64,000 nucleotides of DNA from an uncultured Nitrospiraceae bacterium. GTDB lineage: Bacteria > Nitrospirota > Nitrospiria > Nitrospirales > Nitrospiraceae. The stretch is from NCBI GenBank assembly GCA_963846575.1, contig CAWJWJ010000002.1, positions 192,001 to 256,000 of the forward strand. The letters run 5' to 3'. Every line of letters begins with the position of its first letter. Position 1 is the first letter of the stretch. Below the pieces are notes generated by a model that made no database searches, was not told the DNA's origin, and worked only from the letters and a program-made list of their open reading frames with translations. The translations under genes were made by a program, and so were the position numbers. Below, piece after piece: positions 1-64,000 of this stretch.

Positions 1-2235
1 CCCCCCCTATTGGCCGGAACTCTATTTCTGATTTGTGCTTTATGGGTGCTCAGCAACAATCCGCATTCGAAGTCTAATGTCCTCTTCAGTGGGATGTGCG
101 GCGCCGCCTGCTTCTGGTTGTTCGGCTGTTTCATGCTGTTCTCCGCGTCTGAGGAGGATGAAGCGTTTTTTTGGATGAGGGTCATTTATATCGGTATTGC
201 GCTCTTGCCCGCCTTGACCTATCACTTTGCGCGGTCCATCACCGGAGAGGCTGCGCGTGACCGCCTGATCAGCTGGAATTATGCAATCGGTGGCGTGTTT
301 CTTGGTCTAGCATTCACTTCATACCTGTTTGCTGGGCAGTACACGTACTACTGGGGCCGCTACCCCAAGGCGGGACCACTGCACCCACTATTAGTGCTCT
401 ACGTGCTGGTGGTCGGATTTCAGACGCTCCGTAGCCTGTACAAAGAGTTTCGCCTGCATGGCCGATCATCCCCTTTGCTTGGGGCTCAATTGAAATACAC
501 CCTGGCGGCGCTGGCCCTTGGGTTTATGGCTCCTCTCGATTTTCTGCAGAACTACGGGGTGGGGTTTTATCCAGTGGGCTACCTGCTGGCGGGCCTTTCG
601 GTCACGGTCGTCTCCTATGCGATCGCCCGTTATGAATTGATGGATGTGTCCTTCGTGCCGACACGCCCCAAAGTTATGCTGTCTATTAAGTTAATGGGAT
701 TGATTCCGGCTTACATGGTGATCTTGCTTGTCATTCGGATCTTTACCGGAACGTTTCATTACCTGCTGGCAGGGGTGTTGTTTGCTTTATTCGTCGTCGT
801 ATCCAATGGTTTGGCCAACCTTCAAAAAGGGGTGGAACGAGCGATCGGGCAAACCCTGTTCAGGGAACGCTACGACGCGTACGATACGCTGGTGCAGTTT
901 TCAAAGTCTCTTGTGGCGATTCTCGAACTGAAATCACTCACGAAGGAGATCGTTCAGACGTTGGCGCGCGTGATGAATATCAAAAGTGCGTCGGTCTATG
1001 TACTCGATAAAGAACAAGGGATATACAGTCTGACCGCTTCCTATGGATTTGCCACCCGTGATTCCCTCGTGTCGCCGATCAAGATGGAGAGTGAGTTTCC
1101 CCGGGCGCTGCTCCGCACCGACTCGGCACTTGTGCGAGAGGAAATAGAATATGATCGGGCCGAGACGGACTACTTACGACTGCTCGACACCTTAAAAGCG
1201 TTAGAGTCGGAGGTCTGTATCCCCCTCATCAGCAAGGAGCGCCTCGTCGGGTTCTGCAATTTGGGCCGACGCTCGAATCACGGCATTTATTCAACAGAGG
1301 AGCTAAGCCTCCTTAAAACACTGGCCCAGCACGCCGCCATAGCTATCGACAATGCCTTGTTGTACGAAGATCTGCGCCGGTCACAGCTGTTGATGCGACG
1401 TACCGACCGGTTACGTTCACTCGAAACCATGGCCGGAGGGTTTGCGCACGAGATTCGGAATCCGCTGACCTCCATCAAAACGTTTGTGCAGCTGGCTCCG
1501 GAACGACGTGACGATGTTGAATTTATGGAGCAGTTCAGTCAGGTGGTGTGCGAGGACGTCGAGCGCATTGAGCGGTTGGTGCACGAGATTCTGGATTACG
1601 CACGCTACATGACGCCAAAGCTCACTCAGGAGAATCTAAACGATGTGGTGTCTTCGTGCCTTTATTTTATTGAGGTGAAGGCGAGCAGCAAGGCTATCAC
1701 GATTCAGAAAGACCTGGCCGGTGATCTCCAATGCGTGAAGCTCGATCGACAGCAAATAAAGCAGGTCTTGCTGAACCTCTTCATTAACGCCATGGAGGCA
1801 ATCGGAGGTGAGCAGGCAGGACGGCTGGTTGTTCGCACGCGGAAGCTGGTCCGGCCCGCCAATGATCCTTGGGTTCAGATCGAGGTGGAGGATAGCGGAC
1901 CCGGTATCGACCCCGGAGATCTCGACCATATTTTTGATCCGTTTTATACCACGAAACATGAAAGCGGAGAGCGTGAGGGAACTGGGTTGGGCCTGACCAT
2001 CGCACATCAAATCGTTCAGGAGCATGGCGGCTATCTCGAGGTCACCAGCGAAGTCGGCCGCGGCACCAAATTCATGGTCAATCTTCCCGTAAATCCACCC
2101 GTGGCGGAGTGGCACGCTGCCCAGCCGGTCTATGAAGAGGGGAAAAAACTAACCGGCGGGTTTCTCGCCAGACCGCAGCTGGGATTGGAAGAGCAATTTC
2201 ACAAACCATCCTTCGGGGGAAACGTGACGACATAG
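1..2235 (+). CDS. Membrane sensor histidine kinase (multi-TM N-terminus, GAF, HisKA, HATPase); probably 5'-truncated by the window
   Basis: H-box AHEIRNPL, N-box QVLLNLFINAMEA, G1 DSGPGI, F-box FDPFYTTK, G2 GTGLGL; GAF-like segment ending LAQHAAIAIDNA; frame is open from base 1. Confidence 0.9.
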   Translation, partial: PPLLAGTLFLICALWVLSNNPHSKSNVLFSGMCGAACFWLFGCFMLFSASEEDEAFFWMRVIYIGIALLPALTYHFARSITGEAARDRLISWNYAIGGVFLGLAFTSYLFAGQYTYYWGRYPKAGPLHPLLVLYVLVVGFQTLRSLYKEFRLHGRSSPLLGAQLKYTLAALALGFMAPLDFLQNYGVGFYPVGYLLAGLSVTVVSYAIARYELMDVSFVPTRPKVMLSIKLMGLIPAYMVILLVIRIFTGTFHYLLAGVLFALFVVVSNGLANLQKGVERAIGQTLFRERYDAYDTLVQFSKSLVAILELKSLTKEIVQTLARVMNIKSASVYVLDKEQGIYSLTASYGFATRDSLVSPIKMESEFPRALLRTDSALVREEIEYDRAETDYLRLLDTLKALESEVCIPLISKERLVGFCNLGRRSNHGIYSTEELSLLKTLAQHAAIAIDNALLYEDLRRSQLLMRRTDRLRSLETMAGGFAHEIRNPLTSIKTFVQLAPERRDDVEFMEQFSQVVCEDVERIERLVHEILDYARYMTPKLTQENLNDVVSSCLYFIEVKASSKAITIQKDLAGDLQCVKLDRQQIKQVLLNLFINAMEAIGGEQAGRLVVRTRKLVRPANDPWVQIEVEDSGPGIDPGDLDHIFDPFYTTKHESGEREGTGLGLTIAHQIVQEHGGYLEVTSEVGRGTKFMVNLPVNPPVAEWHAAQPVYEEGKKLTGGFLARPQLGLEEQFHKPSFGGNVTT

Positions 2236-2344
2236 GTGTTCTGTCCTGCTGTTACCCCTATTGCGACGGTGCGTGCACGCGCGTGGCTTCATAGGTCTCG
2301 GGGATCGGCGGATTAGTGGACTTCTTTCACTCTAGGATTTGGGG

Positions 2345-3340
2345 CTAGTCGAGCCCACTCGGTTCCGCCGAAACCACCTCCAGGATTTTCTGTTCCGCCC
2401 AAAAGTGATCTCCGCCCGCTCGACCCTTCTGCAGAAAACCGCAATGGCCCCCGTAGCGCGGCGTCAGCAGCTTGATGTTCGGATTGCGCTTGATCGCCGG
2501 TATGTCAAACATTGAGAACGGTATAAAGGGGTCATCGTGGGCGGTGATAATCAGGGTGGGGACAGCGATATCCTGCATCACATGGCGAGCTCCCGCTCGA
2601 TCGTAATAATCGGCACAGTTCGTATACCCTCCATCGCGGGCGGTAAATACCTCATCAAACTGTCGGATGCTCTTAATCGAACGTAGTGCGTCGAGATCCC
2701 ACTTGCCAGGGAAAATTTTGGCTTTGCGCTTCATGCGGGCTTTCAGGCCGGAAAGAAAGTGCCGGTGGTAGAGCCAGTTTCCTGGTTGTTCCAAAGCCGC
2801 CACGCATTGGGAAGGATCAATATTGGGACTGACCGCCACTATGCCTGTCAGGCTCGAATAAGAGCTGCCCAGTTCCCCTGCTGCCTTTAGCACAAGGTTC
2901 CCTCCCATCGAATACCCTATGAACCAGATTCTGTTCATGCCCTCCATTACCGTAAGCTCATGCAGGATTCTCCGAAAATCCTTACTGCGTCCGCTGTTAT
3001 ATAGCGTGGGAGTTAGATGGTCAGTCCCGCCACATGTTCGCTGATTCATGCGGAGGACATTAAACCCCGCAGAGTAAGCCTTCGCTGTAATGCCGTGCAT
3101 GTAATGAGAATCGGCGCTTCCTTCCAGACCATGAACTAACACGACGGTTGGCGACGCTCTAGGATTGTTCTGCCAGTGCGAGTAGCCCAGTAGTTGTGTG
3201 CCTGGTTCCGTAGTAAAAAACCGCCGGCTTTCTGGAATAAGCTTAGACCAATTTTCACGCGGCCAATATCGAGAAACAATCGTCATGAGGTGAGGATTGC
3301 GTAGTAACTGGATGGGGATGAAGTCGTCTGTAACGTTCAT
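2345..3340 (-). CDS. YheT-family alpha/beta hydrolase
   Basis: NPHLMT, VHGLEGS, nucleophile GYSMGG, DDPF and GGHCGF motifs. Confidence 0.85.
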   Translation of the reverse strand: MNVTDDFIPIQLLRNPHLMTIVSRYWPRENWSKLIPESRRFFTTEPGTQLLGYSHWQNNPRASPTVVLVHGLEGSADSHYMHGITAKAYSAGFNVLRMNQRTCGGTDHLTPTLYNSGRSKDFRRILHELTVMEGMNRIWFIGYSMGGNLVLKAAGELGSSYSSLTGIVAVSPNIDPSQCVAALEQPGNWLYHRHFLSGLKARMKRKAKIFPGKWDLDALRSIKSIRQFDEVFTARDGGYTNCADYYDRAGARHVMQDIAVPTLIITAHDDPFIPFSMFDIPAIKRNPNIKLLTPRYGGHCGFLQKGRAGGDHFWAEQKILEVVSAEPSGLD

Positions 3341-3611
3341 GCGCCTTCCATTTTAAACAATCACGTTTCCGAGCGGGCGGGCTATTCCTTTCATCTGCAG
3401 GAAGTGTACTGAGGATGGGGGTGAATCGATTCGATGAGCAATGGGGAACAGGTTAAGATATTACCATGGCCAAGAGAAAGCGAGGCAGGTTTCCGGTACG
3501 CCCGGTGGCTATATCTGTAAGGAAGAGGCGATCAGGTCGGTAAAGAAACTTCCTTGCCATCAGCCACCAGGCCCAGGGAGGTCCACACCTAATACAGAAT
3601 AAGGTGGTTAC

Positions 3612-3649
3612 TAAAAGAAGAGGCTGTTGGCAGCTGCCAACAGCCTCTT
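3612..3649 (-). terminator. Likely intrinsic terminator of tRNA-Asn
   Basis: Perfect 32-bp palindrome AAGAGGCTGTTGGCAG/CTGCCAACAGCCTCTT (3618-3649) just 3' of the tRNA, followed by CTTTT on the minus strand. Confidence 0.7.
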
Positions 3650-3656
3650 TGATATT

Positions 3657-3732
3657 TGGCTCCCCGGGCAGGACTCGAACCTGCGACCAGCCGGTTAACA
3701 GCCGGCTGCTCTACCAACTGAGCTACCGGGGA
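3657..3732 (-). tRNA. tRNA-Asn(GTT)
   Basis: Reverse complement folds to a cloverleaf: TCCCCGG acceptor, anticodon arm GCCGG-CT GTT AA-CCGGC, GGTTCGAGTCC T-arm, encoded CCA. Confidence 0.97.
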
Positions 3733-3796
3733 ACAATGTGATGCGTTATAAACTTTTGCATTCTAGCAAAAGCAGGGAGGGAAGGGGGAGTCTTTT

Positions 3797-4066
3797 TTAG
3801 ACCCCAAAGTCTTCCATGTCATCTTCATCGGACGACGCGTCTGTGTTTCCCTCTGCAAGGGCTGCGAAATGCTTCGCCCAGGTGAGATAGAGATTTCCGC
3901 TATCCCGCATCGTGTCCGCGGCCTTGACAAGTTTTTCTGCCAATTCTGGATCTTTTCCGCTGGCATGTATGGCTGCAGCATGGCGTTCTATGGCTTTGGG
4001 ATATTCATGCAACAAGCCGGCGATGTCGCGGAGAAGTCCATCAAGCACATTGTCTTCTTGTTCCAT
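3797..4066 (-). CDS. Small hypothetical protein with acidic C-terminus
   Basis: 89-aa ORF with AAGGA RBS and helical composition; no recognisable motif. Confidence 0.7.
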   Translation of the reverse strand: MEQEDNVLDGLLRDIAGLLHEYPKAIERHAAAIHASGKDPELAEKLVKAADTMRDSGNLYLTWAKHFAALAEGNTDASSDEDDMEDFGV

Positions 4067-4092
4067 GAAATCCTTTCAATCGCCATCTCAAG

Positions 4093-4127
4093 AAAAAACC
4101 CCATAGCGCGATACGCCATGGGGTTTT
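4093..4127 (-). terminator. Intrinsic terminator after the oxidoreductase operon
   Basis: Minus strand AAAACCCCATGGCG...CGCTATGGGG followed by TTTTTT. Confidence 0.75.
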
Positions 4128-4144
4128 AAAGATGCGTGTGCTGT

Positions 4145-4423
4145 TTATCCTTGGTAGGCTTGTCCGAGGGCAGCGGACTCGCCTTTATGGGTCATCAATT
4201 GCCCCGTGGCGCTAACAGCCTGCATCTCAATGGCCTCATGCTTTGCGGCGTTACAGACGACGACGCAGAGTTCGCAACCCTTGCATCGATCAATCGTTAC
4301 TTCTGCCACCATTTTGGCGGAATTAAGATCAAGACAGTTGGCTTCTGGACAATACATGATGCAGAGGCGGCAGCCCTTCTTGGCCACGCATTTCTCGTCG
4401 ATGACTTGCGCTACGTTATACAT
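4145..4423 (-). CDS. forE: 2-oxoacid:ferredoxin oxidoreductase epsilon (2x[4Fe-4S] ferredoxin-like) subunit
   Basis: CVAKKGCRLCIMYCP and CKGCELCVVVC Cys clusters; last gene of a D-A-B-G-E operon. Confidence 0.75.
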   Translation of the reverse strand: MYNVAQVIDEKCVAKKGCRLCIMYCPEANCLDLNSAKMVAEVTIDRCKGCELCVVVCNAAKHEAIEMQAVSATGQLMTHKGESAALGQAYQG

Positions 4424-4446
4424 GCGACGTGGTCCCTTCTCTCTCG

Positions 4447-5154
4447 TTAAGCCGCAACGGCAGGATTACCGACCTGCAACTCGATTTTATTCTTGTCGGC
4501 CCATTCGCTCGCGATCTCATAAGCCGCTTTAACCGTCGCCAGGTTCTTTGCTAGTAACATTTCCTTCTTGGCGAATTTCTTTTTGATTGCCTCGTCCAAT
4601 GAAGCAGTTCCGCCTGAGGCAACAAATTTCTTGCCGAATCTTTCTTGCAACGCACCGTCTAGAGCTTCCATGGAGACACATTTGGTAATGCCTGCCACCG
4701 AGCCAATCATGGCCATGTTCGTTGATAGCTCCGTGCCCGCAACTTCGATCGCAAGTTCGGTCCCTGCAATATAAAACAAGGCGACATTCAGATCTTTGAG
4801 TCGCTGGATGTCTTCCTCTGACAACAGAGGTTGGGCTGAGTTGATGATCACGACGCCACCTTCTTTTACGCCGGAGTAGAAGGGCATGGTGTAACTTTTT
4901 CCCATGGTAATGACCTGGGGATGAAACACCTCGATGACGTCTGGGAACACTAGCTCACCACGGTCATAAATCCGCTCGATGCCAATGCGGCAGTAACTTT
5001 CTGCGGGAGCCATACGCTTCTCAGCACCAAAGAACGGATTTGATATTGAAAACTTTCCGTCCCGGTTCGCTGCCATCGCCATTACATGGGCTGCCGTGAC
5101 TGCACCTTGTCCGCCCAGCCCTGACATTCGAATATTGAGTCTTTTCTTAATCAT
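4447..5154 (-). CDS. forG: 2-oxoacid:ferredoxin oxidoreductase gamma subunit
   Basis: GLGGQG motif, FFGAEKR, STNMAMIG. Confidence 0.8.
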   Translation of the reverse strand: MIKKRLNIRMSGLGGQGAVTAAHVMAMAANRDGKFSISNPFFGAEKRMAPAESYCRIGIERIYDRGELVFPDVIEVFHPQVITMGKSYTMPFYSGVKEGGVVIINSAQPLLSEEDIQRLKDLNVALFYIAGTELAIEVAGTELSTNMAMIGSVAGITKCVSMEALDGALQERFGKKFVASGGTASLDEAIKKKFAKKEMLLAKNLATVKAAYEIASEWADKNKIELQVGNPAVAA

Positions 5155-5170
5155 GAACGACCTCCGATCC

Positions 5171-6073
5171 TTAAGCTTTTTCTGCTAACTGTTTGGCGGC
5201 GGCTTTCTTTTCCTTGGCCTTGGCATCTCGCTCCGCCAAAAGCTGCTTCGCCGGCTCGCTGATATATTCTTTGTACGCGAAGCGTTCGGCTGGTTTCTCG
5301 GAGTCCCGCATTTCCTGCAGGCCTTCCATGCTGTTCTTGCCAATTTCCAAAATGCAGGGGGTGTAAAGCTGCAGATAGGTCGGGCCGAGCTCTCGTGCAA
5401 TTAGGACTGCATTGCGGACGACCTTCTCGACCAGGGACGGCTTGCTCACGGTGCAGTTCACAACGTAGTGACAGCCGGATTCGCGAGCAATCTCAGGCAG
5501 ACGAACTTTGTCGAACAGTTTGCCAACCGGAGCCATTTTAGCGACGAAGCCTTTCTGCATCAGGCCACTCTCCTGTCCACCTGTATTGGCGTACAGTTCG
5601 TTGTCAAAGCAGATGGTCGTGAACTTCTCTTGCCGGAACCAGGCCTGCAAGGTCATATCTAACCCAATGTCGACTGTGGCTCCGTCACCTGCCAAAACAA
5701 CCACATCCTTGATGCGGTCGGGGAATCGGACGGAAAGTGCGCGTTTCAATCCTGAAGCAATAGCGTTCTGATTTCCAAAAAGGGAATGGATATTGTGGAC
5801 GGCTACCATGGGGAATACGAGGCTTGTGCAGCCCGTTGATCCAACCATTACCGTATCTTCCGGATTTGGGAGTGAGGCCAGAATATAGCGGAACGCCATG
5901 GATTCCGGACAACCGGCACATAGGGAATGTTGCTCAATCAGTTCCTTTGATGTTCCAATATCTTTCCAGCCACGGTCCTCTTTTCCATAGGTGGCGCTTT
6001 GGACCAAGTCTTGGTAGTCCGACGGCATGATGTCATACAGATCTTCAGAAATCTTGATTCGCTCTTTGCTCAT
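5171..6073 (-). CDS. forB: 2-oxoacid:ferredoxin oxidoreductase beta (TPP-binding) subunit
   Basis: LCAGCP, TGC, TPP motif GDG...DNELYANTGGQ, YTPC. Confidence 0.82.
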   Translation of the reverse strand: MSKERIKISEDLYDIMPSDYQDLVQSATYGKEDRGWKDIGTSKELIEQHSLCAGCPESMAFRYILASLPNPEDTVMVGSTGCTSLVFPMVAVHNIHSLFGNQNAIASGLKRALSVRFPDRIKDVVVLAGDGATVDIGLDMTLQAWFRQEKFTTICFDNELYANTGGQESGLMQKGFVAKMAPVGKLFDKVRLPEIARESGCHYVVNCTVSKPSLVEKVVRNAVLIARELGPTYLQLYTPCILEIGKNSMEGLQEMRDSEKPAERFAYKEYISEPAKQLLAERDAKAKEKKAAAKQLAEKA

Positions 6074-6135
6074 ATATGCCTCCTCAAAGCCTATTGTTCG
6101 TAAACAGTAAATGGAAATTCAATGCATGGCTGGCT

Positions 6136-7347
6136 TCAGCTACCTCTGCCCGCGAGCGACTCCGAACGCAAGCCCAGAGCGGTCTTGATTTCAGAGACAA
6201 TGATTTCAGGAGGCATTGTCATGCCGCCACACACATGAGGTCCAGCATGGACCCGCTCACTGTTAGGAATGGTCGATTTGATTTCTTTTGCCAGCCAGCC
6301 GGTCACATTGAACTCCGGCACAAAAATGTGTTTGGCGTTCTTTGTGGCCTCACGAATTTCTTCTCCGGGCCAGGGTCGAAGCGACTTCACCTTCACTAAG
6401 CCGCAACGCAAGCCCTCGTCTTCAAGGAGGCGGATGGCCTCTCGGCCTTGCGAAACGGCCGTACCTGAAGCAACAATCACGATATCTGCATCGGTATTTT
6501 CCGTGTCAACCAGGCCGTTGATCCATTTAATTGTATGTTTACGGGACCGTTCTATCGCTGCCCAGATCTCCTGCTGCCATGACGCATGAGTGGCATAGCT
6601 GATGTAGTTGCTCTTCATGATAAAAGGATCACGCATCATCCGAACAGGAGGGCACTCCATGTCCATGCACGGCACAGGGGATCGATACGGATCATATGGC
6701 GGAAGGCACATGTCGGCAGGCGTGAGATTGACGACATCTTTGGTGTGGGTCACAAAGAATCCATCACAACAGAGCGCTAGCGGCAAATGCACTTCGGGTT
6801 CCTCGGATACCATGAAGCCTTTCAGAATCCAGTCGAAAAAATCCTGGGCCGTTTCTGCATGCCAAACAAGCATACCGGTATTCAACAAATAGGAAATTTC
6901 GATGGTATCTGGCTGAATTGACAATGGCGAATTAATCCCGCGGCAAGTGACGATCATTTGAATGGGAAGACGTGCTCCTGCCCACATGGGAAAATTTTCC
7001 ATGGCACGCATCGTTCCGGGACCGGCAGTCGTAGTGAACACGCGTGCACCGCCGAATGCCGCACCTGCACACTGGGACATGACGGCAAATTCGCTCTCGC
7101 CACGGAAATAATCACCGATATAACCCTCGGCAAACAACTCCCCGATGAGAGCTGCAGCTTCGCTTTGTGGGGTAATCGGGTATGCAATCATGACGTCGCA
7201 ACTGGCTCGCCGGAGGGCCTCCTTGATAACCTCGCTTCCGGTATAGAAAGAGGGATTACGGGGGGCGTCGTGCATCATCGTCCAGGCGTCTGTAAACGTT
7301 TGACCTTTTTTATTCTGTGTCCCGATCAGGGATTTTGTTTCCGCCAT
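6136..7347 (-). CDS. forA: 2-oxoacid:ferredoxin oxidoreductase alpha subunit
   Basis: YPITPQSE motif, ESE, TTTAGPG, DGFFVTH; For rather than Por is inferred from gene order. Confidence 0.8.
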   Translation of the reverse strand: MAETKSLIGTQNKKGQTFTDAWTMMHDAPRNPSFYTGSEVIKEALRRASCDVMIAYPITPQSEAAALIGELFAEGYIGDYFRGESEFAVMSQCAGAAFGGARVFTTTAGPGTMRAMENFPMWAGARLPIQMIVTCRGINSPLSIQPDTIEISYLLNTGMLVWHAETAQDFFDWILKGFMVSEEPEVHLPLALCCDGFFVTHTKDVVNLTPADMCLPPYDPYRSPVPCMDMECPPVRMMRDPFIMKSNYISYATHASWQQEIWAAIERSRKHTIKWINGLVDTENTDADIVIVASGTAVSQGREAIRLLEDEGLRCGLVKVKSLRPWPGEEIREATKNAKHIFVPEFNVTGWLAKEIKSTIPNSERVHAGPHVCGGMTMPPEIIVSEIKTALGLRSESLAGRGS

Positions 7348-7397
7348 GGTCTTGGCCTCCTTTCGATCTTCGTTAGAAGAGTTGAAACCTCTCGTCT

Positions 7398-8033
7398 TTA
7401 GTTGGAAGCGCTTGTCTTGGCCGATGTCAGTCTTGGTTTCACCGTGCCTTTAAGTTTGCGGATCCAATCCCCCAGTCTTAAGATTTTCTCAACTGAGGCA
7501 TCTCTGAAAGAGAGCATGGCATCTTCGTGCCCTGCCTGAGCACACATAGCAACCGTATAGCATGAGGTGCCACCGCGAATAATCTTGAGAGATAAGTTCG
7601 CTTGGTGACAGTGTACGCCAATGAACATGCAGCAGTCGATTTTGTTATGCCAAATTGTTAGATTAGGGTGGTTCGGATTAATTTCGACTTCGGGATTGAT
7701 CTTCGGATACTTCGGACGATAGTCAGGCATGGGGATCAGCATCGGCTTTTGACCTGGCTGAACGCATTCTTTCAAAATCTCATATAGTTTTCTGACGGCG
7801 GCTGCCTTCTTCGCTGCTTTCTCGTTCCATGCCCAGAGAACTAAAGGGCCAGGGAAAATTGTTGGAACCTGTGCCATTAGAAATTGCCGAGCCGCTTCCT
7901 CGTAAGCCTTTTCTTCTGGCACGATTACACCATTAATATGCGCCTCCCCTGGATTGGGTAGATAAATACCCATGGATGCCGCAGCCGGGGGGAGGAAATG
8001 TTCTGGGCCTGGTAGCACGCGATACTGAGTCAT
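7398..8033 (-). CDS. forD: Five-subunit 2-oxoacid:ferredoxin oxidoreductase delta subunit
   Basis: PTIFPGP, PDYRPKYPKINPEVEINPNHPNLTIWHNKID and GVHCH segments; first gene of the operon. Confidence 0.7.
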   Translation of the reverse strand: MTQYRVLPGPEHFLPPAAASMGIYLPNPGEAHINGVIVPEEKAYEEAARQFLMAQVPTIFPGPLVLWAWNEKAAKKAAAVRKLYEILKECVQPGQKPMLIPMPDYRPKYPKINPEVEINPNHPNLTIWHNKIDCCMFIGVHCHQANLSLKIIRGGTSCYTVAMCAQAGHEDAMLSFRDASVEKILRLGDWIRKLKGTVKPRLTSAKTSASN

Positions 8034-8244
8034 TCGGACCTGCTCTCTTTCTGGGGTTTAACAAACTTGGAGAAAGGGATATCCTCGGTTATAGCGTGAG
8101 GTCGAGTCACTCTATGCTTTCCCGGCGGTTCCCTGCAAGACGGCAGAAGGCCCACTTATGGGAAATTAAGGGCTAGCATCTATGAAAGCGGTTAGGCCTT
8201 TGGAACTAGAGTGATCAGACTTGAGCGAACAGATCTAAGTGCGC

Positions 8245-8274
8245 ATTATAGGGGGCATTCTTTAAGGTTGTCAA
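8245..8274 (-). promoter_or_regulatory. Sigma70 promoter of the for operon
   Basis: Minus strand TTGACA-18 nt-TATAAT, both hexamers perfect. Confidence 0.8.
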
Positions 8275-8380
8275 TCTGTCTTGGGAGGGCTGGGTGCTGA
8301 TCGGTTCGGCTGATTGTTCCGGTGGGAGGCCATGGGCTGGCAAATTCAGGCAAAGTTTCCTCTGGTTTTAAATAGCCCCG

Positions 8381-8665
8381 TCAGACGTTAGTTGCAGAGG
8401 GCAACACTTGTTGAAAGGGGTGCACCTCTATTCGTTCGAAAACGCCTTCCACTGTGTAAGGGTCATTTTGAGCGATCTGCCGTGCCTGTTCGAGGGACTC
8501 TGCCTCAATAATTATTAGGCTACCCGCTTTGTCCGTGAACGGGCCAGCCAGAACTACTTTTCCCTCTCGCCTGAGAGGCTCCAGGCCGGCAAGGTGCGCC
8601 GCCCGATGAATTTTTCGTTTTGCCTGTCCATCAGGTCCATCATACCCTAGAATGACGAATTTCAT
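8381..8665 (-). CDS. YciI family protein
   Basis: R-x-x-H-L, LAGP, GSLII and NDPY motifs; 94 aa. Confidence 0.88.
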   Translation of the reverse strand: MKFVILGYDGPDGQAKRKIHRAAHLAGLEPLRREGKVVLAGPFTDKAGSLIIIEAESLEQARQIAQNDPYTVEGVFERIEVHPFQQVLPSATNV

Positions 8666-8684
8666 GGTTCACATTTAGAGCACA

Positions 8685-9098
8685 TTATCCTGTTACTCCA
8701 TCCAGGGGGTGCCGATCTTTGTAGCCACATGAAACTTCATGCCACCATTGGATTTGGTCTTCACCAAATTTCCAGCAGAGGTACACGACGCGGTCTGCCA
8801 ACTGATAGGGAAAGTCGCACAGCCCTAAATCAACATCCTTTATGACTACGCCAAGTTCATGAATGGCCTGCAAGCTACCACTAATCTCATGAAGAGCCCT
8901 GATATAGAGTGCCCCTACCGGGCTTCCTCCTCCGGAGGCTGCCTGCGCACTGGCTTTACCCACTTCTTCCTTAGTGCTAGATATAACAGCCTTGGCTCGT
9001 CGAACAGCAGCGAATCTTTGGTTGAGTTGAGGAACCAGTTCATTGGCCTCTGCCAATGTGAAGATGCGTTCGGGTGCGTCATTATCGGATTTTGCCAT
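8685..9098 (-). CDS. DUF2203-like protein
   Basis: FTLAEAN...KDVDLGLCDFP...YLCWKFGE...WWH...G...R.P pattern. Confidence 0.8.
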   Translation of the reverse strand: MAKSDNDAPERIFTLAEANELVPQLNQRFAAVRRAKAVISSTKEEVGKASAQAASGGGSPVGALYIRALHEISGSLQAIHELGVVIKDVDLGLCDFPYQLADRVVYLCWKFGEDQIQWWHEVSCGYKDRHPLDGVTG

Positions 9099-9281
9099 GA
9101 ATATTTTCCCGAGGTGATCTTTAGCACATCACTTGATGAGCTTCAACAGTGTTAAGGTGAGAGTAAGGTACAAAGTGAGCCGTTGATAAACGGTGATGGA
9201 CCTGCCGGTTCGTCTAACAGTAGTGATTCAGGGTGGAGCAAATAAGTTTCTCGTATATCAGGCACAGTGACCATTAATGGG

Positions 9282-9310
9282 TTGACATACTTCGTAGTGG
9301 AGGCTAGAAT
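9282..9310 (+). promoter_or_regulatory. Sigma70 promoter of rho
   Basis: TTGACA (9282)-17 nt-TAGAAT (9305). Confidence 0.75.
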
Positions 9311-9621
9311 TAGGGCAACTTCGCAATCCTAGTAAATAGTTTTTACCTTCTTTGCGCCAACTCCCGAGACCCACTCAATCGTAAATATTCCAGGGCGTCT
9401 CAGCGTTACTCGTGCAACAGTGAATCATTTTCATTTCCGCGAAACTTAAGCACTAACATCTTCAGCATCGAACCAGCCAGTCTTACACAACCAGCAGGTT
9501 GACACCGAGACAATCACCTCCGTGAATCATTCATGAGCACTAAATCGTTTTTCTCATTTTGGGGAGCTATCAGGTCGAGAGCCTGATAGGGAAGGGTATG
9601 ACACAGGTTAAAGCGGAAGTT

Positions 9622-10869
9622 ATGCATCTTGCGGAACTCAAACAGAAATCCATTGCCGATCTGAATGAAGTGGCGCGAGATCTAAAGATCGAAGGTGCGG
9701 CGAATCTACGCAAGCAAGAACTCATATTTGCCATACTCCAGGCCCAGACAGAGAAAAACGGAGTGGTGTTCGGTGAAGGGGTATTGGAAACCCTGCCAGA
9801 TGGATTCGGATTTCTCCGGGCTCCTGACTCTAACTATCTGCCTGGCCCGGATGACATCTATATTTCACCGTCCCAGATTCGACGATTCAATCTCCGAACA
9901 GGCGATATTGTCTCCGGTCAGATTCGGCCGCCGAAGGAAAGTGAACGCTACTTTGCTTTGCTCAAGGTGGAAAAGGTCAATTATGAGGATCCAGAGGTTG
10001 CACGCGACAAGATTCTCTTTGACAACCTAACGCCGCTCTACCCCGAGGAACGACTTAATCTTGAATTTGACCGTGAGGAATACTGCACCCGTGTAATGGA
10101 TCTCACAACACCAATCGGCAAAGGCCAGCGCGGTTTGATTGTCGCAGCCCCGCGAACCGGAAAAACGATGCTCTTGCAGGCAATCGCCCGCGCCATCCTC
10201 AAAAACCATAAGGAAGTCACCTTAATTGTCCTCCTGATTGACGAACGACCCGAAGAGGTCACAGACTGGCAACGTCAGGTGAAGGCTGAGGTCATTAGTT
10301 CCACCTTCGACGAGCCCGCGCAACGTCATGCGCAGGTCGCGGAGATGGTTCTTGAAAAAGCGAAGCGGCTTGTTGAGCATAAGAAAGATGTCGTGATTTT
10401 GCTCGATAGCATCACTCGCTTGGCCAGGGCGTACAATACAATTGCGCCTCCCAGCGGGAAGGTGCTTTCAGGCGGTTTGGACTCCAATGCCCTTCAACGT
10501 CCCAAGCGGTTCTTTGGCGCCGCCCGCAACATCGAGAATGGCGGAAGCTTGACCATTATGGCCACCGCTCTGATCGATACCGGTAGCCGCATGGATGATG
10601 TGATCTTTGAAGAATTTAAGGGAACCGGCAACATGGAAGTCCATTTGGATCGACGCTTGGCGGATAAGCGCCTCTTCCCAGCAATCGACATCAGTCAATC
10701 CGGAACGCGTAAGGAAGAGCTCCTTGTGGATCGCGATCGCTTGAACAAGATGTGGATCTTGCGCAAGGTCTTAAGTCCATTAGGTACTATGGAGGCTATG
10801 GAGTTCTTAATGGACAAGATTGGCGGAACCAAAACCAATCAAGAGTTCTTGCAGTCCATGAATCGTTAG
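9622..10869 (+). CDS. rho: Transcription termination factor Rho
   Basis: [25 protein letters not shown], Walker [23 protein letters not shown]; start placed at MHLAELK. Confidence 0.97.
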
Positions 10870-10966
10870 ACCGCCGCTTGCCAGCGCGAGCCACTCCAGT
10901 GTAAAGTCGGTCACCCTAAGTTCAAGATCTCTGAGGTAACGAACCAAGCGTCGTATAGGAGCAGAT

Positions 10967-11173
10967 ATGCAAAAGGGAATTCATCCAGTGTACCGAGAAG
11001 CGACGGTCCATTGTGCTTGCGGGAATACGTTTAAAACGCGATCCACTATTGGAAACATTAAGGTCGACATCTGTGCAGGATGCCATCCATTCTTTACAGG
11101 AACCCAGAAAATCGTCGATACCGAAGGGCGTGTTGAACGGTTTAAGAAGAAGTACGCCAAAAAAGAAAAGTAG
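10967..11173 (+). CDS. rpmE: 50S ribosomal protein L31 (Zn-binding CxC...CxxC type)
   Basis: [33 protein letters not shown]. Confidence 0.96.
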
Positions 11174-11194
11174 GCCTCAGTCAGGACATAATGG

Positions 11195-11232
11195 AGACCC
11201 TGCTTCCTTTTGGGGCAGGGTCTTTTGTTTTT
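11195..11232 (+). terminator. Intrinsic terminator after rpmE
   Basis: AGACCCTGCTTC...GGGGCAGGGTCT stem followed by a T-rich tract. Confidence 0.7.
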
Positions 11233-11267
11233 TCAGCCAAGAGGCTTAAAAGCAGAATGGGCAAGAC

Positions 11268-12350
11268 ATGGAAGATGTGCTGATCAAGAAATGGGAGGGG
11301 ATCGCCGCGCGCTACCAAGAGCTGACCAATCAGCTCATGGATCCGGTCATTCTCAATCAGCCTGGTATGATTCACAAGCTGAATAAGGAGCGGACCGAGT
11401 TGGAGCCGGCGGCGCTTCAGTTCGTCACCTACTGCGAGATGAAGAAACAGCTCGAAGAAGTGTCTGTCTTGCTTCAGGACCCCTCAACGGGAAGTGAAAT
11501 GAAGCAGCTGTTTATGGAGGAAAGTAGCCATCTGAAACTGCAACTGCAGGATCTGGAAAATCAAGCCATAGCCTCACTCACTCCCAAAGATCCGCGGGAT
11601 GAGAAAAATGTCTTTCTCGAGATTCGCGCCGGGACCGGAGGAGATGAAGCGGCATTGTTTGCCGGCGATCTTTTTCGCATGTACCTGAAGTATGCCGAGC
11701 GCAACCGACTTCGACTGGAAGTAGTCGACGCATCCGAGACAGGTATTGGTGGATATCGCGAGGTCATCGCCCTGCTTGAAGGAAAGGGGAGCTATGGACG
11801 GCTCCGTTACGAAAGTGGCGTGCATCGTGTCCAGCGTGTCCCTACGACAGAAGCGAGTGGGAGAATTCATACCTCGACGGTCACTGTGGCGGTTATGCCG
11901 GAGGTTGATGAGGTTGAGGTAAATATCGATCCCAAGGATTTACGCATTGATACGTTTTGCTCTTCCGGAGCCGGTGGGCAAAGTGTCAATACAACCTATT
12001 CGGCGGTGAGAATTACCCACATTCCAACCGGAGTCGTCGTGAGTTGTCAGGATGAGCGGTCCCAACTAAAAAACAGGACTAAAGCCATGCGAACTTTGCG
12101 AGCGCGCATTGTAGAAGCTGAACGAGAAAAACAGGATGCGGAAATCGCGCAACACCGGAAGGCACAGGTAGGAACGGGGGATCGCAGCGAAAAGATCCGT
12201 ACCTATAACTTTCCGCAGAATCGGGTAACGGACCATCGTATCGGTTTGACGGTGCATAAACTGGATCAGGTGCTAACAGGTGATTTGGAGGAGATCGTGC
12301 AGGCCTTACGTGCTCATTACGAGCACTTGGCTACGATGGAGTCTCGATGA
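11268..12350 (+). CDS. prfA: Peptide chain release factor 1
   Basis: GTGGDEA, PTT recognition motif, [20 protein letters not shown]. Confidence 0.97.
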
Positions 12351-13273
12351 GTGCTCAGGGGCAAATAAGCTGCACCTCTTCGCTCAATATCGGAAGGTTG
12401 TTAGTTGAAGCCGAGGCCCGACTGAGCGCGGCCGGGATCGAGCATCACATGCTTGAGGCCGCGTGGTTGTTGGAGAATGCCCTCAATGTATCGCCCCTGC
12501 TGCAGCGGGTGAGTCCGGAACGTGAGGTCACGGCTGCAGGATGGGCGCGCGTACAGGAACTAGTCGCGCGACGCGCGCAGCGCGAACCACTACAATATAT
12601 ACTGGGTACGCAAGAATTCTCGGGTCGGGAATTTCATGTCACCCCCGCAGTGTTAATTCCCCGTCCCGAAAGCCGGTTGTTGGTCACCGAGACAATTCGA
12701 CGGTGTAAGGAAAATCCTGCAGCGACAGTGGTGGACGTCGGAACCGGCTCTGGCTGCCTGGCCGTGTCGGTGGCTGCGGCCCTTCCGGCTGCGAGAGTGT
12801 TGGCTATCGATGCTTCGCCTGAGGCGTTGTCGGTGGCCCGCGACAATATGAGACTGCATGGCGTTGCTGAGCGAATCGAGTGTTTTTGCGGTGATCTCTT
12901 ATCTGCGTTGGAAACGTCTCTCCCGATGAATGGGGCGGATGTAATTTTCTCTAATCCTCCGTATATTGCCGAATCAGACTGGATGGCCCTCCAACCAGAA
13001 GTCCGATGTTTTGAGCCACGGCTTGCTTTAGCTGGAGGGCGAGATGGCATGGACCTGCATCGGCGACTCATGCAGCAAGCACCCTTCTATCTCAAGCCCG
13101 GCGGAGTGTTATTAATGGAAGTGGGCGCAGGTCAAGCGAAGTCAGTCTGCCGCGTCGCACAAATGAGCGGCCGGTTTGTGGTTGATGGTGTTATTCGGGA
13201 TGAAGCCCGGATAGACCGCGTGGTGTGCTTTATCGAGAATGGTACCTGCTTAGGCCGCAGCACACTTCCGTAG
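12347..13273 (+). CDS. prmC: Release factor glutamine methyltransferase
   Basis: [30 protein letters not shown] overlap with prfA. Confidence 0.94.
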
Positions 13274-13303
13274 GTGTCAGAACCCATTCGCCATACCTAA
13301 TCA

Positions 13304-14560
13304 ATGGATCGAATCGTCATTCAAGGGGGAAGGCCGCTTCGGGGTGAGGTCCGCACGAGCGGAGCCAAGAACGCCGCGCTTCCTATTTTGGCCTCCTCGA
13401 TTCTTGGAGGCGGTGAGTGCGTCCTGTCAAATATGCCTCATGTGGTCGATGTCGTGACCATGGGAAAGTTGCTCGGCATGTTGGGAATCGCTGTGACACA
13501 CGAGGGCAACCATACCGTGGTGCAGGCCGACACAGTAGCGTCTACAGAAGCGCCCTACGATCTCGTTCGCACGATGCGGGCGTCCGTGTTGGTATTGGGT
13601 CCGCTGGTGGCTCGGTTCGGCGAGGCCAAGGTTTCACTACCGGGTGGTTGTGCCATCGGCTCTCGACCGGTGAATTTTCACCTGGCGGGCCTGGAGAAAA
13701 TGGGTGCCATGGTCGAAATTGAACATGGTTATATCAAGGCGACGGCACGCCGTTTGAAGGGGTGTCGGATTTATTTTGATACGCCCAGCGTGACCGGGAC
13801 CGAGAATCTCATGATGGCCGCCGTACTCGCGGAAGGCACCACGGTGCTCGAAAATGCCGCCAAAGAACCAGAGATCACTGATCTGGCGGAGTTTCTTGTC
13901 AAACGCGGAGCACGCATAGTCGGGGCGGGAACGGACATGATTACGATCGAAGGCGTTACAGCGCTGCACGGTGCGGATCATGAGGTGATCCCGGACCGAA
14001 TCGAGGCTGGTACCTACCTGATCGCCGGAGCTATAACCGGCGGCGAGGTGGTAGTAGAGCGTTGTCGGCCCGAGCACATGGAGCCTCTGCTCATGAAACT
14101 TCGCGAAAGCGGGGTGGAGTTGATCGAGGACAAGGAGCGGGTCTGCCTTAAGGTCTCCGGTCGTCTGAAGGGGACGAATGTCCGCACCAGTCCGCATCCT
14201 GGATTTCCCACAGATATGCAGGCTCAGTTTGTAGCGTTGATGGCAGGTGCCGAAGGGACCAGTGTGGTCACGGAAACGATTTTTGAAAGTCGGTTCATGC
14301 ATGTGGAAGAGTTGCGCCGGATGGGCGCTGATATCCGGGTCGAAGGAAACCGTGTTGTAGTGACTGGCAGGGAGCGGTTGACAGGCGCGCCGGTGATGGC
14401 CTCGGACCTTCGAGCCAGTGCCGGACTGATTGTGGCTGGACTTGCGGCAGAGGGCACGACCGAAATTTCTCGGGTCTATCACCTTGATCGGGGCTACGAG
14501 CGTCTCGAAGAAAAGCTTTGCGCTCTGGGCGCCAGCGTCGAACGCAGAAAGGGAACGTGA
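13304..14560 (+). CDS. murA: UDP-N-acetylglucosamine 1-carboxyvinyltransferase
   Basis: [38 protein letters not shown]. Confidence 0.97.
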
Positions 14561-15258
14561 CGGTGAAGGCGAGGAGGTCGAACAAGGAGAAATTACCTGG
14601 TCTGACGATCGCGCTGTCCAAGGGGAAACTGCTGGGTCCGGTGTTGCAGCTTCTGCGGCAGGCTGGATACTACAGTCCAGGACTGTCTAACGAGAGTCGG
14701 AAGTTAATGTTCCCCTGTTCGTCTAAGGAGGCCACATTTCTGATTGTCAGGCCGACCGATGTACCGACCTATGTCGAGCACGGCGCGGCCGATGTCGGAG
14801 TAGTCGGCAAGGATGTGCTGCTGGAGCAGGAGAGTGATGTCTATGAGCCGTTGGATTTGAAGGTGGGAGCGTGTAGAATCTCCGTCGCCGCGCTGCAGGG
14901 GCAAGCTTCGCCGGACAGGTGGTCGTCGAAGATTCGGGTGGCCACCAAGTATCCCAACGTCACTGAACGCTATTTTAATCAGCGCGGGATACCGGTCGAG
15001 ATTGTCAAACTGTACGGATCCATAGAATTGGCCCCGATTGTTGGGCTAGCGGACCGCATCGTAGACCTGGTCGAAACCGGCAGTACTTTGAAGGCCCATG
15101 ACCTTGTGGAGGTCGAGGTGATCAGCGACTCCACGGCACGGTTGATTGTAAATAGGGCCAGTCTAAAACTGAAGCACGAGCCCTTGATGGCCTTGATCCA
15201 GCAGTTGCGAGAAGCGGTCGCTGGGGAGCAGAAAAGTCAACCGGTTTTGCGCAAATAA
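14557..15258 (+). CDS. hisG: ATP phosphoribosyltransferase, short form
   Basis: IALSKG, DVPTYVE.G.AD.G.VG.D, ATKYP, GSIELAP, DLVETGSTL; no C-terminal regulatory domain; GTG overlaps the murA stop. Confidence 0.93.
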   Translation: MTVKARRSNKEKLPGLTIALSKGKLLGPVLQLLRQAGYYSPGLSNESRKLMFPCSSKEATFLIVRPTDVPTYVEHGAADVGVVGKDVLLEQESDVYEPLDLKVGACRISVAALQGQASPDRWSSKIRVATKYPNVTERYFNQRGIPVEIVKLYGSIELAPIVGLADRIVDLVETGSTLKAHDLVEVEVISDSTARLIVNRASLKLKHEPLMALIQQLREAVAGEQKSQPVLRK

Positions 15259-15321
15259 CGCTGCAGGTCCCTCAGTATGGCACCTGATCCTGAGAGCGCT
15301 CGCAGTGACAGGACAAATGAC

Positions 15322-16605
15322 ATGACCATTTTTGCGAGTACCGATCCAACCTTTGCCAAGGCATTGTCTAAAATCGTGAACCGTTCGCAGTCTCAAGGCG
15401 CAAGCGTTGAGAAGAATGTGCGGACAATTCTCAAGGGCGTCGAACGAAGCGGGGATTCTGCGGTATTGCGTTATACGAAGAAATTCGATCGGCTCTCCTT
15501 GAAAGTCGACCACATGCGTGTGACTGCGGAGGAGATCAAGGAGGCGTATCATCACATCCGCAAGGGTGAAGGGGACTCCCTCCGGTATGCCGCGGAACGT
15601 GTGCGACAATTTCACGAGCGTCAGCGCACTAAAACCTGGATGTACCAGGATCAGACGGCCACGCTCGGCCAGTTGGTCACGCCTCTTGATGCCGTTGGCG
15701 TCTACGTGCCCGGCGGCAAGGCGGTTTACCCTTCCTCGGTACTCATGTGCGCGATTCCCGCGAAGGTTGCGGGGGTTCGGCGGATCGTCATGTGCACCCC
15801 CACTCCTAAGGGAGAAATCAATCCCTACCTGTTGGTCGCGGCGGATATCGCGGGTGTCGATGAAATTTACCGTGTGGGTGGAGTGCAAGCGATCGGCGCC
15901 ATGGCGTACGGCACAAAGACCATAGCCAAAGTCGATAAAATCGTGGGGCCCGGCAATATCTTTGTCGCAACGGCGAAGCGGCTGCTGTATGGAACCGTCG
16001 GAATCGACATGGTGGCCGGCCCCAGTGAGTTGTTGGTTGTGGCGGATGCTGATGCCAATCCGGCGCATGTCGCGGCAGATCTGCTTTGCGAAGCCGAACA
16101 CGATGAAGATGCGCAGGTCTATCTCGTCACTATTTCTGCCTCGCTCGCGAAAGAAGTGGTGCGCCTGCTCCAGCAACAATTGAAAGGGCTGCAACGCGAA
16201 AAGATTGCCTCTAAATCGATTGCGAGACACTTTGCGGCGTTCGTTGTGCCAACGATGGATGTGGCCATCGAAGTGGCGAACGACATTGCACCGGAGCACC
16301 TCACACTCTCGGTAGATCGGCCGTTCGACTATTTGGACCAGATTCGTCACGCCGGGGCATTGTTTTTAGGGCGTTACACACCGCCGGCTGTGGCGGATTA
16401 TGTAGCAGGCCCGAATCACGTATTGCCGACGGGTGCGACCGCGCGTTTCTTTTCTCCGCTATCGGTGAGCGATTACGTGAAGGTCAGTAATATCGTACAC
16501 TACACCAAGGAAGAGTTGACGAAGGCCAAGGATCATATCGTCCGACTGGCGCATATCGAGGGCTTCGATGCGCATGCCAAATCAACCCAGAGTAGGTTTT
16601 CATGA
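15322..16605 (+). CDS. hisD: Histidinol dehydrogenase
   Basis: [34 protein letters not shown]. Confidence 0.95.
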
Positions 16606-17207
16606 AAAAAACCGGAGCCTCGAGACAAGCCTCGCTTCACCGCACCACGAAGGAAACTGACGTGCGTGTTGACTGGACCCTGGATGGTACCGGGCAGGGG
16701 AAGATTGACACCTCCATCCGGTTCTTTGACCACATGCTGGATCTTTTGGCTAGGCATGGATTCTTTGACCTGACCGTGCAGGCCAAGGGAGATACTGAAA
16801 TCGATGATCACCATACCGTGGAGGATGTCGGGATTGTCATGGGTAAGGCCTTGCATGAGGCGTTGGGTGAAAAGGCGGGTATCAAGCGATTCGGCTGGGC
16901 ATCGGTCCCCTTGGACGAAACTCTCGCCCAGGTGACTGTTGATATAAGCGGGCGGCCATATCTCGTCTATAACGTGACGTTGCCTGATCGAAAGATCAAG
17001 ACCTTCGACCTGGGTTTGTTTGAGGATTTCTTCCAGGCGTTTGTGACGAATGGTGGATTGAATCTTCACGTGAATCTTCAGTACGGGCGCAATCCGCACC
17101 ACATCATGGAAGCCATCTTCAAGGCATTGGCCAAAGCCCTGGATCAAGCCACGATGCATGAAGAGCGTTTGTCCGGGGGCGTACTGTCGACCAAAGGAAG
17201 TCTCTAA
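16602..17207 (+). CDS. hisB: Imidazoleglycerol-phosphate dehydratase
   Basis: [35 protein letters not shown]. Confidence 0.96.
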
Positions 17208-17290
17208 ACCTACCCCCAGGCATGAAAGCCCCCGGCGAGTGGACTGTCCGAAACTCTCCATTGTCCGTATGATCAGCTACTAACATTATC

Positions 17291-17899
17291 ATGATTGCCA
17301 TCATTGATTATGGTATGGGCAACCTTCGGAGCGTCCATAAGGCGTTCGAAGCAGTCGGGCATCAGGCCGTGGTAACGCGTGAGGCGCGTGTCATTGCGGA
17401 CGCCAGCCATGTTGTGCTGCCGGGTGTGGGGGCATTTGGTGATTGCATGGCCAATCTCGATCAGTATGGGCTGAGCGACCCGATTCGCAGTGCGATCCAA
17501 TCCGGCAAACCTTTCTTGGGGATTTGTCTAGGGCTGCAACTATTGTTCACAGAGAGTGAAGAGTTCGGTATTCATAAAGGCCTCGGTGTGATCCCTGGCC
17601 GAGTCAGAAAATTCGTGTTGGATCCGAGCTTGAAGGTGCCGCACACGGGCTGGAATGAAATCGACATTGTGCGGGTACCGCCACCTCTGAGAGGGATCAA
17701 CTCAGGCAGCCATTGTTATTTTGTGCATTCCTATTACGTCGAACCGCTCGATCCCGGCGTGGTTGCCACGGTGACGGGGTACGGCCATCGATTTGCCTCC
17801 GCCGTGTGGAAAGACAATCTCGTCGCATGTCAATTTCATCCAGAAAAGAGTCAGGCTGTCGGGCTGCAGATCATCAAGAATTTCGGGGCCTGGACGTGA
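17291..17899 (+). CDS. hisH: Imidazole glycerol phosphate synthase, glutamine amidotransferase subunit
   Basis: IDYGMGNL, LPGVG, GICLGLQ, YFVHSY, QFHPEKS. Confidence 0.96.
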   Translation: MIAIIDYGMGNLRSVHKAFEAVGHQAVVTREARVIADASHVVLPGVGAFGDCMANLDQYGLSDPIRSAIQSGKPFLGICLGLQLLFTESEEFGIHKGLGVIPGRVRKFVLDPSLKVPHTGWNEIDIVRVPPPLRGINSGSHCYFVHSYYVEPLDPGVVATVTGYGHRFASAVWKDNLVACQFHPEKSQAVGLQIIKNFGAWT

Positions 17900-18621
17900 G
17901 GGGCTGGTATCCATGCGGCATATGGATCTTGATGGTGGTATTGACGCTATCGGGCTGCAGTGGGACAAAAGTGACAACCAGGGCTTTCCCGCAACTGGGT
18001 AAGTACCGGATACATACGATCGCGCTTATGCCGTTTGAAACGATGATGACTCCACAAGCGATGGAGTCATCCGGCCCCTCGTTCCCTGTGCCTTCGGGTG
18101 CGCGGCGATCGGAAATGGCCGTGGCCATTCCGCCCACGACCGAACAGTACCCACGGGAAACTCATATCGTGCCGCCTGCCGCTGGGGAAACAATCACGCG
18201 GCTCATGTGGACCAAACTCAAGGCACGCTCGGGCTTAGACGTTCTCTCACCTACAGAGTCGAGTTCGGCGGCGCGAGAGTTGGGAGGAGGGGCCGCTCCC
18301 GCGACAGTGCCGGCTCATAAAGTCGCCCAGCGTCTTCGCGCCGATGCGGCACTGAGCGGAAAAGTGCTGGTGTATCAGGAGCGTGTGGGGGGACGGTTCG
18401 GCGCAGATCCGCCCGCGATCGTTGGCTTTGAAGTGAAGCTCGTCGCTCCGGATGGAAGCGTGCTGTGGGAAGGCAACTATTATGAAAAACAGCGGCCGAT
18501 GATCGAAGACTTCGTTGGTTTTATTCGGCGGTATGGAATGTTTGTGACCGCTGAGGAGTTGGCGGCATATGGGGCGGCAGAGCTGGCAAAGGCGCTGCCC
18601 GTCGGCAGCGTTGACGAATAG
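17896..18621 (+). CDS. Putative lipoprotein inside the his operon
   Basis: GTG overlapping the hisH stop gives MRGWYPCGIWILMVVLTLSG-C (lipobox). Confidence 0.7.
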   Translation: MRGWYPCGIWILMVVLTLSGCSGTKVTTRAFPQLGKYRIHTIALMPFETMMTPQAMESSGPSFPVPSGARRSEMAVAIPPTTEQYPRETHIVPPAAGETITRLMWTKLKARSGLDVLSPTESSSAARELGGGAAPATVPAHKVAQRLRADAALSGKVLVYQERVGGRFGADPPAIVGFEVKLVAPDGSVLWEGNYYEKQRPMIEDFVGFIRRYGMFVTAEELAAYGAAELAKALPVGSVDE

Positions 18622-18653
18622 TTCTCAGGCATGCCTCGGGAGAAGGTGTATCC

Positions 18654-19379
18654 ATGCAGGTGATTCCCGCGATAGATTTAAAAGACGGCCGGTGCGTGCG
18701 ACTCCGACAGGGCGATATGGCCGCAGAGACCGTCTATTCCGAGGATGTGCCGATGGTGGCCCACGGCTGGCAACAGCAGGGAGCCAGTCTCATTCACGTC
18801 GTTGATCTGAATGGTGCGGTTGATGGAGAACCGAAGAATCTTCCGCAGATCGAAGCGGTGATCAAGACGGTGAGCGTGAAGGTGCAAGTCGGTGGCGGCA
18901 TTCGTACGATCGGCACGGTGCGGCAGTATCTTAAGGCGGGTGTGGCTCGCGTAGTATTGGGAACCGCGGCCCTCACGGACCGGGCATTCCTGGCGCAGGC
19001 TTGCCGGGAGTTTCCGCAGCAAATTGTACTAGGCCTTGATGCGCGTGACGGCAATGTGGCGGTGAAGGGATGGACGAGTGTCTCCGCAACGAAAGCCACT
19101 GATCTCCTCACAGATCTGGCCGGCCTCGAGCTGGGTGCCGTTATCTACACGGATATTGCCCGCGATGGCATGTTGAACGGACCCAATTTGGAAGCCCTGC
19201 AGGAAATCGTCGCGCTATCAGTATTTCCGGTGATTGCGTCCGGCGGCATCAGCCGCATCGAAGACCTGCTGGCGGTCCAACTGATGGGTTCGCGGGTGGA
19301 GGGCGCCATTGTGGGGAAAGCCTTTTACGACGGCAAAATGAACTATCGAGAAGCGCTCGCTGCGCTCAGGAACGGATGA
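18654..19379 (+). CDS. hisA: ProFAR isomerase
   Basis: IPAIDL..GRCVRL.QG, HVVDLNGA, VGGGIR, YTDIARDGM. Confidence 0.95.
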   Translation: MQVIPAIDLKDGRCVRLRQGDMAAETVYSEDVPMVAHGWQQQGASLIHVVDLNGAVDGEPKNLPQIEAVIKTVSVKVQVGGGIRTIGTVRQYLKAGVARVVLGTAALTDRAFLAQACREFPQQIVLGLDARDGNVAVKGWTSVSATKATDLLTDLAGLELGAVIYTDIARDGMLNGPNLEALQEIVALSVFPVIASGGISRIEDLLAVQLMGSRVEGAIVGKAFYDGKMNYREALAALRNG

Positions 19380-19405
19380 GATGGATGCGGGTGATCGGGT
19401 GATGT

Positions 19406-20170
19406 ATGTTGACTAAGCGCATCATCCCCTGCTTGGACGTCAAAGATGGTCGAGTCGTCAAGGGGGTGAGTTTCGTTAATCTTCGTGATGCGGGCGATCC
19501 GGTCGAAATTGCCACTATCTATGACGGTGAAGGGGCGGACGAGCTGTGCTTTCTGGACATCACCGCGTCGCATGAAAACCGCAAGACCATTATTCATGTG
19601 GTAGAGCAAACTGCGGCCAGAGTGTTCATGCCGCTGACGGTCGGGGGCGGCGTGCGGACGTTGGAGGACATTCGAGCACTGCTCAATGCAGGAGCCGACA
19701 AGGTCAGTATCAATACAACAGCTGTTCAAGATCCGGAGTTCGTGCGAGCGGCCGCGACCCGGTTCGGTTCACAGTGCGTCGTCGTGGCGATCGATGCCAG
19801 GCGATCTGGGCAGGACGGAGGCTGGGCGGTCTTTACTCATGGCGGCCGCAAGCCGACCGAACTCGATGCAATCGAATGGGCACAACGCATGGAAGCGTAT
19901 GGAGCCGGGGAGATCCTTTTGACCAGCATGGATCAGGACGGACGCCAGAATGGGTACGATCTGGCATTGACTGCGGCGGTATCGGCACGTCTCACCATCC
20001 CAGTGATTGCCTCCGGCGGAGTAGGGACCCTGGACCACTTGTACGATGGACTTGTGAAAGGCAGAGCGGACGCGGTTCTGGCCGCTTCGATATTTCATTT
20101 TCGAGTCCATACCATTCAAGAGGCGAAGAGCTATCTGTGCGAAAGAGGCGTGCCGGTTCGGTTGACCTAA
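19406..20170 (+). CDS. hisF: Imidazole glycerol phosphate synthase, cyclase subunit
   Basis: [37 protein letters not shown]. Confidence 0.97.
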
Positions 20171-20188
20171 GGGAGAAGACGGGACGCG

Positions 20189-20863
20189 ATGTCAACGGAG
20201 AGTCGAAGCGTAGCATATGACGGGCAGGGCCTCATTCCCGCGGTGATCCAGGATTGGCTGGACGGCACGGTCTTGATGGTGGGCTATATGAATGCGGATG
20301 CCATTGCTGAGACCCTTCGGACTCGATCAGTCCATTTTTGGAGTCGCTCACGCCAAAAGCTCTGGAAAAAAGGGGAAACCTCCGGGCATTGGCTTCACGT
20401 GAAAGACCTCTTTATTGATTGTGATCGCGATACGATTCTGGTGAAGGCCGAGCCCGTTGGGCCGACCTGCCATACCGGAGAACGTGCGTGTTTCTTCGCC
20501 CGGCTGGACGATCAAGGTTTTGCCGGAGAGGCGAGCACGCAAGAGGCCTGGGGCGGCATTTTGGAAGGCGTACTTCGCACCATTTGTCAGCGACGGGCCC
20601 ATCCACAGCCTGGCTCGTACACGACGAAATTATTTGATGGCGGCCATGACAAGATCCTCAAGAAAGTGGCCGAAGAGGCCGGGGAAGTCCTCTTGGCCTC
20701 CAAAGGCGGAAAGCGCGAGGAAGTGATCTACGAAGTGGCGGATCTCTTCTTTCACACCTTAATGGTGTTGGGGTATCACGGCATCGCGCTGCACGACATC
20801 TATCGGGAATTAGGGACCCGTTTCGGCAAGCCAGGACTCCGGCAACCATCAGAGGGAGCCTAG
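20189..20863 (+). CDS. hisIE: Bifunctional PR-AMP cyclohydrolase / PR-ATP pyrophosphatase
   Basis: KGETSG, DCDRD, TCHTG..CF, then SYT.KL, KKVAEEAGE, EVADLFFH. Confidence 0.94.
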   Translation: MSTESRSVAYDGQGLIPAVIQDWLDGTVLMVGYMNADAIAETLRTRSVHFWSRSRQKLWKKGETSGHWLHVKDLFIDCDRDTILVKAEPVGPTCHTGERACFFARLDDQGFAGEASTQEAWGGILEGVLRTICQRRAHPQPGSYTTKLFDGGHDKILKKVAEEAGEVLLASKGGKREEVIYEVADLFFHTLMVLGYHGIALHDIYRELGTRFGKPGLRQPSEGA

Positions 20864-20864
20864 T

Positions 20865-21209
20865 ATGAGCGACTGCATTTTTTGTCTTATCGTAGACGGT
20901 AAAATTCCGGCAAGGATCGTGCATCAGGATGAACAGATGCTGGCCTTCGAAGACATCAATGCACAGGCTCCCGTGCATATCCTCGTGATTCCCAAACGCC
21001 ATGTGGCGTCTGTTCAGAATTGCCAGGAAAAGGATCAGGCGCTTCTGGGCCATCTGATGTTGACCTGCTCGAAGATTGCGCAGATGAAGAATTTGACCAC
21101 ATCCGGTTATCGGATCGTGACGAACACCGGACCGGATGGGGGCCAGACCGTGGCCCATCTTCACTTCCATATTTTTGGTGGAAGAGCCATGACATGGCCT
21201 CCCGGTTAG
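20865..21209 (+). CDS. Histidine triad nucleotide-binding (HinT-like) protein
   Basis: CIFC, APVHILVIP, GQTV.HLHFH, WPPG. Confidence 0.93.
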   Translation: MSDCIFCLIVDGKIPARIVHQDEQMLAFEDINAQAPVHILVIPKRHVASVQNCQEKDQALLGHLMLTCSKIAQMKNLTTSGYRIVTNTGPDGGQTVAHLHFHIFGGRAMTWPPG

Positions 21210-21225
21210 GACCTCGCCTCTCCGA

Positions 21226-21255
21226 TTGACAGTGGCGTGAATCGTTTGTTAGGCT
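21226..21255 (+). promoter_or_regulatory. Putative sigma70 promoter of dnaG-rpoD
   Basis: TTGACA-18 nt-TAGGCT with upstream TG. Confidence 0.5.
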
Positions 21256-21338
21256 AAACGGTCAACTTTCAATCCTGTTCAATGTGTCCAACCGAGGATT
21301 AGACCGGTTGGATTCCTGCGGGTGCAAGCGAGGACCGC

Positions 21339-23174
21339 GTGGGCCAAGGCCTGATTTCGGACGACGTCATCAACCAAATCAGAGACCGGGTGGACATTGC
21401 AGAGGTCGTCGGCCACCATGTGGCCTTGACCAGGGCCGGCCAAAACCTTAAGGGCCTGTGCCCATTTCATCAGGAAAAGTCTCCTTCCTTCACTGTCAGT
21501 GCTTCACGACAGATCTTCCACTGTTTCGGATGCGGAGCCGGCGGGAATGTGTATACGTTCCTTATGAAACTGACGGGGGCAGGTTTTCCTGAGATTGTCC
21601 GGGATCTGGGGCGCAAGGTAGGAGTCGATGTTCCCGAATCAGCCGGGGGTCAGCCCAGCCGAGAACGCGCGCAGCTGGCGCGCCTGGAGCAGCTGAATAC
21701 CGCCGCCAGCGCTTGGTACCAACGCATGTTGATGGACGAGGGAGGGGCTCCGGCGAGGGCCTATCTTGACGGGCGAGGTATACAACCGGACACGATGAAA
21801 CAGTTCCAGATGGGATATGCACCGCCGGAATGGGATGCGCTCACGAAAGCCATGCTGAAGGCGGGGTTCGCCCCGGCGGATCTGGTCGTAGCAGGTTTAT
21901 CTATTCCGCGAGATCAGAGTGGGCAGCAGAGGAGCGCCTTGGCCGGATATTATGATCGTTTTCGTTCTCGAGTGATGTTTCCGATTCTGGATTTGCGCAA
22001 GCGGGTCGTGGCGTTTGGTGGCCGGATGCTCGGGGAAGGGATGCCCAAATATCTGAATTCCCCGGAGACTCCGTTGTTTCAGAAGGGGCAGACGTTGTTC
22101 GCGATGGATGCGGCTCGAGAGGCGGCCGGGCAGCACAATACTTTGATCATCGTCGAAGGGTACTTCGATGCGATCGCACTGCATCAGGCGGGCATCCGTC
22201 ATGCGGTAGCAACCTTGGGAACGTCTTTGACGGCGGAGCACATCACGATCATCCGGCGGTTTGCCTCCAATGTCGTCTTACTGTTCGACCCCGACCAAGC
22301 CGGAGTCAGGGCAGCACTGCGGACCCTCGACCTGTTTGTCAATAGCGGTCTCGGGGTCAAGGTGGTGTCGCTGCCTCAAGGAGATGATCCGGATACGTAT
22401 GTCCGCCAACATGGGGCGGATGGATTTACCGCCCTGCACCAATCGGCGCCGACCCTTCTGGATTTTGCAGTGGAGCAGAGTCTGCGGACGGCCGAGTCGG
22501 GGACGATCGAAGATCGCATCCGTGCCGTGGATGCCGTATTGCGCATTCTCCAGAAAAGTGCGCATCCCATCGAGAGAGAGGAACGGATTCGCCTGGTGGC
22601 CGAACGGTTAGGACTGAACCAACAACGATTGATCGATCGGTATCCGACGCTCACGCCGGAAGATCAGCGGCGGAATCAGGCTCGCACTCCAGTGGCCAAC
22701 GCACCGTTGAAACCCAAATCCAATCCCGAAGAGCGTGATTTGGCACACTTGCTTGTCCAAGGGAGCTTGTCTCCCGCTGACCTTCGGGCTCTGTCTCCGG
22801 ATGCCTTTTCGACGCCGGTCTATAGCCGTCTCGTTGCTTGCGCCTTGCAGCATGTGGGACACGACGGACGGCTGTCCGTTAAGGACCTGCTGGATGAGCT
22901 CGTCAACGATAACGAGTGCGGGCCGCTCGTCACGGAATTGTCGATGTCGGAGCAGCACTATGATGACATTTCCGCGCACATTGCCGGATGTTTGGATACG
23001 CTGGAGCGGAGAGGCCGTGAGCGGAGCTTGGGGGCCTTGATTCAAGAGTTGAAAACTGCAGAACGTGAACGGCGAGAGGATGATGTGCATCGCCTGAATA
23101 GACAGATTAACGATATGCGGATTCGGAAAGCCGGCCTCACGCCGGCTGCGCTGACGTCTGCGGTGAAGGAGTAG
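21339..23174 (+). CDS. dnaG: DNA primase
   Basis: CPFH...CFGC zinc finger, [12 protein letters not shown], Toprim EGYFD and D.D.AG. Confidence 0.96.
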
Positions 23175-23176
23175 GT

Positions 23177-24982
23177 ATGCCGAAACAAGAATTACTCGGC
23201 GAGGTGAAGAAGCTCATTAATCTTGGAAAAGAGAAGGGCTTTCTCACATACGACGATCTAAATAGCACCTTGCCGGCCGATGTCGTCTCGTCGGACCAAT
23301 TCAGTACGATCATGACGATGTTTGGTGAAATGGACATCGAGATTGTGGAATCCGCCGAGACTGAGCGCACTCCGAAGGCGGCCGATGGTGAGGAAGCGAT
23401 TGAGGAAAGCGAAGAGGGAGACGCTCCCGAAGAGAACGAAAAGGAGATCGATCTCACGCCAGGTGCCCTTAGCCGGACCGATGACCCCGTCAGGCTCTAT
23501 CTCAAAGAGATGGGAAGTGTGGCGCTGTTGAGCCGTGAGGGGGAGATTGAGATCGCTAAGCGTATCGAAGAGGGCAAGAAAGATATTGCCACGGTCGTCT
23601 ATGGGTTGCCGATGACCCTGGAATTTGTCTTGAATCTCCGAGATCAATTGAAGAACGGCAAGATCGATGTCCGTGAGATCGTACCGGTGGTTGAGACGGA
23701 AGAAGACTTCGAGGAGGAAGCCGTCGAGAAGGACTACGAAGAACTGCGGGTCAAGACGCTGGACTCTTTGAACTCGGTCCGCAAGGTGTCCGCTTCCCTG
23801 AAGGAACTGTACGATAAGGTTCGCCAGGCCAGCGGCGATGCGGAGAAGTTAAAACGTCTGCGCAAACAAATTGATACCGTGCGCGGACAGGTTGTGGACA
23901 AGATGGAGTCCGTCAATCTGCACGGCGTCCTGAAAGATCGAATGACGCAGCGGGTGCGCGACCTCAACCTCCTGTTCCGTACTGCGGAACGAGAAGTCAC
24001 GAGTTGTCAGCGACGCCTGGGGGTGGGCGGGGAAGCGGGGGCGGAGCTGCTGCGGCGGCTATGCCGAACTCACAAGGATGTGTTGGCTGTAAAGCGGAGG
24101 ACCGGCGTTTCGGAAGAGGTTTTGCAGGACATCAAAAAGCACTATCAGGCAGCCAAAGGCCGAATTCGTCAATTGGAGGCGGAAGAGGCGCTGGTCTCAG
24201 CCGAAGAAATCAGGGATGCAGTCAAGCACCTCGATGTGGCGGAAGAGAAGGTCAAGCGGGGCAAGGCCGAGCTCGTCGAAGCCAATCTACGGTTAGTGGT
24301 CAGTATTGCCAAGAAATATACGAACCGAGGGTTACAGTTTCTGGATCTGATTCAAGAGGGCAACATCGGCCTCATGAAGGCAGTCGACAAGTTTGAATAT
24401 AAGCGCGGTTACAAATTTAGTACCTACGCGACTTGGTGGATCCGTCAGGCGATTACCCGTGCGATTGCCGATCAAGCTCGCACTATCCGCATTCCGGTGC
24501 ACATGATCGAAACCATCAATAAACTGATCCGTACATCTCGCCATTTGGTGCAGAAGCTGGGGCGTGAACCGACTCCCGAGGAAATCGCTGAACGAATGGA
24601 TTTGCCGCTCGACAAGGTGCGTAAGATTCTTAAAATTGCGCGCGAACCGATTTCTCTCGAGACCCCCATCGGTGAGGAAGAAGACAGCCATTTGGGAGAC
24701 TTTATCGAAGACAAGAAAGCGGTGTCTCCGTTAGAAGCGGCCATTCGCTACGACCTGCAGCGTCAGATCAACGGTGCGCTGGAAACGCTCACTCCCCGCG
24801 AGGAAAAGGTGTTGCGAAAACGGTTTGGTATCGGGGAGGCCACCGATCATACGCTCGAGGAAGTGGGACAGGACTTCGAGGTGACGCGCGAACGCATTCG
24901 TCAAATTGAAGCCAAGGCGTTGCGCAAACTCCGACATCCTAGTCGCAGTAAAAAGTTGCGCAGTTTTGTGGAGAGCCTCTGA
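23177..24982 (+). CDS. rpoD: RNA polymerase primary sigma factor
   Basis: [45 protein letters not shown]. Confidence 0.98.
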
Positions 24983-25002
24983 AGTCCTGTAATGAGCATT
25001 GT

Positions 25003-25031
25003 TTGACTCTATCGGAATGGCAGCCTAAAAT
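25003..25031 (+). promoter_or_regulatory. Sigma70 promoter of the tRNA
   Basis: TTGACT-17 nt-TAAAAT. Confidence 0.65.
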
Positions 25032-25132
25032 CAGGCGTTCGAAGCACGCATGGGTCGCTCGAGTGCCTGTGGCGTTTAGTTGACGCAACCGACCAGTTTG
25101 AAGTCCGAGAGCAGGCCAAGGCTCGCAGGGCT

Positions 25133-25209
25133 GGGCCCATAGCTCAGGTGGTTAGAGCGGCTGACTCATAATCAGCTGGTCCTAGGTTCAAGTCCTAGTG
25201 GGCCCACCA
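25133..25209 (+). tRNA. tRNA with CAT anticodon, most likely tRNA-Ile2 (lysidine) rather than Met
   Basis: Cloverleaf GGGCCCA...TGGGCCC-A-CCA, anticodon arm GCTGA-CT CAT AA-TCAGC; paired 1:72 and no GGG/CCC anticodon stem exclude the initiator; resembles E. coli ileX, which also lies near rpoD. Confidence 0.9.
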
Positions 25210-25285
25210 GCCTGAGTGTCTTATGACGATGACGGTACGACTGGTGTCGCGTGGTGGTGCCGTCGTGCAACCTAAAAGGAGCCCG

Positions 25286-26062
25286 TTGAACCTACAGCTC
25301 TCCCCCCTCATTGACCTGCAGAAAATCGATCTTCGAATCGCCGAACTCAAAGAACAGCGGCGGAAAATTCCAGAACGGCTTGAGCTAAACGAGGCGCCTC
25401 TCCGAGAAGCAAAACGCGTGGTGCACGAAATGTCGGTGTCAACCGAAGCGCTGATCAAGGAACGCCGTAGCCACGAAAAGGACCTTGAGGCGCATGAGGA
25501 CCGTATTTCAAAAATGAAAGATCGCGCCGCTCAGCTCAAGACCAATCAGGAGTATCAAGCGCACCTCTTCGAGGTGGAACTGGCCAGCAAGAAAAAGGGC
25601 GAAATCGAGGAGAAAATTTTGCTGGCGATGGAGCAGATCGAACAGACGCAGCGTGTAATGGCGGAGGCGCAGGCGAAGCTGAAGGAGTCAGAGGCTCTGT
25701 TCACGAAGGAAAAGGCCACGTTGGATGCACGCGATCAAGCGTTGTCTGCGGAGCTGGGGGACCTGGACATCAAGCAGCAGCAATTGGCGGGCCAGATAGA
25801 GAAGACGCTCCTGGCTCGATACAATAAGCTGAAGACGACGAGGAAGGACCAAGCCCTGGCATTAGTCAAGGATGGGATTTGTCTGGGATGTCGGCTTCAG
25901 CTGCCGCCACAGCTGGTTTCTCAGGTCAAGCGTGCGCAAGATGTGCATACCTGCCCCTACTGTTACAGGATGCTCTATTGGGAAGGAGAGCCTGCCATCG
26001 GAGCGAAGGGCCCTGTCGATGCCGAACAAGCTCAGAATTTTGAAGTCGGCGAGTCGGTCTAG
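25286..26062 (+). CDS. Coiled-coil protein with C4 zinc ribbon (DUF164/CT398-like)
   Basis: LIDLQKID start, long coiled coil, CLGC...CPYC.R.LY; TTG start after AAAGGAG. Confidence 0.88.
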   Translation: MNLQLSPLIDLQKIDLRIAELKEQRRKIPERLELNEAPLREAKRVVHEMSVSTEALIKERRSHEKDLEAHEDRISKMKDRAAQLKTNQEYQAHLFEVELASKKKGEIEEKILLAMEQIEQTQRVMAEAQAKLKESEALFTKEKATLDARDQALSAELGDLDIKQQQLAGQIEKTLLARYNKLKTTRKDQALALVKDGICLGCRLQLPPQLVSQVKRAQDVHTCPYCYRMLYWEGEPAIGAKGPVDAEQAQNFEVGESV

Positions 26063-26718
26063 AGGCCATTCAAGATCTGCTGTGTCGTTTTGAAGTGCAA
26101 TTTCGCCACCGCGTTTAGTCGACCCTGCCCGAATTTCTTGATCACCATTCTTCCGGCAAGCTCCACAGCAGGCGACGCACCCTTGGGCAACATCGTATTC
26201 AGCTCCTGAGACAACCTGTGCAGGCGCTGAAGAAATTCTGCGCGAGCCAGGATCGAGGCAGCTGCCACGGCCACATCGGATTCTGCTTTTGTTCGTTGGA
26301 CGAGCTGAATCTGTTTGCCCTGCTCTTGGAGTGCATCGAGAATTAACCGCTCATCGCCGAATTGATCAGCAATGGCCAGATTGCAGTCGACCTGCTGGAG
26401 CAGATTCTCAAGCGCCCTGGCATGGCCCCAGGCCAGTAGGCGATTCAGATTTTTTATTTTCGCATACAGTTCATTGTACCGTAGCGGCCCGATGGCGACG
26501 ATGCTATGGGGACAGAGCCGGCGAATGTGTGGATCCATTTCCGCCACCCTTGCATCTGAAAGTTTCTTGCTGTCGCGAACCTGCATGAGGACGAGATCCT
26601 GCTGAATGACCGGTGTCACGAACGCGGCGGCGATCACGAGCGGGCCGAAATAGTCCCCTTTGCCAGACTCATCAATTCCGATACGTGAGAGGGCTGAGAG
26701 GTCGGAAGGGGCAGGCAT
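26059..26718 (-). CDS. rnhC: Ribonuclease HIII (catalytic domain only)
   Basis: GIDESGKGDYFGPLV, DSKKL, DQF, KAE..VAVAAASILAR, LPKGAS, AKLHFKT. Confidence 0.85.
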   Translation of the reverse strand: MPAPSDLSALSRIGIDESGKGDYFGPLVIAAAFVTPVIQQDLVLMQVRDSKKLSDARVAEMDPHIRRLCPHSIVAIGPLRYNELYAKIKNLNRLLAWGHARALENLLQQVDCNLAIADQFGDERLILDALQEQGKQIQLVQRTKAESDVAVAAASILARAEFLQRLHRLSQELNTMLPKGASPAVELAGRMVIKKFGQGRLNAVAKLHFKTTQQILNGL

Positions 26719-26801
26719 GGGAAACTCCCAGGTGAAAACCGGTAAGACGGCGCGGTAATCTAGCAGGGCTCGGGAAATCGGTCAATTTGCGGAGGCACAG
26801 G

Positions 26802-27695
26802 ATGAACATTCAAGCGGACACCGTCACGAAGCAAATGTCCAGGAGGCCTTCGGCTGTCGTCTGGATGGCCCTGGGCATTCTGGTGTTGGTCACTACGGCA
26901 ACGGGCTGTCAAACCAATCCGTATACCGGACGTTGGCAACTGATGATGATGCCGATGTCCCAAGAAGTCCAAATGGGCGTGCAAGCGTACGCTCAGGTGA
27001 AGCATGATCCGAAGATGAAGGTCTCAAACGACCCGCGAGAAATTGATCCGGTGAAGCGAGTCGCGGCTCGAGTGATTGAAGCGGCTAAGCATTCAAAATA
27101 TAGCGAAATTGCGAATCAATTTGAATGGGAAGTGACCGTGATTAAGGATGATACAACGATGAATGCTTTCGCATTGCCGGGCGGAAAAATTGCCGTGTAT
27201 ACAGGCATTTTCCCGGTGGCTAAGACCGAAGCGGGTCTCGCGGCGGTTATGGGCCACGAAGTTGTGCATGCGCTGGCGAGGCATGGCGGCGAACGGATGA
27301 GCCAAAATACCCTGGCGCAGACGACGCTTCAGGTCATTGGTGTCGCATTAGGAGTCAGCGGCGCCAATCCCGTTCTATCGCAAGCCGGGATGGCCGCATT
27401 GGGCGTTGGAACGCAGGTGGGAGTATTACTTCCCTTCAGCCGGAAACACGAGTCGGAAGCCGATTATGTCGGGGTTCTGCTGGCGGCTGAGGCCGGGTAT
27501 GACCCCCGTGAATCTATTCGTCTCTGGACACGGATGGGTGAGTTGTCGGAAGGTAAAGAGCCCTCGGAATTCATGTCCACCCACCCCAACCATGAAACTA
27601 GAATACAACAACTCGAAGAATGGATGGCCGAAGCCTTGCCGATTTACCGGTCGAAACCACCGGCGCCCAATGGAGAGCTTCCCGCGCTCAAGTAG
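26802..27695 (+). CDS. M48 family zinc metallopeptidase (likely lipoprotein)
   Basis: ATG-C lipobox-like signal, NAFALPGG, HEVVH, FSRKHESEAD, STHP. Confidence 0.9.
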   Translation: MNIQADTVTKQMSRRPSAVVWMALGILVLVTTATGCQTNPYTGRWQLMMMPMSQEVQMGVQAYAQVKHDPKMKVSNDPREIDPVKRVAARVIEAAKHSKYSEIANQFEWEVTVIKDDTTMNAFALPGGKIAVYTGIFPVAKTEAGLAAVMGHEVVHALARHGGERMSQNTLAQTTLQVIGVALGVSGANPVLSQAGMAALGVGTQVGVLLPFSRKHESEADYVGVLLAAEAGYDPRESIRLWTRMGELSEGKEPSEFMSTHPNHETRIQQLEEWMAEALPIYRSKPPAPNGELPALK

Positions 27696-27839
27696 TAAGT
27701 ACACGTGCAGGGCATTCGTTTGAGCCACCGATGCGGTATCGCCTGATCAGCCCTTGTCGGGATACCAATTCCTTCGAGGGTTTGGTGAATGAACTGTTGA
27801 ATCCCGGTCTCCTGGCCACTTATATTGAAGGTGCGCGCT

Positions 27840-28262
27840 GGAGGGACACGGGTGCTCGCTCGTCGAGCTGGCTTGACGGGAGGAAAGTCCGGACTCCAAG
27901 GGCAAGGACGCTGGATAACGTCCAGGCGGAGAGATCCGACACCAGCACCACAGAGAACAGACCGCCGATGGCCGGTGCCATCAACCTCGGTTGATGGCGT
28001 CGGATCAGGTAAGGGTGAAACGGTGGGGTAAGAGCCTACCGCGGTGATGGCGACATCAACGGCACGGTAAGCGTCGTCCGGAGCAAGACCAAATAGGGGG
28101 ACGCCTGCGGCGCTCGTAAGAGTCCAGCAGAAAGGCCGGCCCGGCCGAGGTCCCCGGGTAGGTTGCTTGAGGCTCGAGGTAACTCGAGTCCCAGAGAAAT
28201 GATCACCCTCGCGTGAGCGCAAGTTTCACGCGGGACAGAATCCGGCTTATAGGGTTTTTCCA
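27840..28262 (+). ncRNA. rnpB: RNase P RNA, type A
   Basis: GAGGAAAGTCCGGACTC, ACAGAGAACAGACCGCCGATGG, GGTAAGGGTGAAACGGTGGGGTAAGAG, GGAGCAAGACCAAATAGG, ACAGAATCCGGCTTA; candidate promoter TTGAAT-18-TATATT at 27797-27826; ends approximate. Confidence 0.95.
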
Positions 28263-28508
28263 ACGCGCTTTTTTAATCGCCGTCCGCAACGCGCTTCCGG
28301 TTATCTTGCCGGAAAGCGCTTCTCGTCCATCGATGAGGACGACCGGAACGTGATCGCCGTATCGGACCATGGCCTCCGAATCGCTGTCCACATCCAACGC
28401 AGCGAGTTCGAACGGGATTTCCTGTTGCAGTTGCGTCGCGACGCGGTAGGCCACCCGGCAGAGGTGACAATCGTGACGAGACAGGATGGTGACGCGAACA
28501 GCAGTCAT
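28203..28508 (-). CDS. Glutaredoxin-like (DUF836-type) protein
   Basis: CHLC motif, Y...VPVVLIDG; 3' end overlaps rnpB antisense. Confidence 0.8.
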   Translation of the reverse strand: MTAVRVTILSRHDCHLCRVAYRVATQLQQEIPFELAALDVDSDSEAMVRYGDHVPVVLIDGREALSGKITGSALRTAIKKARWKNPISRILSRVKLALTRG

Positions 28509-28596
28509 GGGTTCCTAACCAGCTGACCGGAATATTTCCATACCACAAACCTCCGGTGACCACCAGCTAGCACAAGCCATTGTCCCATCCGATCTC

Positions 28597-28626
28597 TTGA
28601 CCTCAGTTGAGATCTGGTGATACGAT
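28597..28626 (+). promoter_or_regulatory. Putative sigma70 promoter of the ilv operon
   Basis: TTGACC-18 nt-TACGAT. Confidence 0.5.
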
Positions 28627-28750
28627 CCGCCATCTTACTCATTGTTTTTTCAGTAAGAATGTATCAACCTGTTTCCTGGGTGTGCAGGGAGAGAATTGTT
28701 CTCATTTAGATTTCGAGACCTTCGGCATGGATTGCGAAGGGGAGGTTGAT

Positions 28751-30529
28751 ATGAAACTCACCGGATCAGAAATTCTGATCGAATGCCTTAAACGCGAAGG
28801 TGTGAAGACGATTTTTGCCTTGCCCGGCGGAGTCGTGCTGAAGATCTTCGACATGCTTCATCAGCAAAAAGATATTGAAGTCGTTTTGACCCGACATGAG
28901 CAGGGTGCCGGTCACATGGCTGAAGGTTATGCCAAGGCGACCGGGAAGCCTGGAGTCTGCCTGGTGACATCAGGGCCGGGAATGACCAATGTCATCACCG
29001 CACTGGCTGATGCTTACATGGATTCCGTGCCGCTGGTCTGTTTCAGTGGACAGGTGTCGACGAGTTTGATCGGCAACGATGCATTTCAAGAAGCCGATAA
29101 TATCGGCCTGAGCCGGCCCTGCACCAAATACAATTTTCTCGTGAAAGACGTCAACGATCTCGCCACGACCATTAAGGAAGCCTTTTATATTGCCACCACG
29201 GGACGACCTGGACCGGTCTTGGTCGATATCCCTAAAGACGTTTCTATGGCCAAAGGCGACTTTACCTATCCCACCTCTGTCGCAATTCGCGGGTACAGTC
29301 CGACCTACGAAGGCAACAAGTGGCAAATTAAGCAAGCCGCCGAAGCGATCATGAAGGCCAAAAAGCCGATCCTGTATGTTGGCGGAGGCGTCATATTTTC
29401 AGGGGCTTCCAAAGAACTGCTGGAATTGGCAGAGATGACACAAATTCCCGTGGACATGACGTTGATGGGGCTGGGAGCGTTCCCCGGCGAACATTCCCAG
29501 TCGATGGGCATGATGGGAATGCACGGTACCTATTGCGCCAACATGGCGGTACACTATTCCGACTTGGTGATTGCGGTCGGAGCACGGTTTGATGACCGTG
29601 TGACGGGAAAAGTTTCGGAGTTCTGCCCCCACGCAAAGGTCATTCATATTGATATCGACCCGACCTCTATCCGGAAGAATATCAATGTTGATATTCCGAT
29701 TGTGGGCGATTGCAAAGCCGTCCTGAGGGAGTTGAATCAGATCCTGAAGGCGACCGTCAATGGAGAGCAGAGAGACCTTCGCAAGCCTTGGTGGGACCAA
29801 ATCCGTGAATGGCAACAGGCCCACCCCTTGTCCTATCAGCAGGAGGCAGACGGGCCGATCAAGCCGCAACATGTCATTCAGCGGCTTTATGACCTGACAA
29901 AGGATCGCGATCCGATCGTTTCCACGGATGTCGGCCAGCATCAGATGTGGACCGCGCAATATTTCAAGCTCGCCAAGCCGAATCGCTGGCTGACCTCTGG
30001 CGGCTTAGGCACGATGGGGTTCGGTTTCCCTGCTGCGATGGGGGCGCAAGCGGCGTTTAGAAACCGCCTTGTGCTCTGCGTGGCCGGTGACGGCAGCGTG
30101 CAAATGAATATGCAGGAAATGGCCACTGCTGTCGTATCCAAACTGCCGGTGAAAGTGATCATTTTGAATAACCGTTTCCACGGCATGGTTCGTCAATGGC
30201 AGGACTTGTTCTATGAAGGACGGTATGCCTCCAGTTATCTCGATACCACGCCTGATTTTGTGAAGCTTGCGGAGGCCTATGGTGCCGTAGGTCTCCGTGC
30301 GAACAAAGTGGCTGATCTCGATTCCGTATTGAAGGAGGCCATTGCCACAGATAAGCCAGTGGTCGTGGATGTGCCGACATATCCCTATGAAAATTGCTAC
30401 CCGATGATTCCCGCAGGTGGGTGCAACCACGAGATGATTCTCGAAGATCCGCCCGAATTGAAGAGAAGAATGGCTGGAGTTCCTGGTACCGGGTCAAACG
30501 AAGACAAAGATACGATTCTCACAGCCTAG
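28751..30529 (+). CDS. ilvB: Acetolactate synthase large subunit
   Basis: RHEQGA, TSGPG, DAFQE, GARFDDRVTG, DVGQHQMW, SGGLGTMG, GDGS; GGAGG RBS before ATG 28751. Confidence 0.96.
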   Translation: MKLTGSEILIECLKREGVKTIFALPGGVVLKIFDMLHQQKDIEVVLTRHEQGAGHMAEGYAKATGKPGVCLVTSGPGMTNVITALADAYMDSVPLVCFSGQVSTSLIGNDAFQEADNIGLSRPCTKYNFLVKDVNDLATTIKEAFYIATTGRPGPVLVDIPKDVSMAKGDFTYPTSVAIRGYSPTYEGNKWQIKQAAEAIMKAKKPILYVGGGVIFSGASKELLELAEMTQIPVDMTLMGLGAFPGEHSQSMGMMGMHGTYCANMAVHYSDLVIAVGARFDDRVTGKVSEFCPHAKVIHIDIDPTSIRKNINVDIPIVGDCKAVLRELNQILKATVNGEQRDLRKPWWDQIREWQQAHPLSYQQEADGPIKPQHVIQRLYDLTKDRDPIVSTDVGQHQMWTAQYFKLAKPNRWLTSGGLGTMGFGFPAAMGAQAAFRNRLVLCVAGDGSVQMNMQEMATAVVSKLPVKVIILNNRFHGMVRQWQDLFYEGRYASSYLDTTPDFVKLAEAYGAVGLRANKVADLDSVLKEAIATDKPVVVDVPTYPYENCYPMIPAGGCNHEMILEDPPELKRRMAGVPGTGSNEDKDTILTA

Positions 30530-30639
30530 GGAGAAAGAGCTCATGGCAGACAGCATGTAGGGGAGATAGAAGATCGAGGACCCAGATCTTTTCGCCACTC
30601 CCGGCAGGTGCTCTCGGCTATTCGCGCTTCGAATTTCAA

Positions 30640-31158
30640 ATGGAACACATCATTTCAGTCACCGTAGAGAATAAGTTCGGCGTTCTATCTCGTGTGGCCG
30701 GGCTATTCAGCGGCCGCGGTTTCAACATCGAAAGCCTTTCGGTTGCACCCACACTTGATCCGTCCATGTCGCAAATGACCATTGTGACGTCGGGAGACGA
30801 TCGGATCGTGGAACAAATCGTGAAACAGCTCAACAAGTTAATCGACGTCATCAAAGTGGTGGATCTGAATGAGAGCGAGTTCGTTTCCCGGGAAACGGCG
30901 CTGATCAAGGTTCACACCAAATCTGAGGATCGAGCGGAAGCATTGAGGATCGCGGATATTTTCCGAGCGAATGTTATCGACTCGACGCCCTCGACGTACA
31001 CGATCGAGGTGACGGGGGATCCGAAGAAGATTGAAGCCATCATCAATCTGCTGCAGCCGCTGGGGATCAAGGAACTGATACGGACCGGGCGCGTGGCGAT
31101 TGCGCGCGAACCGATCAGGCCGGCCGTCAGCCAACCGAAAAAAGTCGCCCGAGAATAG
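30640..31158 (+). CDS. ilvN: Acetolactate synthase small subunit
   Basis: VEN..GVLSRVAGLFSGRGFNIESL, KQLNKLIDV, RTGRVA. Confidence 0.95.
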   Translation: MEHIISVTVENKFGVLSRVAGLFSGRGFNIESLSVAPTLDPSMSQMTIVTSGDDRIVEQIVKQLNKLIDVIKVVDLNESEFVSRETALIKVHTKSEDRAEALRIADIFRANVIDSTPSTYTIEVTGDPKKIEAIINLLQPLGIKELIRTGRVAIAREPIRPAVSQPKKVARE

Positions 31159-31222
31159 CTCGCTCATCCCCTGTGCACAGCCGTCGTTTCCACCCATGTG
31201 CCTATAGAACATCCAGGAGTGA

Positions 31223-32239
<1,017 letters not shown>

Positions 32240-32289
32240 CACCTGAGCAGGACTCTTCGTGATAGCATTTCAAAGGCGCCTGGAGGTGT

Positions 32290-32940
32290 ATGGCTGATCG
32301 AGCCGTTGGGATACCGATCGTAAAAGAGGGATGGCCGTTTGTCGGCAGTCTCGCAGCCGCTGCATTGCTATTCGGCGTGGCGGGTTGGATCATTCCCGCC
32401 GGGGTGGTCGGCGGATTCACGTTGTTTACGGCCTGGTTCTTCAGAAATCCAGGACGCACGATCCCTCGGGACCTCAACGTGGTGGTGTCGCCGGGTGACG
32501 GGAAAGTGATCGCGATCGAGGAAGAGTTTGAACCCCGCTACTTGAAGGAAAAAAGCATTCGACTGACTGTGTTTCTCAATGTGTTCGACGTGCATGTCAA
32601 CCGTATGCCTTGTGCGGGAGTTGTGGAAAATATCAGTTATCAGCCTGGTCAGTTTCTGGTGGCCAGCAGGCCGGAGGCCACGCTTCGCAATGAACAGAAT
32701 GCGGTGATGTTACAAGCCGAGTCCGGAGCCAAAGTGCTCTGCGTGCAGGTCGCGGGACTGATTGCCCGCCGGATCGTCTGTTGGGTCGGGCAGGGAGATC
32801 GCGTCCTGCGTGGGGAGCGATTCGGACTGATTCGCTTCGGCTCGCGGATGGATACCTTTCTTCCGCTTGGCTCAAAAATATGCGTGGCAGTAGGTGACCG
32901 GGTTAAGGGGGGAGAAACCATCGTGGGGGAACTCCGATGA
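32290..32940 (+). CDS. psd: Phosphatidylserine decarboxylase proenzyme
   Basis: FFRNP.R, SPGDG, FDVHVNR.P, NEQN, AGLIARRI, FGSR self-cleavage site. Confidence 0.92.
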   Translation: MADRAVGIPIVKEGWPFVGSLAAAALLFGVAGWIIPAGVVGGFTLFTAWFFRNPGRTIPRDLNVVVSPGDGKVIAIEEEFEPRYLKEKSIRLTVFLNVFDVHVNRMPCAGVVENISYQPGQFLVASRPEATLRNEQNAVMLQAESGAKVLCVQVAGLIARRIVCWVGQGDRVLRGERFGLIRFGSRMDTFLPLGSKICVAVGDRVKGGETIVGELR

Positions 32941-33737
32941 AATCATCAGCTATGCGAGCGCCATTCAACAAGGGGCATCGGAAGCGGCAAGCGATGTATC
33001 TGATTCCTAATCTCTGCACCACGGGCAATTTATTTTGCGGTGTTTTTGCCATCTTGTCGGTGTTTAACGGCCAGCATCTGGCCGCCGCGATCGCGATTCT
33101 GGTTGGCATGATCTTCGACATGTTAGACGGAAAGTTAGCTCGCCTGACGAATAGTACCGGCCAATTCGGGATCGAATATGATTCGCTCTCCGATGTCGTG
33201 TCATTCGGTGTCGCCCCTGGTGTTCTTATCTACTCCTATGCCTTGAGTGGCCAGGGGATGTTCGGAGTGGCAGTCATGTTTGCGTATGTGGCCATGGGAG
33301 CGGTGCGTCTCGCTCGATTCAATGCCACGGTCAGCACTTCGGACAGCAAGTATTTCACAGGCTTGGCTATTCCCGCAGCAGCCGGTGTTATTGCCTCGCT
33401 GGTGATTTTCGATCTCCACATCACCCAGATGGGCGCCGAGCTAAAGCCGGTTTTGATTCTGGTGATTACATTCTCACTTGCGTTTTTGATGGTGAGCACG
33501 ATCAAGTATCGGAGCTTCAAGGACATGAAGTTCAGGCGGGGCGATCACTTCACCTACCTGGTATGGGGCATTCTTGCCCTTATGTTGATTGTGGCCTGGC
33601 CGCAGGCTATGTTGTTTGTGACGTTCGCGGGTTACGCCTTGTCCGGCCCCGTTGCCCGGTTATGGACGGTGATGGCCAAGAGCACCGGAAAGCAGGCCGT
33701 GAAGCCTGAGACGCCGATTCTTGATACGAGAGAGTAG
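32937..33737 (+). CDS. pssA: CDP-diacylglycerol--serine O-phosphatidyltransferase
   Basis: IPN..T, DMLDGKLAR...FG.EYDSLSD, RLARFN. Confidence 0.93.
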   Translation: MKSSAMRAPFNKGHRKRQAMYLIPNLCTTGNLFCGVFAILSVFNGQHLAAAIAILVGMIFDMLDGKLARLTNSTGQFGIEYDSLSDVVSFGVAPGVLIYSYALSGQGMFGVAVMFAYVAMGAVRLARFNATVSTSDSKYFTGLAIPAAAGVIASLVIFDLHITQMGAELKPVLILVITFSLAFLMVSTIKYRSFKDMKFRRGDHFTYLVWGILALMLIVAWPQAMLFVTFAGYALSGPVARLWTVMAKSTGKQAVKPETPILDTRE

Positions 33738-33740
33738 GAA

Positions 33741-33996
33741 AGGCTGTGATGAGGAGTAGTAGGCGGAACTCACCGAATCGAGAGAGCTGGTGGATGGTGC
33801 AAACCAGCCGGTGAGCTGCCGAACTCGCCTCTGAGCTGGACTTGTGAAGCCACGGTGGCGGTAGTAAGTCCCGAGTGGTCCACGTCACGGACGGAATTGA
33901 GGGCGGTCGGGTGGTATGGTCCATCCGCTGCTGAATCAGGGTGGTACCACGAAGTTCGCAAGGCCTTCGTCCCTGTCCAGGGCGGAGGCTTTTTTA
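33741..33996 (+). promoter_or_regulatory. T-box riboswitch (Leu specifier CUC) with intrinsic terminator
   Basis: Stem I with AGAGA and GGTGCAA loops, specifier GAA-CTC-G (33824-33826), T-box AATCAGGGTGGTACCACG (33934-33951), terminator GCCTTCGTCCCTG..CAGGGCGGAGGC-TTTTTT; upstream of leuA. Confidence 0.92.
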
Positions 33997-34001
33997 TTTG
34001 T

Positions 34002-34124
34002 AGAATGCTGAAACAGGTGTCCGGCGGCGTTCTCGGCGAGGAAACAGCCTCGACGTACCACATGGGTACGCTTTCGTTGAAGCCTTCGCCTGCGGCTTTG
34101 CCAGGTGACCCGTATGAGCGTTCT
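34002..34124. repeat. Possible degenerate REP-like intergenic element
   Basis: Imperfect terminal inverted repeats AGAATGCT/AGCGTTCT and central CGTACC...GGTACG; resembles, from recollection only, a dispersed Nitrospira intergenic repeat; single copy in this window. Confidence 0.4.
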
Positions 34125-34157
34125 GTCAAGTGCTGCTAATCGAACAGGAGGTACGCC

Positions 34158-35705
34158 ATGACCAGGATGATCAGAATATTCGACACGACGTTGCGGGATG
34201 GCGAACAATCGCCGGGGGCGAGCATGAACGTCGAAGAGAAACTTATGATCGCCAAGCAACTGGCCCGCCTCGGCGTGGATATCATTGAAGCTGGGTTTGC
34301 CTTCAGCTCGCCGGGAGACTTTGAGGCGGTGCGTCGAATCGCGCAGGAAGTGGAAGGGCCGGTAGTCTGCAGCCTTGCCCGGGCGAGACCAGAAGATATT
34401 AAGAGGGCTCACGAAGCGCTTCAGGGCGCTCCAAAGGTCCGGATCCATACATTCCTTTCTACCTCAGATATCCACCTCAAGCATCAGTTTCGCATGACGC
34501 GGGAAGAGGCGAAGCGACGTGCGGTGGAAATGGTGCAATTGGCGCGTACCTATGTTGACGATGTGGAATTTTCTCCCATGGATGCGAGCCGATCCGATCC
34601 GGAGTACCTGTGCGAGGTAATCGAAGCAGTTATTGCGGCAGGTGCTGGAACGGTCAATATTCCCGACACCGTGGGCTACGCTAACCCACAGGAATTTGGT
34701 GGCCTCATCAAGCGAATCAAGGACAGGGTGCCGAACAGCGGGCAGGCGGTGATTTCCGTCCATTGTCACAATGATTTGGGATTGGCGGTCGCCAATAGCC
34801 TCGCCGCGGTCATGGCGGGGGCGGGCCAGGTGGAATGTACGATCAATGGCATTGGCGAGCGCGCTGGCAACACCTCCCTCGAGGAGGTGGTGATGGGGCT
34901 CCGAACGCGCAAGGACTGGTACGGCGCCGATACCGAGGTCGCGACCGAAGAGATTTCAAAAACGAGCCGCTTGGTCAGCAAGATCACCGGCATGGTGATT
35001 CAGCCGAACAAGGCGATTGTCGGCGCGAATGCGTTTGCACATACCTCCGGGATTCACCAGGACGGACTGCTGAAGGACAAGACGACGTACGAGATCATGC
35101 GGCCGGAATCCATTGGACTCGAGCAGAATAAGTTGGTAATGGGGAAGTTGTCCGGTCGCCATGCGTTTCGTCAACGATTGGACGATCTGGGTTACAAATT
35201 AACCGAAGAAGAGGTCAATCACGCCTTTGAGCGATTCAAACGCCTGGCTGACCAGAAAAAAGAGATTTACGAAGAAGACCTCGAAGTCATCGTGTCTGAA
35301 GAAGTGGCCAAAATGTCCGAACGAATGGTGTTGAGATCGTTTGAAGTTGAAAGTGGCACCAACAAGATTCCCAAAGCCACGGTAGTTCTTGAAATCGATG
35401 GCAGGTCGATGACCGGCAGCGGGACAGGTGACGGCCCGGTGGATGCGGTTTATCGGACCATCGCTGCCATGACGCAGACGAAAAGCAAACTCCTGATGTT
35501 CGGGGTCAATGCTATTACCGGTGGCACGGATGCCCAAGGAGAGGTGTCTGTGCGACTGGAGGAAGACGGCCGGACGGTGTCGGGTCATGGGTCTGATACG
35601 GACATCATTACCGCTTCGGCACGAGCCTACCTGAATGCCCTCAATAAGCTGGCCTATTTCGCCTCCAAACAAGCGGAGGGGATTCAGAAGGTCAGCTTGA
35701 TTTGA
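34158..35705 (+). CDS. leuA: 2-isopropylmalate synthase
   Basis: [34 protein letters not shown], regulatory domain GDGPVDA. Confidence 0.96.
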
Positions 35706-35830
35706 TCTCCACCACCAAGGTAGATTCCTCAGTCCTGGCACGGCGCATCCCGGCGGGCCAGGACTAGTCGAAGTTTCCCGATGTCGCCCATTCGAAGGTC
35801 TCCGTGCGTGAGACAAGGCATCATGGCGTC

Positions 35831-36193
35831 ATGCTGAGTACGCATCTCAATCAATGCCCTGAGTTTGTGGCGGGTGACCAGACGAGGTTGCGCGAACTGC
35901 TGCATCCTGCGAAGGCATCCCTTGCACTAGGCTACAGCCTGGCGCACGGATTTCTGGATCCTGGCGAGCAGTCACATTGGCACCGCTTGAAGTCCTCGGA
36001 GGTCTACTATTTCATTGCCGGATCCGGCGTGATGAGGATCGAGACAGAAGCTGTGGCCGTCGAGGCAGGATCAGTCATTTATGTGCCGCCTGGCGCCAAA
36101 CAATCGCTGCAGAATAACGGTCCAGATCCGATTGAGTTCCTGTGTCTGGTCGATCCGGCCTGGAGGCTGGAGGATGAGGTCATCGTTGAATAG
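35831..36193 (+). CDS. Cupin domain protein
   Basis: H.L..SEVYY.I.G.G and IYVPPG...L.N.G cupin motifs. Confidence 0.82.
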   Translation: MLSTHLNQCPEFVAGDQTRLRELLHPAKASLALGYSLAHGFLDPGEQSHWHRLKSSEVYYFIAGSGVMRIETEAVAVEAGSVIYVPPGAKQSLQNNGPDPIEFLCLVDPAWRLEDEVIVE

Positions 36194-36211
36194 TCGAGAG
36201 GAGATGGACAG

Positions 36212-37288
36212 GTGAAAGCGAGAATCGCAGTCTTGGCCGGAGACGGCGTCGGTCGTGAAATTGTCCCAGAGGCCGTGAAGGTTTTGAAAACGGTGGCCGA
36301 GCGTTACGGCCATACGTTCGAATTTCTCGCCGGCGATGTCGGGGGTCATGCCCTCGATAAGGTCGGGGTGCCATTGCCGCAGGAGACGTTATCAATAGCC
36401 AAACAGAGCGATGCCGTTCTGCTAGGCGCGGTGGGTGGCCCCAAATGGGAAGGCTTGGAGTACAGTCTTCGCCCCGAGCGGGCACTACTGGGTTTGCGGG
36501 AACAACTTGGACTCTACGCGAATCTGCGACCGGCGAAACTCTATCCTATGCTCGCCGATGCCTCCACGCTACGCCGCGAGGTCATCGAGGGAATCGACAT
36601 CCTCGTGATCCGAGAACTGACCGGAGGGATATATTTCGGCAAGCCGAAGGGCATCGAAAAATTGGCCGGCGGAGGAGAACGCGGGTTCAATACCGAAGTC
36701 TATACGACGGATGAGATCCGTCGTATCGCCGTGGTGGCGTTCGATGCGGCACGTAAGCGTCGGAAGAAGGTCACTTCTGTGGATAAGGCCAATGTGCTGG
36801 AGTCGTCCGAATTGTGGCGCCGGGTGGTGACGGACGTGCAGAAAGACTATACGGACGTGGCCCTGAGCCACATCTATGTAGATAATTGCGCCATGCAACT
36901 GGTGCGTAATCCAAGGCAATTCGACGTCCTGCTGTGCAACAACATCTTCGGTGATATTTTGAGCGACGAAGCGGCCATGCTCACCGGTTCGATCGGTATG
37001 CTGCCATCCGCGAGCATTGGCGCGAAGGTAGGACTCTTCGAACCGATTCACGGTAGTGCGCCGGATATCGCGGGAAAAAATATCGCCAATCCGATTGCGA
37101 CGATTGCTTCAGCGGCGATGATGTTGTCCTACGCCTTCGGTCTTGAAAAAGAGGCGGACGCGATTGAACAGGCGATTGTTCAAGCGCTCGAACAAGGTCT
37201 TCGCACGAAGGACATTCATGCCGAGGGCATGCGACAGGTCAGCACTACGGAGATGGGCGATGCCATTGTGCGCAATCTGGCCCTGTGA
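36212..37288 (+). CDS. leuB: 3-isopropylmalate dehydrogenase
   Basis: [50 protein letters not shown]. Confidence 0.96.
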
Positions 37289-37294
37289 GTCACG

Positions 37295-38506
37295 ATGACA
37301 GGCGCGACGCAATCCGGGATGATTGGAACGGTGGCGGGCAACGGGGAGCCGGGGTACGCGGGAGATGGCGGGCCGGCCGCGGCGGCGTCGTTGAACGAGC
37401 CAAAAGGTCTCTGCGTCGACCGCGAGGGTAATCTATACATCGCGGATTCCGAAAACCATGTCGTGCGGCGCGTTGATCGGATGACGGGCGTCATCACGAC
37501 TGTGGCCGGCAGGATGGCTGGGAACAGGGTTGATCCGGCTCCATCGCGATCCGCAGCAGAAATGTCGTCAGCCGAGGATGATGATCCATTCGCCGACGCG
37601 TCGACTGACGCCACCAAGGCCTATACACAAGTCACCGATGTGAGCGGAACGGTGCGGTATGTGACTGGGGGACGGCTCACCGTTCAGCAGGATTCCGGAG
37701 ATGGTGGTCCTGCGCGTCAGGCACGGTTGAATTTTCCGAGCGCTCTGGCCGTCGATCGATCGGGGAACCTGTATGTGGCAGATACCATGAATCATCGGGT
37801 CAGAAAGGTCGAGGCGTCCACCGGTGTAATCACGACTGTGGCGGGGACAGGGCAGGCGCGTTATTCCGGAGACGGTGGCCCGGCGGCCCTTGCGGCACTC
37901 AATGAACCGACCGGCCTGGCAGTCAGTGAGGACGCGTTATACATTGCCGATCAAAGCAACAATCGAGTGCGTCGAGTGGAACTATCCACAGGGGTCATCA
38001 CGACCGTGGCTGGGGATGGAGCGGCTGCCTACAGTGGCGACGCAGTGTCTGCCGTGCAGGCCAGTCTCTCGGGACCTACTGGGGTGGCCGTATCGGAAGA
38101 GGGGCGGTTATACGTGGCGGACACCTTCAACAGCCGTATACGATCCGTGGATGCAACCACCGGGCTCATTACGACCGAGGTGGGAGATGGAGGAATGTAT
38201 CGTTATCAGGGGCCGGATGAGCCTAACTCGCTGAGTCTCTCCAGGCCTGCGGCGATCGCGGTGGGTCACGACGGGAAACTGTATTTGACCGATTCGGATA
38301 GCCACTTGATTCGGGTGTGGGATCCTCAGACGAAGACCGTGACCCGCGTCGCCGGGACGGGGGTGGCGCAATTTGGTGGAGACGGTGGGGAGGCCCTGTC
38401 GGCTAGTCTGAACTATCCGTTTGGCGTGGCAGTCGATTCGGCCGGAACCATTTATATCGCAGATACCTTTAACCACCGTATTAGAGTTTTGAGCGCAATC
38501 AGATGA
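37295..38506 (+). CDS. NHL-repeat beta-propeller protein
   Basis: About six repeats of GDGG.A..A.L..P.G.AV...G.LY.AD..N.R.R. Confidence 0.9.
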   Translation: MTGATQSGMIGTVAGNGEPGYAGDGGPAAAASLNEPKGLCVDREGNLYIADSENHVVRRVDRMTGVITTVAGRMAGNRVDPAPSRSAAEMSSAEDDDPFADASTDATKAYTQVTDVSGTVRYVTGGRLTVQQDSGDGGPARQARLNFPSALAVDRSGNLYVADTMNHRVRKVEASTGVITTVAGTGQARYSGDGGPAALAALNEPTGLAVSEDALYIADQSNNRVRRVELSTGVITTVAGDGAAAYSGDAVSAVQASLSGPTGVAVSEEGRLYVADTFNSRIRSVDATTGLITTEVGDGGMYRYQGPDEPNSLSLSRPAAIAVGHDGKLYLTDSDSHLIRVWDPQTKTVTRVAGTGVAQFGGDGGEALSASLNYPFGVAVDSAGTIYIADTFNHRIRVLSAIR

Positions 38507-38516
38507 GGACGGCATC

Positions 38517-39536
38517 ATGTTGAAGAAGAAAAAGACCTATACGGTGGCGGTGCTGGGCGCCACTGGGGCCGTCGGGAAAGAAAGCCTCGAGATCCTGGAG
38601 GAACGCAACTTTCCCCTGGAGACGCTACGCCTGTTCTCATCCAAACGGTCGGCGGGGGAGGTCTTGTCCTGTCAGGGGAAAGAGTACAAGGTCGAGGAGT
38701 TGACGGAATCGTCCTCCTTTGCCGGTGTGGACATCGCCTTTGTGTCCGCGACGGATGCCATCAGCCGGGACTATGGCGCCCGGTTGGGTGCGGCGGGCGT
38801 CGTTGTCATCGACGACAGCGCGGTGTTCCGCATGGACGGGGATGTCCCGCTCGTGGTGCCCGAGGTCAATGCGTCCGCTCTGCGATCGATGAAGCGCGGT
38901 ATTGTGGCCATTCCCAATTGCACAACGACTCCCCTCGTCATGGCGCTCAAACCGCTTCGCGACGCCGCCGGCATCAAGCGGGTCGTGGTGACGACCTTTC
39001 AGTCGGTTTCCGGAACAGGCTCTGCAGCCATGGATGAACTGGTCGACCAGACGAAGGCACTGATCTCCTTCCAGGATGTGAAAGTCCAGGTGTATCCGTA
39101 TCAAATCGCGTTCAATCTCCTCCCCGCTGTCGGGTCGTTCGGTGAGGGTGGCGACTGCTCGGAAGAGGTCAAGATCGTGCGGGAGACTCGAAAGATCCTC
39201 GACATGCCCTCTCTGCGCGTGACTGCAACGACGGTGCGGGTGCCTGTGTTGCGATGTCATTCCGAGGCCGTCAATGTGGAACTTGAACGGCCCTTGAAGG
39301 TGAATGATGCGCGCGCAGCCCTCGCGGAGATGCCGGGGGTCATTGTGTATGACGATCCGCTGAAAAAGCTCTATCCCATGCCGTTTGATGTGTCAGGCAA
39401 GGACGAGGTGTATGTCGGGCGTATTCGCGAGGATGAATCCATCACCAATGGTTTGAATATGTGGGTGGTGAGCGACAACCTCCGTAAGGGTGCCGCTCTC
39501 AATGCCGTTCAAATTGCCGAATGTCTGATACAATGA
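38517..39536 (+). CDS. asd: Aspartate-semialdehyde dehydrogenase
   Basis: GATGAVG, VPEVN, PNCTT, QSVSG.G, VRVPV...HSE, DNLRKGAA. Confidence 0.95.
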   Translation: MLKKKKTYTVAVLGATGAVGKESLEILEERNFPLETLRLFSSKRSAGEVLSCQGKEYKVEELTESSSFAGVDIAFVSATDAISRDYGARLGAAGVVVIDDSAVFRMDGDVPLVVPEVNASALRSMKRGIVAIPNCTTTPLVMALKPLRDAAGIKRVVVTTFQSVSGTGSAAMDELVDQTKALISFQDVKVQVYPYQIAFNLLPAVGSFGEGGDCSEEVKIVRETRKILDMPSLRVTATTVRVPVLRCHSEAVNVELERPLKVNDARAALAEMPGVIVYDDPLKKLYPMPFDVSGKDEVYVGRIREDESITNGLNMWVVSDNLRKGAALNAVQIAECLIQ

Positions 39537-39539
39537 ACG

Positions 39540-39794
39540 ATGGGTCTGTGGAGCGGTGCGGGACGATGGTTGATCCTGGTTGGACTGAGCCTGGCCGCGA
39601 TCGGAGTGCTCCTGGCGCTGGCAGAGAAATGGCCTAGTGTCGGGTCCGCGTTCAATTGGGTTGGTAAATTGCCCGGCGATCTTTCGATCAAGCGCGATGG
39701 ATTCAGCATCTATGTCCCGATCGCAACGAGTCTGGTATTCAGTCTTCTCTTGAGCCTTGTGTTCTATGTTCTCTCATGGCTCTTTCGCCGCTGA
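39540..39794 (+). CDS. DUF2905-like small membrane protein
   Basis: G.LPGD..I......Y.PI.TS pattern with two hydrophobic segments. Confidence 0.8.
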   Translation: MGLWSGAGRWLILVGLSLAAIGVLLALAEKWPSVGSAFNWVGKLPGDLSIKRDGFSIYVPIATSLVFSLLLSLVFYVLSWLFRR

Positions 39795-41035
39795 TTCAAT
39801 ATAGAATCAAGATCTCGCCGATCATCGCGGGCGGCCTACTCCTGTGGTTTGCTTGCGCGCAGCCATCCTCCGCCGAAGTCATTCGGGTCTTGATGGCACA
39901 AGACGTTGTACTTTTAGAGGCGAGTTCCGACGGAAACCTGGCCATGGTGGATCAGGCCGGCGAGACGAAAATCTTGCGATCCCCGATTCGTATCTCAACA
40001 CGGGGAGAGAGATTGCAAGTCGACAGCCGGCGTGTAGCCGGGGAGCAGGTGCTGATCCGCCCTCTCAAGGGCACGCTTTCCCTGAGGATGGTTCAAGCCG
40101 GTGGGTCCGGTTCAGGGACTCGACCAATAAGATCGGGGCCGGGCGGTGTAGTGATTGCTCAGAGGCCCGCCCTCCCGATCAGCGGAGTCGTCCGAGTCTT
40201 GCGTAAGGGGCCTACGCTCTCCATTCTGAATCAGGTCGATCTGGAAGAATACGTGAAGGGCGTGGTTCCCTCAGAGGTGAGTTCCACCTGGCATCCGGAA
40301 ATGTTAAAGGTCCAGGCGGTGGCGGCGCGAACGTATGCACTGTATAACAAGATGCTGAGCCCGGCGCGTGAATATGATGTGGTGGCGACCATCCAAGACC
40401 AGGTCTATCGCGGACGTTCCGGTGTGGACCACCGAGTCGAGGAGGCTGTGGAGTCGACCAGAGGCATCGTGGTCACGCATCTGAAAGCACCCATCTATGC
40501 TGCGTTTTCGTCGACAGCGGCGGGCCCGACGGAAGATGCCGTGAATGTGTGGGCGAACAAGGATCTGCCTTATCTTAAAGGTGTCGAATGTCCGTTCGAT
40601 ATTGAGTCGCCCTACTATCAGTGGAAAGCCAGCGTGAAGATAGATCAACTTGAGCAGAACCTACGGCGCCAGGGATTTTCCGTCGGAACAATCGCGACCA
40701 TCACTCCCATCGTCTATAGCCGTGCGGGCCGCGTGGCGCGGCTCCGGATTTTGCACTCGACCGGCGAGACGGTGTTGCGAGGGGAAGATCTTCGGAAGGC
40801 CGTGGGCTATACCGTCATCCCGAGTACTCAGTTCGAGGTCGCATCGATCGGCGCCGAGGTAGTCTTTACCGGGTATGGCGCGGGCCATGCTGTGGGGCTC
40901 TGTCAATGGGGCGCGAAGGAGTTGGCGGAACTCGGGTATTCGTACAAGAGTATCCTTCAGTACTATTATCCGGGGACTGAGTTGCATAATTCGGCCCTTT
41001 CACAGTTGATGGCACCGGCCATTCCAGCCCCCTGA
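39776..41035 (+). CDS. SpoIID/LytB domain protein
   Basis: LEEYVKGVVPSE, QAVAARTYA, DQVY.G, G.GH.VGLCQWGA, ILQYYYPG; start uncertain. Confidence 0.9.
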   Translation: MALSPLIQYRIKISPIIAGGLLLWFACAQPSSAEVIRVLMAQDVVLLEASSDGNLAMVDQAGETKILRSPIRISTRGERLQVDSRRVAGEQVLIRPLKGTLSLRMVQAGGSGSGTRPIRSGPGGVVIAQRPALPISGVVRVLRKGPTLSILNQVDLEEYVKGVVPSEVSSTWHPEMLKVQAVAARTYALYNKMLSPAREYDVVATIQDQVYRGRSGVDHRVEEAVESTRGIVVTHLKAPIYAAFSSTAAGPTEDAVNVWANKDLPYLKGVECPFDIESPYYQWKASVKIDQLEQNLRRQGFSVGTIATITPIVYSRAGRVARLRILHSTGETVLRGEDLRKAVGYTVIPSTQFEVASIGAEVVFTGYGAGHAVGLCQWGAKELAELGYSYKSILQYYYPGTELHNSALSQLMAPAIPAP

Positions 41036-42075
41036 TGCTGCTGAGCGAATTCGATTTTCCTTTTGATCCTCTGTTGGTGGCCGATCAACCAGTCATGCCG
41101 CGGGATCGGGCGCGGATGCTGGTGGTGGATCGTGCAATCGGCGTGCGGGCCCATCGTCAGGTGGCTGATCTTCCCTCACTTCTGCAGGCGGGCGACCTCG
41201 TGGTGGTGAATGACACGAAGGTTATGCCGGCGCGAGTGCAGGCTCAAGTTCGGTCCACGGGAAAGCTTACTGATTTGCTCTTTGTTCAAGAACTCGGGCA
41301 GGGCCTCTGGGAAGTGCTCATCAAGGGACGCTTCAGGCTTGGCTCGATAGTGGAGTTCCCGGACGGCGGCGTGGGGGAGATTGTGGAACGCAGCCAGCTC
41401 CGAACGACGCTGAGGGTTACGGGCCCGGTCAGTGTATACGAACTCATGCAGGCAGCGGGCAGCATGCCACTGCCACCCTACATCAAGCGCCTCCCGACAC
41501 AGGATGATCGGCAATGGTACCAAACCATGTTCGCTCGACAGGAGGGGGCAATCGCCGCACCCACGGCTGGTCTGCATTTTACGCCGGAATTGGTGCAGGC
41601 ATTGAAGGGAAAGGGAGTTGAGTTGGCGCGAGTCACCTTGCACGTCGGTCCGGGCACGTTTCGAAGCGTGAAGAGTGAGCAGATCGAAGAGCACCGTATG
41701 TTGCCCGAACGGGTCGAGGTGTCCGCTCAGGCGGTGGACCAGATTTGCCGAACGCGGGAGCGTGGCAATCGTGTGGTGGCAATCGGAACGACCGTGGTGC
41801 GCGCCCTGGAAACGGCCGCACGAGGTGCAACGGGCATTCGTCCATTTCAGGGATCGGCTGAGTTGTTCATCACGCCCGGGTTTGAATTCCAGGTCATTGA
41901 CGCCCTCATGACGAATTTTCATCTGCCGCGCACCACGTTGTTAATGTTGGTGTCGGCCCTCGTGGGAGTAGCCCCTCTCCGCGCCGCATATGAGGAAGCG
42001 GTGGCGCAGCGCTATCGGTTTTATAGTTACGGTGATGCGATGCTGGTCGGGACAGGATGGGCAGGTACTACATAA
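41035..42075 (+). CDS. queA: S-adenosylmethionine:tRNA ribosyltransferase-isomerase
   Basis: NDTKV.PAR, PLPPYI, AAPTAGLHF, LHVGPGTF, TNFHLP, YRFYSYGDAM. Confidence 0.95.
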   Translation: MLLSEFDFPFDPLLVADQPVMPRDRARMLVVDRAIGVRAHRQVADLPSLLQAGDLVVVNDTKVMPARVQAQVRSTGKLTDLLFVQELGQGLWEVLIKGRFRLGSIVEFPDGGVGEIVERSQLRTTLRVTGPVSVYELMQAAGSMPLPPYIKRLPTQDDRQWYQTMFARQEGAIAAPTAGLHFTPELVQALKGKGVELARVTLHVGPGTFRSVKSEQIEEHRMLPERVEVSAQAVDQICRTRERGNRVVAIGTTVVRALETAARGATGIRPFQGSAELFITPGFEFQVIDALMTNFHLPRTTLLMLVSALVGVAPLRAAYEEAVAQRYRFYSYGDAMLVGTGWAGTT

Positions 42076-42766
42076 GCTCTTTGTGAATCTTGACGGGCAC
42101 TTTGCTTTTCATCGATTCAGTGTAGGCCATCAAGGCGCGCTGCTGCTTCTGAAACAAGAAACTCTGAAAAATCCGCTCCTTGGCCGCATCTGCCTTGGCA
42201 GGATCCGATTCCCCCTGCCGGGTCACGAGAGCCTGCGCCTCTGAATACTCAGAGGGGGTGAGGGCGACCGCATCCATGACAACCAATCGAGCTTTATTGG
42301 TCAGAATGTCCTTGGCCTCCATGGCCTCGAACGACGAAGGAGTCAAATGGTTGGCCGCCAGCAGTCTGCGGTAGGCCTCGGGATCGAACGCCCCGTTCCG
42401 TTGGAACTCCGGTCGCTGCATGATGGCTTTGCGTAGGTCTTCATCCGAGACGGTGAGCCCCATATCCTTCGCCACATGCTGCCACATCCGATTGTCGATG
42501 AGTTGCTCCAGGACAAATTGTTTGAGGAATTCATCCTTGATGTCAGTCTGCCCTTTGTCCTTGTAGAAGCGATACGTATTTTCATAGGCGCGGCGAAATT
42601 CATCCAGCGGGACCAACTGGTCTCCGACGGAGGCAACGACATTGCCGCTTTGCTGGCCGAATCCCCACCAGCCCATGGTAATGACGAATGCCAGGGCGAG
42701 AATGCCCATGATGGACTTGAGAAACCACGGATAGTCATGTGCCGCTTCGCGTAACAGTTTAATCAT
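42068..42766 (-). CDS. SurA/PpiD N-terminal-domain membrane-anchored chaperone-like protein
   Basis: N-terminal TM, VASVG...EF..AY, L..LID..., G.TVSDE.L..AI...PEFQ.NG.FD...Y; no rotamase domain. Confidence 0.75.
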   Translation of the reverse strand: MIKLLREAAHDYPWFLKSIMGILALAFVITMGWWGFGQQSGNVVASVGDQLVPLDEFRRAYENTYRFYKDKGQTDIKDEFLKQFVLEQLIDNRMWQHVAKDMGLTVSDEDLRKAIMQRPEFQRNGAFDPEAYRRLLAANHLTPSSFEAMEAKDILTNKARLVVMDAVALTPSEYSEAQALVTRQGESDPAKADAAKERIFQSFLFQKQQRALMAYTESMKSKVPVKIHKELM

Positions 42767-42927
42767 TCGGATCGCCTCTTGTGGGCAAGGTTTCGTGGAT
42801 TCTACTCAGGCGCTGACAAGAAAGGCAAGGCCAAGTGGAAGGGCGATTGGGGTCGGGTGAGATTGCGACTTTGTTTGTGCGGATCAGCGAGATTTGCTAT
42901 AGTGTGAACCAGTCGGGGAGATCTTCA

Positions 42928-43386
42928 TTGGCGGAAGAGGCAACCGGGCAAAGCCCACTGGAACTGGGCGTTTATCCGAAAGCCCAGGTGCTGAATCGGT
43001 TCATCGCGAAGCTGATCGATCTCCTGATTGTCGCTGCGGCAAGTAAACTGGTCCCGCCGGTTGGTGTTATCGCCGGATTGGCCTACATATTGCTGGCCGA
43101 CGGGTTTGGCGGCGGTCGCAGTGTTGGAAAGCGACTGATAGGGCTACAAACTATTGTGCCTCGCACGCGGGAGCCTGCAGGATTTCGTGAGTCTATTGTT
43201 CGCAATCTACCCTGTGCTCTCGCCCAGCTGGCGTTCGAAATACCTTATGTAGGATGGATGGGGTGGGGCGCAGTACTCTCGCTTGAAGCGCTACTCGTGA
43301 TCGGGAATGAACAGGGTCGGCGGTTAGGGGACGAGATTGCGAAGACCCAGGTGCTGGAGAGTGGACAGCTGGATGTGTCGGATTAG
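42928..43386 (+). CDS. RDD family membrane protein
   Basis: R..A.LID, GRSVGK..IGL, RN, RRLGD..A.T.V; TTG start after GGGGAG. Confidence 0.8.
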   Translation: MAEEATGQSPLELGVYPKAQVLNRFIAKLIDLLIVAAASKLVPPVGVIAGLAYILLADGFGGGRSVGKRLIGLQTIVPRTREPAGFRESIVRNLPCALAQLAFEIPYVGWMGWGAVLSLEALLVIGNEQGRRLGDEIAKTQVLESGQLDVSD

Positions 43387-43404
43387 TGAAGACGTCGTTG
43401 TTGA

Positions 43405-44484
<1,080 letters not shown>

Positions 44485-44497
44485 GCTCCATCCCTGG

Positions 44498-45385
44498 GTG
44501 TGGATGGCTATATCGCGCTCGACATACGGCACCCGACGTCTCGCCATAGTCCTGTTCGTCCTGTTGCTTGCCGCTCTCTTTCTCCTCCCTAGTCAAAGCC
44601 AGGGCCTGCTGCAGTATGTTGGTGGCCCGCTCGGGCAGATCCTCAGTCTCCCGCTCGCCGCGTTCTCCTCTCTCGATCACGGCATTTCAGAAAGCTGGGA
44701 TGGATATATCGCCCTGCAGGGCGTCCGTGAAGAGAATCGCCAGCTCCGTCGCGATATCGAACTGCTGAAAGGCCAGAATAATCAGTTGCGAGGTTCTGTG
44801 GCGGCGACGCAACGGTATGAGACCTTGCTGAATTTCAAACAGCAATCTTCGTTCCGGGTGGTGGCGGCTCAGGTGATCGGGAGGGATGCCACCAATTGGT
44901 ACCGCGGGGTCATCCTTAACAAAGGTGAAAATGACGGGGTGCGTCCTGAAATGGGCGTGGTGACGCCTGCCGGGGTCGTGGGGCGAATCGTCAAAACCAA
45001 TTCCACCTCATCCGTGGTTTTACTGGTGACTGATCCGAACAATGCGATCGCAGGCCTGGTGCAGCGGACTCGCGATGAGGGGATTGTCGAAGGCACCAGT
45101 CACGGACGGGCGCGCATGAAATATATTCCTCTCCTGTCGCGGGTTCAACCGGGCGACAGAGTCGTGACTTCGGGGCTGACCGGTGCCTTTCCGCGCGGGT
45201 TGGCGATCGGCGGGCTGACGCAAGTGGAAAAGTCAGAGGGTGATTTGTTTCAGTCCGCGGAAATCGAGCCGGAGGTCGATCTTGCGAGACTTGATGAGGT
45301 GTTGGTGATTACAGCGCCATATGAAGACGCCGACGCTGCTCAGAAGTTATTGCAAGAGATCCACGGAGACCGCAAGAAGCCATGA
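44498..45385 (+). CDS. mreC: Rod shape-determining protein MreC
   Basis: TM + coiled coil (EEN..LR), A.VIGR, GVVG.I, VVTSG..G.FP.GL. Confidence 0.93.
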   Translation: MWMAISRSTYGTRRLAIVLFVLLLAALFLLPSQSQGLLQYVGGPLGQILSLPLAAFSSLDHGISESWDGYIALQGVREENRQLRRDIELLKGQNNQLRGSVAATQRYETLLNFKQQSSFRVVAAQVIGRDATNWYRGVILNKGENDGVRPEMGVVTPAGVVGRIVKTNSTSSVVLLVTDPNNAIAGLVQRTRDEGIVEGTSHGRARMKYIPLLSRVQPGDRVVTSGLTGAFPRGLAIGGLTQVEKSEGDLFQSAEIEPEVDLARLDEVLVITAPYEDADAAQKLLQEIHGDRKKP

Positions 45386-45882
45386 AGTTTCTCTTGTATG
45401 CCTTGCTGGCATTGGTGGTCGTGCCGTTGCAGACAACCTTATTGCATTATGTGAGTATTCTTGGCGTGAGACCCGATCTTGGTCTGGTCGCGGCGTGCCT
45501 GGTAGGATTTCTCGGGGGAGAGCTTGACGGGTTGATCCTTGGACTCATCCTGGGCTGTTTCCAGGACATGCTGTCCGCCGGGGATCTCTGGATTAATGTG
45601 GTCACAAAGGGGGGGGCCGGATTTCTGGCCGGACTGGCCGGTCGCCATATGGCCCATATTACGCCGGCTGTGTTGACTGTAGGCCTGGTCACCATCTCGT
45701 GTCTGTCGAGCGGTGTTTTTCTCTATGCGATGAATCCCGCGAGCATTGACGACATCTGGATGGGATTCCGCTCGACGGTCCTGGTTCAGGCGGCCTTCGA
45801 TGCCGCACTCGGCGCTGCTTTGTACGCGATATTTCGGCGACGGTGGTCTGATGATCGAATGGTGACCGAAGGGGCGCTGTAG
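45382..45882 (+). CDS. mreD: Rod shape-determining protein MreD
   Basis: Hydrophobic, PDL..., G...D.LS; lies between mreC and mrdA. Confidence 0.8.
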   Translation: MKFLLYALLALVVVPLQTTLLHYVSILGVRPDLGLVAACLVGFLGGELDGLILGLILGCFQDMLSAGDLWINVVTKGGAGFLAGLAGRHMAHITPAVLTVGLVTISCLSSGVFLYAMNPASIDDIWMGFRSTVLVQAAFDAALGAALYAIFRRRWSDDRMVTEGAL

Positions 45883-45932
45883 GATATGCAGATCCTGCGG
45901 CAGACGTCAGCGAGGGCTCGAGGGGTGCGGCG

Positions 45933-47810
45933 GTGATAGGGTTCAACGATTCGGATCTCCTCGACCTTCAGCGGCGCCTCGTCATCCTGCGCGTGGGCCT
46001 GTTATTGGTGGTGGCGCTGCTGGCCCTCCGTCTCTGGCACCTTCAGATCCGGGAGGGCCCCTATTATCGAGACCTCTCCGAGAACAATAGAACCCGCTCG
46101 GTCGTGCTTGAACCGGCCCGCGGTTTGATTTTCGACCGGAATGGAGTGTTACTGGCCAACAATGTCCCCAGCTTTGCTTTGTATGTGACCCTGGAAGACG
46201 TAAAGGACCGCCAGGCGCTGGTTGTTCAATTAGCTTCGCTCCTTGGACTTGACCCCGAGCTTATTCAAAAGAAGCTGTCGATGGGAAAGGGAAGCAAGCT
46301 GCAGCCCCGCAAGATTAAGGATCGGCTGACGCTCCGCGAAGCCACCCTGATCGAATCTCATCGATTGGATTTGCCCGGGGTGATGGTTCAAGTGGAGTCG
46401 CAACGGAACTATCCCGGCGGAGTCGTCGCCGCGCATTTGCTGGGCTATGTTGGGGAAGTGTCGGCGGATCAATTGGAAAGGCCGGATTTCGCGGATCTCC
46501 ACCAGGGCAGCATTGTGGGGCAATATGGAGTAGAAAAAACATTTGACCGGCAGATCCGCGGGCGTGCGGGACAAAAAAGTGTGGAGGTGGACGCGCTTGG
46601 TCATGAGAAACGTGCCGTGGTCGCAGAAAAGCCCCTGGCTGGGGACGATCTCTATCTCACCATTGACGTCCACTTGCAAAAAATCGCTGAAGATCTCCTG
46701 GGCGAGGAGACGGGTGCCATCGTGGCCCTGGATCCCACGACGGGGGACGTCTTGGCGATGGCCAGTCGGCCGGGGTTCGACCCGAATATGCTCTCGAAAG
46801 AACTGACGAACAAACAGTGGGTCGAAATCGTCCAGAATGAGGGACGGCCGCTCAATAACCGGGCCATGCAGGGCCAGTACCCTCCGGGGTCGACCTTCAA
46901 AGTTGTCATGGCAGCGGCCGCCCTTGAGTCCAACACCGTGATACCGTCTTCGACCGTTCGATGTAACGGTGGCTATCAGTTCGGTAATCGTTTGTTTCGT
47001 GACTGGAAAGCCGGCGGGCATGGATCGGTCGACATGAGCCAGGCGTTGATCCATTCCTGTGACGTTTATTTTTATACCGTCGGCCAGCGTATGGGAATCG
47101 ATACGATCGCCGAATACGCCAAGCAGTTCGGCCTCGGACAAGAAACCGGGGTGGAACTGGGGTCCGAGCGGGTTGGAATTGTTCCCTCCACCGCCTGGAA
47201 GCAAAAGGCCAGGAATCAACCCTGGTACCCGGGCGAAACGATCTCAGCCGCGATTGGCCAGGGATATGTCACGGTGACACCGTTGCAGATGGCGAATGTG
47301 ATCGGCACTGTGGCGAACGACGGCGTGTCCATGAAACCACGATTGGTTCAGGCCGTGATGAATCGTGTCACCGGAGAACGAGCGGAATTTCCTCCCACGA
47401 TCCGCGGCCAGGTGGCGGTCAAACCGGCGACTATGGCCCTGATCAAGGAGGCATTGGCAGATGTGGTGACAAAGGGGACGGCGACCCGGGCCAAGTCGGC
47501 ATTGGTGTCGATTGCGGGCAAGACGGGGACCGCCCAAACGGCTGCGCTGCGCACCGGTCCTGAAAAAGATATTCCCAAAAGGTTCCGCGACCATGCGTGG
47601 TTTGTCGCCTTTGCTCCGGTGGAAGCGCCTCGCATCGCCGTGGCTGTGCTTGCCGAACACATGGGCCATGGCGGGTCCGCTGCCGCACCTTTGGCCAAGG
47701 ATGTCATTGAGGCGTACGTCAAAGCCTACCCGCAGGTATTACAGGGATCGCCTGGTGGGAGCCGGAGGCAGTCCCCGGCCATCAGTGCCGAATCACGGCC
47801 GAGGACCTGA
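45933..47810 (+). CDS. mrdA: Penicillin-binding protein 2
   Basis: RGLIFDRNG, SxxK (GSTFK), SxD (SCD), KTG motifs. Confidence 0.95.
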   Translation: MIGFNDSDLLDLQRRLVILRVGLLLVVALLALRLWHLQIREGPYYRDLSENNRTRSVVLEPARGLIFDRNGVLLANNVPSFALYVTLEDVKDRQALVVQLASLLGLDPELIQKKLSMGKGSKLQPRKIKDRLTLREATLIESHRLDLPGVMVQVESQRNYPGGVVAAHLLGYVGEVSADQLERPDFADLHQGSIVGQYGVEKTFDRQIRGRAGQKSVEVDALGHEKRAVVAEKPLAGDDLYLTIDVHLQKIAEDLLGEETGAIVALDPTTGDVLAMASRPGFDPNMLSKELTNKQWVEIVQNEGRPLNNRAMQGQYPPGSTFKVVMAAAALESNTVIPSSTVRCNGGYQFGNRLFRDWKAGGHGSVDMSQALIHSCDVYFYTVGQRMGIDTIAEYAKQFGLGQETGVELGSERVGIVPSTAWKQKARNQPWYPGETISAAIGQGYVTVTPLQMANVIGTVANDGVSMKPRLVQAVMNRVTGERAEFPPTIRGQVAVKPATMALIKEALADVVTKGTATRAKSALVSIAGKTGTAQTAALRTGPEKDIPKRFRDHAWFVAFAPVEAPRIAVAVLAEHMGHGGSAAAPLAKDVIEAYVKAYPQVLQGSPGGSRRQSPAISAESRPRT

Positions 47811-48928
47811 TGATCGAACGTGTAATGGATAGCCGAGGGTTGGACAGTTTCGATCTCCGTTTTATGGGATTGATCGCGGTCATCCTGTCCCTCGGGGTGT
47901 TGTCGATCTATAGTGTGACACATGCGCAAGACACCGCCTTTCCCTTTTACCTCAAACAACTTGTGTGGATTCTTCTGGGGACGATCGCGTTTCTCGTGAT
48001 GTATCTTTCGGATTATCACAAGATTGCTCGCCTGGCATACCCGACCTATGTCGTGATCTTGATTATGTTGGCTGTGGTGCTGGTTATGGGCAAGTCCAGC
48101 CGGGGAGCCCAGCGATGGATTCCGATCGGACCCTTTGCCTTTCAGCCGTCGGAGTTTGCCAAGCTGGTGTTGGTCCTGGTGCTGGCGAACTACTATTCTC
48201 AAGTTTCTCGCGTGGGCTGGCTCCATCGCGTGGTCTTGCCGGGATTGATCGTCCTGCCGGGGCTGCTGCTGATTTTGAAGCAGCCGGATCTGGGGAGCGG
48301 CTTAAGTTTTCTCGCCGTCTATGCCGCCATGCTATTGATGGTGGGGGTCCGGTCGAAGGCCCTGGGCATTATTCTGCTTCTTTCCGTCATGTTGTTTCCG
48401 TTTGTCTGGGAAATGGTCTGGGCCTCGTTGCATGATTATCAACGACAGCGCGTCATGGCCTTCGTCGATCCGGACTACGATCCGGGCGGAAAAGGTTATC
48501 ACGCGCTGCAATCCAAGATTGCGATCGGTTCCGGGGAATTGTCCGGGAAGGGCTTGTATGGCGGCACGCAGAGTCAGTTGAAGTTTCTGCCGGAAGGCCA
48601 TACCGATTTTGTGTTTGCCGTGTATGCGGAGGAGTGGGGCTTCGTCGGGGTCCTGGTGTTGTTGGCCCTCTTCATTGCGCTGATATGGGTCTCACTGGAA
48701 ATTGCCGGACGCGCGAAGGACACGCTGGGCGCGCTCCTCGCGGCCGGCATTGTGGCAATGTTGTGTTTTTGCGTGGTGGTCAATATCGGGATGACCGCAG
48801 GGATGTTTCCTATCGTCGGAATCCCGCTTCCGTTAGTGAGTTACGGAGGTAGCGCGACCATCATGACCATGGCTTCGTTAGGTTTATTGTTGAACGTAAA
48901 ACGACGACGGTTGACGCTGTTTTACTAG
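47810..48928 (+). CDS. rodA: SEDS glycosyltransferase RodA
   Basis: GAQRW, QPSEFAK, QPDLG, LPEGHTDF, PLPLVSYGGS. Confidence 0.95.
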   Translation: MIERVMDSRGLDSFDLRFMGLIAVILSLGVLSIYSVTHAQDTAFPFYLKQLVWILLGTIAFLVMYLSDYHKIARLAYPTYVVILIMLAVVLVMGKSSRGAQRWIPIGPFAFQPSEFAKLVLVLVLANYYSQVSRVGWLHRVVLPGLIVLPGLLLILKQPDLGSGLSFLAVYAAMLLMVGVRSKALGIILLLSVMLFPFVWEMVWASLHDYQRQRVMAFVDPDYDPGGKGYHALQSKIAIGSGELSGKGLYGGTQSQLKFLPEGHTDFVFAVYAEEWGFVGVLVLLALFIALIWVSLEIAGRAKDTLGALLAAGIVAMLCFCVVVNIGMTAGMFPIVGIPLPLVSYGGSATIMTMASLGLLLNVKRRRLTLFY

Positions 48929-49073
48929 GTGATGCCTGGACAGCGGTCGACGCGATATGAAATAACCATAGGAATCAGACCGGCGCCGGACCAACGGCGA
49001 GACGAGAAAGAACCCGGGCCATGCGTCCGCGTTCGTCTGCCGATCCGCCCGATCTGAGTGTAAAGGAGTTTGT

Positions 49074-50585
49074 ATGGGTGTTGAGATAGCGATCAGTATA
49101 GCGCGGGAGGAGACCCGCGTGGCGGTGCTGGATAACGGGGTCGTCACGGACCTCTATGGTGACCGCGCCAAGGACCAGGATTTCGTAGGAAACATATATA
49201 AGGGGCGTGTGGCCAAGGTACTGCCAGGGATGCAGGCTGCCTTCATCGATATCGGCTTGGAAAAGGCCGCATTTGTGCATGTCTCCGATCTCTCCTTGGA
49301 CCTAGAGTCGGGCGATACGCTCGTGGAAGGTGACGACGACGATAATAAGGACTCGGAGGTTCCAAAACCAAAACGACAGAACTCAAAGCCTATCGAAGAG
49401 TTGCTGTCCGAAGGTCAGGAAGTGATGGTGCAAATCTCCAAAGGACCGATCGGCACCAAAGGATCCCGGGTTACGACCTACGTGTCATTGCCCGGGCGAT
49501 ATCTGGTATTTATGCCGACCGTCGAGCATATCGGGGTCTCTCGCCGTATTCCCCGGGACGAAGAACGCGCCCGGCTGAAAGAAATCATGAAGCGTGCGCG
49601 CCGTCCGGGGTTCGGATACATCGTTCGCACGGTGAGTGAAGGTGTGAAAGAAGAAGAACTTCGATCCGATGTCGAATTTCTCCATGTCTTGTGGCAGGAC
49701 GTCTTGACCAAGCGTGATCAGCAGCCGGCGCCCAGTTTGTTGCACAGCGATTTGAGTTTGAGCTTTCGCGTCGTCCGCGACCTTTTTGGCCGCCGGGTCG
49801 ATCGGCTGTTGATCGATAACCGCGAGGAGTACAACGCGATCAAAAACTTTGTTCAGCGGTTTTCGCCTGAACAAACGTCGCGCATCCATTTCTACGACAA
49901 AGAGGAATCCCTATTCGACTATCTCGGGGTAGAGCAGGAAATAGCCCGTGCGATGAGTCGTAAGGTCTGGCTTAAGTCCGGTGGGTACTTGGTGATCGAT
50001 CATACCGAGGCGATGACCGTCATCGACGTGAACACAGGCCGGTTTGTCGGGAAGCGCGATCAGGAAGAAACGATCCTCCGGAACAATTTGGAGGCTGCGA
50101 GGGAAATCGCCTATCAGGTCAAATTGCGCGGCATCGGCGGCATCATCATCGTGGATTTCATCGATATGGAACGGGAGAAGAATCGCGACAAGGTCTACCA
50201 CGCATTGGTAGATGCTATGGCCGCCGATAAGGCGCGCACACGGGTTTCCAGGGTGTCGGATCTCGGCCTGATCGAAATCTCACGAGAGCGTGTGCGAGAG
50301 GATCTCTTGCGATCACTGTCGGAGCCTTGTCATTATTGCGACGGTCGGGGTTATACGAAGTCGCCCATGTCGGTGGCCTATGAAATTTTCCGTGAAGTGC
50401 GACGACTCGGCCATGAAATCGAGCAGCAGCGGGTTGTCGTCGGAGCGCATCCGGCCGTCGCCCAACTGCTGCAGGAACAGGAACAGCCTGGTGTGGAAGA
50501 ACTTGAGCGGCGGTATGGCGCCAAAATCCTGGTCACCGCCGATGACCGGTTGCATCTGGAGCAGTTCGATCTCGTGGTAATGTAA
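49074..50585 (+). CDS. rng: Ribonuclease G (Rne/Rng family, no long C-terminal scaffold)
   Basis: GNIYKGRV..VLPGMQAAF, DVNTG, GGIIIVDFIDM, C..CDGRG. Confidence 0.9.
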   Translation: MGVEIAISIAREETRVAVLDNGVVTDLYGDRAKDQDFVGNIYKGRVAKVLPGMQAAFIDIGLEKAAFVHVSDLSLDLESGDTLVEGDDDDNKDSEVPKPKRQNSKPIEELLSEGQEVMVQISKGPIGTKGSRVTTYVSLPGRYLVFMPTVEHIGVSRRIPRDEERARLKEIMKRARRPGFGYIVRTVSEGVKEEELRSDVEFLHVLWQDVLTKRDQQPAPSLLHSDLSLSFRVVRDLFGRRVDRLLIDNREEYNAIKNFVQRFSPEQTSRIHFYDKEESLFDYLGVEQEIARAMSRKVWLKSGGYLVIDHTEAMTVIDVNTGRFVGKRDQEETILRNNLEAAREIAYQVKLRGIGGIIIVDFIDMEREKNRDKVYHALVDAMAADKARTRVSRVSDLGLIEISRERVREDLLRSLSEPCHYCDGRGYTKSPMSVAYEIFREVRRLGHEIEQQRVVVGAHPAVAQLLQEQEQPGVEELERRYGAKILVTADDRLHLEQFDLVVM

Positions 50586-50751
50586 GCAGATCCCCGCAGC
50601 ATCCGGCCGACGCGGATATAATTAGCTGTGACAATCGACTGCTGAGACGGTGGACTGCGAATATCCCACCGGATGTCCTCCCTCAGCTGTCTTTTCCGAA
50701 TAGAATGGCAGCCGGCTTCGTATCGACTACGCGTGATGAGCTGAGCCGAGA

Positions 50752-51888
50752 GTGAGCAGCCGATCTCTTCGTCCCTGGTTGATGTTGCGCGCCATCCCCG
50801 GTATAGGCGACGCCATCCTGCTCAAGCTTGTGCAGGCGTTAGGGACGCCCGAAGCTGTCCTCGGGGCGACGTCGGCCACACTAGAACAGATTGGCTGCCG
50901 GCCGCCTTTGATCGAAGCGATTCACAAGGGACCTGATGCCGCGGCGGTCCGGCAACTCGACCAAGAAGTGATGCGGTTGGAACGCCGGCAGGTCACAGTG
51001 CTGACGTATTCGAGTCCGCAGTATCCGGCGCTTCTCCGGGCCATTCCCGATCCTCCTCCGTTGCTCTATTACCAGGGCACACTGTTGGAGACTGATCGTC
51101 ATGCTGTGGCCATTGTCGGCACCAGGAAGGTCAGCGCGGCCGGACGGGTTTTGGCAGAAGAGTTGGCGCGCGATCTGGCCGCCATGGGTTTCACGATCGT
51201 CAGTGGTCTTGCACGCGGGGTAGACGCGGCTGCGCATCGTGGTGCCATCGCGGGAAAGGGACGGACTCTCGCGGTGATGGGGTGCGGGTTGGATCGGACT
51301 TACCCTGCGGACCATCGATCGTTGCGTCAGGCTATCGAGCGCCAGGGCGCCGTCTTGTCAGAGCTTCCGTTAGGAGCGGCTCCACACAGTTATCATTTCC
51401 CTCGACGTAACCGGATCATTAGCGGGCTTTCGTTGGGGGTTATCGTGACGGAGGCAGCCATGGAGAGCGGCTCGCTCATTACGGCGCGATTGGCAGGTGA
51501 ACAGGGACGAGAGGTGTTCGCGGTGCCCGGATTCGTGAAGGCCGAACATAGCCGCGGGCCCAACAGTTTGATAAAAGACGGTGCCAGGCTAGTGGAATCT
51601 GCTGAGGATGTGCTTAACGAATTGCGTCCGCAGCTCGACGCAGCATTCCAGAGCCGGATTAAGACGCCAATGAATGCCGAAGCGGCAACACAGGTGCAAC
51701 TGGGAACAGAGGAGGCGCTGGTGTATGATGCCCTTCACTCAGTGCCGCAATCCGTGGATGAGGTGATTCGACAGACCCGACTTGCGGCGGCCCAGGTGAC
51801 GGCGGCCTTGCTCTCATTGGAACTCAAGAATTGCGTTCGCCAGTTGCCGGGCAATGAGTATGTGAGATGTTCGCGCTGGCCTGATTGA
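50752..51888 (+). CDS. dprA: DNA-processing protein DprA
   Basis: AIVGTR, IVSGLARGVD..AH, FPRRNRIISGLS, SGSLITA, GREVFAVPG. Confidence 0.94.
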   Translation: MSSRSLRPWLMLRAIPGIGDAILLKLVQALGTPEAVLGATSATLEQIGCRPPLIEAIHKGPDAAAVRQLDQEVMRLERRQVTVLTYSSPQYPALLRAIPDPPPLLYYQGTLLETDRHAVAIVGTRKVSAAGRVLAEELARDLAAMGFTIVSGLARGVDAAAHRGAIAGKGRTLAVMGCGLDRTYPADHRSLRQAIERQGAVLSELPLGAAPHSYHFPRRNRIISGLSLGVIVTEAAMESGSLITARLAGEQGREVFAVPGFVKAEHSRGPNSLIKDGARLVESAEDVLNELRPQLDAAFQSRIKTPMNAEAATQVQLGTEEALVYDALHSVPQSVDEVIRQTRLAAAQVTAALLSLELKNCVRQLPGNEYVRCSRWPD

Positions 51889-51970
51889 GGGATTAGGCCT
51901 GACAGGCGCTCGGTAAGTGTTATAGTGGGTATGGTACTGTGCATCTAGTTCGAGACACACACGGGGCCCC

Positions 51971-54307
51971 ATGGCTAAATCTCTGATAATTGTCGAATCT
52001 CCAACCAAAGCCCGGACGATCACTAAATACCTGGGCCGTGGTTATTCCGTCATGGCGTCAGTCGGTCATGTCAAAGACTTGCCCACCAGCAAACTGGGCG
52101 TTGATTTGGAGCACGATTTTGAACCCCAGTACGTCACGATTAAGGGAAAATCCAAAGTCCTCGCCGACATCAAGAAGAAGGCGAAGGAGGTCGACACGAT
52201 CTTCCTGGCGCCGGACCCTGACCGCGAAGGCGAGGCGATTGCCTGGCATATCGCACAGGAATTGGACGGCAAAGGAAAAAAGAAAGGCAGCAAGATCTTT
52301 CGAGTGCTTTTCAACGAGATCACCGAGGCGGCCATTAAACGTGCACTCAAGACGCCGGGTGAAATTGACCTGAAACTTGTGCAGGCCCAACAGGCCCGAC
52401 GGGTGCTCGATCGCATCGTCGGCTATCAAGGCAGTCAGCTGCTCTGGAAAAAGGTCCGGCGCGGTCTCAGCATGGGACGAGTCCAATCGGTAGCCGTACG
52501 TTTGATCTGCGATCGCGAAAAAGAACGGGAAGCGTTTCGTGCCGAAGAGTACTGGTCCATCGTGGCGCTGTTGACCGGAGATAACCCGCCTGCTTTTGAA
52601 GCGAAGTTGCATTCCGTCAATGGGCAAGATGCGGACATAGGGACAGGGGAGGCGGCTGAACGGATTCTCGCTGCCGTTCAAGGGAAAGCGTTTGTCGTCC
52701 AGTCGATTGAGCGCAAAGAGAAGAAACGAAATCCTGTCGCGCCTTTCATTACCAGTCGGCTACAGCAGGAAGCTGCGAGGAAACTGCATTTTACGCCCAA
52801 AAAGACCATGACCCTAGCTCAGCAGCTGTACGAGGGGGTGGAAATCGGAGCGGAAGGGGCGACGGGTCTCATTACCTACATGCGGACGGATTCCCCGCGA
52901 ATTTCACAAGAAGCGATGGAAGACGCCAGGGTAGTGATTCAAGAGCGATTCGGGATCGACTATCTGCCCGCGACGCCCAATGTGTACAAAACCCAAAAAG
53001 CTGCACAGGAAGCGCACGAAGCCATTCGCCCGACCGCGGCGGCTCGAGATCCAGAGACGATCCGGCAATATCTGGAGCCGGATCAATATCAGCTGTACAA
53101 ATTGATCTGGAACCGATTCGTGGCTTCCCAAATGGTGCCGGCCATTCTGGATGTGACACGGGTGGACTCCACTCCGCTGGAAACCAAGGATCGGTATGTG
53201 TTTCGGACCACAGGTACGGTGGTCAAGTTTGCCGGCCACACGGCTGTGTACCTGGAGGGAACCGATAAGGAGTTGTCATCGCAGAAGCCCAAGAACGACC
53301 AGGAGGCGGATGACGAATCGGACCGCCAGTTACCCGCGCTCACCGAAGGCCAAGCGCTGAGTTTGGTAGCCCAGGATGGCCAAACCTTGCCAGGCTTGCT
53401 CTCCAAACAGCATTTTACGCAACCACCGCCACGTTACAATGAAGCGTTGTTAATCCGGGAGTTGGAGGAAAAAGGCATTGGCCGTCCCTCCACCTACGCG
53501 TCGATCATTTCCACGATCCAGGACCGCAAGTATGTCGATAAGGTTGAAGGACGATTCCTTCCGACCGAAACGGGCAAGACGGTCAACGAGTTTCTACTGA
53601 AAGGGTTCCCGGATCTCCTGGATACTGAGTTCACCTCCCATATGGAGGAGCAGCTTGACGAAGTGGAAGAAGGCACGAAGCCGTGGGTAGCGGCTGTCCG
53701 TGATTTTTATACTCCATTTGTGAAAGACCTGGAACTTGCTCAGAGTATTCCAGGACCCAAAGATATTGTCGAGCCGCCTACCAATCTTCCTTGTGAAAAA
53801 TGCGGCCGCATGTTGGAGATCAAGTGGGGGCGGAACGGCAAATTCCTGGCATGTCCCGGATACAAGGATGACCCGCCGTGTAAGAACACTCAAAACTTTG
53901 AAAAGTTGCCCGATGGAACGATTAAGATCGTGCCCAAGCTGGAAGAGACGACGGACGAGAAGTGTGAGAAATGTTCGAGTCCAATGGTGGTGAAATCAGG
54001 CCGTTTCGGAAAATTCCTGGCTTGTTCCGCCTACCCCGAGTGCAAGACGACCAAACCCATCGCCCTCGGGGTCAAGTGCCCGCAACCTGACTGCGGTGGA
54101 GATCTGGTTCAGAAACGGACGAAAAAGGGGAGGAATTTCTATTCCTGTAGCCGCTATCCGCAATGTGAATTTGCACTGTGGGATAGACCCGTTAACAAGC
54201 CCTGCCCTACCTGCCATGCCCCATTTCTCATCGAAAAAGTCAGCAAGCAGGCTGGACGATCCGTCCAATGCCGCAACGAAGAGTGCGGCTATCGAGACGC
54301 CGGCTGA
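51971..54307 (+). CDS. topA: DNA topoisomerase I with C-terminal zinc ribbons
   Basis: IVESPTKA, DPDREGEAI, GRVQS, ITYMRTD, AHEAIRP, GIGRPSTY, repeated Cys zinc ribbons. Confidence 0.97.
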   Translation: MAKSLIIVESPTKARTITKYLGRGYSVMASVGHVKDLPTSKLGVDLEHDFEPQYVTIKGKSKVLADIKKKAKEVDTIFLAPDPDREGEAIAWHIAQELDGKGKKKGSKIFRVLFNEITEAAIKRALKTPGEIDLKLVQAQQARRVLDRIVGYQGSQLLWKKVRRGLSMGRVQSVAVRLICDREKEREAFRAEEYWSIVALLTGDNPPAFEAKLHSVNGQDADIGTGEAAERILAAVQGKAFVVQSIERKEKKRNPVAPFITSRLQQEAARKLHFTPKKTMTLAQQLYEGVEIGAEGATGLITYMRTDSPRISQEAMEDARVVIQERFGIDYLPATPNVYKTQKAAQEAHEAIRPTAAARDPETIRQYLEPDQYQLYKLIWNRFVASQMVPAILDVTRVDSTPLETKDRYVFRTTGTVVKFAGHTAVYLEGTDKELSSQKPKNDQEADDESDRQLPALTEGQALSLVAQDGQTLPGLLSKQHFTQPPPRYNEALLIRELEEKGIGRPSTYASIISTIQDRKYVDKVEGRFLPTETGKTVNEFLLKGFPDLLDTEFTSHMEEQLDEVEEGTKPWVAAVRDFYTPFVKDLELAQSIPGPKDIVEPPTNLPCEKCGRMLEIKWGRNGKFLACPGYKDDPPCKNTQNFEKLPDGTIKIVPKLEETTDEKCEKCSSPMVVKSGRFGKFLACSAYPECKTTKPIALGVKCPQPDCGGDLVQKRTKKGRNFYSCSRYPQCEFALWDRPVNKPCPTCHAPFLIEKVSKQAGRSVQCRNEECGYRDAG

Positions 54308-54423
54308 TTGTCCTCACTCCCGCGTGTGCCCCTCCAAACTCCACACTCCAGGCCCGGCTGACAGCCTCCACGGGGACTCCGTCGGCGTCTTCACTGCTCC
54401 AACGGCTGTCCGATAGTCGACAA

Positions 54424-54460
54424 TGAGATCCGTTTTCAGCGAAGTTGAGAATGGTAGTCA
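54424..54460. promoter_or_regulatory. Two tandem Fur-like boxes upstream of the bfr -35
   Basis: TGAGATC-C-GTTTTCA and TGAGAAT-G-GTAGTCA match TGATAAT-N-ATTATCA at 9/14 and 10/14; TTGACA at 54480. Confidence 0.4.
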
Positions 54461-54598
54461 AATCTACGTAACTTAAGACTTGACAACACCCACCCGTTCT
54501 TCATACAGATACTCATATGAGTAGGGGTGTCGAGGCGACGACTGGGCAATGAGGCCGGTCGCGCGGCCATAACGGGTGCTCTCGGAAGGAGGGAAGCG

Positions 54599-55075
54599 AT
54601 GAAGGCTAAGCAGGGGGTCATCGAGCTGCTGAACAAGGTGCTCACGGCGGATCTGACCGCTATCAACCAATATTTTGTGCATGCCAAGATGTGCTCGAAT
54701 TGGGGCTATGACCGATTGCATCACCATGTGCGGCAGCGTTCGTTCGATGAAATGAAGGATGCTGAGGAATTGATCGAGCATATCCTATATCTGGAAGGCG
54801 TCCCGAATTTGCAGCGCATGAACACGGTGCATGTTGGAGAAACCGTGCCCGAACAGTTCAAGGCGGACCTGAAAGCCGAACAGGAGATGCTGAGCCTCTT
54901 GAGTGAAGGCGTGGTGCACTGCACAAAGGTGGGTGACTTTACGACACGCCATATGTTTGAAGACATGGTGAAGGATGTCGATCAGCATATCGATTGGATC
55001 GAGACCCAGATGGAGACGGTCAAGCAAATCGGTCTTGAAATGTATTTGGCTGAGCAGATTAAGAAGGAAAGCTAA
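54599..55075 (+). CDS. bfr: Bacterioferritin subunit, heme-Met type with degenerate ferroxidase centre
   Basis: Colinear with E. coli Bfr; M52 kept; D18, D54 and V127 at ligand positions. Confidence 0.9.
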   Translation: MKAKQGVIELLNKVLTADLTAINQYFVHAKMCSNWGYDRLHHHVRQRSFDEMKDAEELIEHILYLEGVPNLQRMNTVHVGETVPEQFKADLKAEQEMLSLLSEGVVHCTKVGDFTTRHMFEDMVKDVDQHIDWIETQMETVKQIGLEMYLAEQIKKES

Positions 55076-55082
55076 CTGAATT

Positions 55083-55562
55083 ATGAAAGCGAAAGCAGGG
55101 GTCATTGAGTTCCTGAATCAGGTTTTGAAGTCGGAATTGACGGCAGTGCATCAATATCTACTGCACTCTGCCATGTGCAAAAGTTGGGGGTATGGACGGC
55201 TCCATGAGCATTTTCAACACCTTGCCAATGAGGAGGTCGGCCATTCTTCTGGTTTGATCGATCATCTTCTCTATCTCGAGGGGACTCCTGATGTCGCGCA
55301 TCTTGATCAGGTCAGCGGAGGGAGCACGGTGGCGGACCTGTTGAAGGCGGATCTTGAATTCGAGCGTGAGGATGTGGAACTGCTTCGGGAGGCTGTTGCG
55401 CACTGCTCTAAGGCGGGCGATTTTACGACGCGGCATCTGTTCGAGCACATGATCATCGATACCGAAGAACACATCGACTGGTTCGAAACACAGCTGCGCA
55501 CGATCGACCAGGTGGGACTGCCTGCCTATTTGGCCGAGCACATTAAAGCCGACAAAAATTAA
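55083..55562 (+). CDS. bfr: Bacterioferritin subunit, ferroxidase type lacking heme Met
   Basis: E18, E51, H54, E94 and H130 kept (DTEEH at 126-130); V52 replaces Met. Confidence 0.9.
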   Translation: MKAKAGVIEFLNQVLKSELTAVHQYLLHSAMCKSWGYGRLHEHFQHLANEEVGHSSGLIDHLLYLEGTPDVAHLDQVSGGSTVADLLKADLEFEREDVELLREAVAHCSKAGDFTTRHLFEHMIIDTEEHIDWFETQLRTIDQVGLPAYLAEHIKADKN

Positions 55563-55578
55563 TGGATGGACCCGCATC

Positions 55579-55620
55579 AAGGCCGGCCGTCTTGCCCGTT
55601 TGATGCAGACGGCTGGCCTT
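55579..55620. terminator. Stem-loop between convergent bfr and AraC genes
   Basis: AAGGCCGGCCGTCT...AGACGGCTGGCCTT inverted repeat; only short T tails. Confidence 0.5.
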
Positions 55621-55809
55621 ATCCTCGGCTACGCGGGGCTGTTCCTCCTACCGAATAGTTGACCTCCGTTCATTTCAGCGTCTGCTTGAGGCTTCCACGC
55701 TCGCTTCCCTGGTTCTTCGCTCGACCTGCCTTCCATGACCAACGCAGACTTATCTTGGATGTCAGCAATCCGAGTGATACGGCTCTCCGAGGAGTCAAAC
55801 CACGCGCCA

Positions 55810-56319
55810 CTAGGCCGGACGGTGCTGCTGCGCCCGAAATCCAAGAGGCGAGTGCCCGGTGGCACGTTTAAAAAAATGGCTGAAAGCGATTTGATTCCTG
55901 AACCCCAATGCCACCGCAATTTCCGATACCGTGTGTCCGGTGGTGGCCAATAACATTCCGGCCTGTTCGACACGTTGCCGTTTGACATAGCCAGAAAACG
56001 ATTCCCCCATTACTCTGTGAAAAAGGCCGGAGGAATACTTTTCCGAGTAGCCCAGGAAACGCGCCAAAATTTTGAGTGTGATCCCCCTGTTGAGATTCTT
56101 GCTGATGTACCGGGCGATGGTCTCGGACAGCGCGTCGCCCGCGGGCGGGGTCTCTCTTTCCTGCTCCAGCGAATTTTCCAGATTGAAGAGAAGGCACACA
56201 AGGTTGAGCAAATCCTGTTTCGAGCGGGCTTGGCTGATACGGTCGGCCCAGTGGGGCGCATGCGGTCGGAGTTCCGAGGAGAGTGCTTCCAGTCGAGCAA
56301 GGGGAATGATTGGAGTCAT
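55810..56319 (-). CDS. Short AraC-family transcriptional regulator
   Basis: LA..LG.S..Y...LF...G.SF..Y....R...A..LL......VSEIA..LGF.....FS.FFKR.TG.SP..FR. Confidence 0.88.
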   Translation of the reverse strand: MTPIIPLARLEALSSELRPHAPHWADRISQARSKQDLLNLVCLLFNLENSLEQERETPPAGDALSETIARYISKNLNRGITLKILARFLGYSEKYSSGLFHRVMGESFSGYVKRQRVEQAGMLLATTGHTVSEIAVALGFRNQIAFSHFFKRATGHSPLGFRAQQHRPA

Positions 56320-57173
56320 CGTTTGGCCGTTCGTGAGAAGTAAAGGTTGCTATCTCGTTGCTTCGGGGATTCGTGAGAGGCCGTTCTCGTGCTCTGAGCG
56401 GGCCCTCGGGTTGCCTGGGGAAGAAAGGAAAACTGGTTGAGTGCTTGCTCGTCGAGTAAGCGGCTGAAGGTTGCGAGCAGAGCCGGGTCGAATTGTGTCC
56501 CTGAGGATGCACGAAGAGTTCGCAGCGCAGCGTCAAGCGACTCCGATCGACTGGCGATTGCGTCGAAGCTGTCCGCGATGGCAAGGATTCTGGCTGCTAG
56601 AGGAATGTAGGTGCCCCGGAGTCCATAGGGGTACCCTGCTCCGTCCCAGCGCTCGTGATGATGAGCGATGAGCATTGCCGACTCAGAGAGAAATCGATAG
56701 GGACTCAAGAGTGCCGCACCCGCACGGGGGTGGCTCTGGACAAGGACATATTCTTCCAAAGTTAGAGACGAGGCCTCGTCGAGAAGCCCGGCGGGGAGGG
56801 TCAAGAGTCCAATGTCGTGGAGAAGCGCCGCATACTGTAAGGAGGTCACCTCTTCGTCGGTCAAACCGACCGCATGAGACATGACCTCAGCATAGTGGGC
56901 CGTACGTTCTCCGTGACCCACATGGTCGGGGAACGACGCTTCGAGTTGTCGTGCCACATGTCTGAGTTCCTGCAGCCGGACCTGCTTCAGCAGTTCATCA
57001 GGCAACCGTCGCTCATTCAGAGCCGTCAGCTGTGACGCGATTTCCCGCATGAGGTCTATGGTGCAGTTAGGGGCTTCTCTCGAAGTCAGCATAAGTAGGT
57101 TCCCCGGAAAGGCAGAGCCCGAGAACACTGTTGTGATCTCGGGCTCTGGGTGCAAACCTCTGGCCGCAGTCAT
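56316..57173 (-). CDS. HD-GYP domain protein (putative cyclic dinucleotide phosphodiesterase)
   Basis: H..R.A, LHDIG, HP, HHERWDGAGYP, RILAIADSFDA; ATGA overlap with AraC; start uncertain. Confidence 0.87.
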   Translation of the reverse strand: MTAARGLHPEPEITTVFSGSAFPGNLLMLTSREAPNCTIDLMREIASQLTALNERRLPDELLKQVRLQELRHVARQLEASFPDHVGHGERTAHYAEVMSHAVGLTDEEVTSLQYAALLHDIGLLTLPAGLLDEASSLTLEEYVLVQSHPRAGAALLSPYRFLSESAMLIAHHHERWDGAGYPYGLRGTYIPLAARILAIADSFDAIASRSESLDAALRTLRASSGTQFDPALLATFSRLLDEQALNQFSFLPQATRGPAQSTRTASHESPKQRDSNLYFSRTAKR

Positions 57174-57201
57174 AACCGGAATTAAATGTTTCGTTAGGTC
57201 A

Positions 57202-57717
57202 TCAGTGCTCTGTGCGCTTCCCCGCCATTAGGGGTTGTTTGAGCACCCACATCTCATAGATGGGGATCACAAACATGATCAAAAAACCGACTGTCATGAA
57301 CGTATCCCCCGTAAGCATGGTGAGGACAAAAAAAGGAGACACGTAACTGATCATCCAAGGGGAGACGAGATCCAGCATGACTCCACCGAATGAAATCCAT
57401 GTCGTAACCACCTTGAGGCGGTTACTGGTATTGGTGAGATAGAGTACGTGCACCAGGATGATGAAGACCACGGGCATCGTGAACAAGTGAAAGTGTGTGA
57501 TCTCGGCGAGCTCGCGGAATGACATGGGCTCGCCGAATGTCGCGTTGGAACCACGGTAGTGATCGGCAATGCCTTGAGGCGACAATCCGGTCATACTGTG
57601 AGCCCAGAAAAAGGAGAATGTGAAGCCGGCTAACATCAGGGCGAGGAAAAAGGTGTAGACCAACCGGATATGGCGATCCGAGTCCCGGAGGCGAAAACGA
57701 GAGTTAAAATTGCGCAT
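57202..57717 (-). CDS. Four-TM membrane protein with His residues
   Basis: Hydrophobic helices; ITHFHLFTM...LVHVL segment. Confidence 0.7.
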   Translation of the reverse strand: MRNFNSRFRLRDSDRHIRLVYTFFLALMLAGFTFSFFWAHSMTGLSPQGIADHYRGSNATFGEPMSFRELAEITHFHLFTMPVVFIILVHVLYLTNTSNRLKVVTTWISFGGVMLDLVSPWMISYVSPFFVLTMLTGDTFMTVGFLIMFVIPIYEMWVLKQPLMAGKRTEH

Positions 57718-57729
57718 CTCGGGTGAGGC

Positions 57730-58407
57730 TCAGTTTCCAAAAATAGATTTGAAGAAGCCCTTCTCGGATTTTTGGGCTGTAATAGTGTCGCTGCCTTGAC
57801 CCATGGGTTTGAGGTAAAACTCATCGACGAGCACTAACACTCGTTTAATTCCGGCGCTCATGGAACGGACAGACATGGTGGCTCCGCTGATATTGATGAT
57901 ATCTTTATTAATTCGCACCGGATCCAATACCGATTTGCCTTCGTATTGTGAGTTAAAACGCTTTGTCCGTACCTCGCTCCCACGTGCTTCCCGGAAGATG
58001 AGGAGCTCAATATTCGAGACGCGGCCTCGAGCATCCACCCCGACCATATATGTCATGGGCTTGTGTTTGCCGATGGTATTCTGTATGAAGGCATAGCCAT
58101 CGACGTGCCCGCCGGTCTCGCCAATATACACATCAAATGCTTCCTCGGGAAACTTCCAGCCGATTCGGTCTTCGATTACCGATTTCTTGTCTATCGGAAC
58201 CTGTAGCTGTTCCTTTCTGATATGTCCGGACTTCGGAAACATCAGTTTAACTGCCTCATCCTCTGTCAGGTATACTTCGGCCATCAGCATTTCTTGATCG
58301 GTTAAATAGCGCTTGAGCTCGCTATCCCAAACGCGCTCTGCAAACACTTCGACCGGAGATAGCGCGAAGACTATTATCAGCCAGATAATGAGCGGTAGAG
58401 CCTTCAT
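57730..58407 (-). CDS. Exported FMN-binding (flavinylation substrate) protein
   Basis: Signal peptide ending VFA; E.RG..V....F..Q..GK then ISGATMS [S/T]GAT motif. Confidence 0.85.
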   Translation of the reverse strand: MKALPLIIWLIIVFALSPVEVFAERVWDSELKRYLTDQEMLMAEVYLTEDEAVKLMFPKSGHIRKEQLQVPIDKKSVIEDRIGWKFPEEAFDVYIGETGGHVDGYAFIQNTIGKHKPMTYMVGVDARGRVSNIELLIFREARGSEVRTKRFNSQYEGKSVLDPVRINKDIINISGATMSVRSMSAGIKRVLVLVDEFYLKPMGQGSDTITAQKSEKGFFKSIFGN

Positions 58408-58868
58408 GTGGGCACACAGCCTTGTTCGGTTAGCTTTGCGTTGATTCTATCGATGATTTGATTCGTGGCCTCTTCCGATGGTTCTGCGGGCCACCATTTG
58501 GTGGCTTGTGACGTCGCTCCGCCGCGGGCGTGCCATCGCTGCCGGGTTTCCAAGACACTTACAGAGGCCACGTCGTTCGTTCGCTTCACGGCCACGCTCA
58601 TGCGGGCTCGTTCCCTATTCCCAAAGCCTTCGCGGCTAAAGATTCCAAACGATCGCTCTGAGAGAGGTGCGACATCCATCCATGCACCTTCGATCAGCCC
58701 TTTGCCCTTGTCGGACGAAGCAACGGATTGCCCCTTCATGGTATCGAGTGCGGCATCCCATACCACGTCATAAGAGCACACATAATATTGGTCCCGGCTC
58801 CCGCTCAGGGCGGCGCAGCCAGACAAGAGAATGGTAAGAGCTGTTACTGCAAGGCGTGAGGTGCGCAC
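58404..58868 (-). CDS. Lipoprotein of unknown function
   Basis: AAGGAG RBS, GTG start, MRTSRLAVTALTILLSG-C lipobox; ATGA overlap with the FMN-binding gene. Confidence 0.75.
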   Translation of the reverse strand: MRTSRLAVTALTILLSGCAALSGSRDQYYVCSYDVVWDAALDTMKGQSVASSDKGKGLIEGAWMDVAPLSERSFGIFSREGFGNRERARMSVAVKRTNDVASVSVLETRQRWHARGGATSQATKWWPAEPSEEATNQIIDRINAKLTEQGCVPT

Positions 58869-58893
58869 GGCGTCTGCTACTCCTTGTAATTCG

Positions 58894-58926
58894 GAGCGAT
58901 CCCTCCCTAGGAGAGAGGGATCGCTC
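58894..58926. other. 12-bp intercistronic hairpin after the porin gene
   Basis: GAGCGATCCCTC/GAGGGATCGCTC with no T tract. Confidence 0.6.
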
Positions 58927-58935
58927 GCGTCGAGG

Positions 58936-60411
58936 CTAGAAATACGTTGCTGCTGAAAGCACAACTGCACTGTCGTGAATTCGTTCCCCGGTATTCGGAT
59001 TAAATGCCTTGGGCATGTACTGATAGCTGATCTTAAAGACCGCATCCTCGACGGGGCGATAATTCAGGCCGAAGGAGATTTGCTCCAACTCTCCCTGATT
59101 TTCGCCGCGATTATCGCGGTTTAAATTTACGCGGTCATACCGAACCACAGCCGTGAATGTGGATCCTTCTCCAAATCGCCTCGGTGAAAATTTAGACAGA
59201 AACGCCGGCATGAAGTGGTAGTTGCCTTGGACGTAGAACCCTTGCATTCGCTGCGGAGGGGCAGCAAATGAGTTCAATGTGTTCAGACCACTCAGCAACG
59301 TGCCAGGGGTTTGGAAAGTTGCACCTTGAATTGCACGAGAGTTGCCTCTCGAATACGCCCAAGCCGCTTCGCCGATAAGCTCGAACGGCCCCCGTTGAAG
59401 CGTCCAGTCTACTGCTGCGATGCTCAGTGGGTTGTAACTGGTGGGAGATGCATTCCCGAAGTAGCCGGACCCTGCGATCTCGACGCCGAGCATAGGGCTG
59501 TAGGCCATGCGACCGGATACAGCTTTGCCATTATTAATGTCAAAACCGTCATCTGATCCACATTTGCGTTGACGGGAATTCTTTGTGCCGTTCTCCTCAC
59601 TGATACGTGGAGAGCCATCTTGATTGTAACCGCAAGGACCTGTGGTCACATAGAACTCATAGTCCAACTTGCTCGTGCGGCCCGGATAGAGGGTGCCGTA
59701 AAACCCAGCGCCCGTTTCGGACATTGTTGACGGGATGATCAAGCGGCTGACAATTGGCCGATCGGTCAAATCGTTCAAAGGCGAGTCATGCAGCAAGTTA
59801 AATTTGCCGATGGGAATCAGCAAGATACCTGCTCGGATGTTAAAAGGTTCATTTACAAGATAGTCGATATGGGCGAACTCCAGGCTGATTTCGTTGTCAC
59901 TGGTCCCTCTAATCCCATGCTCGATTTCGATTTCAGAGGCAAACTTCACATGCTCCGTAATGTCTGCATAAATGAAGGGCACGAAACGCTGTTGATCGAA
60001 TCCGTTCGTCGTACCATTGCCGAAGCCGCCGGTCTCTAGGACGCCTCTACGGTGCGAGCGGTACTGGATGTCCATGTAGCCGCCCACAATAGCTTTTGGA
60101 GCTGCGACGAAGGGCTTTGCGTATACGAGGCGGCCCGAACCAGTTGAACCAAAGCCCAGGGCAGGTTGTTTGTCAGCCCGTCGTTCTTTGCCTACATCAG
60201 GAAGGTTGCCAATCCCGGGTTCCTCAGCCTCTGCGATCGGGCGCTCCCGTCGCTCCATGACACCTTCCCGTCGGTCGTGCTCGTGCAACCGCTGTTCTAC
60301 TGCTTCATCTACTAACTTTTTGATTTCCTCCGGGGTCATGTTTTCCGCCAATGCCGGCATGGCCGGTAATGTAGCCAGAACGAGAGCCCCGAGGAGTGCC
60401 CGCATCTTCAT
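58936..60411 (-). CDS. Outer-membrane beta-barrel porin-like protein
   Basis: GGAGG RBS, signal peptide ending ALA, periplasmic helical segment, amphipathic strands (SEIEIEH, LEFAHIDY, FGLNYRP), C-terminal ATYF. Confidence 0.85.
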   Translation of the reverse strand: MKMRALLGALVLATLPAMPALAENMTPEEIKKLVDEAVEQRLHEHDRREGVMERRERPIAEAEEPGIGNLPDVGKERRADKQPALGFGSTGSGRLVYAKPFVAAPKAIVGGYMDIQYRSHRRGVLETGGFGNGTTNGFDQQRFVPFIYADITEHVKFASEIEIEHGIRGTSDNEISLEFAHIDYLVNEPFNIRAGILLIPIGKFNLLHDSPLNDLTDRPIVSRLIIPSTMSETGAGFYGTLYPGRTSKLDYEFYVTTGPCGYNQDGSPRISEENGTKNSRQRKCGSDDGFDINNGKAVSGRMAYSPMLGVEIAGSGYFGNASPTSYNPLSIAAVDWTLQRGPFELIGEAAWAYSRGNSRAIQGATFQTPGTLLSGLNTLNSFAAPPQRMQGFYVQGNYHFMPAFLSKFSPRRFGEGSTFTAVVRYDRVNLNRDNRGENQGELEQISFGLNYRPVEDAVFKISYQYMPKAFNPNTGERIHDSAVVLSAATYF

Positions 60412-60545
60412 GGGTATCCTCCATCCGCGAGTTAGGGTTAGGTGTGACTCGGGACTCAAAGGTCTCTGGTCTATAAAGAAAACATGAGTATGAGATCGAT
60501 GATCTGGATGTGTGCCGGTGACGATGCCTCCTTTGCTATGTCGAA

Positions 60546-60725
60546 TCATGCTGTGACGGTGCCCCAGCCTTCGATCGAGGTGAATGGAATGACGACGATG
60601 CGTTTGCAACGTTTGCATTTCAACTCAAGCCCTTGCCCGCGAACCTTGGCGATCAGCTGCCCGCATTCGCAACGAGTCTCACTGCCATGACAGGACGGGA
60701 GCGTCGGGGGCGTCGTGTCGATCAT
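60546..60725 (-). CDS. 59-aa Com-like Cys4 metal-finger protein (absent from the ORF track)
   Basis: Hand translation MIDTTPPTLPSCHGSETRCECGQLIAKVRGQGLELKCKRCKRIVVIPFTSIEGWGTVTA; RCxCGxLIA...ELKCxRCK resembles the Mu Com finger. Confidence 0.75.
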   Translation of the reverse strand: MIDTTPPTLPSCHGSETRCECGQLIAKVRGQGLELKCKRCKRIVVIPFTSIEGWGTVTA

Positions 60726-60763
60726 AGGTTCGGCTATTCTTCTGCTGTGGTTTTAGATGAAAT

Positions 60764-60805
60764 TGAGAACGATTATTAGTATCTCGATGGAGTCTGGAAT
60801 GTCAA
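60764..60805 (-). promoter_or_regulatory. Promoter with overlapping Fur-like box for the finger-porin operon
   Basis: Minus strand TTGACA at 60805-60800; TGAGAAC-G-ATTATTA (60764-60778) matches the 7-1-7 Fur consensus at 11/14, over the -10/+1 region. Confidence 0.6.
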
Positions 60806-60873
60806 GTCTGTTGTGCGGGTCGTTCAGGCCCTGCCGGCGTGCATTCTTGAACTGCGGTACCTATAATTAGTTT

Positions 60874-61500
60874 ATGGTTCGACATATGCTTGGGCCCGTG
60901 TGCTGGCTGGTGATGGCGCTCACAGTCTGGTTGGGCGGCCCGTCGGGGTGCATCCGGGAGGTCTCGGCCGTCGCTAATCCAGAGGCAGGTCCGACCGTGC
61001 TGGTCGTGGGGCGCGCCCTGTCAGTGATCACCGGGGACCGTTCCCGGCGGTTTGAGCCGGAAGTGCGTCGCATGGAGCTCATGCAACGCCGGACCGGTCA
61101 GCGATACCGTGTGATGGTCAAGGGAGAGGATAAAATGTTTGCCTTTTTTCTTCCGGCAGGAGACTACGACATTACGCGAGTGCAAATTAACGAAGGGCCT
61201 TTTCTGTCCATGGCGAAGATGTCCTCCTCCTTCACGCTAGGACGTGATCCTGTCGCGTATGTCGGGGACTGGCGTTTTGGAGTCGAGTCACCGCGGTATG
61301 GACGTATGATGCTGGTGTCCATGGAAGCTCAAGACGACACGCGAGAAGTCGTCGTGCGCAAGATTCGAGAGGAGTATCCTGACCTCGCCGCGGCACCCCT
61401 GACCACCGTAATCCCTTCTCCCGCAGAATCACAGACCCGGCTTTTCGAAGTGTCGCCCTATCCCCGAGTCCCCAAATATTTTCAACGCCATAACTGGTAG
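60874..61500 (+). CDS. Exported hypothetical protein, possibly a lipoprotein
   Basis: Hydrophobic N-terminus ending PSG-C; LPAGDY and YVGD segments. Confidence 0.7.
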   Translation: MVRHMLGPVCWLVMALTVWLGGPSGCIREVSAVANPEAGPTVLVVGRALSVITGDRSRRFEPEVRRMELMQRRTGQRYRVMVKGEDKMFAFFLPAGDYDITRVQINEGPFLSMAKMSSSFTLGRDPVAYVGDWRFGVESPRYGRMMLVSMEAQDDTREVVVRKIREEYPDLAAAPLTTVIPSPAESQTRLFEVSPYPRVPKYFQRHNW

Positions 61501-61510
61501 GAGGGGTTTC

Positions 61511-62542
61511 GTGCCGATTGTGAATTCCACCATCGCGAATGGTCTTATGCTCGTGCTTCTGTTGGGGACGGGATGCGCCGGCGGCGAGGTCCGCCCTACC
61601 CCGGTGGTGGTCAAGCGCACCCAGATGCATATGGGCACTCTTGTCACGGTGACGGCGGTTGCACCCAACAGGTCCGGCGCGCAAGAGGCGGCGTCCGCGG
61701 GATTTCGAGAGATCCATCGGCTGGAAGAGTTGCTCAGTACATGGATCGCGACCAGCGAAGTGTCTCGTGTGAATGCAAAGGCCGGGAGGGAGGTTGTCGC
61801 AGTCGGTGCGGATACGATGCGTCTTCTGGAAAAGTCGCTCGAAATGGCTCGATTGACGGAGGGCGGCTTTAATGTCCTGGTGGGGCCCGCCGTTGAGGCG
61901 TGGAGCGTGATAGATCGGCAGCAAGTTCCATCGGACGCGACTCTGCATGCGATTCGCCCGCTCACGGATCTGAGATCGCTGCACCTGAATCCCGAGCAGG
62001 GGACAGTCTATCTGGCGAAGACGGGTATGCGGGTGGATGTCGGCGGTATTGGAAAAGGGTATGCCGCTGACATGGCTGTCGCTGCGATGCAGAAGAGCGG
62101 AGCGACGGCGGGGGTCGTCGCCATATCCGGTGATATCAAGACGTTTGGAAGGCTTCCCGGCGGCACCAAATTTCCCTTCGGCATTCGCCATCCCCGGCGA
62201 GAGGACACTGTCCTGGGATTCATCGATCTTCAGGACGAAGCGATTTCGACGGCTGGAGACTATGAACGGTATTTCGAACGGGACGGGGTACGCTACCATC
62301 ACATTCTTGATCCGGTGACCCTGCAGCCGGCACGTGATTGTCAAAGCGTCACGATCGTCGCCCGGGATGGGATCACGGCGGATGGGTTGGATACCGGGGT
62401 TTTCGTGATGGGGCGGGAGCGGGGGCTGGCCCTGATTGAACAGTTGCCGGGAGTCGGCGCGGTTATCGTAGATCGCGAGGGAAAGGTTTGGGTCTCTTCG
62501 TATCTCGCAGGGAGGATGAGGATCAATGATGTTCGCGAGTAA
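61511..62542 (+). CDS. apbE: FAD:protein FMN transferase
   Basis: Lipobox GTG-C, MGT, SEVSRVN, DVGGIGKGYAAD, STAGDYERYF, YHHILDP, ADGLDT. Confidence 0.93.
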   Translation: MPIVNSTIANGLMLVLLLGTGCAGGEVRPTPVVVKRTQMHMGTLVTVTAVAPNRSGAQEAASAGFREIHRLEELLSTWIATSEVSRVNAKAGREVVAVGADTMRLLEKSLEMARLTEGGFNVLVGPAVEAWSVIDRQQVPSDATLHAIRPLTDLRSLHLNPEQGTVYLAKTGMRVDVGGIGKGYAADMAVAAMQKSGATAGVVAISGDIKTFGRLPGGTKFPFGIRHPRREDTVLGFIDLQDEAISTAGDYERYFERDGVRYHHILDPVTLQPARDCQSVTIVARDGITADGLDTGVFVMGRERGLALIEQLPGVGAVIVDREGKVWVSSYLAGRMRINDVRE

Positions 62543-62909
62543 GTGGCCCGGTTGCGACCGTTTCCGCCTGTATCTGGTTGGGACGCCGTTCGAGGGAATT
62601 CGGCAGCCGAAAAGGGTATTCGGTTCGATCCTGGCTGGAGTGGTCATGCTGGTGGCCTGCAGCTCGGGCGGTAAATATTTCCAAGACGGCGTGAATGAGG
62701 CGACGCAAGCCATGGTTGGCAAGCGGTACGGCACGCCTCACAAGGTTCGCTCCTACGACGGCGGTGAAACCTGGACCTATTTCGAGCGTGGGAGTGGGAC
62801 CGCAGGGTTCAGCGGGCAGGTGCGAAGTGCTGCATGTCAGGCGTATGTCCTGACGTTCGATACGCAGACCGTGTTGCGAGGCTGGCAGAAGCAGCCTTGT
62901 GAAGGTTAG
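62526..62909 (+). CDS. Small putative lipoprotein (SmpA/OmlA-like pattern)
   Basis: LVA-C lipobox, YG.P, ETWTY, L.FD...VL; start uncertain. Confidence 0.6.
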   Translation: MMFASKWPGCDRFRLYLVGTPFEGIRQPKRVFGSILAGVVMLVACSSGGKYFQDGVNEATQAMVGKRYGTPHKVRSYDGGETWTYFERGSGTAGFSGQVRSAACQAYVLTFDTQTVLRGWQKQPCEG

Positions 62910-62920
62910 TCGGTTCCCTG

Positions 62921-63880
62921 TTACCGGCCAAGGCGGTAACTGAGGGGAATCTGAATCGTCACCGGGGATTTCTCGAGCGGCCGCGATAACGCGATCGGTG
63001 AGGCTCGACGGAGTGTGTCGAGTGCGGCCTGATCGAGGACGTCGTGCCCGGAGCTCTTTGCAATCGCGATAGAGGCGATCCTCCCGTCATCTTCGATCAC
63101 AATTCTCAGGATCACGCGACCTTCCAGATGGTTCAGTCGTGCGGAGGCAGGATATTGCTTCAGCGATTCGATTCTCTGGAGAAGGGAATCGGCGAGCCAT
63201 CCGTAGTCGGGTTTCCGGACCCCGGGGGGCGCGATCGCTGGCGAAGGTACCGACGCGACGTGCGGATTTGAAGTTTCCGGGTGAGGCGCCGCCGCTGACT
63301 CCGGCAACCGGGTGGACGGATCAACAGGAGGAGAAGCATGCGCTTCCAGCGGAGCCGGTGTCTGCTGAAGAGCAGGCAGATCCTCAGGGGTTGCCGTTGA
63401 CGGCATCCCTCCAGAGTGTGGAACGTCCGGCTCACTTGTCATCCGCTGCTGTTCCTGAACAGGCTCAGGTGTGCTCTCAGCTAAGGGCTGTCGAGATTCA
63501 ACATATTGAGGTGTGGGCTCTGAATTGTGGGGCGGATGGCCGGGAGCTGTGGTCGTCAGGGGCGGTACCGGTGCGGCTTGGGACGGTTTGACGGATGGAC
63601 TGCTGCGTGCCTTCTTAGCAGACGGGCCTGGAGGTCTTGGTTTAGGATTCTCGGGAGCAGCGGTCGCTTCGGAGGGCCCCGGCTCCCCGGTGCCGGGGTC
63701 TGCTGGATGAACAACCGTCACATCCCATTGAAACAACGGAGAGGGAGGCGCCAGGCGGATTTTAGCTACCAGGAGGCCTGCCAGGAAGATGATACCGACA
63801 TGGAGAGATAGTGAGACGATCCACCCGCTGGTCCGGAGTCGGAACAGGTCGCCGGGTATCCCGGGGTGCTGGGTGGTCAC
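62921..63880 (-). CDS. tonB: TonB family energy transducer
   Basis: TM with SLSLH, Pro-rich linker, YP..AR...LEG.V, SSG..VLD.AAL. Confidence 0.9.
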   Translation of the reverse strand: MTTQHPGIPGDLFRLRTSGWIVSLSLHVGIIFLAGLLVAKIRLAPPSPLFQWDVTVVHPADPGTGEPGPSEATAAPENPKPRPPGPSAKKARSSPSVKPSQAAPVPPLTTTAPGHPPHNSEPTPQYVESRQPLAESTPEPVQEQQRMTSEPDVPHSGGMPSTATPEDLPALQQTPAPLEAHASPPVDPSTRLPESAAAPHPETSNPHVASVPSPAIAPPGVRKPDYGWLADSLLQRIESLKQYPASARLNHLEGRVILRIVIEDDGRIASIAIAKSSGHDVLDQAALDTLRRASPIALSRPLEKSPVTIQIPLSYRLGR

Positions 63881-63999
63881 AAACGCACAACCTCCAGACT
63901 CACAGATTGAAATCCCAATCCTCGTATCTCGTCTACGACTGAGACGAACCGCTCCAACATCGTCACTTTGTCGGCTCGGACGACGACCAGCGATTCACG
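63877..63999 (-). CDS. exbD: ExbD/TolR family protein, C-terminal part (runs off the window)
   Basis: Hand translation ...RESLVVVRADKVTMLERFVSVVDEIRGLGFQSVSLEVVRL*; stop overlaps the tonB GTG. Confidence 0.8.
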   Translation of the reverse strand, partial: RESLVVVRADKVTMLERFVSVVDEIRGLGFQSVSLEVVRL

Positions 64000-64000
64000 G

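Follow-up and report, generated by a model that had tools for sequence, protein, structure and literature searches.

The window analysed here, a stretch of 64,000 nucleotides from an uncultured Nitrospiraceae bacterium, carries on its minus strand a short gene followed directly by a porin gene. The short gene (60546..60725, minus strand), identified through conservation, synteny and Com homology, encodes a Com-like Cys4 zinc-ribbon protein of 59 aa. Its product contains RCECGQLIAK...ELKCKRCKR, with the four cysteines at residues 19, 21, 37 and 40 (CxC...CxxC), and the reading frame ends with a TGA stop codon at 60548-60546. The porin gene (58936..60411, minus strand) encodes 491 aa of the Porin_O_P type (Pfam PF07396, 27.5 bits against a cut-off of 20.9), and its Shine-Dalgarno (SD) sequence GGAGG (60418..60422, minus strand) is invariant in 20 genus loci. 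From the TGA of the small gene to the porin ATG (60411) the spacer measures 134 nt, in agreement with the original prediction, and exactly this length was found in 15 of 19 genus loci. No terminator-like site was found between the two genes on the minus strand. After the porin, the operon continues with genes for a lipoprotein, an FMN_bind protein, an Aq_1264_TM-type membrane protein and an HD-GYP protein; ApbE and TonB genes are oriented divergently from it. The order of small gene and porin is widely kept: a porin homologue follows in 19 of 20 genus loci (the one exception lies on a contig that stops before it) and in 12 of 12 loci of the families f2 and f3, despite a porin identity of no more than 39–51%. 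The same pairing also occurs in two distant lineages (L137 and L138).

Upstream of the small gene, a promoter scan detected a −35 hexamer TTGACA (60800..60805, minus strand) and, 16 nt 3′ of it, a −10-like GATACT (60783-60778). This promoter scores 10 of 12 and is the single promoter-like site in the region 60200-61000, for which shuffled sequences give an average of 0.4; CTTGACA is invariant in 20/20 genus loci. The −10 GATACT is overlapped by a Fur-like AT-rich box, GATACTAATAATCGTTCTC (60765..60783, minus strand). In a by-eye comparison, 15 of the 19 positions of GATACTAATAATCGTTCTC agree with the E. coli Fur consensus GATAATGATAATCATTATC. The segment of the box running from GAT to TAATAATCGTTCTCAATTT is nearly invariant in the 20 genus loci, and similar AT-rich boxes are located upstream in the loci of other families. 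Both elements, predicted earlier to precede the 59-aa ORF as the first gene behind them, are therefore in place and conserved in 20 genus loci. Three Fur-family genes (PF01475, over cut-off) are present in the genome, one of them approximately 8 kb away and another beside a second Com-like gene. Taken together, the small gene and the porin are probably transcribed from a Fur-type promoter and iron-regulated. The arrangement is like that of Fur-repressed iron-uptake operons, in which a 19-bp AT-rich box covers the −10 region of a strong promoter before outer-membrane uptake genes; unlike those operons, a proposed post-transcriptional layer here stands between the operator and the ribosome binding site (RBS) of the cargo gene.

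The conservation of the short ORF was assessed in related genomes. Judged by the names attached in public sources to its closest proteins and loci, the organism is a Nitrospira. A six-frame search of 61 genomes recovered the Com-like gene in 36/36 genomes of the genus and, outside it, in 10/10 genomes of family f2, 4/9 of f3 and 2/5 of a fourth family. Across 20 genus loci, the 45-residue core of the protein is nearly invariant while the DNA varies in a coding-type third-position pattern, the changes falling at synonymous third positions. In an alignment of 17 family sequences, R18, C19, C21, G22, A26, K36, C37, R39 and C40 are invariant; the ORF and its cysteine spacing, for which conservation in relatives had been suggested as a check, are thus both kept, with all four cysteines invariant as CxC...CxxC. 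Based on this pattern of conservation, we conclude that the 59-aa ORF is a real gene under strong purifying selection. The gene had been described as hidden, but this does not apply to every public record: its orthologues are mostly annotated as hypothetical, yet some sources already label them 'Mu-like prophage FluMu protein com' or 'phage FluMu protein Com'.

The relationship to Com (PF10122) was examined at several levels, since the original prediction had called the protein Com-like and had proposed profile and structure searches against this family. The window protein itself gave no match to PF10122 even at E≤0.1 and stays below the gathering score. Among the 17 family members, seven match PF10122 at E≤1 (best 0.0022), which makes it the commonest sub-threshold Pfam match. 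A BLASTP comparison with Mu Com (reference sequence taken from AF083977) gave 35% identity over 31 residues with an E-value of 5e-5 and a one-residue gap in the first knuckle. Using hhalign, the 17-sequence family alignment matched Mu Com with a probability of 91.7% (E 7.7e-7) and an alignment of 16 PF10122-annotated Com homologues with 96.9% (E 1.9e-10, 33 columns). The predicted likeness to Com is therefore borne out by profile comparison; the Pfam threshold was not reached, and the structural search was uninformative. An AF2 model shows the small protein as a three-stranded ribbon with a pLDDT of about 90 over residues 21-50, for which Foldseek against BFVD returned generic zinc ribbons only, none at E≤0.001. 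A search of the PDB with the sequence profile gave nothing under E 0.06, and no Com structure was found there. Judged by these comparisons, the small protein is remotely homologous to Com and represents a divergent offshoot within this lineage of RNA-binding Cys4 zinc ribbons.

The first knuckle reads CxC in the window protein instead of completing the CxxC...CxxC arrangement of Com. A profile search of 1.84 billion representatives yielded at least 1354 clusters (50% identity) at E≤0.001. Among the best 149 of these clusters, 147 representatives have the CxC...CxxC arrangement; PF10122 is again the commonest Pfam match, with 14/149 matching at E≤0.01 and 1/149 over the cut-off. The protein therefore belongs to a large branch that is sister to Com and is for the most part overlooked by existing models. 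The CxC knuckle could also alter specificity relative to Com.

Although related to a phage protein, the gene shows no phage or prophage context. It is surrounded by ApbE, TonB, FMN_bind and HD-GYP genes, and tblastn of the small protein against 50,697 phage records produced no match at E≤1. A hitch-hiking phage remnant is ruled out by the conservation of the gene in 36/36 genus genomes and in 20 loci, in line with the earlier view of a chromosomal, non-phage gene that we now find to be core in the genus.

The 134-nt leader between the two genes contains three GAG units on the minus strand, namely GAGACC (60466-60461), GAGTCC (60457-60452) and GAGTCA (60450-60445). They had been pointed out before as GAG(A/T)C units and turned out to form the core of an invariant bipartite leader element, CCAGAGACC-UUU-GAGUCCCGAGUC (60446..60469, minus strand). 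To define its variation, 97 distinct leaders from 111 loci were compiled, i.e., 85 Nitrospira-type, nine f2 and three f3 leaders (one further locus was missed by the pattern). Conservation of the units across relatives, suggested as a further check, was evident: the element is invariant in 20 genus loci, and the exact form CCAGAGACC-NNN-GAGUCCCGAGUC occurs in 82 of the 85 distinct genus leaders, combined with 16 different NNN spacers. Leaders of f3 read GAGGACC-CC-GAGUCCC; those of f2 contain GAGGACC-N3-5-GAGUCCCC and, in addition, a second copy, GAGGGCC-N4-GAGCCCC. A regulon with the motif before other genes of the genome was considered and rejected, as the exact 24-nt element occurs only once in the 4.2-Mb genome. 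Rfam 15 gave no match at E≤10 in the region 60200-61000.

This element, which had been defined from the alignments beforehand, was then compared with the published target of Com. SELEX with a Com zinc finger is described as yielding the motif NGAGNNCC(N)2-3GAGNNCCNN, and Com as recognizing CC(N)2-3GAG in the loop of a 3–4-bp hairpin, at a site that adjoins and partly overlaps a translation-inhibition structure (PMC6483171). On both strands of the 4.2-Mb genome, the SELEX pattern has 44 occurrences, corresponding to 0.0007 expected per 134 nt. It is present exactly in 3/3 f3 leaders and, when a spacer of N2-4 is allowed, in 9/9 f2 leaders, and a SELEX-type form with the first half-site shortened by one nucleotide is found in 83/85 genus leaders. 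The hairpin is also recovered in the other families: all 17 instances from f2 and f3 form four of four hairpin pairs, using four different stems (GGAC/GUCC, GGGC/GCCC, GGGU/ACCC and GAGC/GCUC). Six genus matches to the SELEX pattern form only two of four pairs in that register; in the genus, a small hairpin GAC[CNNNGA]GUC is possible instead. Folded alone, this genus hairpin is weak, with −1.3 kcal/mol versus −4.2 kcal/mol for f3. By these sequence criteria, the leader element is a Com-target-type motif, equal in form to the SELEX-defined target, although the latter was obtained with a CxxC Com of another organism and the window protein is of the CxC type.

In the known system, the Com site lies next to an inhibitory structure, and the original prediction had accordingly proposed a local stem ending right at the GGAGG. 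In this stem, GUCCCGAGU (60455-60447) pairs with ACUCG-C-GGAU (60432-60423), the 3′ arm being ACUCGCGGAU (60423..60432, minus strand). The stem can indeed form in the window sequence and ends beside GGAGG, but it is not conserved. Counted over 45 diverse genus leaders, its 3′ arm exists in part of the genus only, 76.8% of cells are paired, and the three pairs at its centre are disrupted in 25–29 of the 45. A role as a conserved inhibitory hairpin was therefore rejected; the conserved pairing is instead one between the motif and porin codons 7-10.

For this long-range helix, the 5′ arm is GAGUCCCGAG (60448..60457, minus strand), as indicated by single-sequence folds, the RNAalifold consensus and leader counts. 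The partner, CUCGGGGCUC (60393-60384), is part of an ORF element covering porin codons 6-10 (60384..60396, minus strand). RNAalifold on the 45 leaders returned as the sole consensus structure a helix of the motif (GAGA, GUCCCGAG) with codons 7-10 (CUCGGGGCUCUC). In the 10-bp register of the two arms, 99.1% of cells pair in the 45 leaders. All ten pairs are kept in 80 of the 85 leaders and the other five lose one pair; four of the 80 maintain the helix through changes from U.G to U-A or from G-C to G.U. In ten out of ten tested leaders from three families, such a helix encloses the SD and the AUG in both MFE and centroid folds. The codons involved are frozen: synonymous entropy in 83 sequences is 0–0.2 bits at codons 6-9 versus 1.3–2.0 bits at later Ala, Leu and Val codons, and the codons retained are non-preferred ones (GCT 10%, GGG 24% and CTC 29% of genome usage).

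Other measures gave a less uniform picture of the helix. In f3, a different, perfect complement of 12–13 bp connects the motif with this same ORF region and is reached by 0–1 of 300 shuffles; the 10-bp helix of the genus is reached by 7–37 of 300 shuffles in single sequences, and f2 is not significant by the same measure. Duplex energies of cognate versus non-cognate pairs over long segments provide modest or mixed support. Within the genus, no pair of the long helix was found changed on both sides, and covariation statistics therefore give it no support there. The ORF of f3 genomes free of small gene and motif still reads AUCAUCGGGGUCCUC, so in these genomes the ORF arm is independent of a leader. 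Further, the ORF element does not pair with the motif only. An (A/C)UCCUC just before CUCGGGGCUC can pair with the porin SD, and pairing of GAGGAU at the SD with codons 6-7 is possible in 91.8% of cells; therefore, the ORF element has two competing partners.

The U.G pair of the helix and the variants that create G.U pairs point to sense-strand RNA rather than DNA. This bears on the idea that the GAGACC-N3-GAGTCC repeats are a DNA operator for a transcription factor, perhaps the small protein itself. Their direct-repeat form would suit an operator, as would the NCBI name 'Com family DNA-binding transcriptional regulator', which is seen on canonical Com homologues. However, the G.U pairs would be A-C mismatches on the other strand, the stems of f2 and f3 covary as hairpins, the element is part of the transcript and begins only 300 nt past the promoter, and Com is documented as RNA-binding (PMC6483171). 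We consider an operator highly improbable.

The explanation we prefer, and hold with reasonable though far from complete confidence, is that the Com-like protein controls the porin in cis and post-transcriptionally via the leader element; a phage-style protein-RNA switch of this kind probably tunes porin synthesis. The small protein would be the first gene product of the porin operon, made from the Fur-type promoter, and would bind in cis the GAG..CC-N3-GAG..CC element 45–60 nt upstream of the porin start. This element would have two mutually exclusive pairings, one being the small hairpin with CC-NNN-GA in its loop, the form known to be recognized by Com, and the other the 10-bp long-range helix with porin codons 7-10, which would enclose SD and AUG. 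Occupancy by the protein would shift the balance between hairpin and helix and in this way set porin translation, on top of the transcriptional control by iron. Both the binding of the small protein to the leader and its effect on expression are what we infer from these features.

As to the direction of the effect within the preferred explanation, we rate activation, as in Mu, marginally above an even chance and repression slightly below it. Protein occupancy was mimicked by forcing the motif to be single-stranded and computing the cost of opening the RBS, which is a crude model of protein binding. Over the span −15..+6, the RBS became less accessible in 65 of 83 genus leaders (of the remainder, four were more open, 13 neutral and one had no motif), and over −18..+16 in 58 of 83. 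Control stretches held single-stranded had little effect on the RBS. Since the RBS mostly becomes less accessible, Mu-like activation is not supported by folding in the genus, and repression is a live alternative.

A specific form of repression, which is nested within the preferred explanation and not to be added to it, appears possible to us but on the whole doubtful. Here, the leader arm would be an anti-sequestor. The default state would be ON, as the arm, by pairing with codons 7-10, keeps AUCCUC off the SD; the protein would capture the arm, free the anti-SD and thereby repress porin translation in a negative feedback. Should folding of the Cys4 site depend on Fe or Zn, the result would be a fast shut-off under metal-replete conditions. 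All three conserved elements would receive a role in this scheme, and besides the costlier opening of the RBS in the genus, the frequent pairing of the SD with codons 6-7 agrees with it. So does the location of the long helix at +19..+28, which is outside the initiation footprint. On the other hand, the f2 leaders model the opposite way, with the RBS more accessible in 6–7 of 9 (f3 is mixed, with one of three more accessible), constrained folding mimics protein binding only crudely, and elements of paralogous loci overlap terminators, suggesting that binding would relieve a block. In addition, Com is described as an activator in Mu (PMC6483171).

Returning to cis control by the small protein in general, evidence independent of folding comes from genomes in which the gene is absent. 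Ten related genomes have no Com-like match at E≤1e-3 (two have weak matches with E 0.2–0.5). A porin orthologue is present in 10/10 of them, with 46–60% identity. In the approximately 1 kb upstream of these porins, no Com-like frame was found (best profile E 2.2), and the motif was present in 0/10, one of the regions being N-masked. In three of the ten cassette-free genomes, and probably a fourth, an AT-rich box stands directly before the porin SD; in the f3 loci L032 and L034, this box is found ahead of the small gene. A single case of decay was also observed: at the second porin locus of one genome (L148), an early TGA interrupts the small gene, three near-invariant residues of its product are substituted and the motif is decayed, whereas the porin frame is intact. 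Across these genomes, gene and motif are present or absent together in the manner of a cassette.

This joint gain, loss and decay speaks against a leader that acts without the protein, e.g., by stabilising the mRNA, by offering an RNase III site or by slowing translation to a fixed degree, with the small protein working elsewhere in metal handling or as a partner in iron uptake. The identity of the motif with the Com target and the homology to an RNA-binding protein argue in the same direction. Conversely, Cys4 ribbons can bind Fe, and the family also occurs at iron loci without a co-directional downstream gene, as with the G000 paralogue, whose neighbours are Fur, PepSY_TM and a convergent receptor gene. 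Weighing both sides, we regard a protein-independent leader as improbable, yet less so than a DNA operator.

Paralogues in the genus extend the association of small gene and GAG element to other cargo. They precede genes for a TonB-dependent receptor or an HD-GYP protein and are followed by related GAGGCC...GAGCCC elements of the form GAGGCC-AGAGGNC-loop-GNCC-GAGCCC, the last unit of which extends into a terminator stem of 10 bp that is followed by a U-run. This overlap hints at an antitermination variant. A much wider generalization, which we offer as speculation with the odds against it, is that free-living bacteria may possess, in the CxC Com branch (at least 1354 clusters, almost invisible to Pfam), a general class of RNA switches encoded in cis. 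Every copy would move as a cassette together with a GAG..CC hairpin target of its own and would gate outer-membrane uptake genes (porins, TonB-dependent receptors) by RBS remodelling or intrinsic-terminator override, and the Cys4 site would be an Fe/Zn sensor adding a post-transcriptional iron signal to Fur.

Control by small proteins that bind leaders is known from other systems. CsrA/RsmA and sequestor/anti-sequestor leaders are one example, in which a small protein binds a purine motif in hairpin loops near the RBS and alters ribosome access. CsrA acts globally in trans and is no zinc finger, whereas the putative regulator described here is cis-encoded and would have a single target, the element occurring once in the genome. 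Closer is Com-mom of phage Mu, which likewise has a Cys4 zinc ribbon of approximately 60 aa encoded directly upstream of the controlled gene in the same orientation. Shared as well are the target form GAGNNCC(N)nGAGNNCC, a short hairpin whose loop contains CC(N)2-3GA, and the overlap with a start-region structure. Several properties differ: Mu Com is CxxC, whereas the protein here is CxC and below the Pfam cut-off; the com and mom genes overlap, whereas the genes here are 134 nt apart; and in Mu a local hairpin holds SD and start codon, whereas the competing structure here is the long-range helix with codons 7-10. Unlike Mu, the module is chromosomal, core in the genus and Fur-linked, and its cargo is a porin. 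We therefore view it as a putative variant of Com-mom-type control, in which a CxC protein, a cognate-type RNA element and a long-range alternative pairing have become fixed in a chromosomal iron-uptake operon.

Com-like genes are also described before FluMu/Pnm1 methyltransferases in Mu-like prophages (PMC3299994) and, in Pseudomonas, before llpA bacteriocin, tailocin lysis and glycosyl-hydrolase genes, with the regulatory role stated there as unexplored (PMC6240691). Such systems have in common with the present one a small Com-type gene joined to unrelated cargo as a portable cassette, and potential Com sites were reported at the 5′ ends of the cargo genes. However, they are PF10122 members of prophages and tailocins, while the gene here belongs to the CxC branch and is part of a housekeeping iron-uptake operon, for which RNA element and alternative pairing are defined. 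The question raised for the Pseudomonas genes, in the account given in PMC6240691, thus gains a system with defined target, structure and phylogenetic gain and loss. Judged from the listings of literature searches on Com-like families and on iron, Fur, porin and TonB in Nitrospira, no paper on the Nitrospira module was found.

Until now, Com has been regarded as a peculiarity of phages, serving to release a single toxic gene. In the present case, Com-type protein-RNA logic would have become a fixed component of the core genome in the main nitrite oxidisers, before a porin under probable iron regulation, and with an RNA partner that can be read from the sequence. This makes it testable whether iron control in Nitrospira has a second layer that acts after transcription, and likewise the function of a large unannotated zinc-ribbon family. 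A protein/RNA cassette this compact and self-contained could, moreover, serve as an orthogonal expression switch.

Finally, the leader contains a further SD-like sequence, AAAGGAGG (60527..60534, minus strand), with no ORF behind it. A small ORF at this position was rejected, as a start codon follows 4–12 nt later in only 4 of 45 genus leaders; the AAGGAGG itself recurs in 33/45 genus and 4/9 f2 leaders.

In related genomes lacking the small Com-like zinc-ribbon gene and the leader that separates it from the porin gene, an AT-rich box (AATTGAGAACGAATCGCAATT) was found directly 5′ of the porin Shine-Dalgarno (SD) sequence at three loci (L149, L155 and L156), and probably likewise at L150. Since this box abuts the porin SD where the cassette is missing, the Com-like gene and leader behave as a unit that can be inserted or deleted between the operator and the ribosome binding site. 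A decayed version of the cassette was detected at a duplicate porin locus (L148; G095:C31:27200-32700), where the Com-like gene carries a premature TGA and changes at the near-invariant residues K27, E34 and K41, and the leader motif has decayed to CCAGAGAUCUUUAAGUUUCAAGUC. Nevertheless, the porin frame of this copy is intact.

Within the window, a perfect SD-like sequence, AAAGGAGG, lies 12 nt past the stop codon of the small gene (60527-60534, minus strand), with no ORF behind it. AAGGAGG occurs in 33 of 45 leaders from the genus and in 4/9 leaders of the further family f2. The AAAGGAGG site could pair as a decoy with the CCUC in the pairing element of porin codons 6-10, or act as an mRNA-stabilising ribosome site, for which the STAB-SD of cryIIIA would be a parallel.

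The remainder of the operon and its nearby genes are located at 56316-58870 (minus strand) and 61511-63880. Later operon genes encode a lipoprotein, an FMN_bind (RnfG-like) protein, an Aq_1264_TM-type membrane protein and an HD-GYP protein, and ApbE and TonB genes are close to the operon. The top-scoring Fur-family gene of the genome (G000:C2:260697-261050) lies approximately 4.7 kb past the right end of the window and approximately 8 kb from the Com-like gene.

The window genome carries a second Com-like gene at another iron locus (positions 3064-3243 of L022, G000:C2:1195500-1202000), together with a Fur-family gene, a PepSY_TM protein, a convergent STN-TonB-dependent receptor and a FecR-like frame; the GAG..CC motif is absent downstream of this gene. 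A second Com-like paralogue was also seen in other Nitrospira-family genomes (L117-L128, L131, L141, L144-L146), positioned between TonB plus a 153-aa gene on one side and a TonB-dependent receptor on the other. In L141 and L129, an HD-GYP gene comes after the paralogue. The element AGAGGCC-AAA-GGAC[7-nt loop]GUCC-AGAGCCC is found 3′ of the paralogue, and its last unit enters a 10-bp terminator stem with a U-run. This arrangement may constitute a Com-type antitermination switch. Some further family proteins (P0122, P0123, P0125 and P0129; 99-127 aa) consist of two CxC Com-like ribbons fused in tandem within a single protein.
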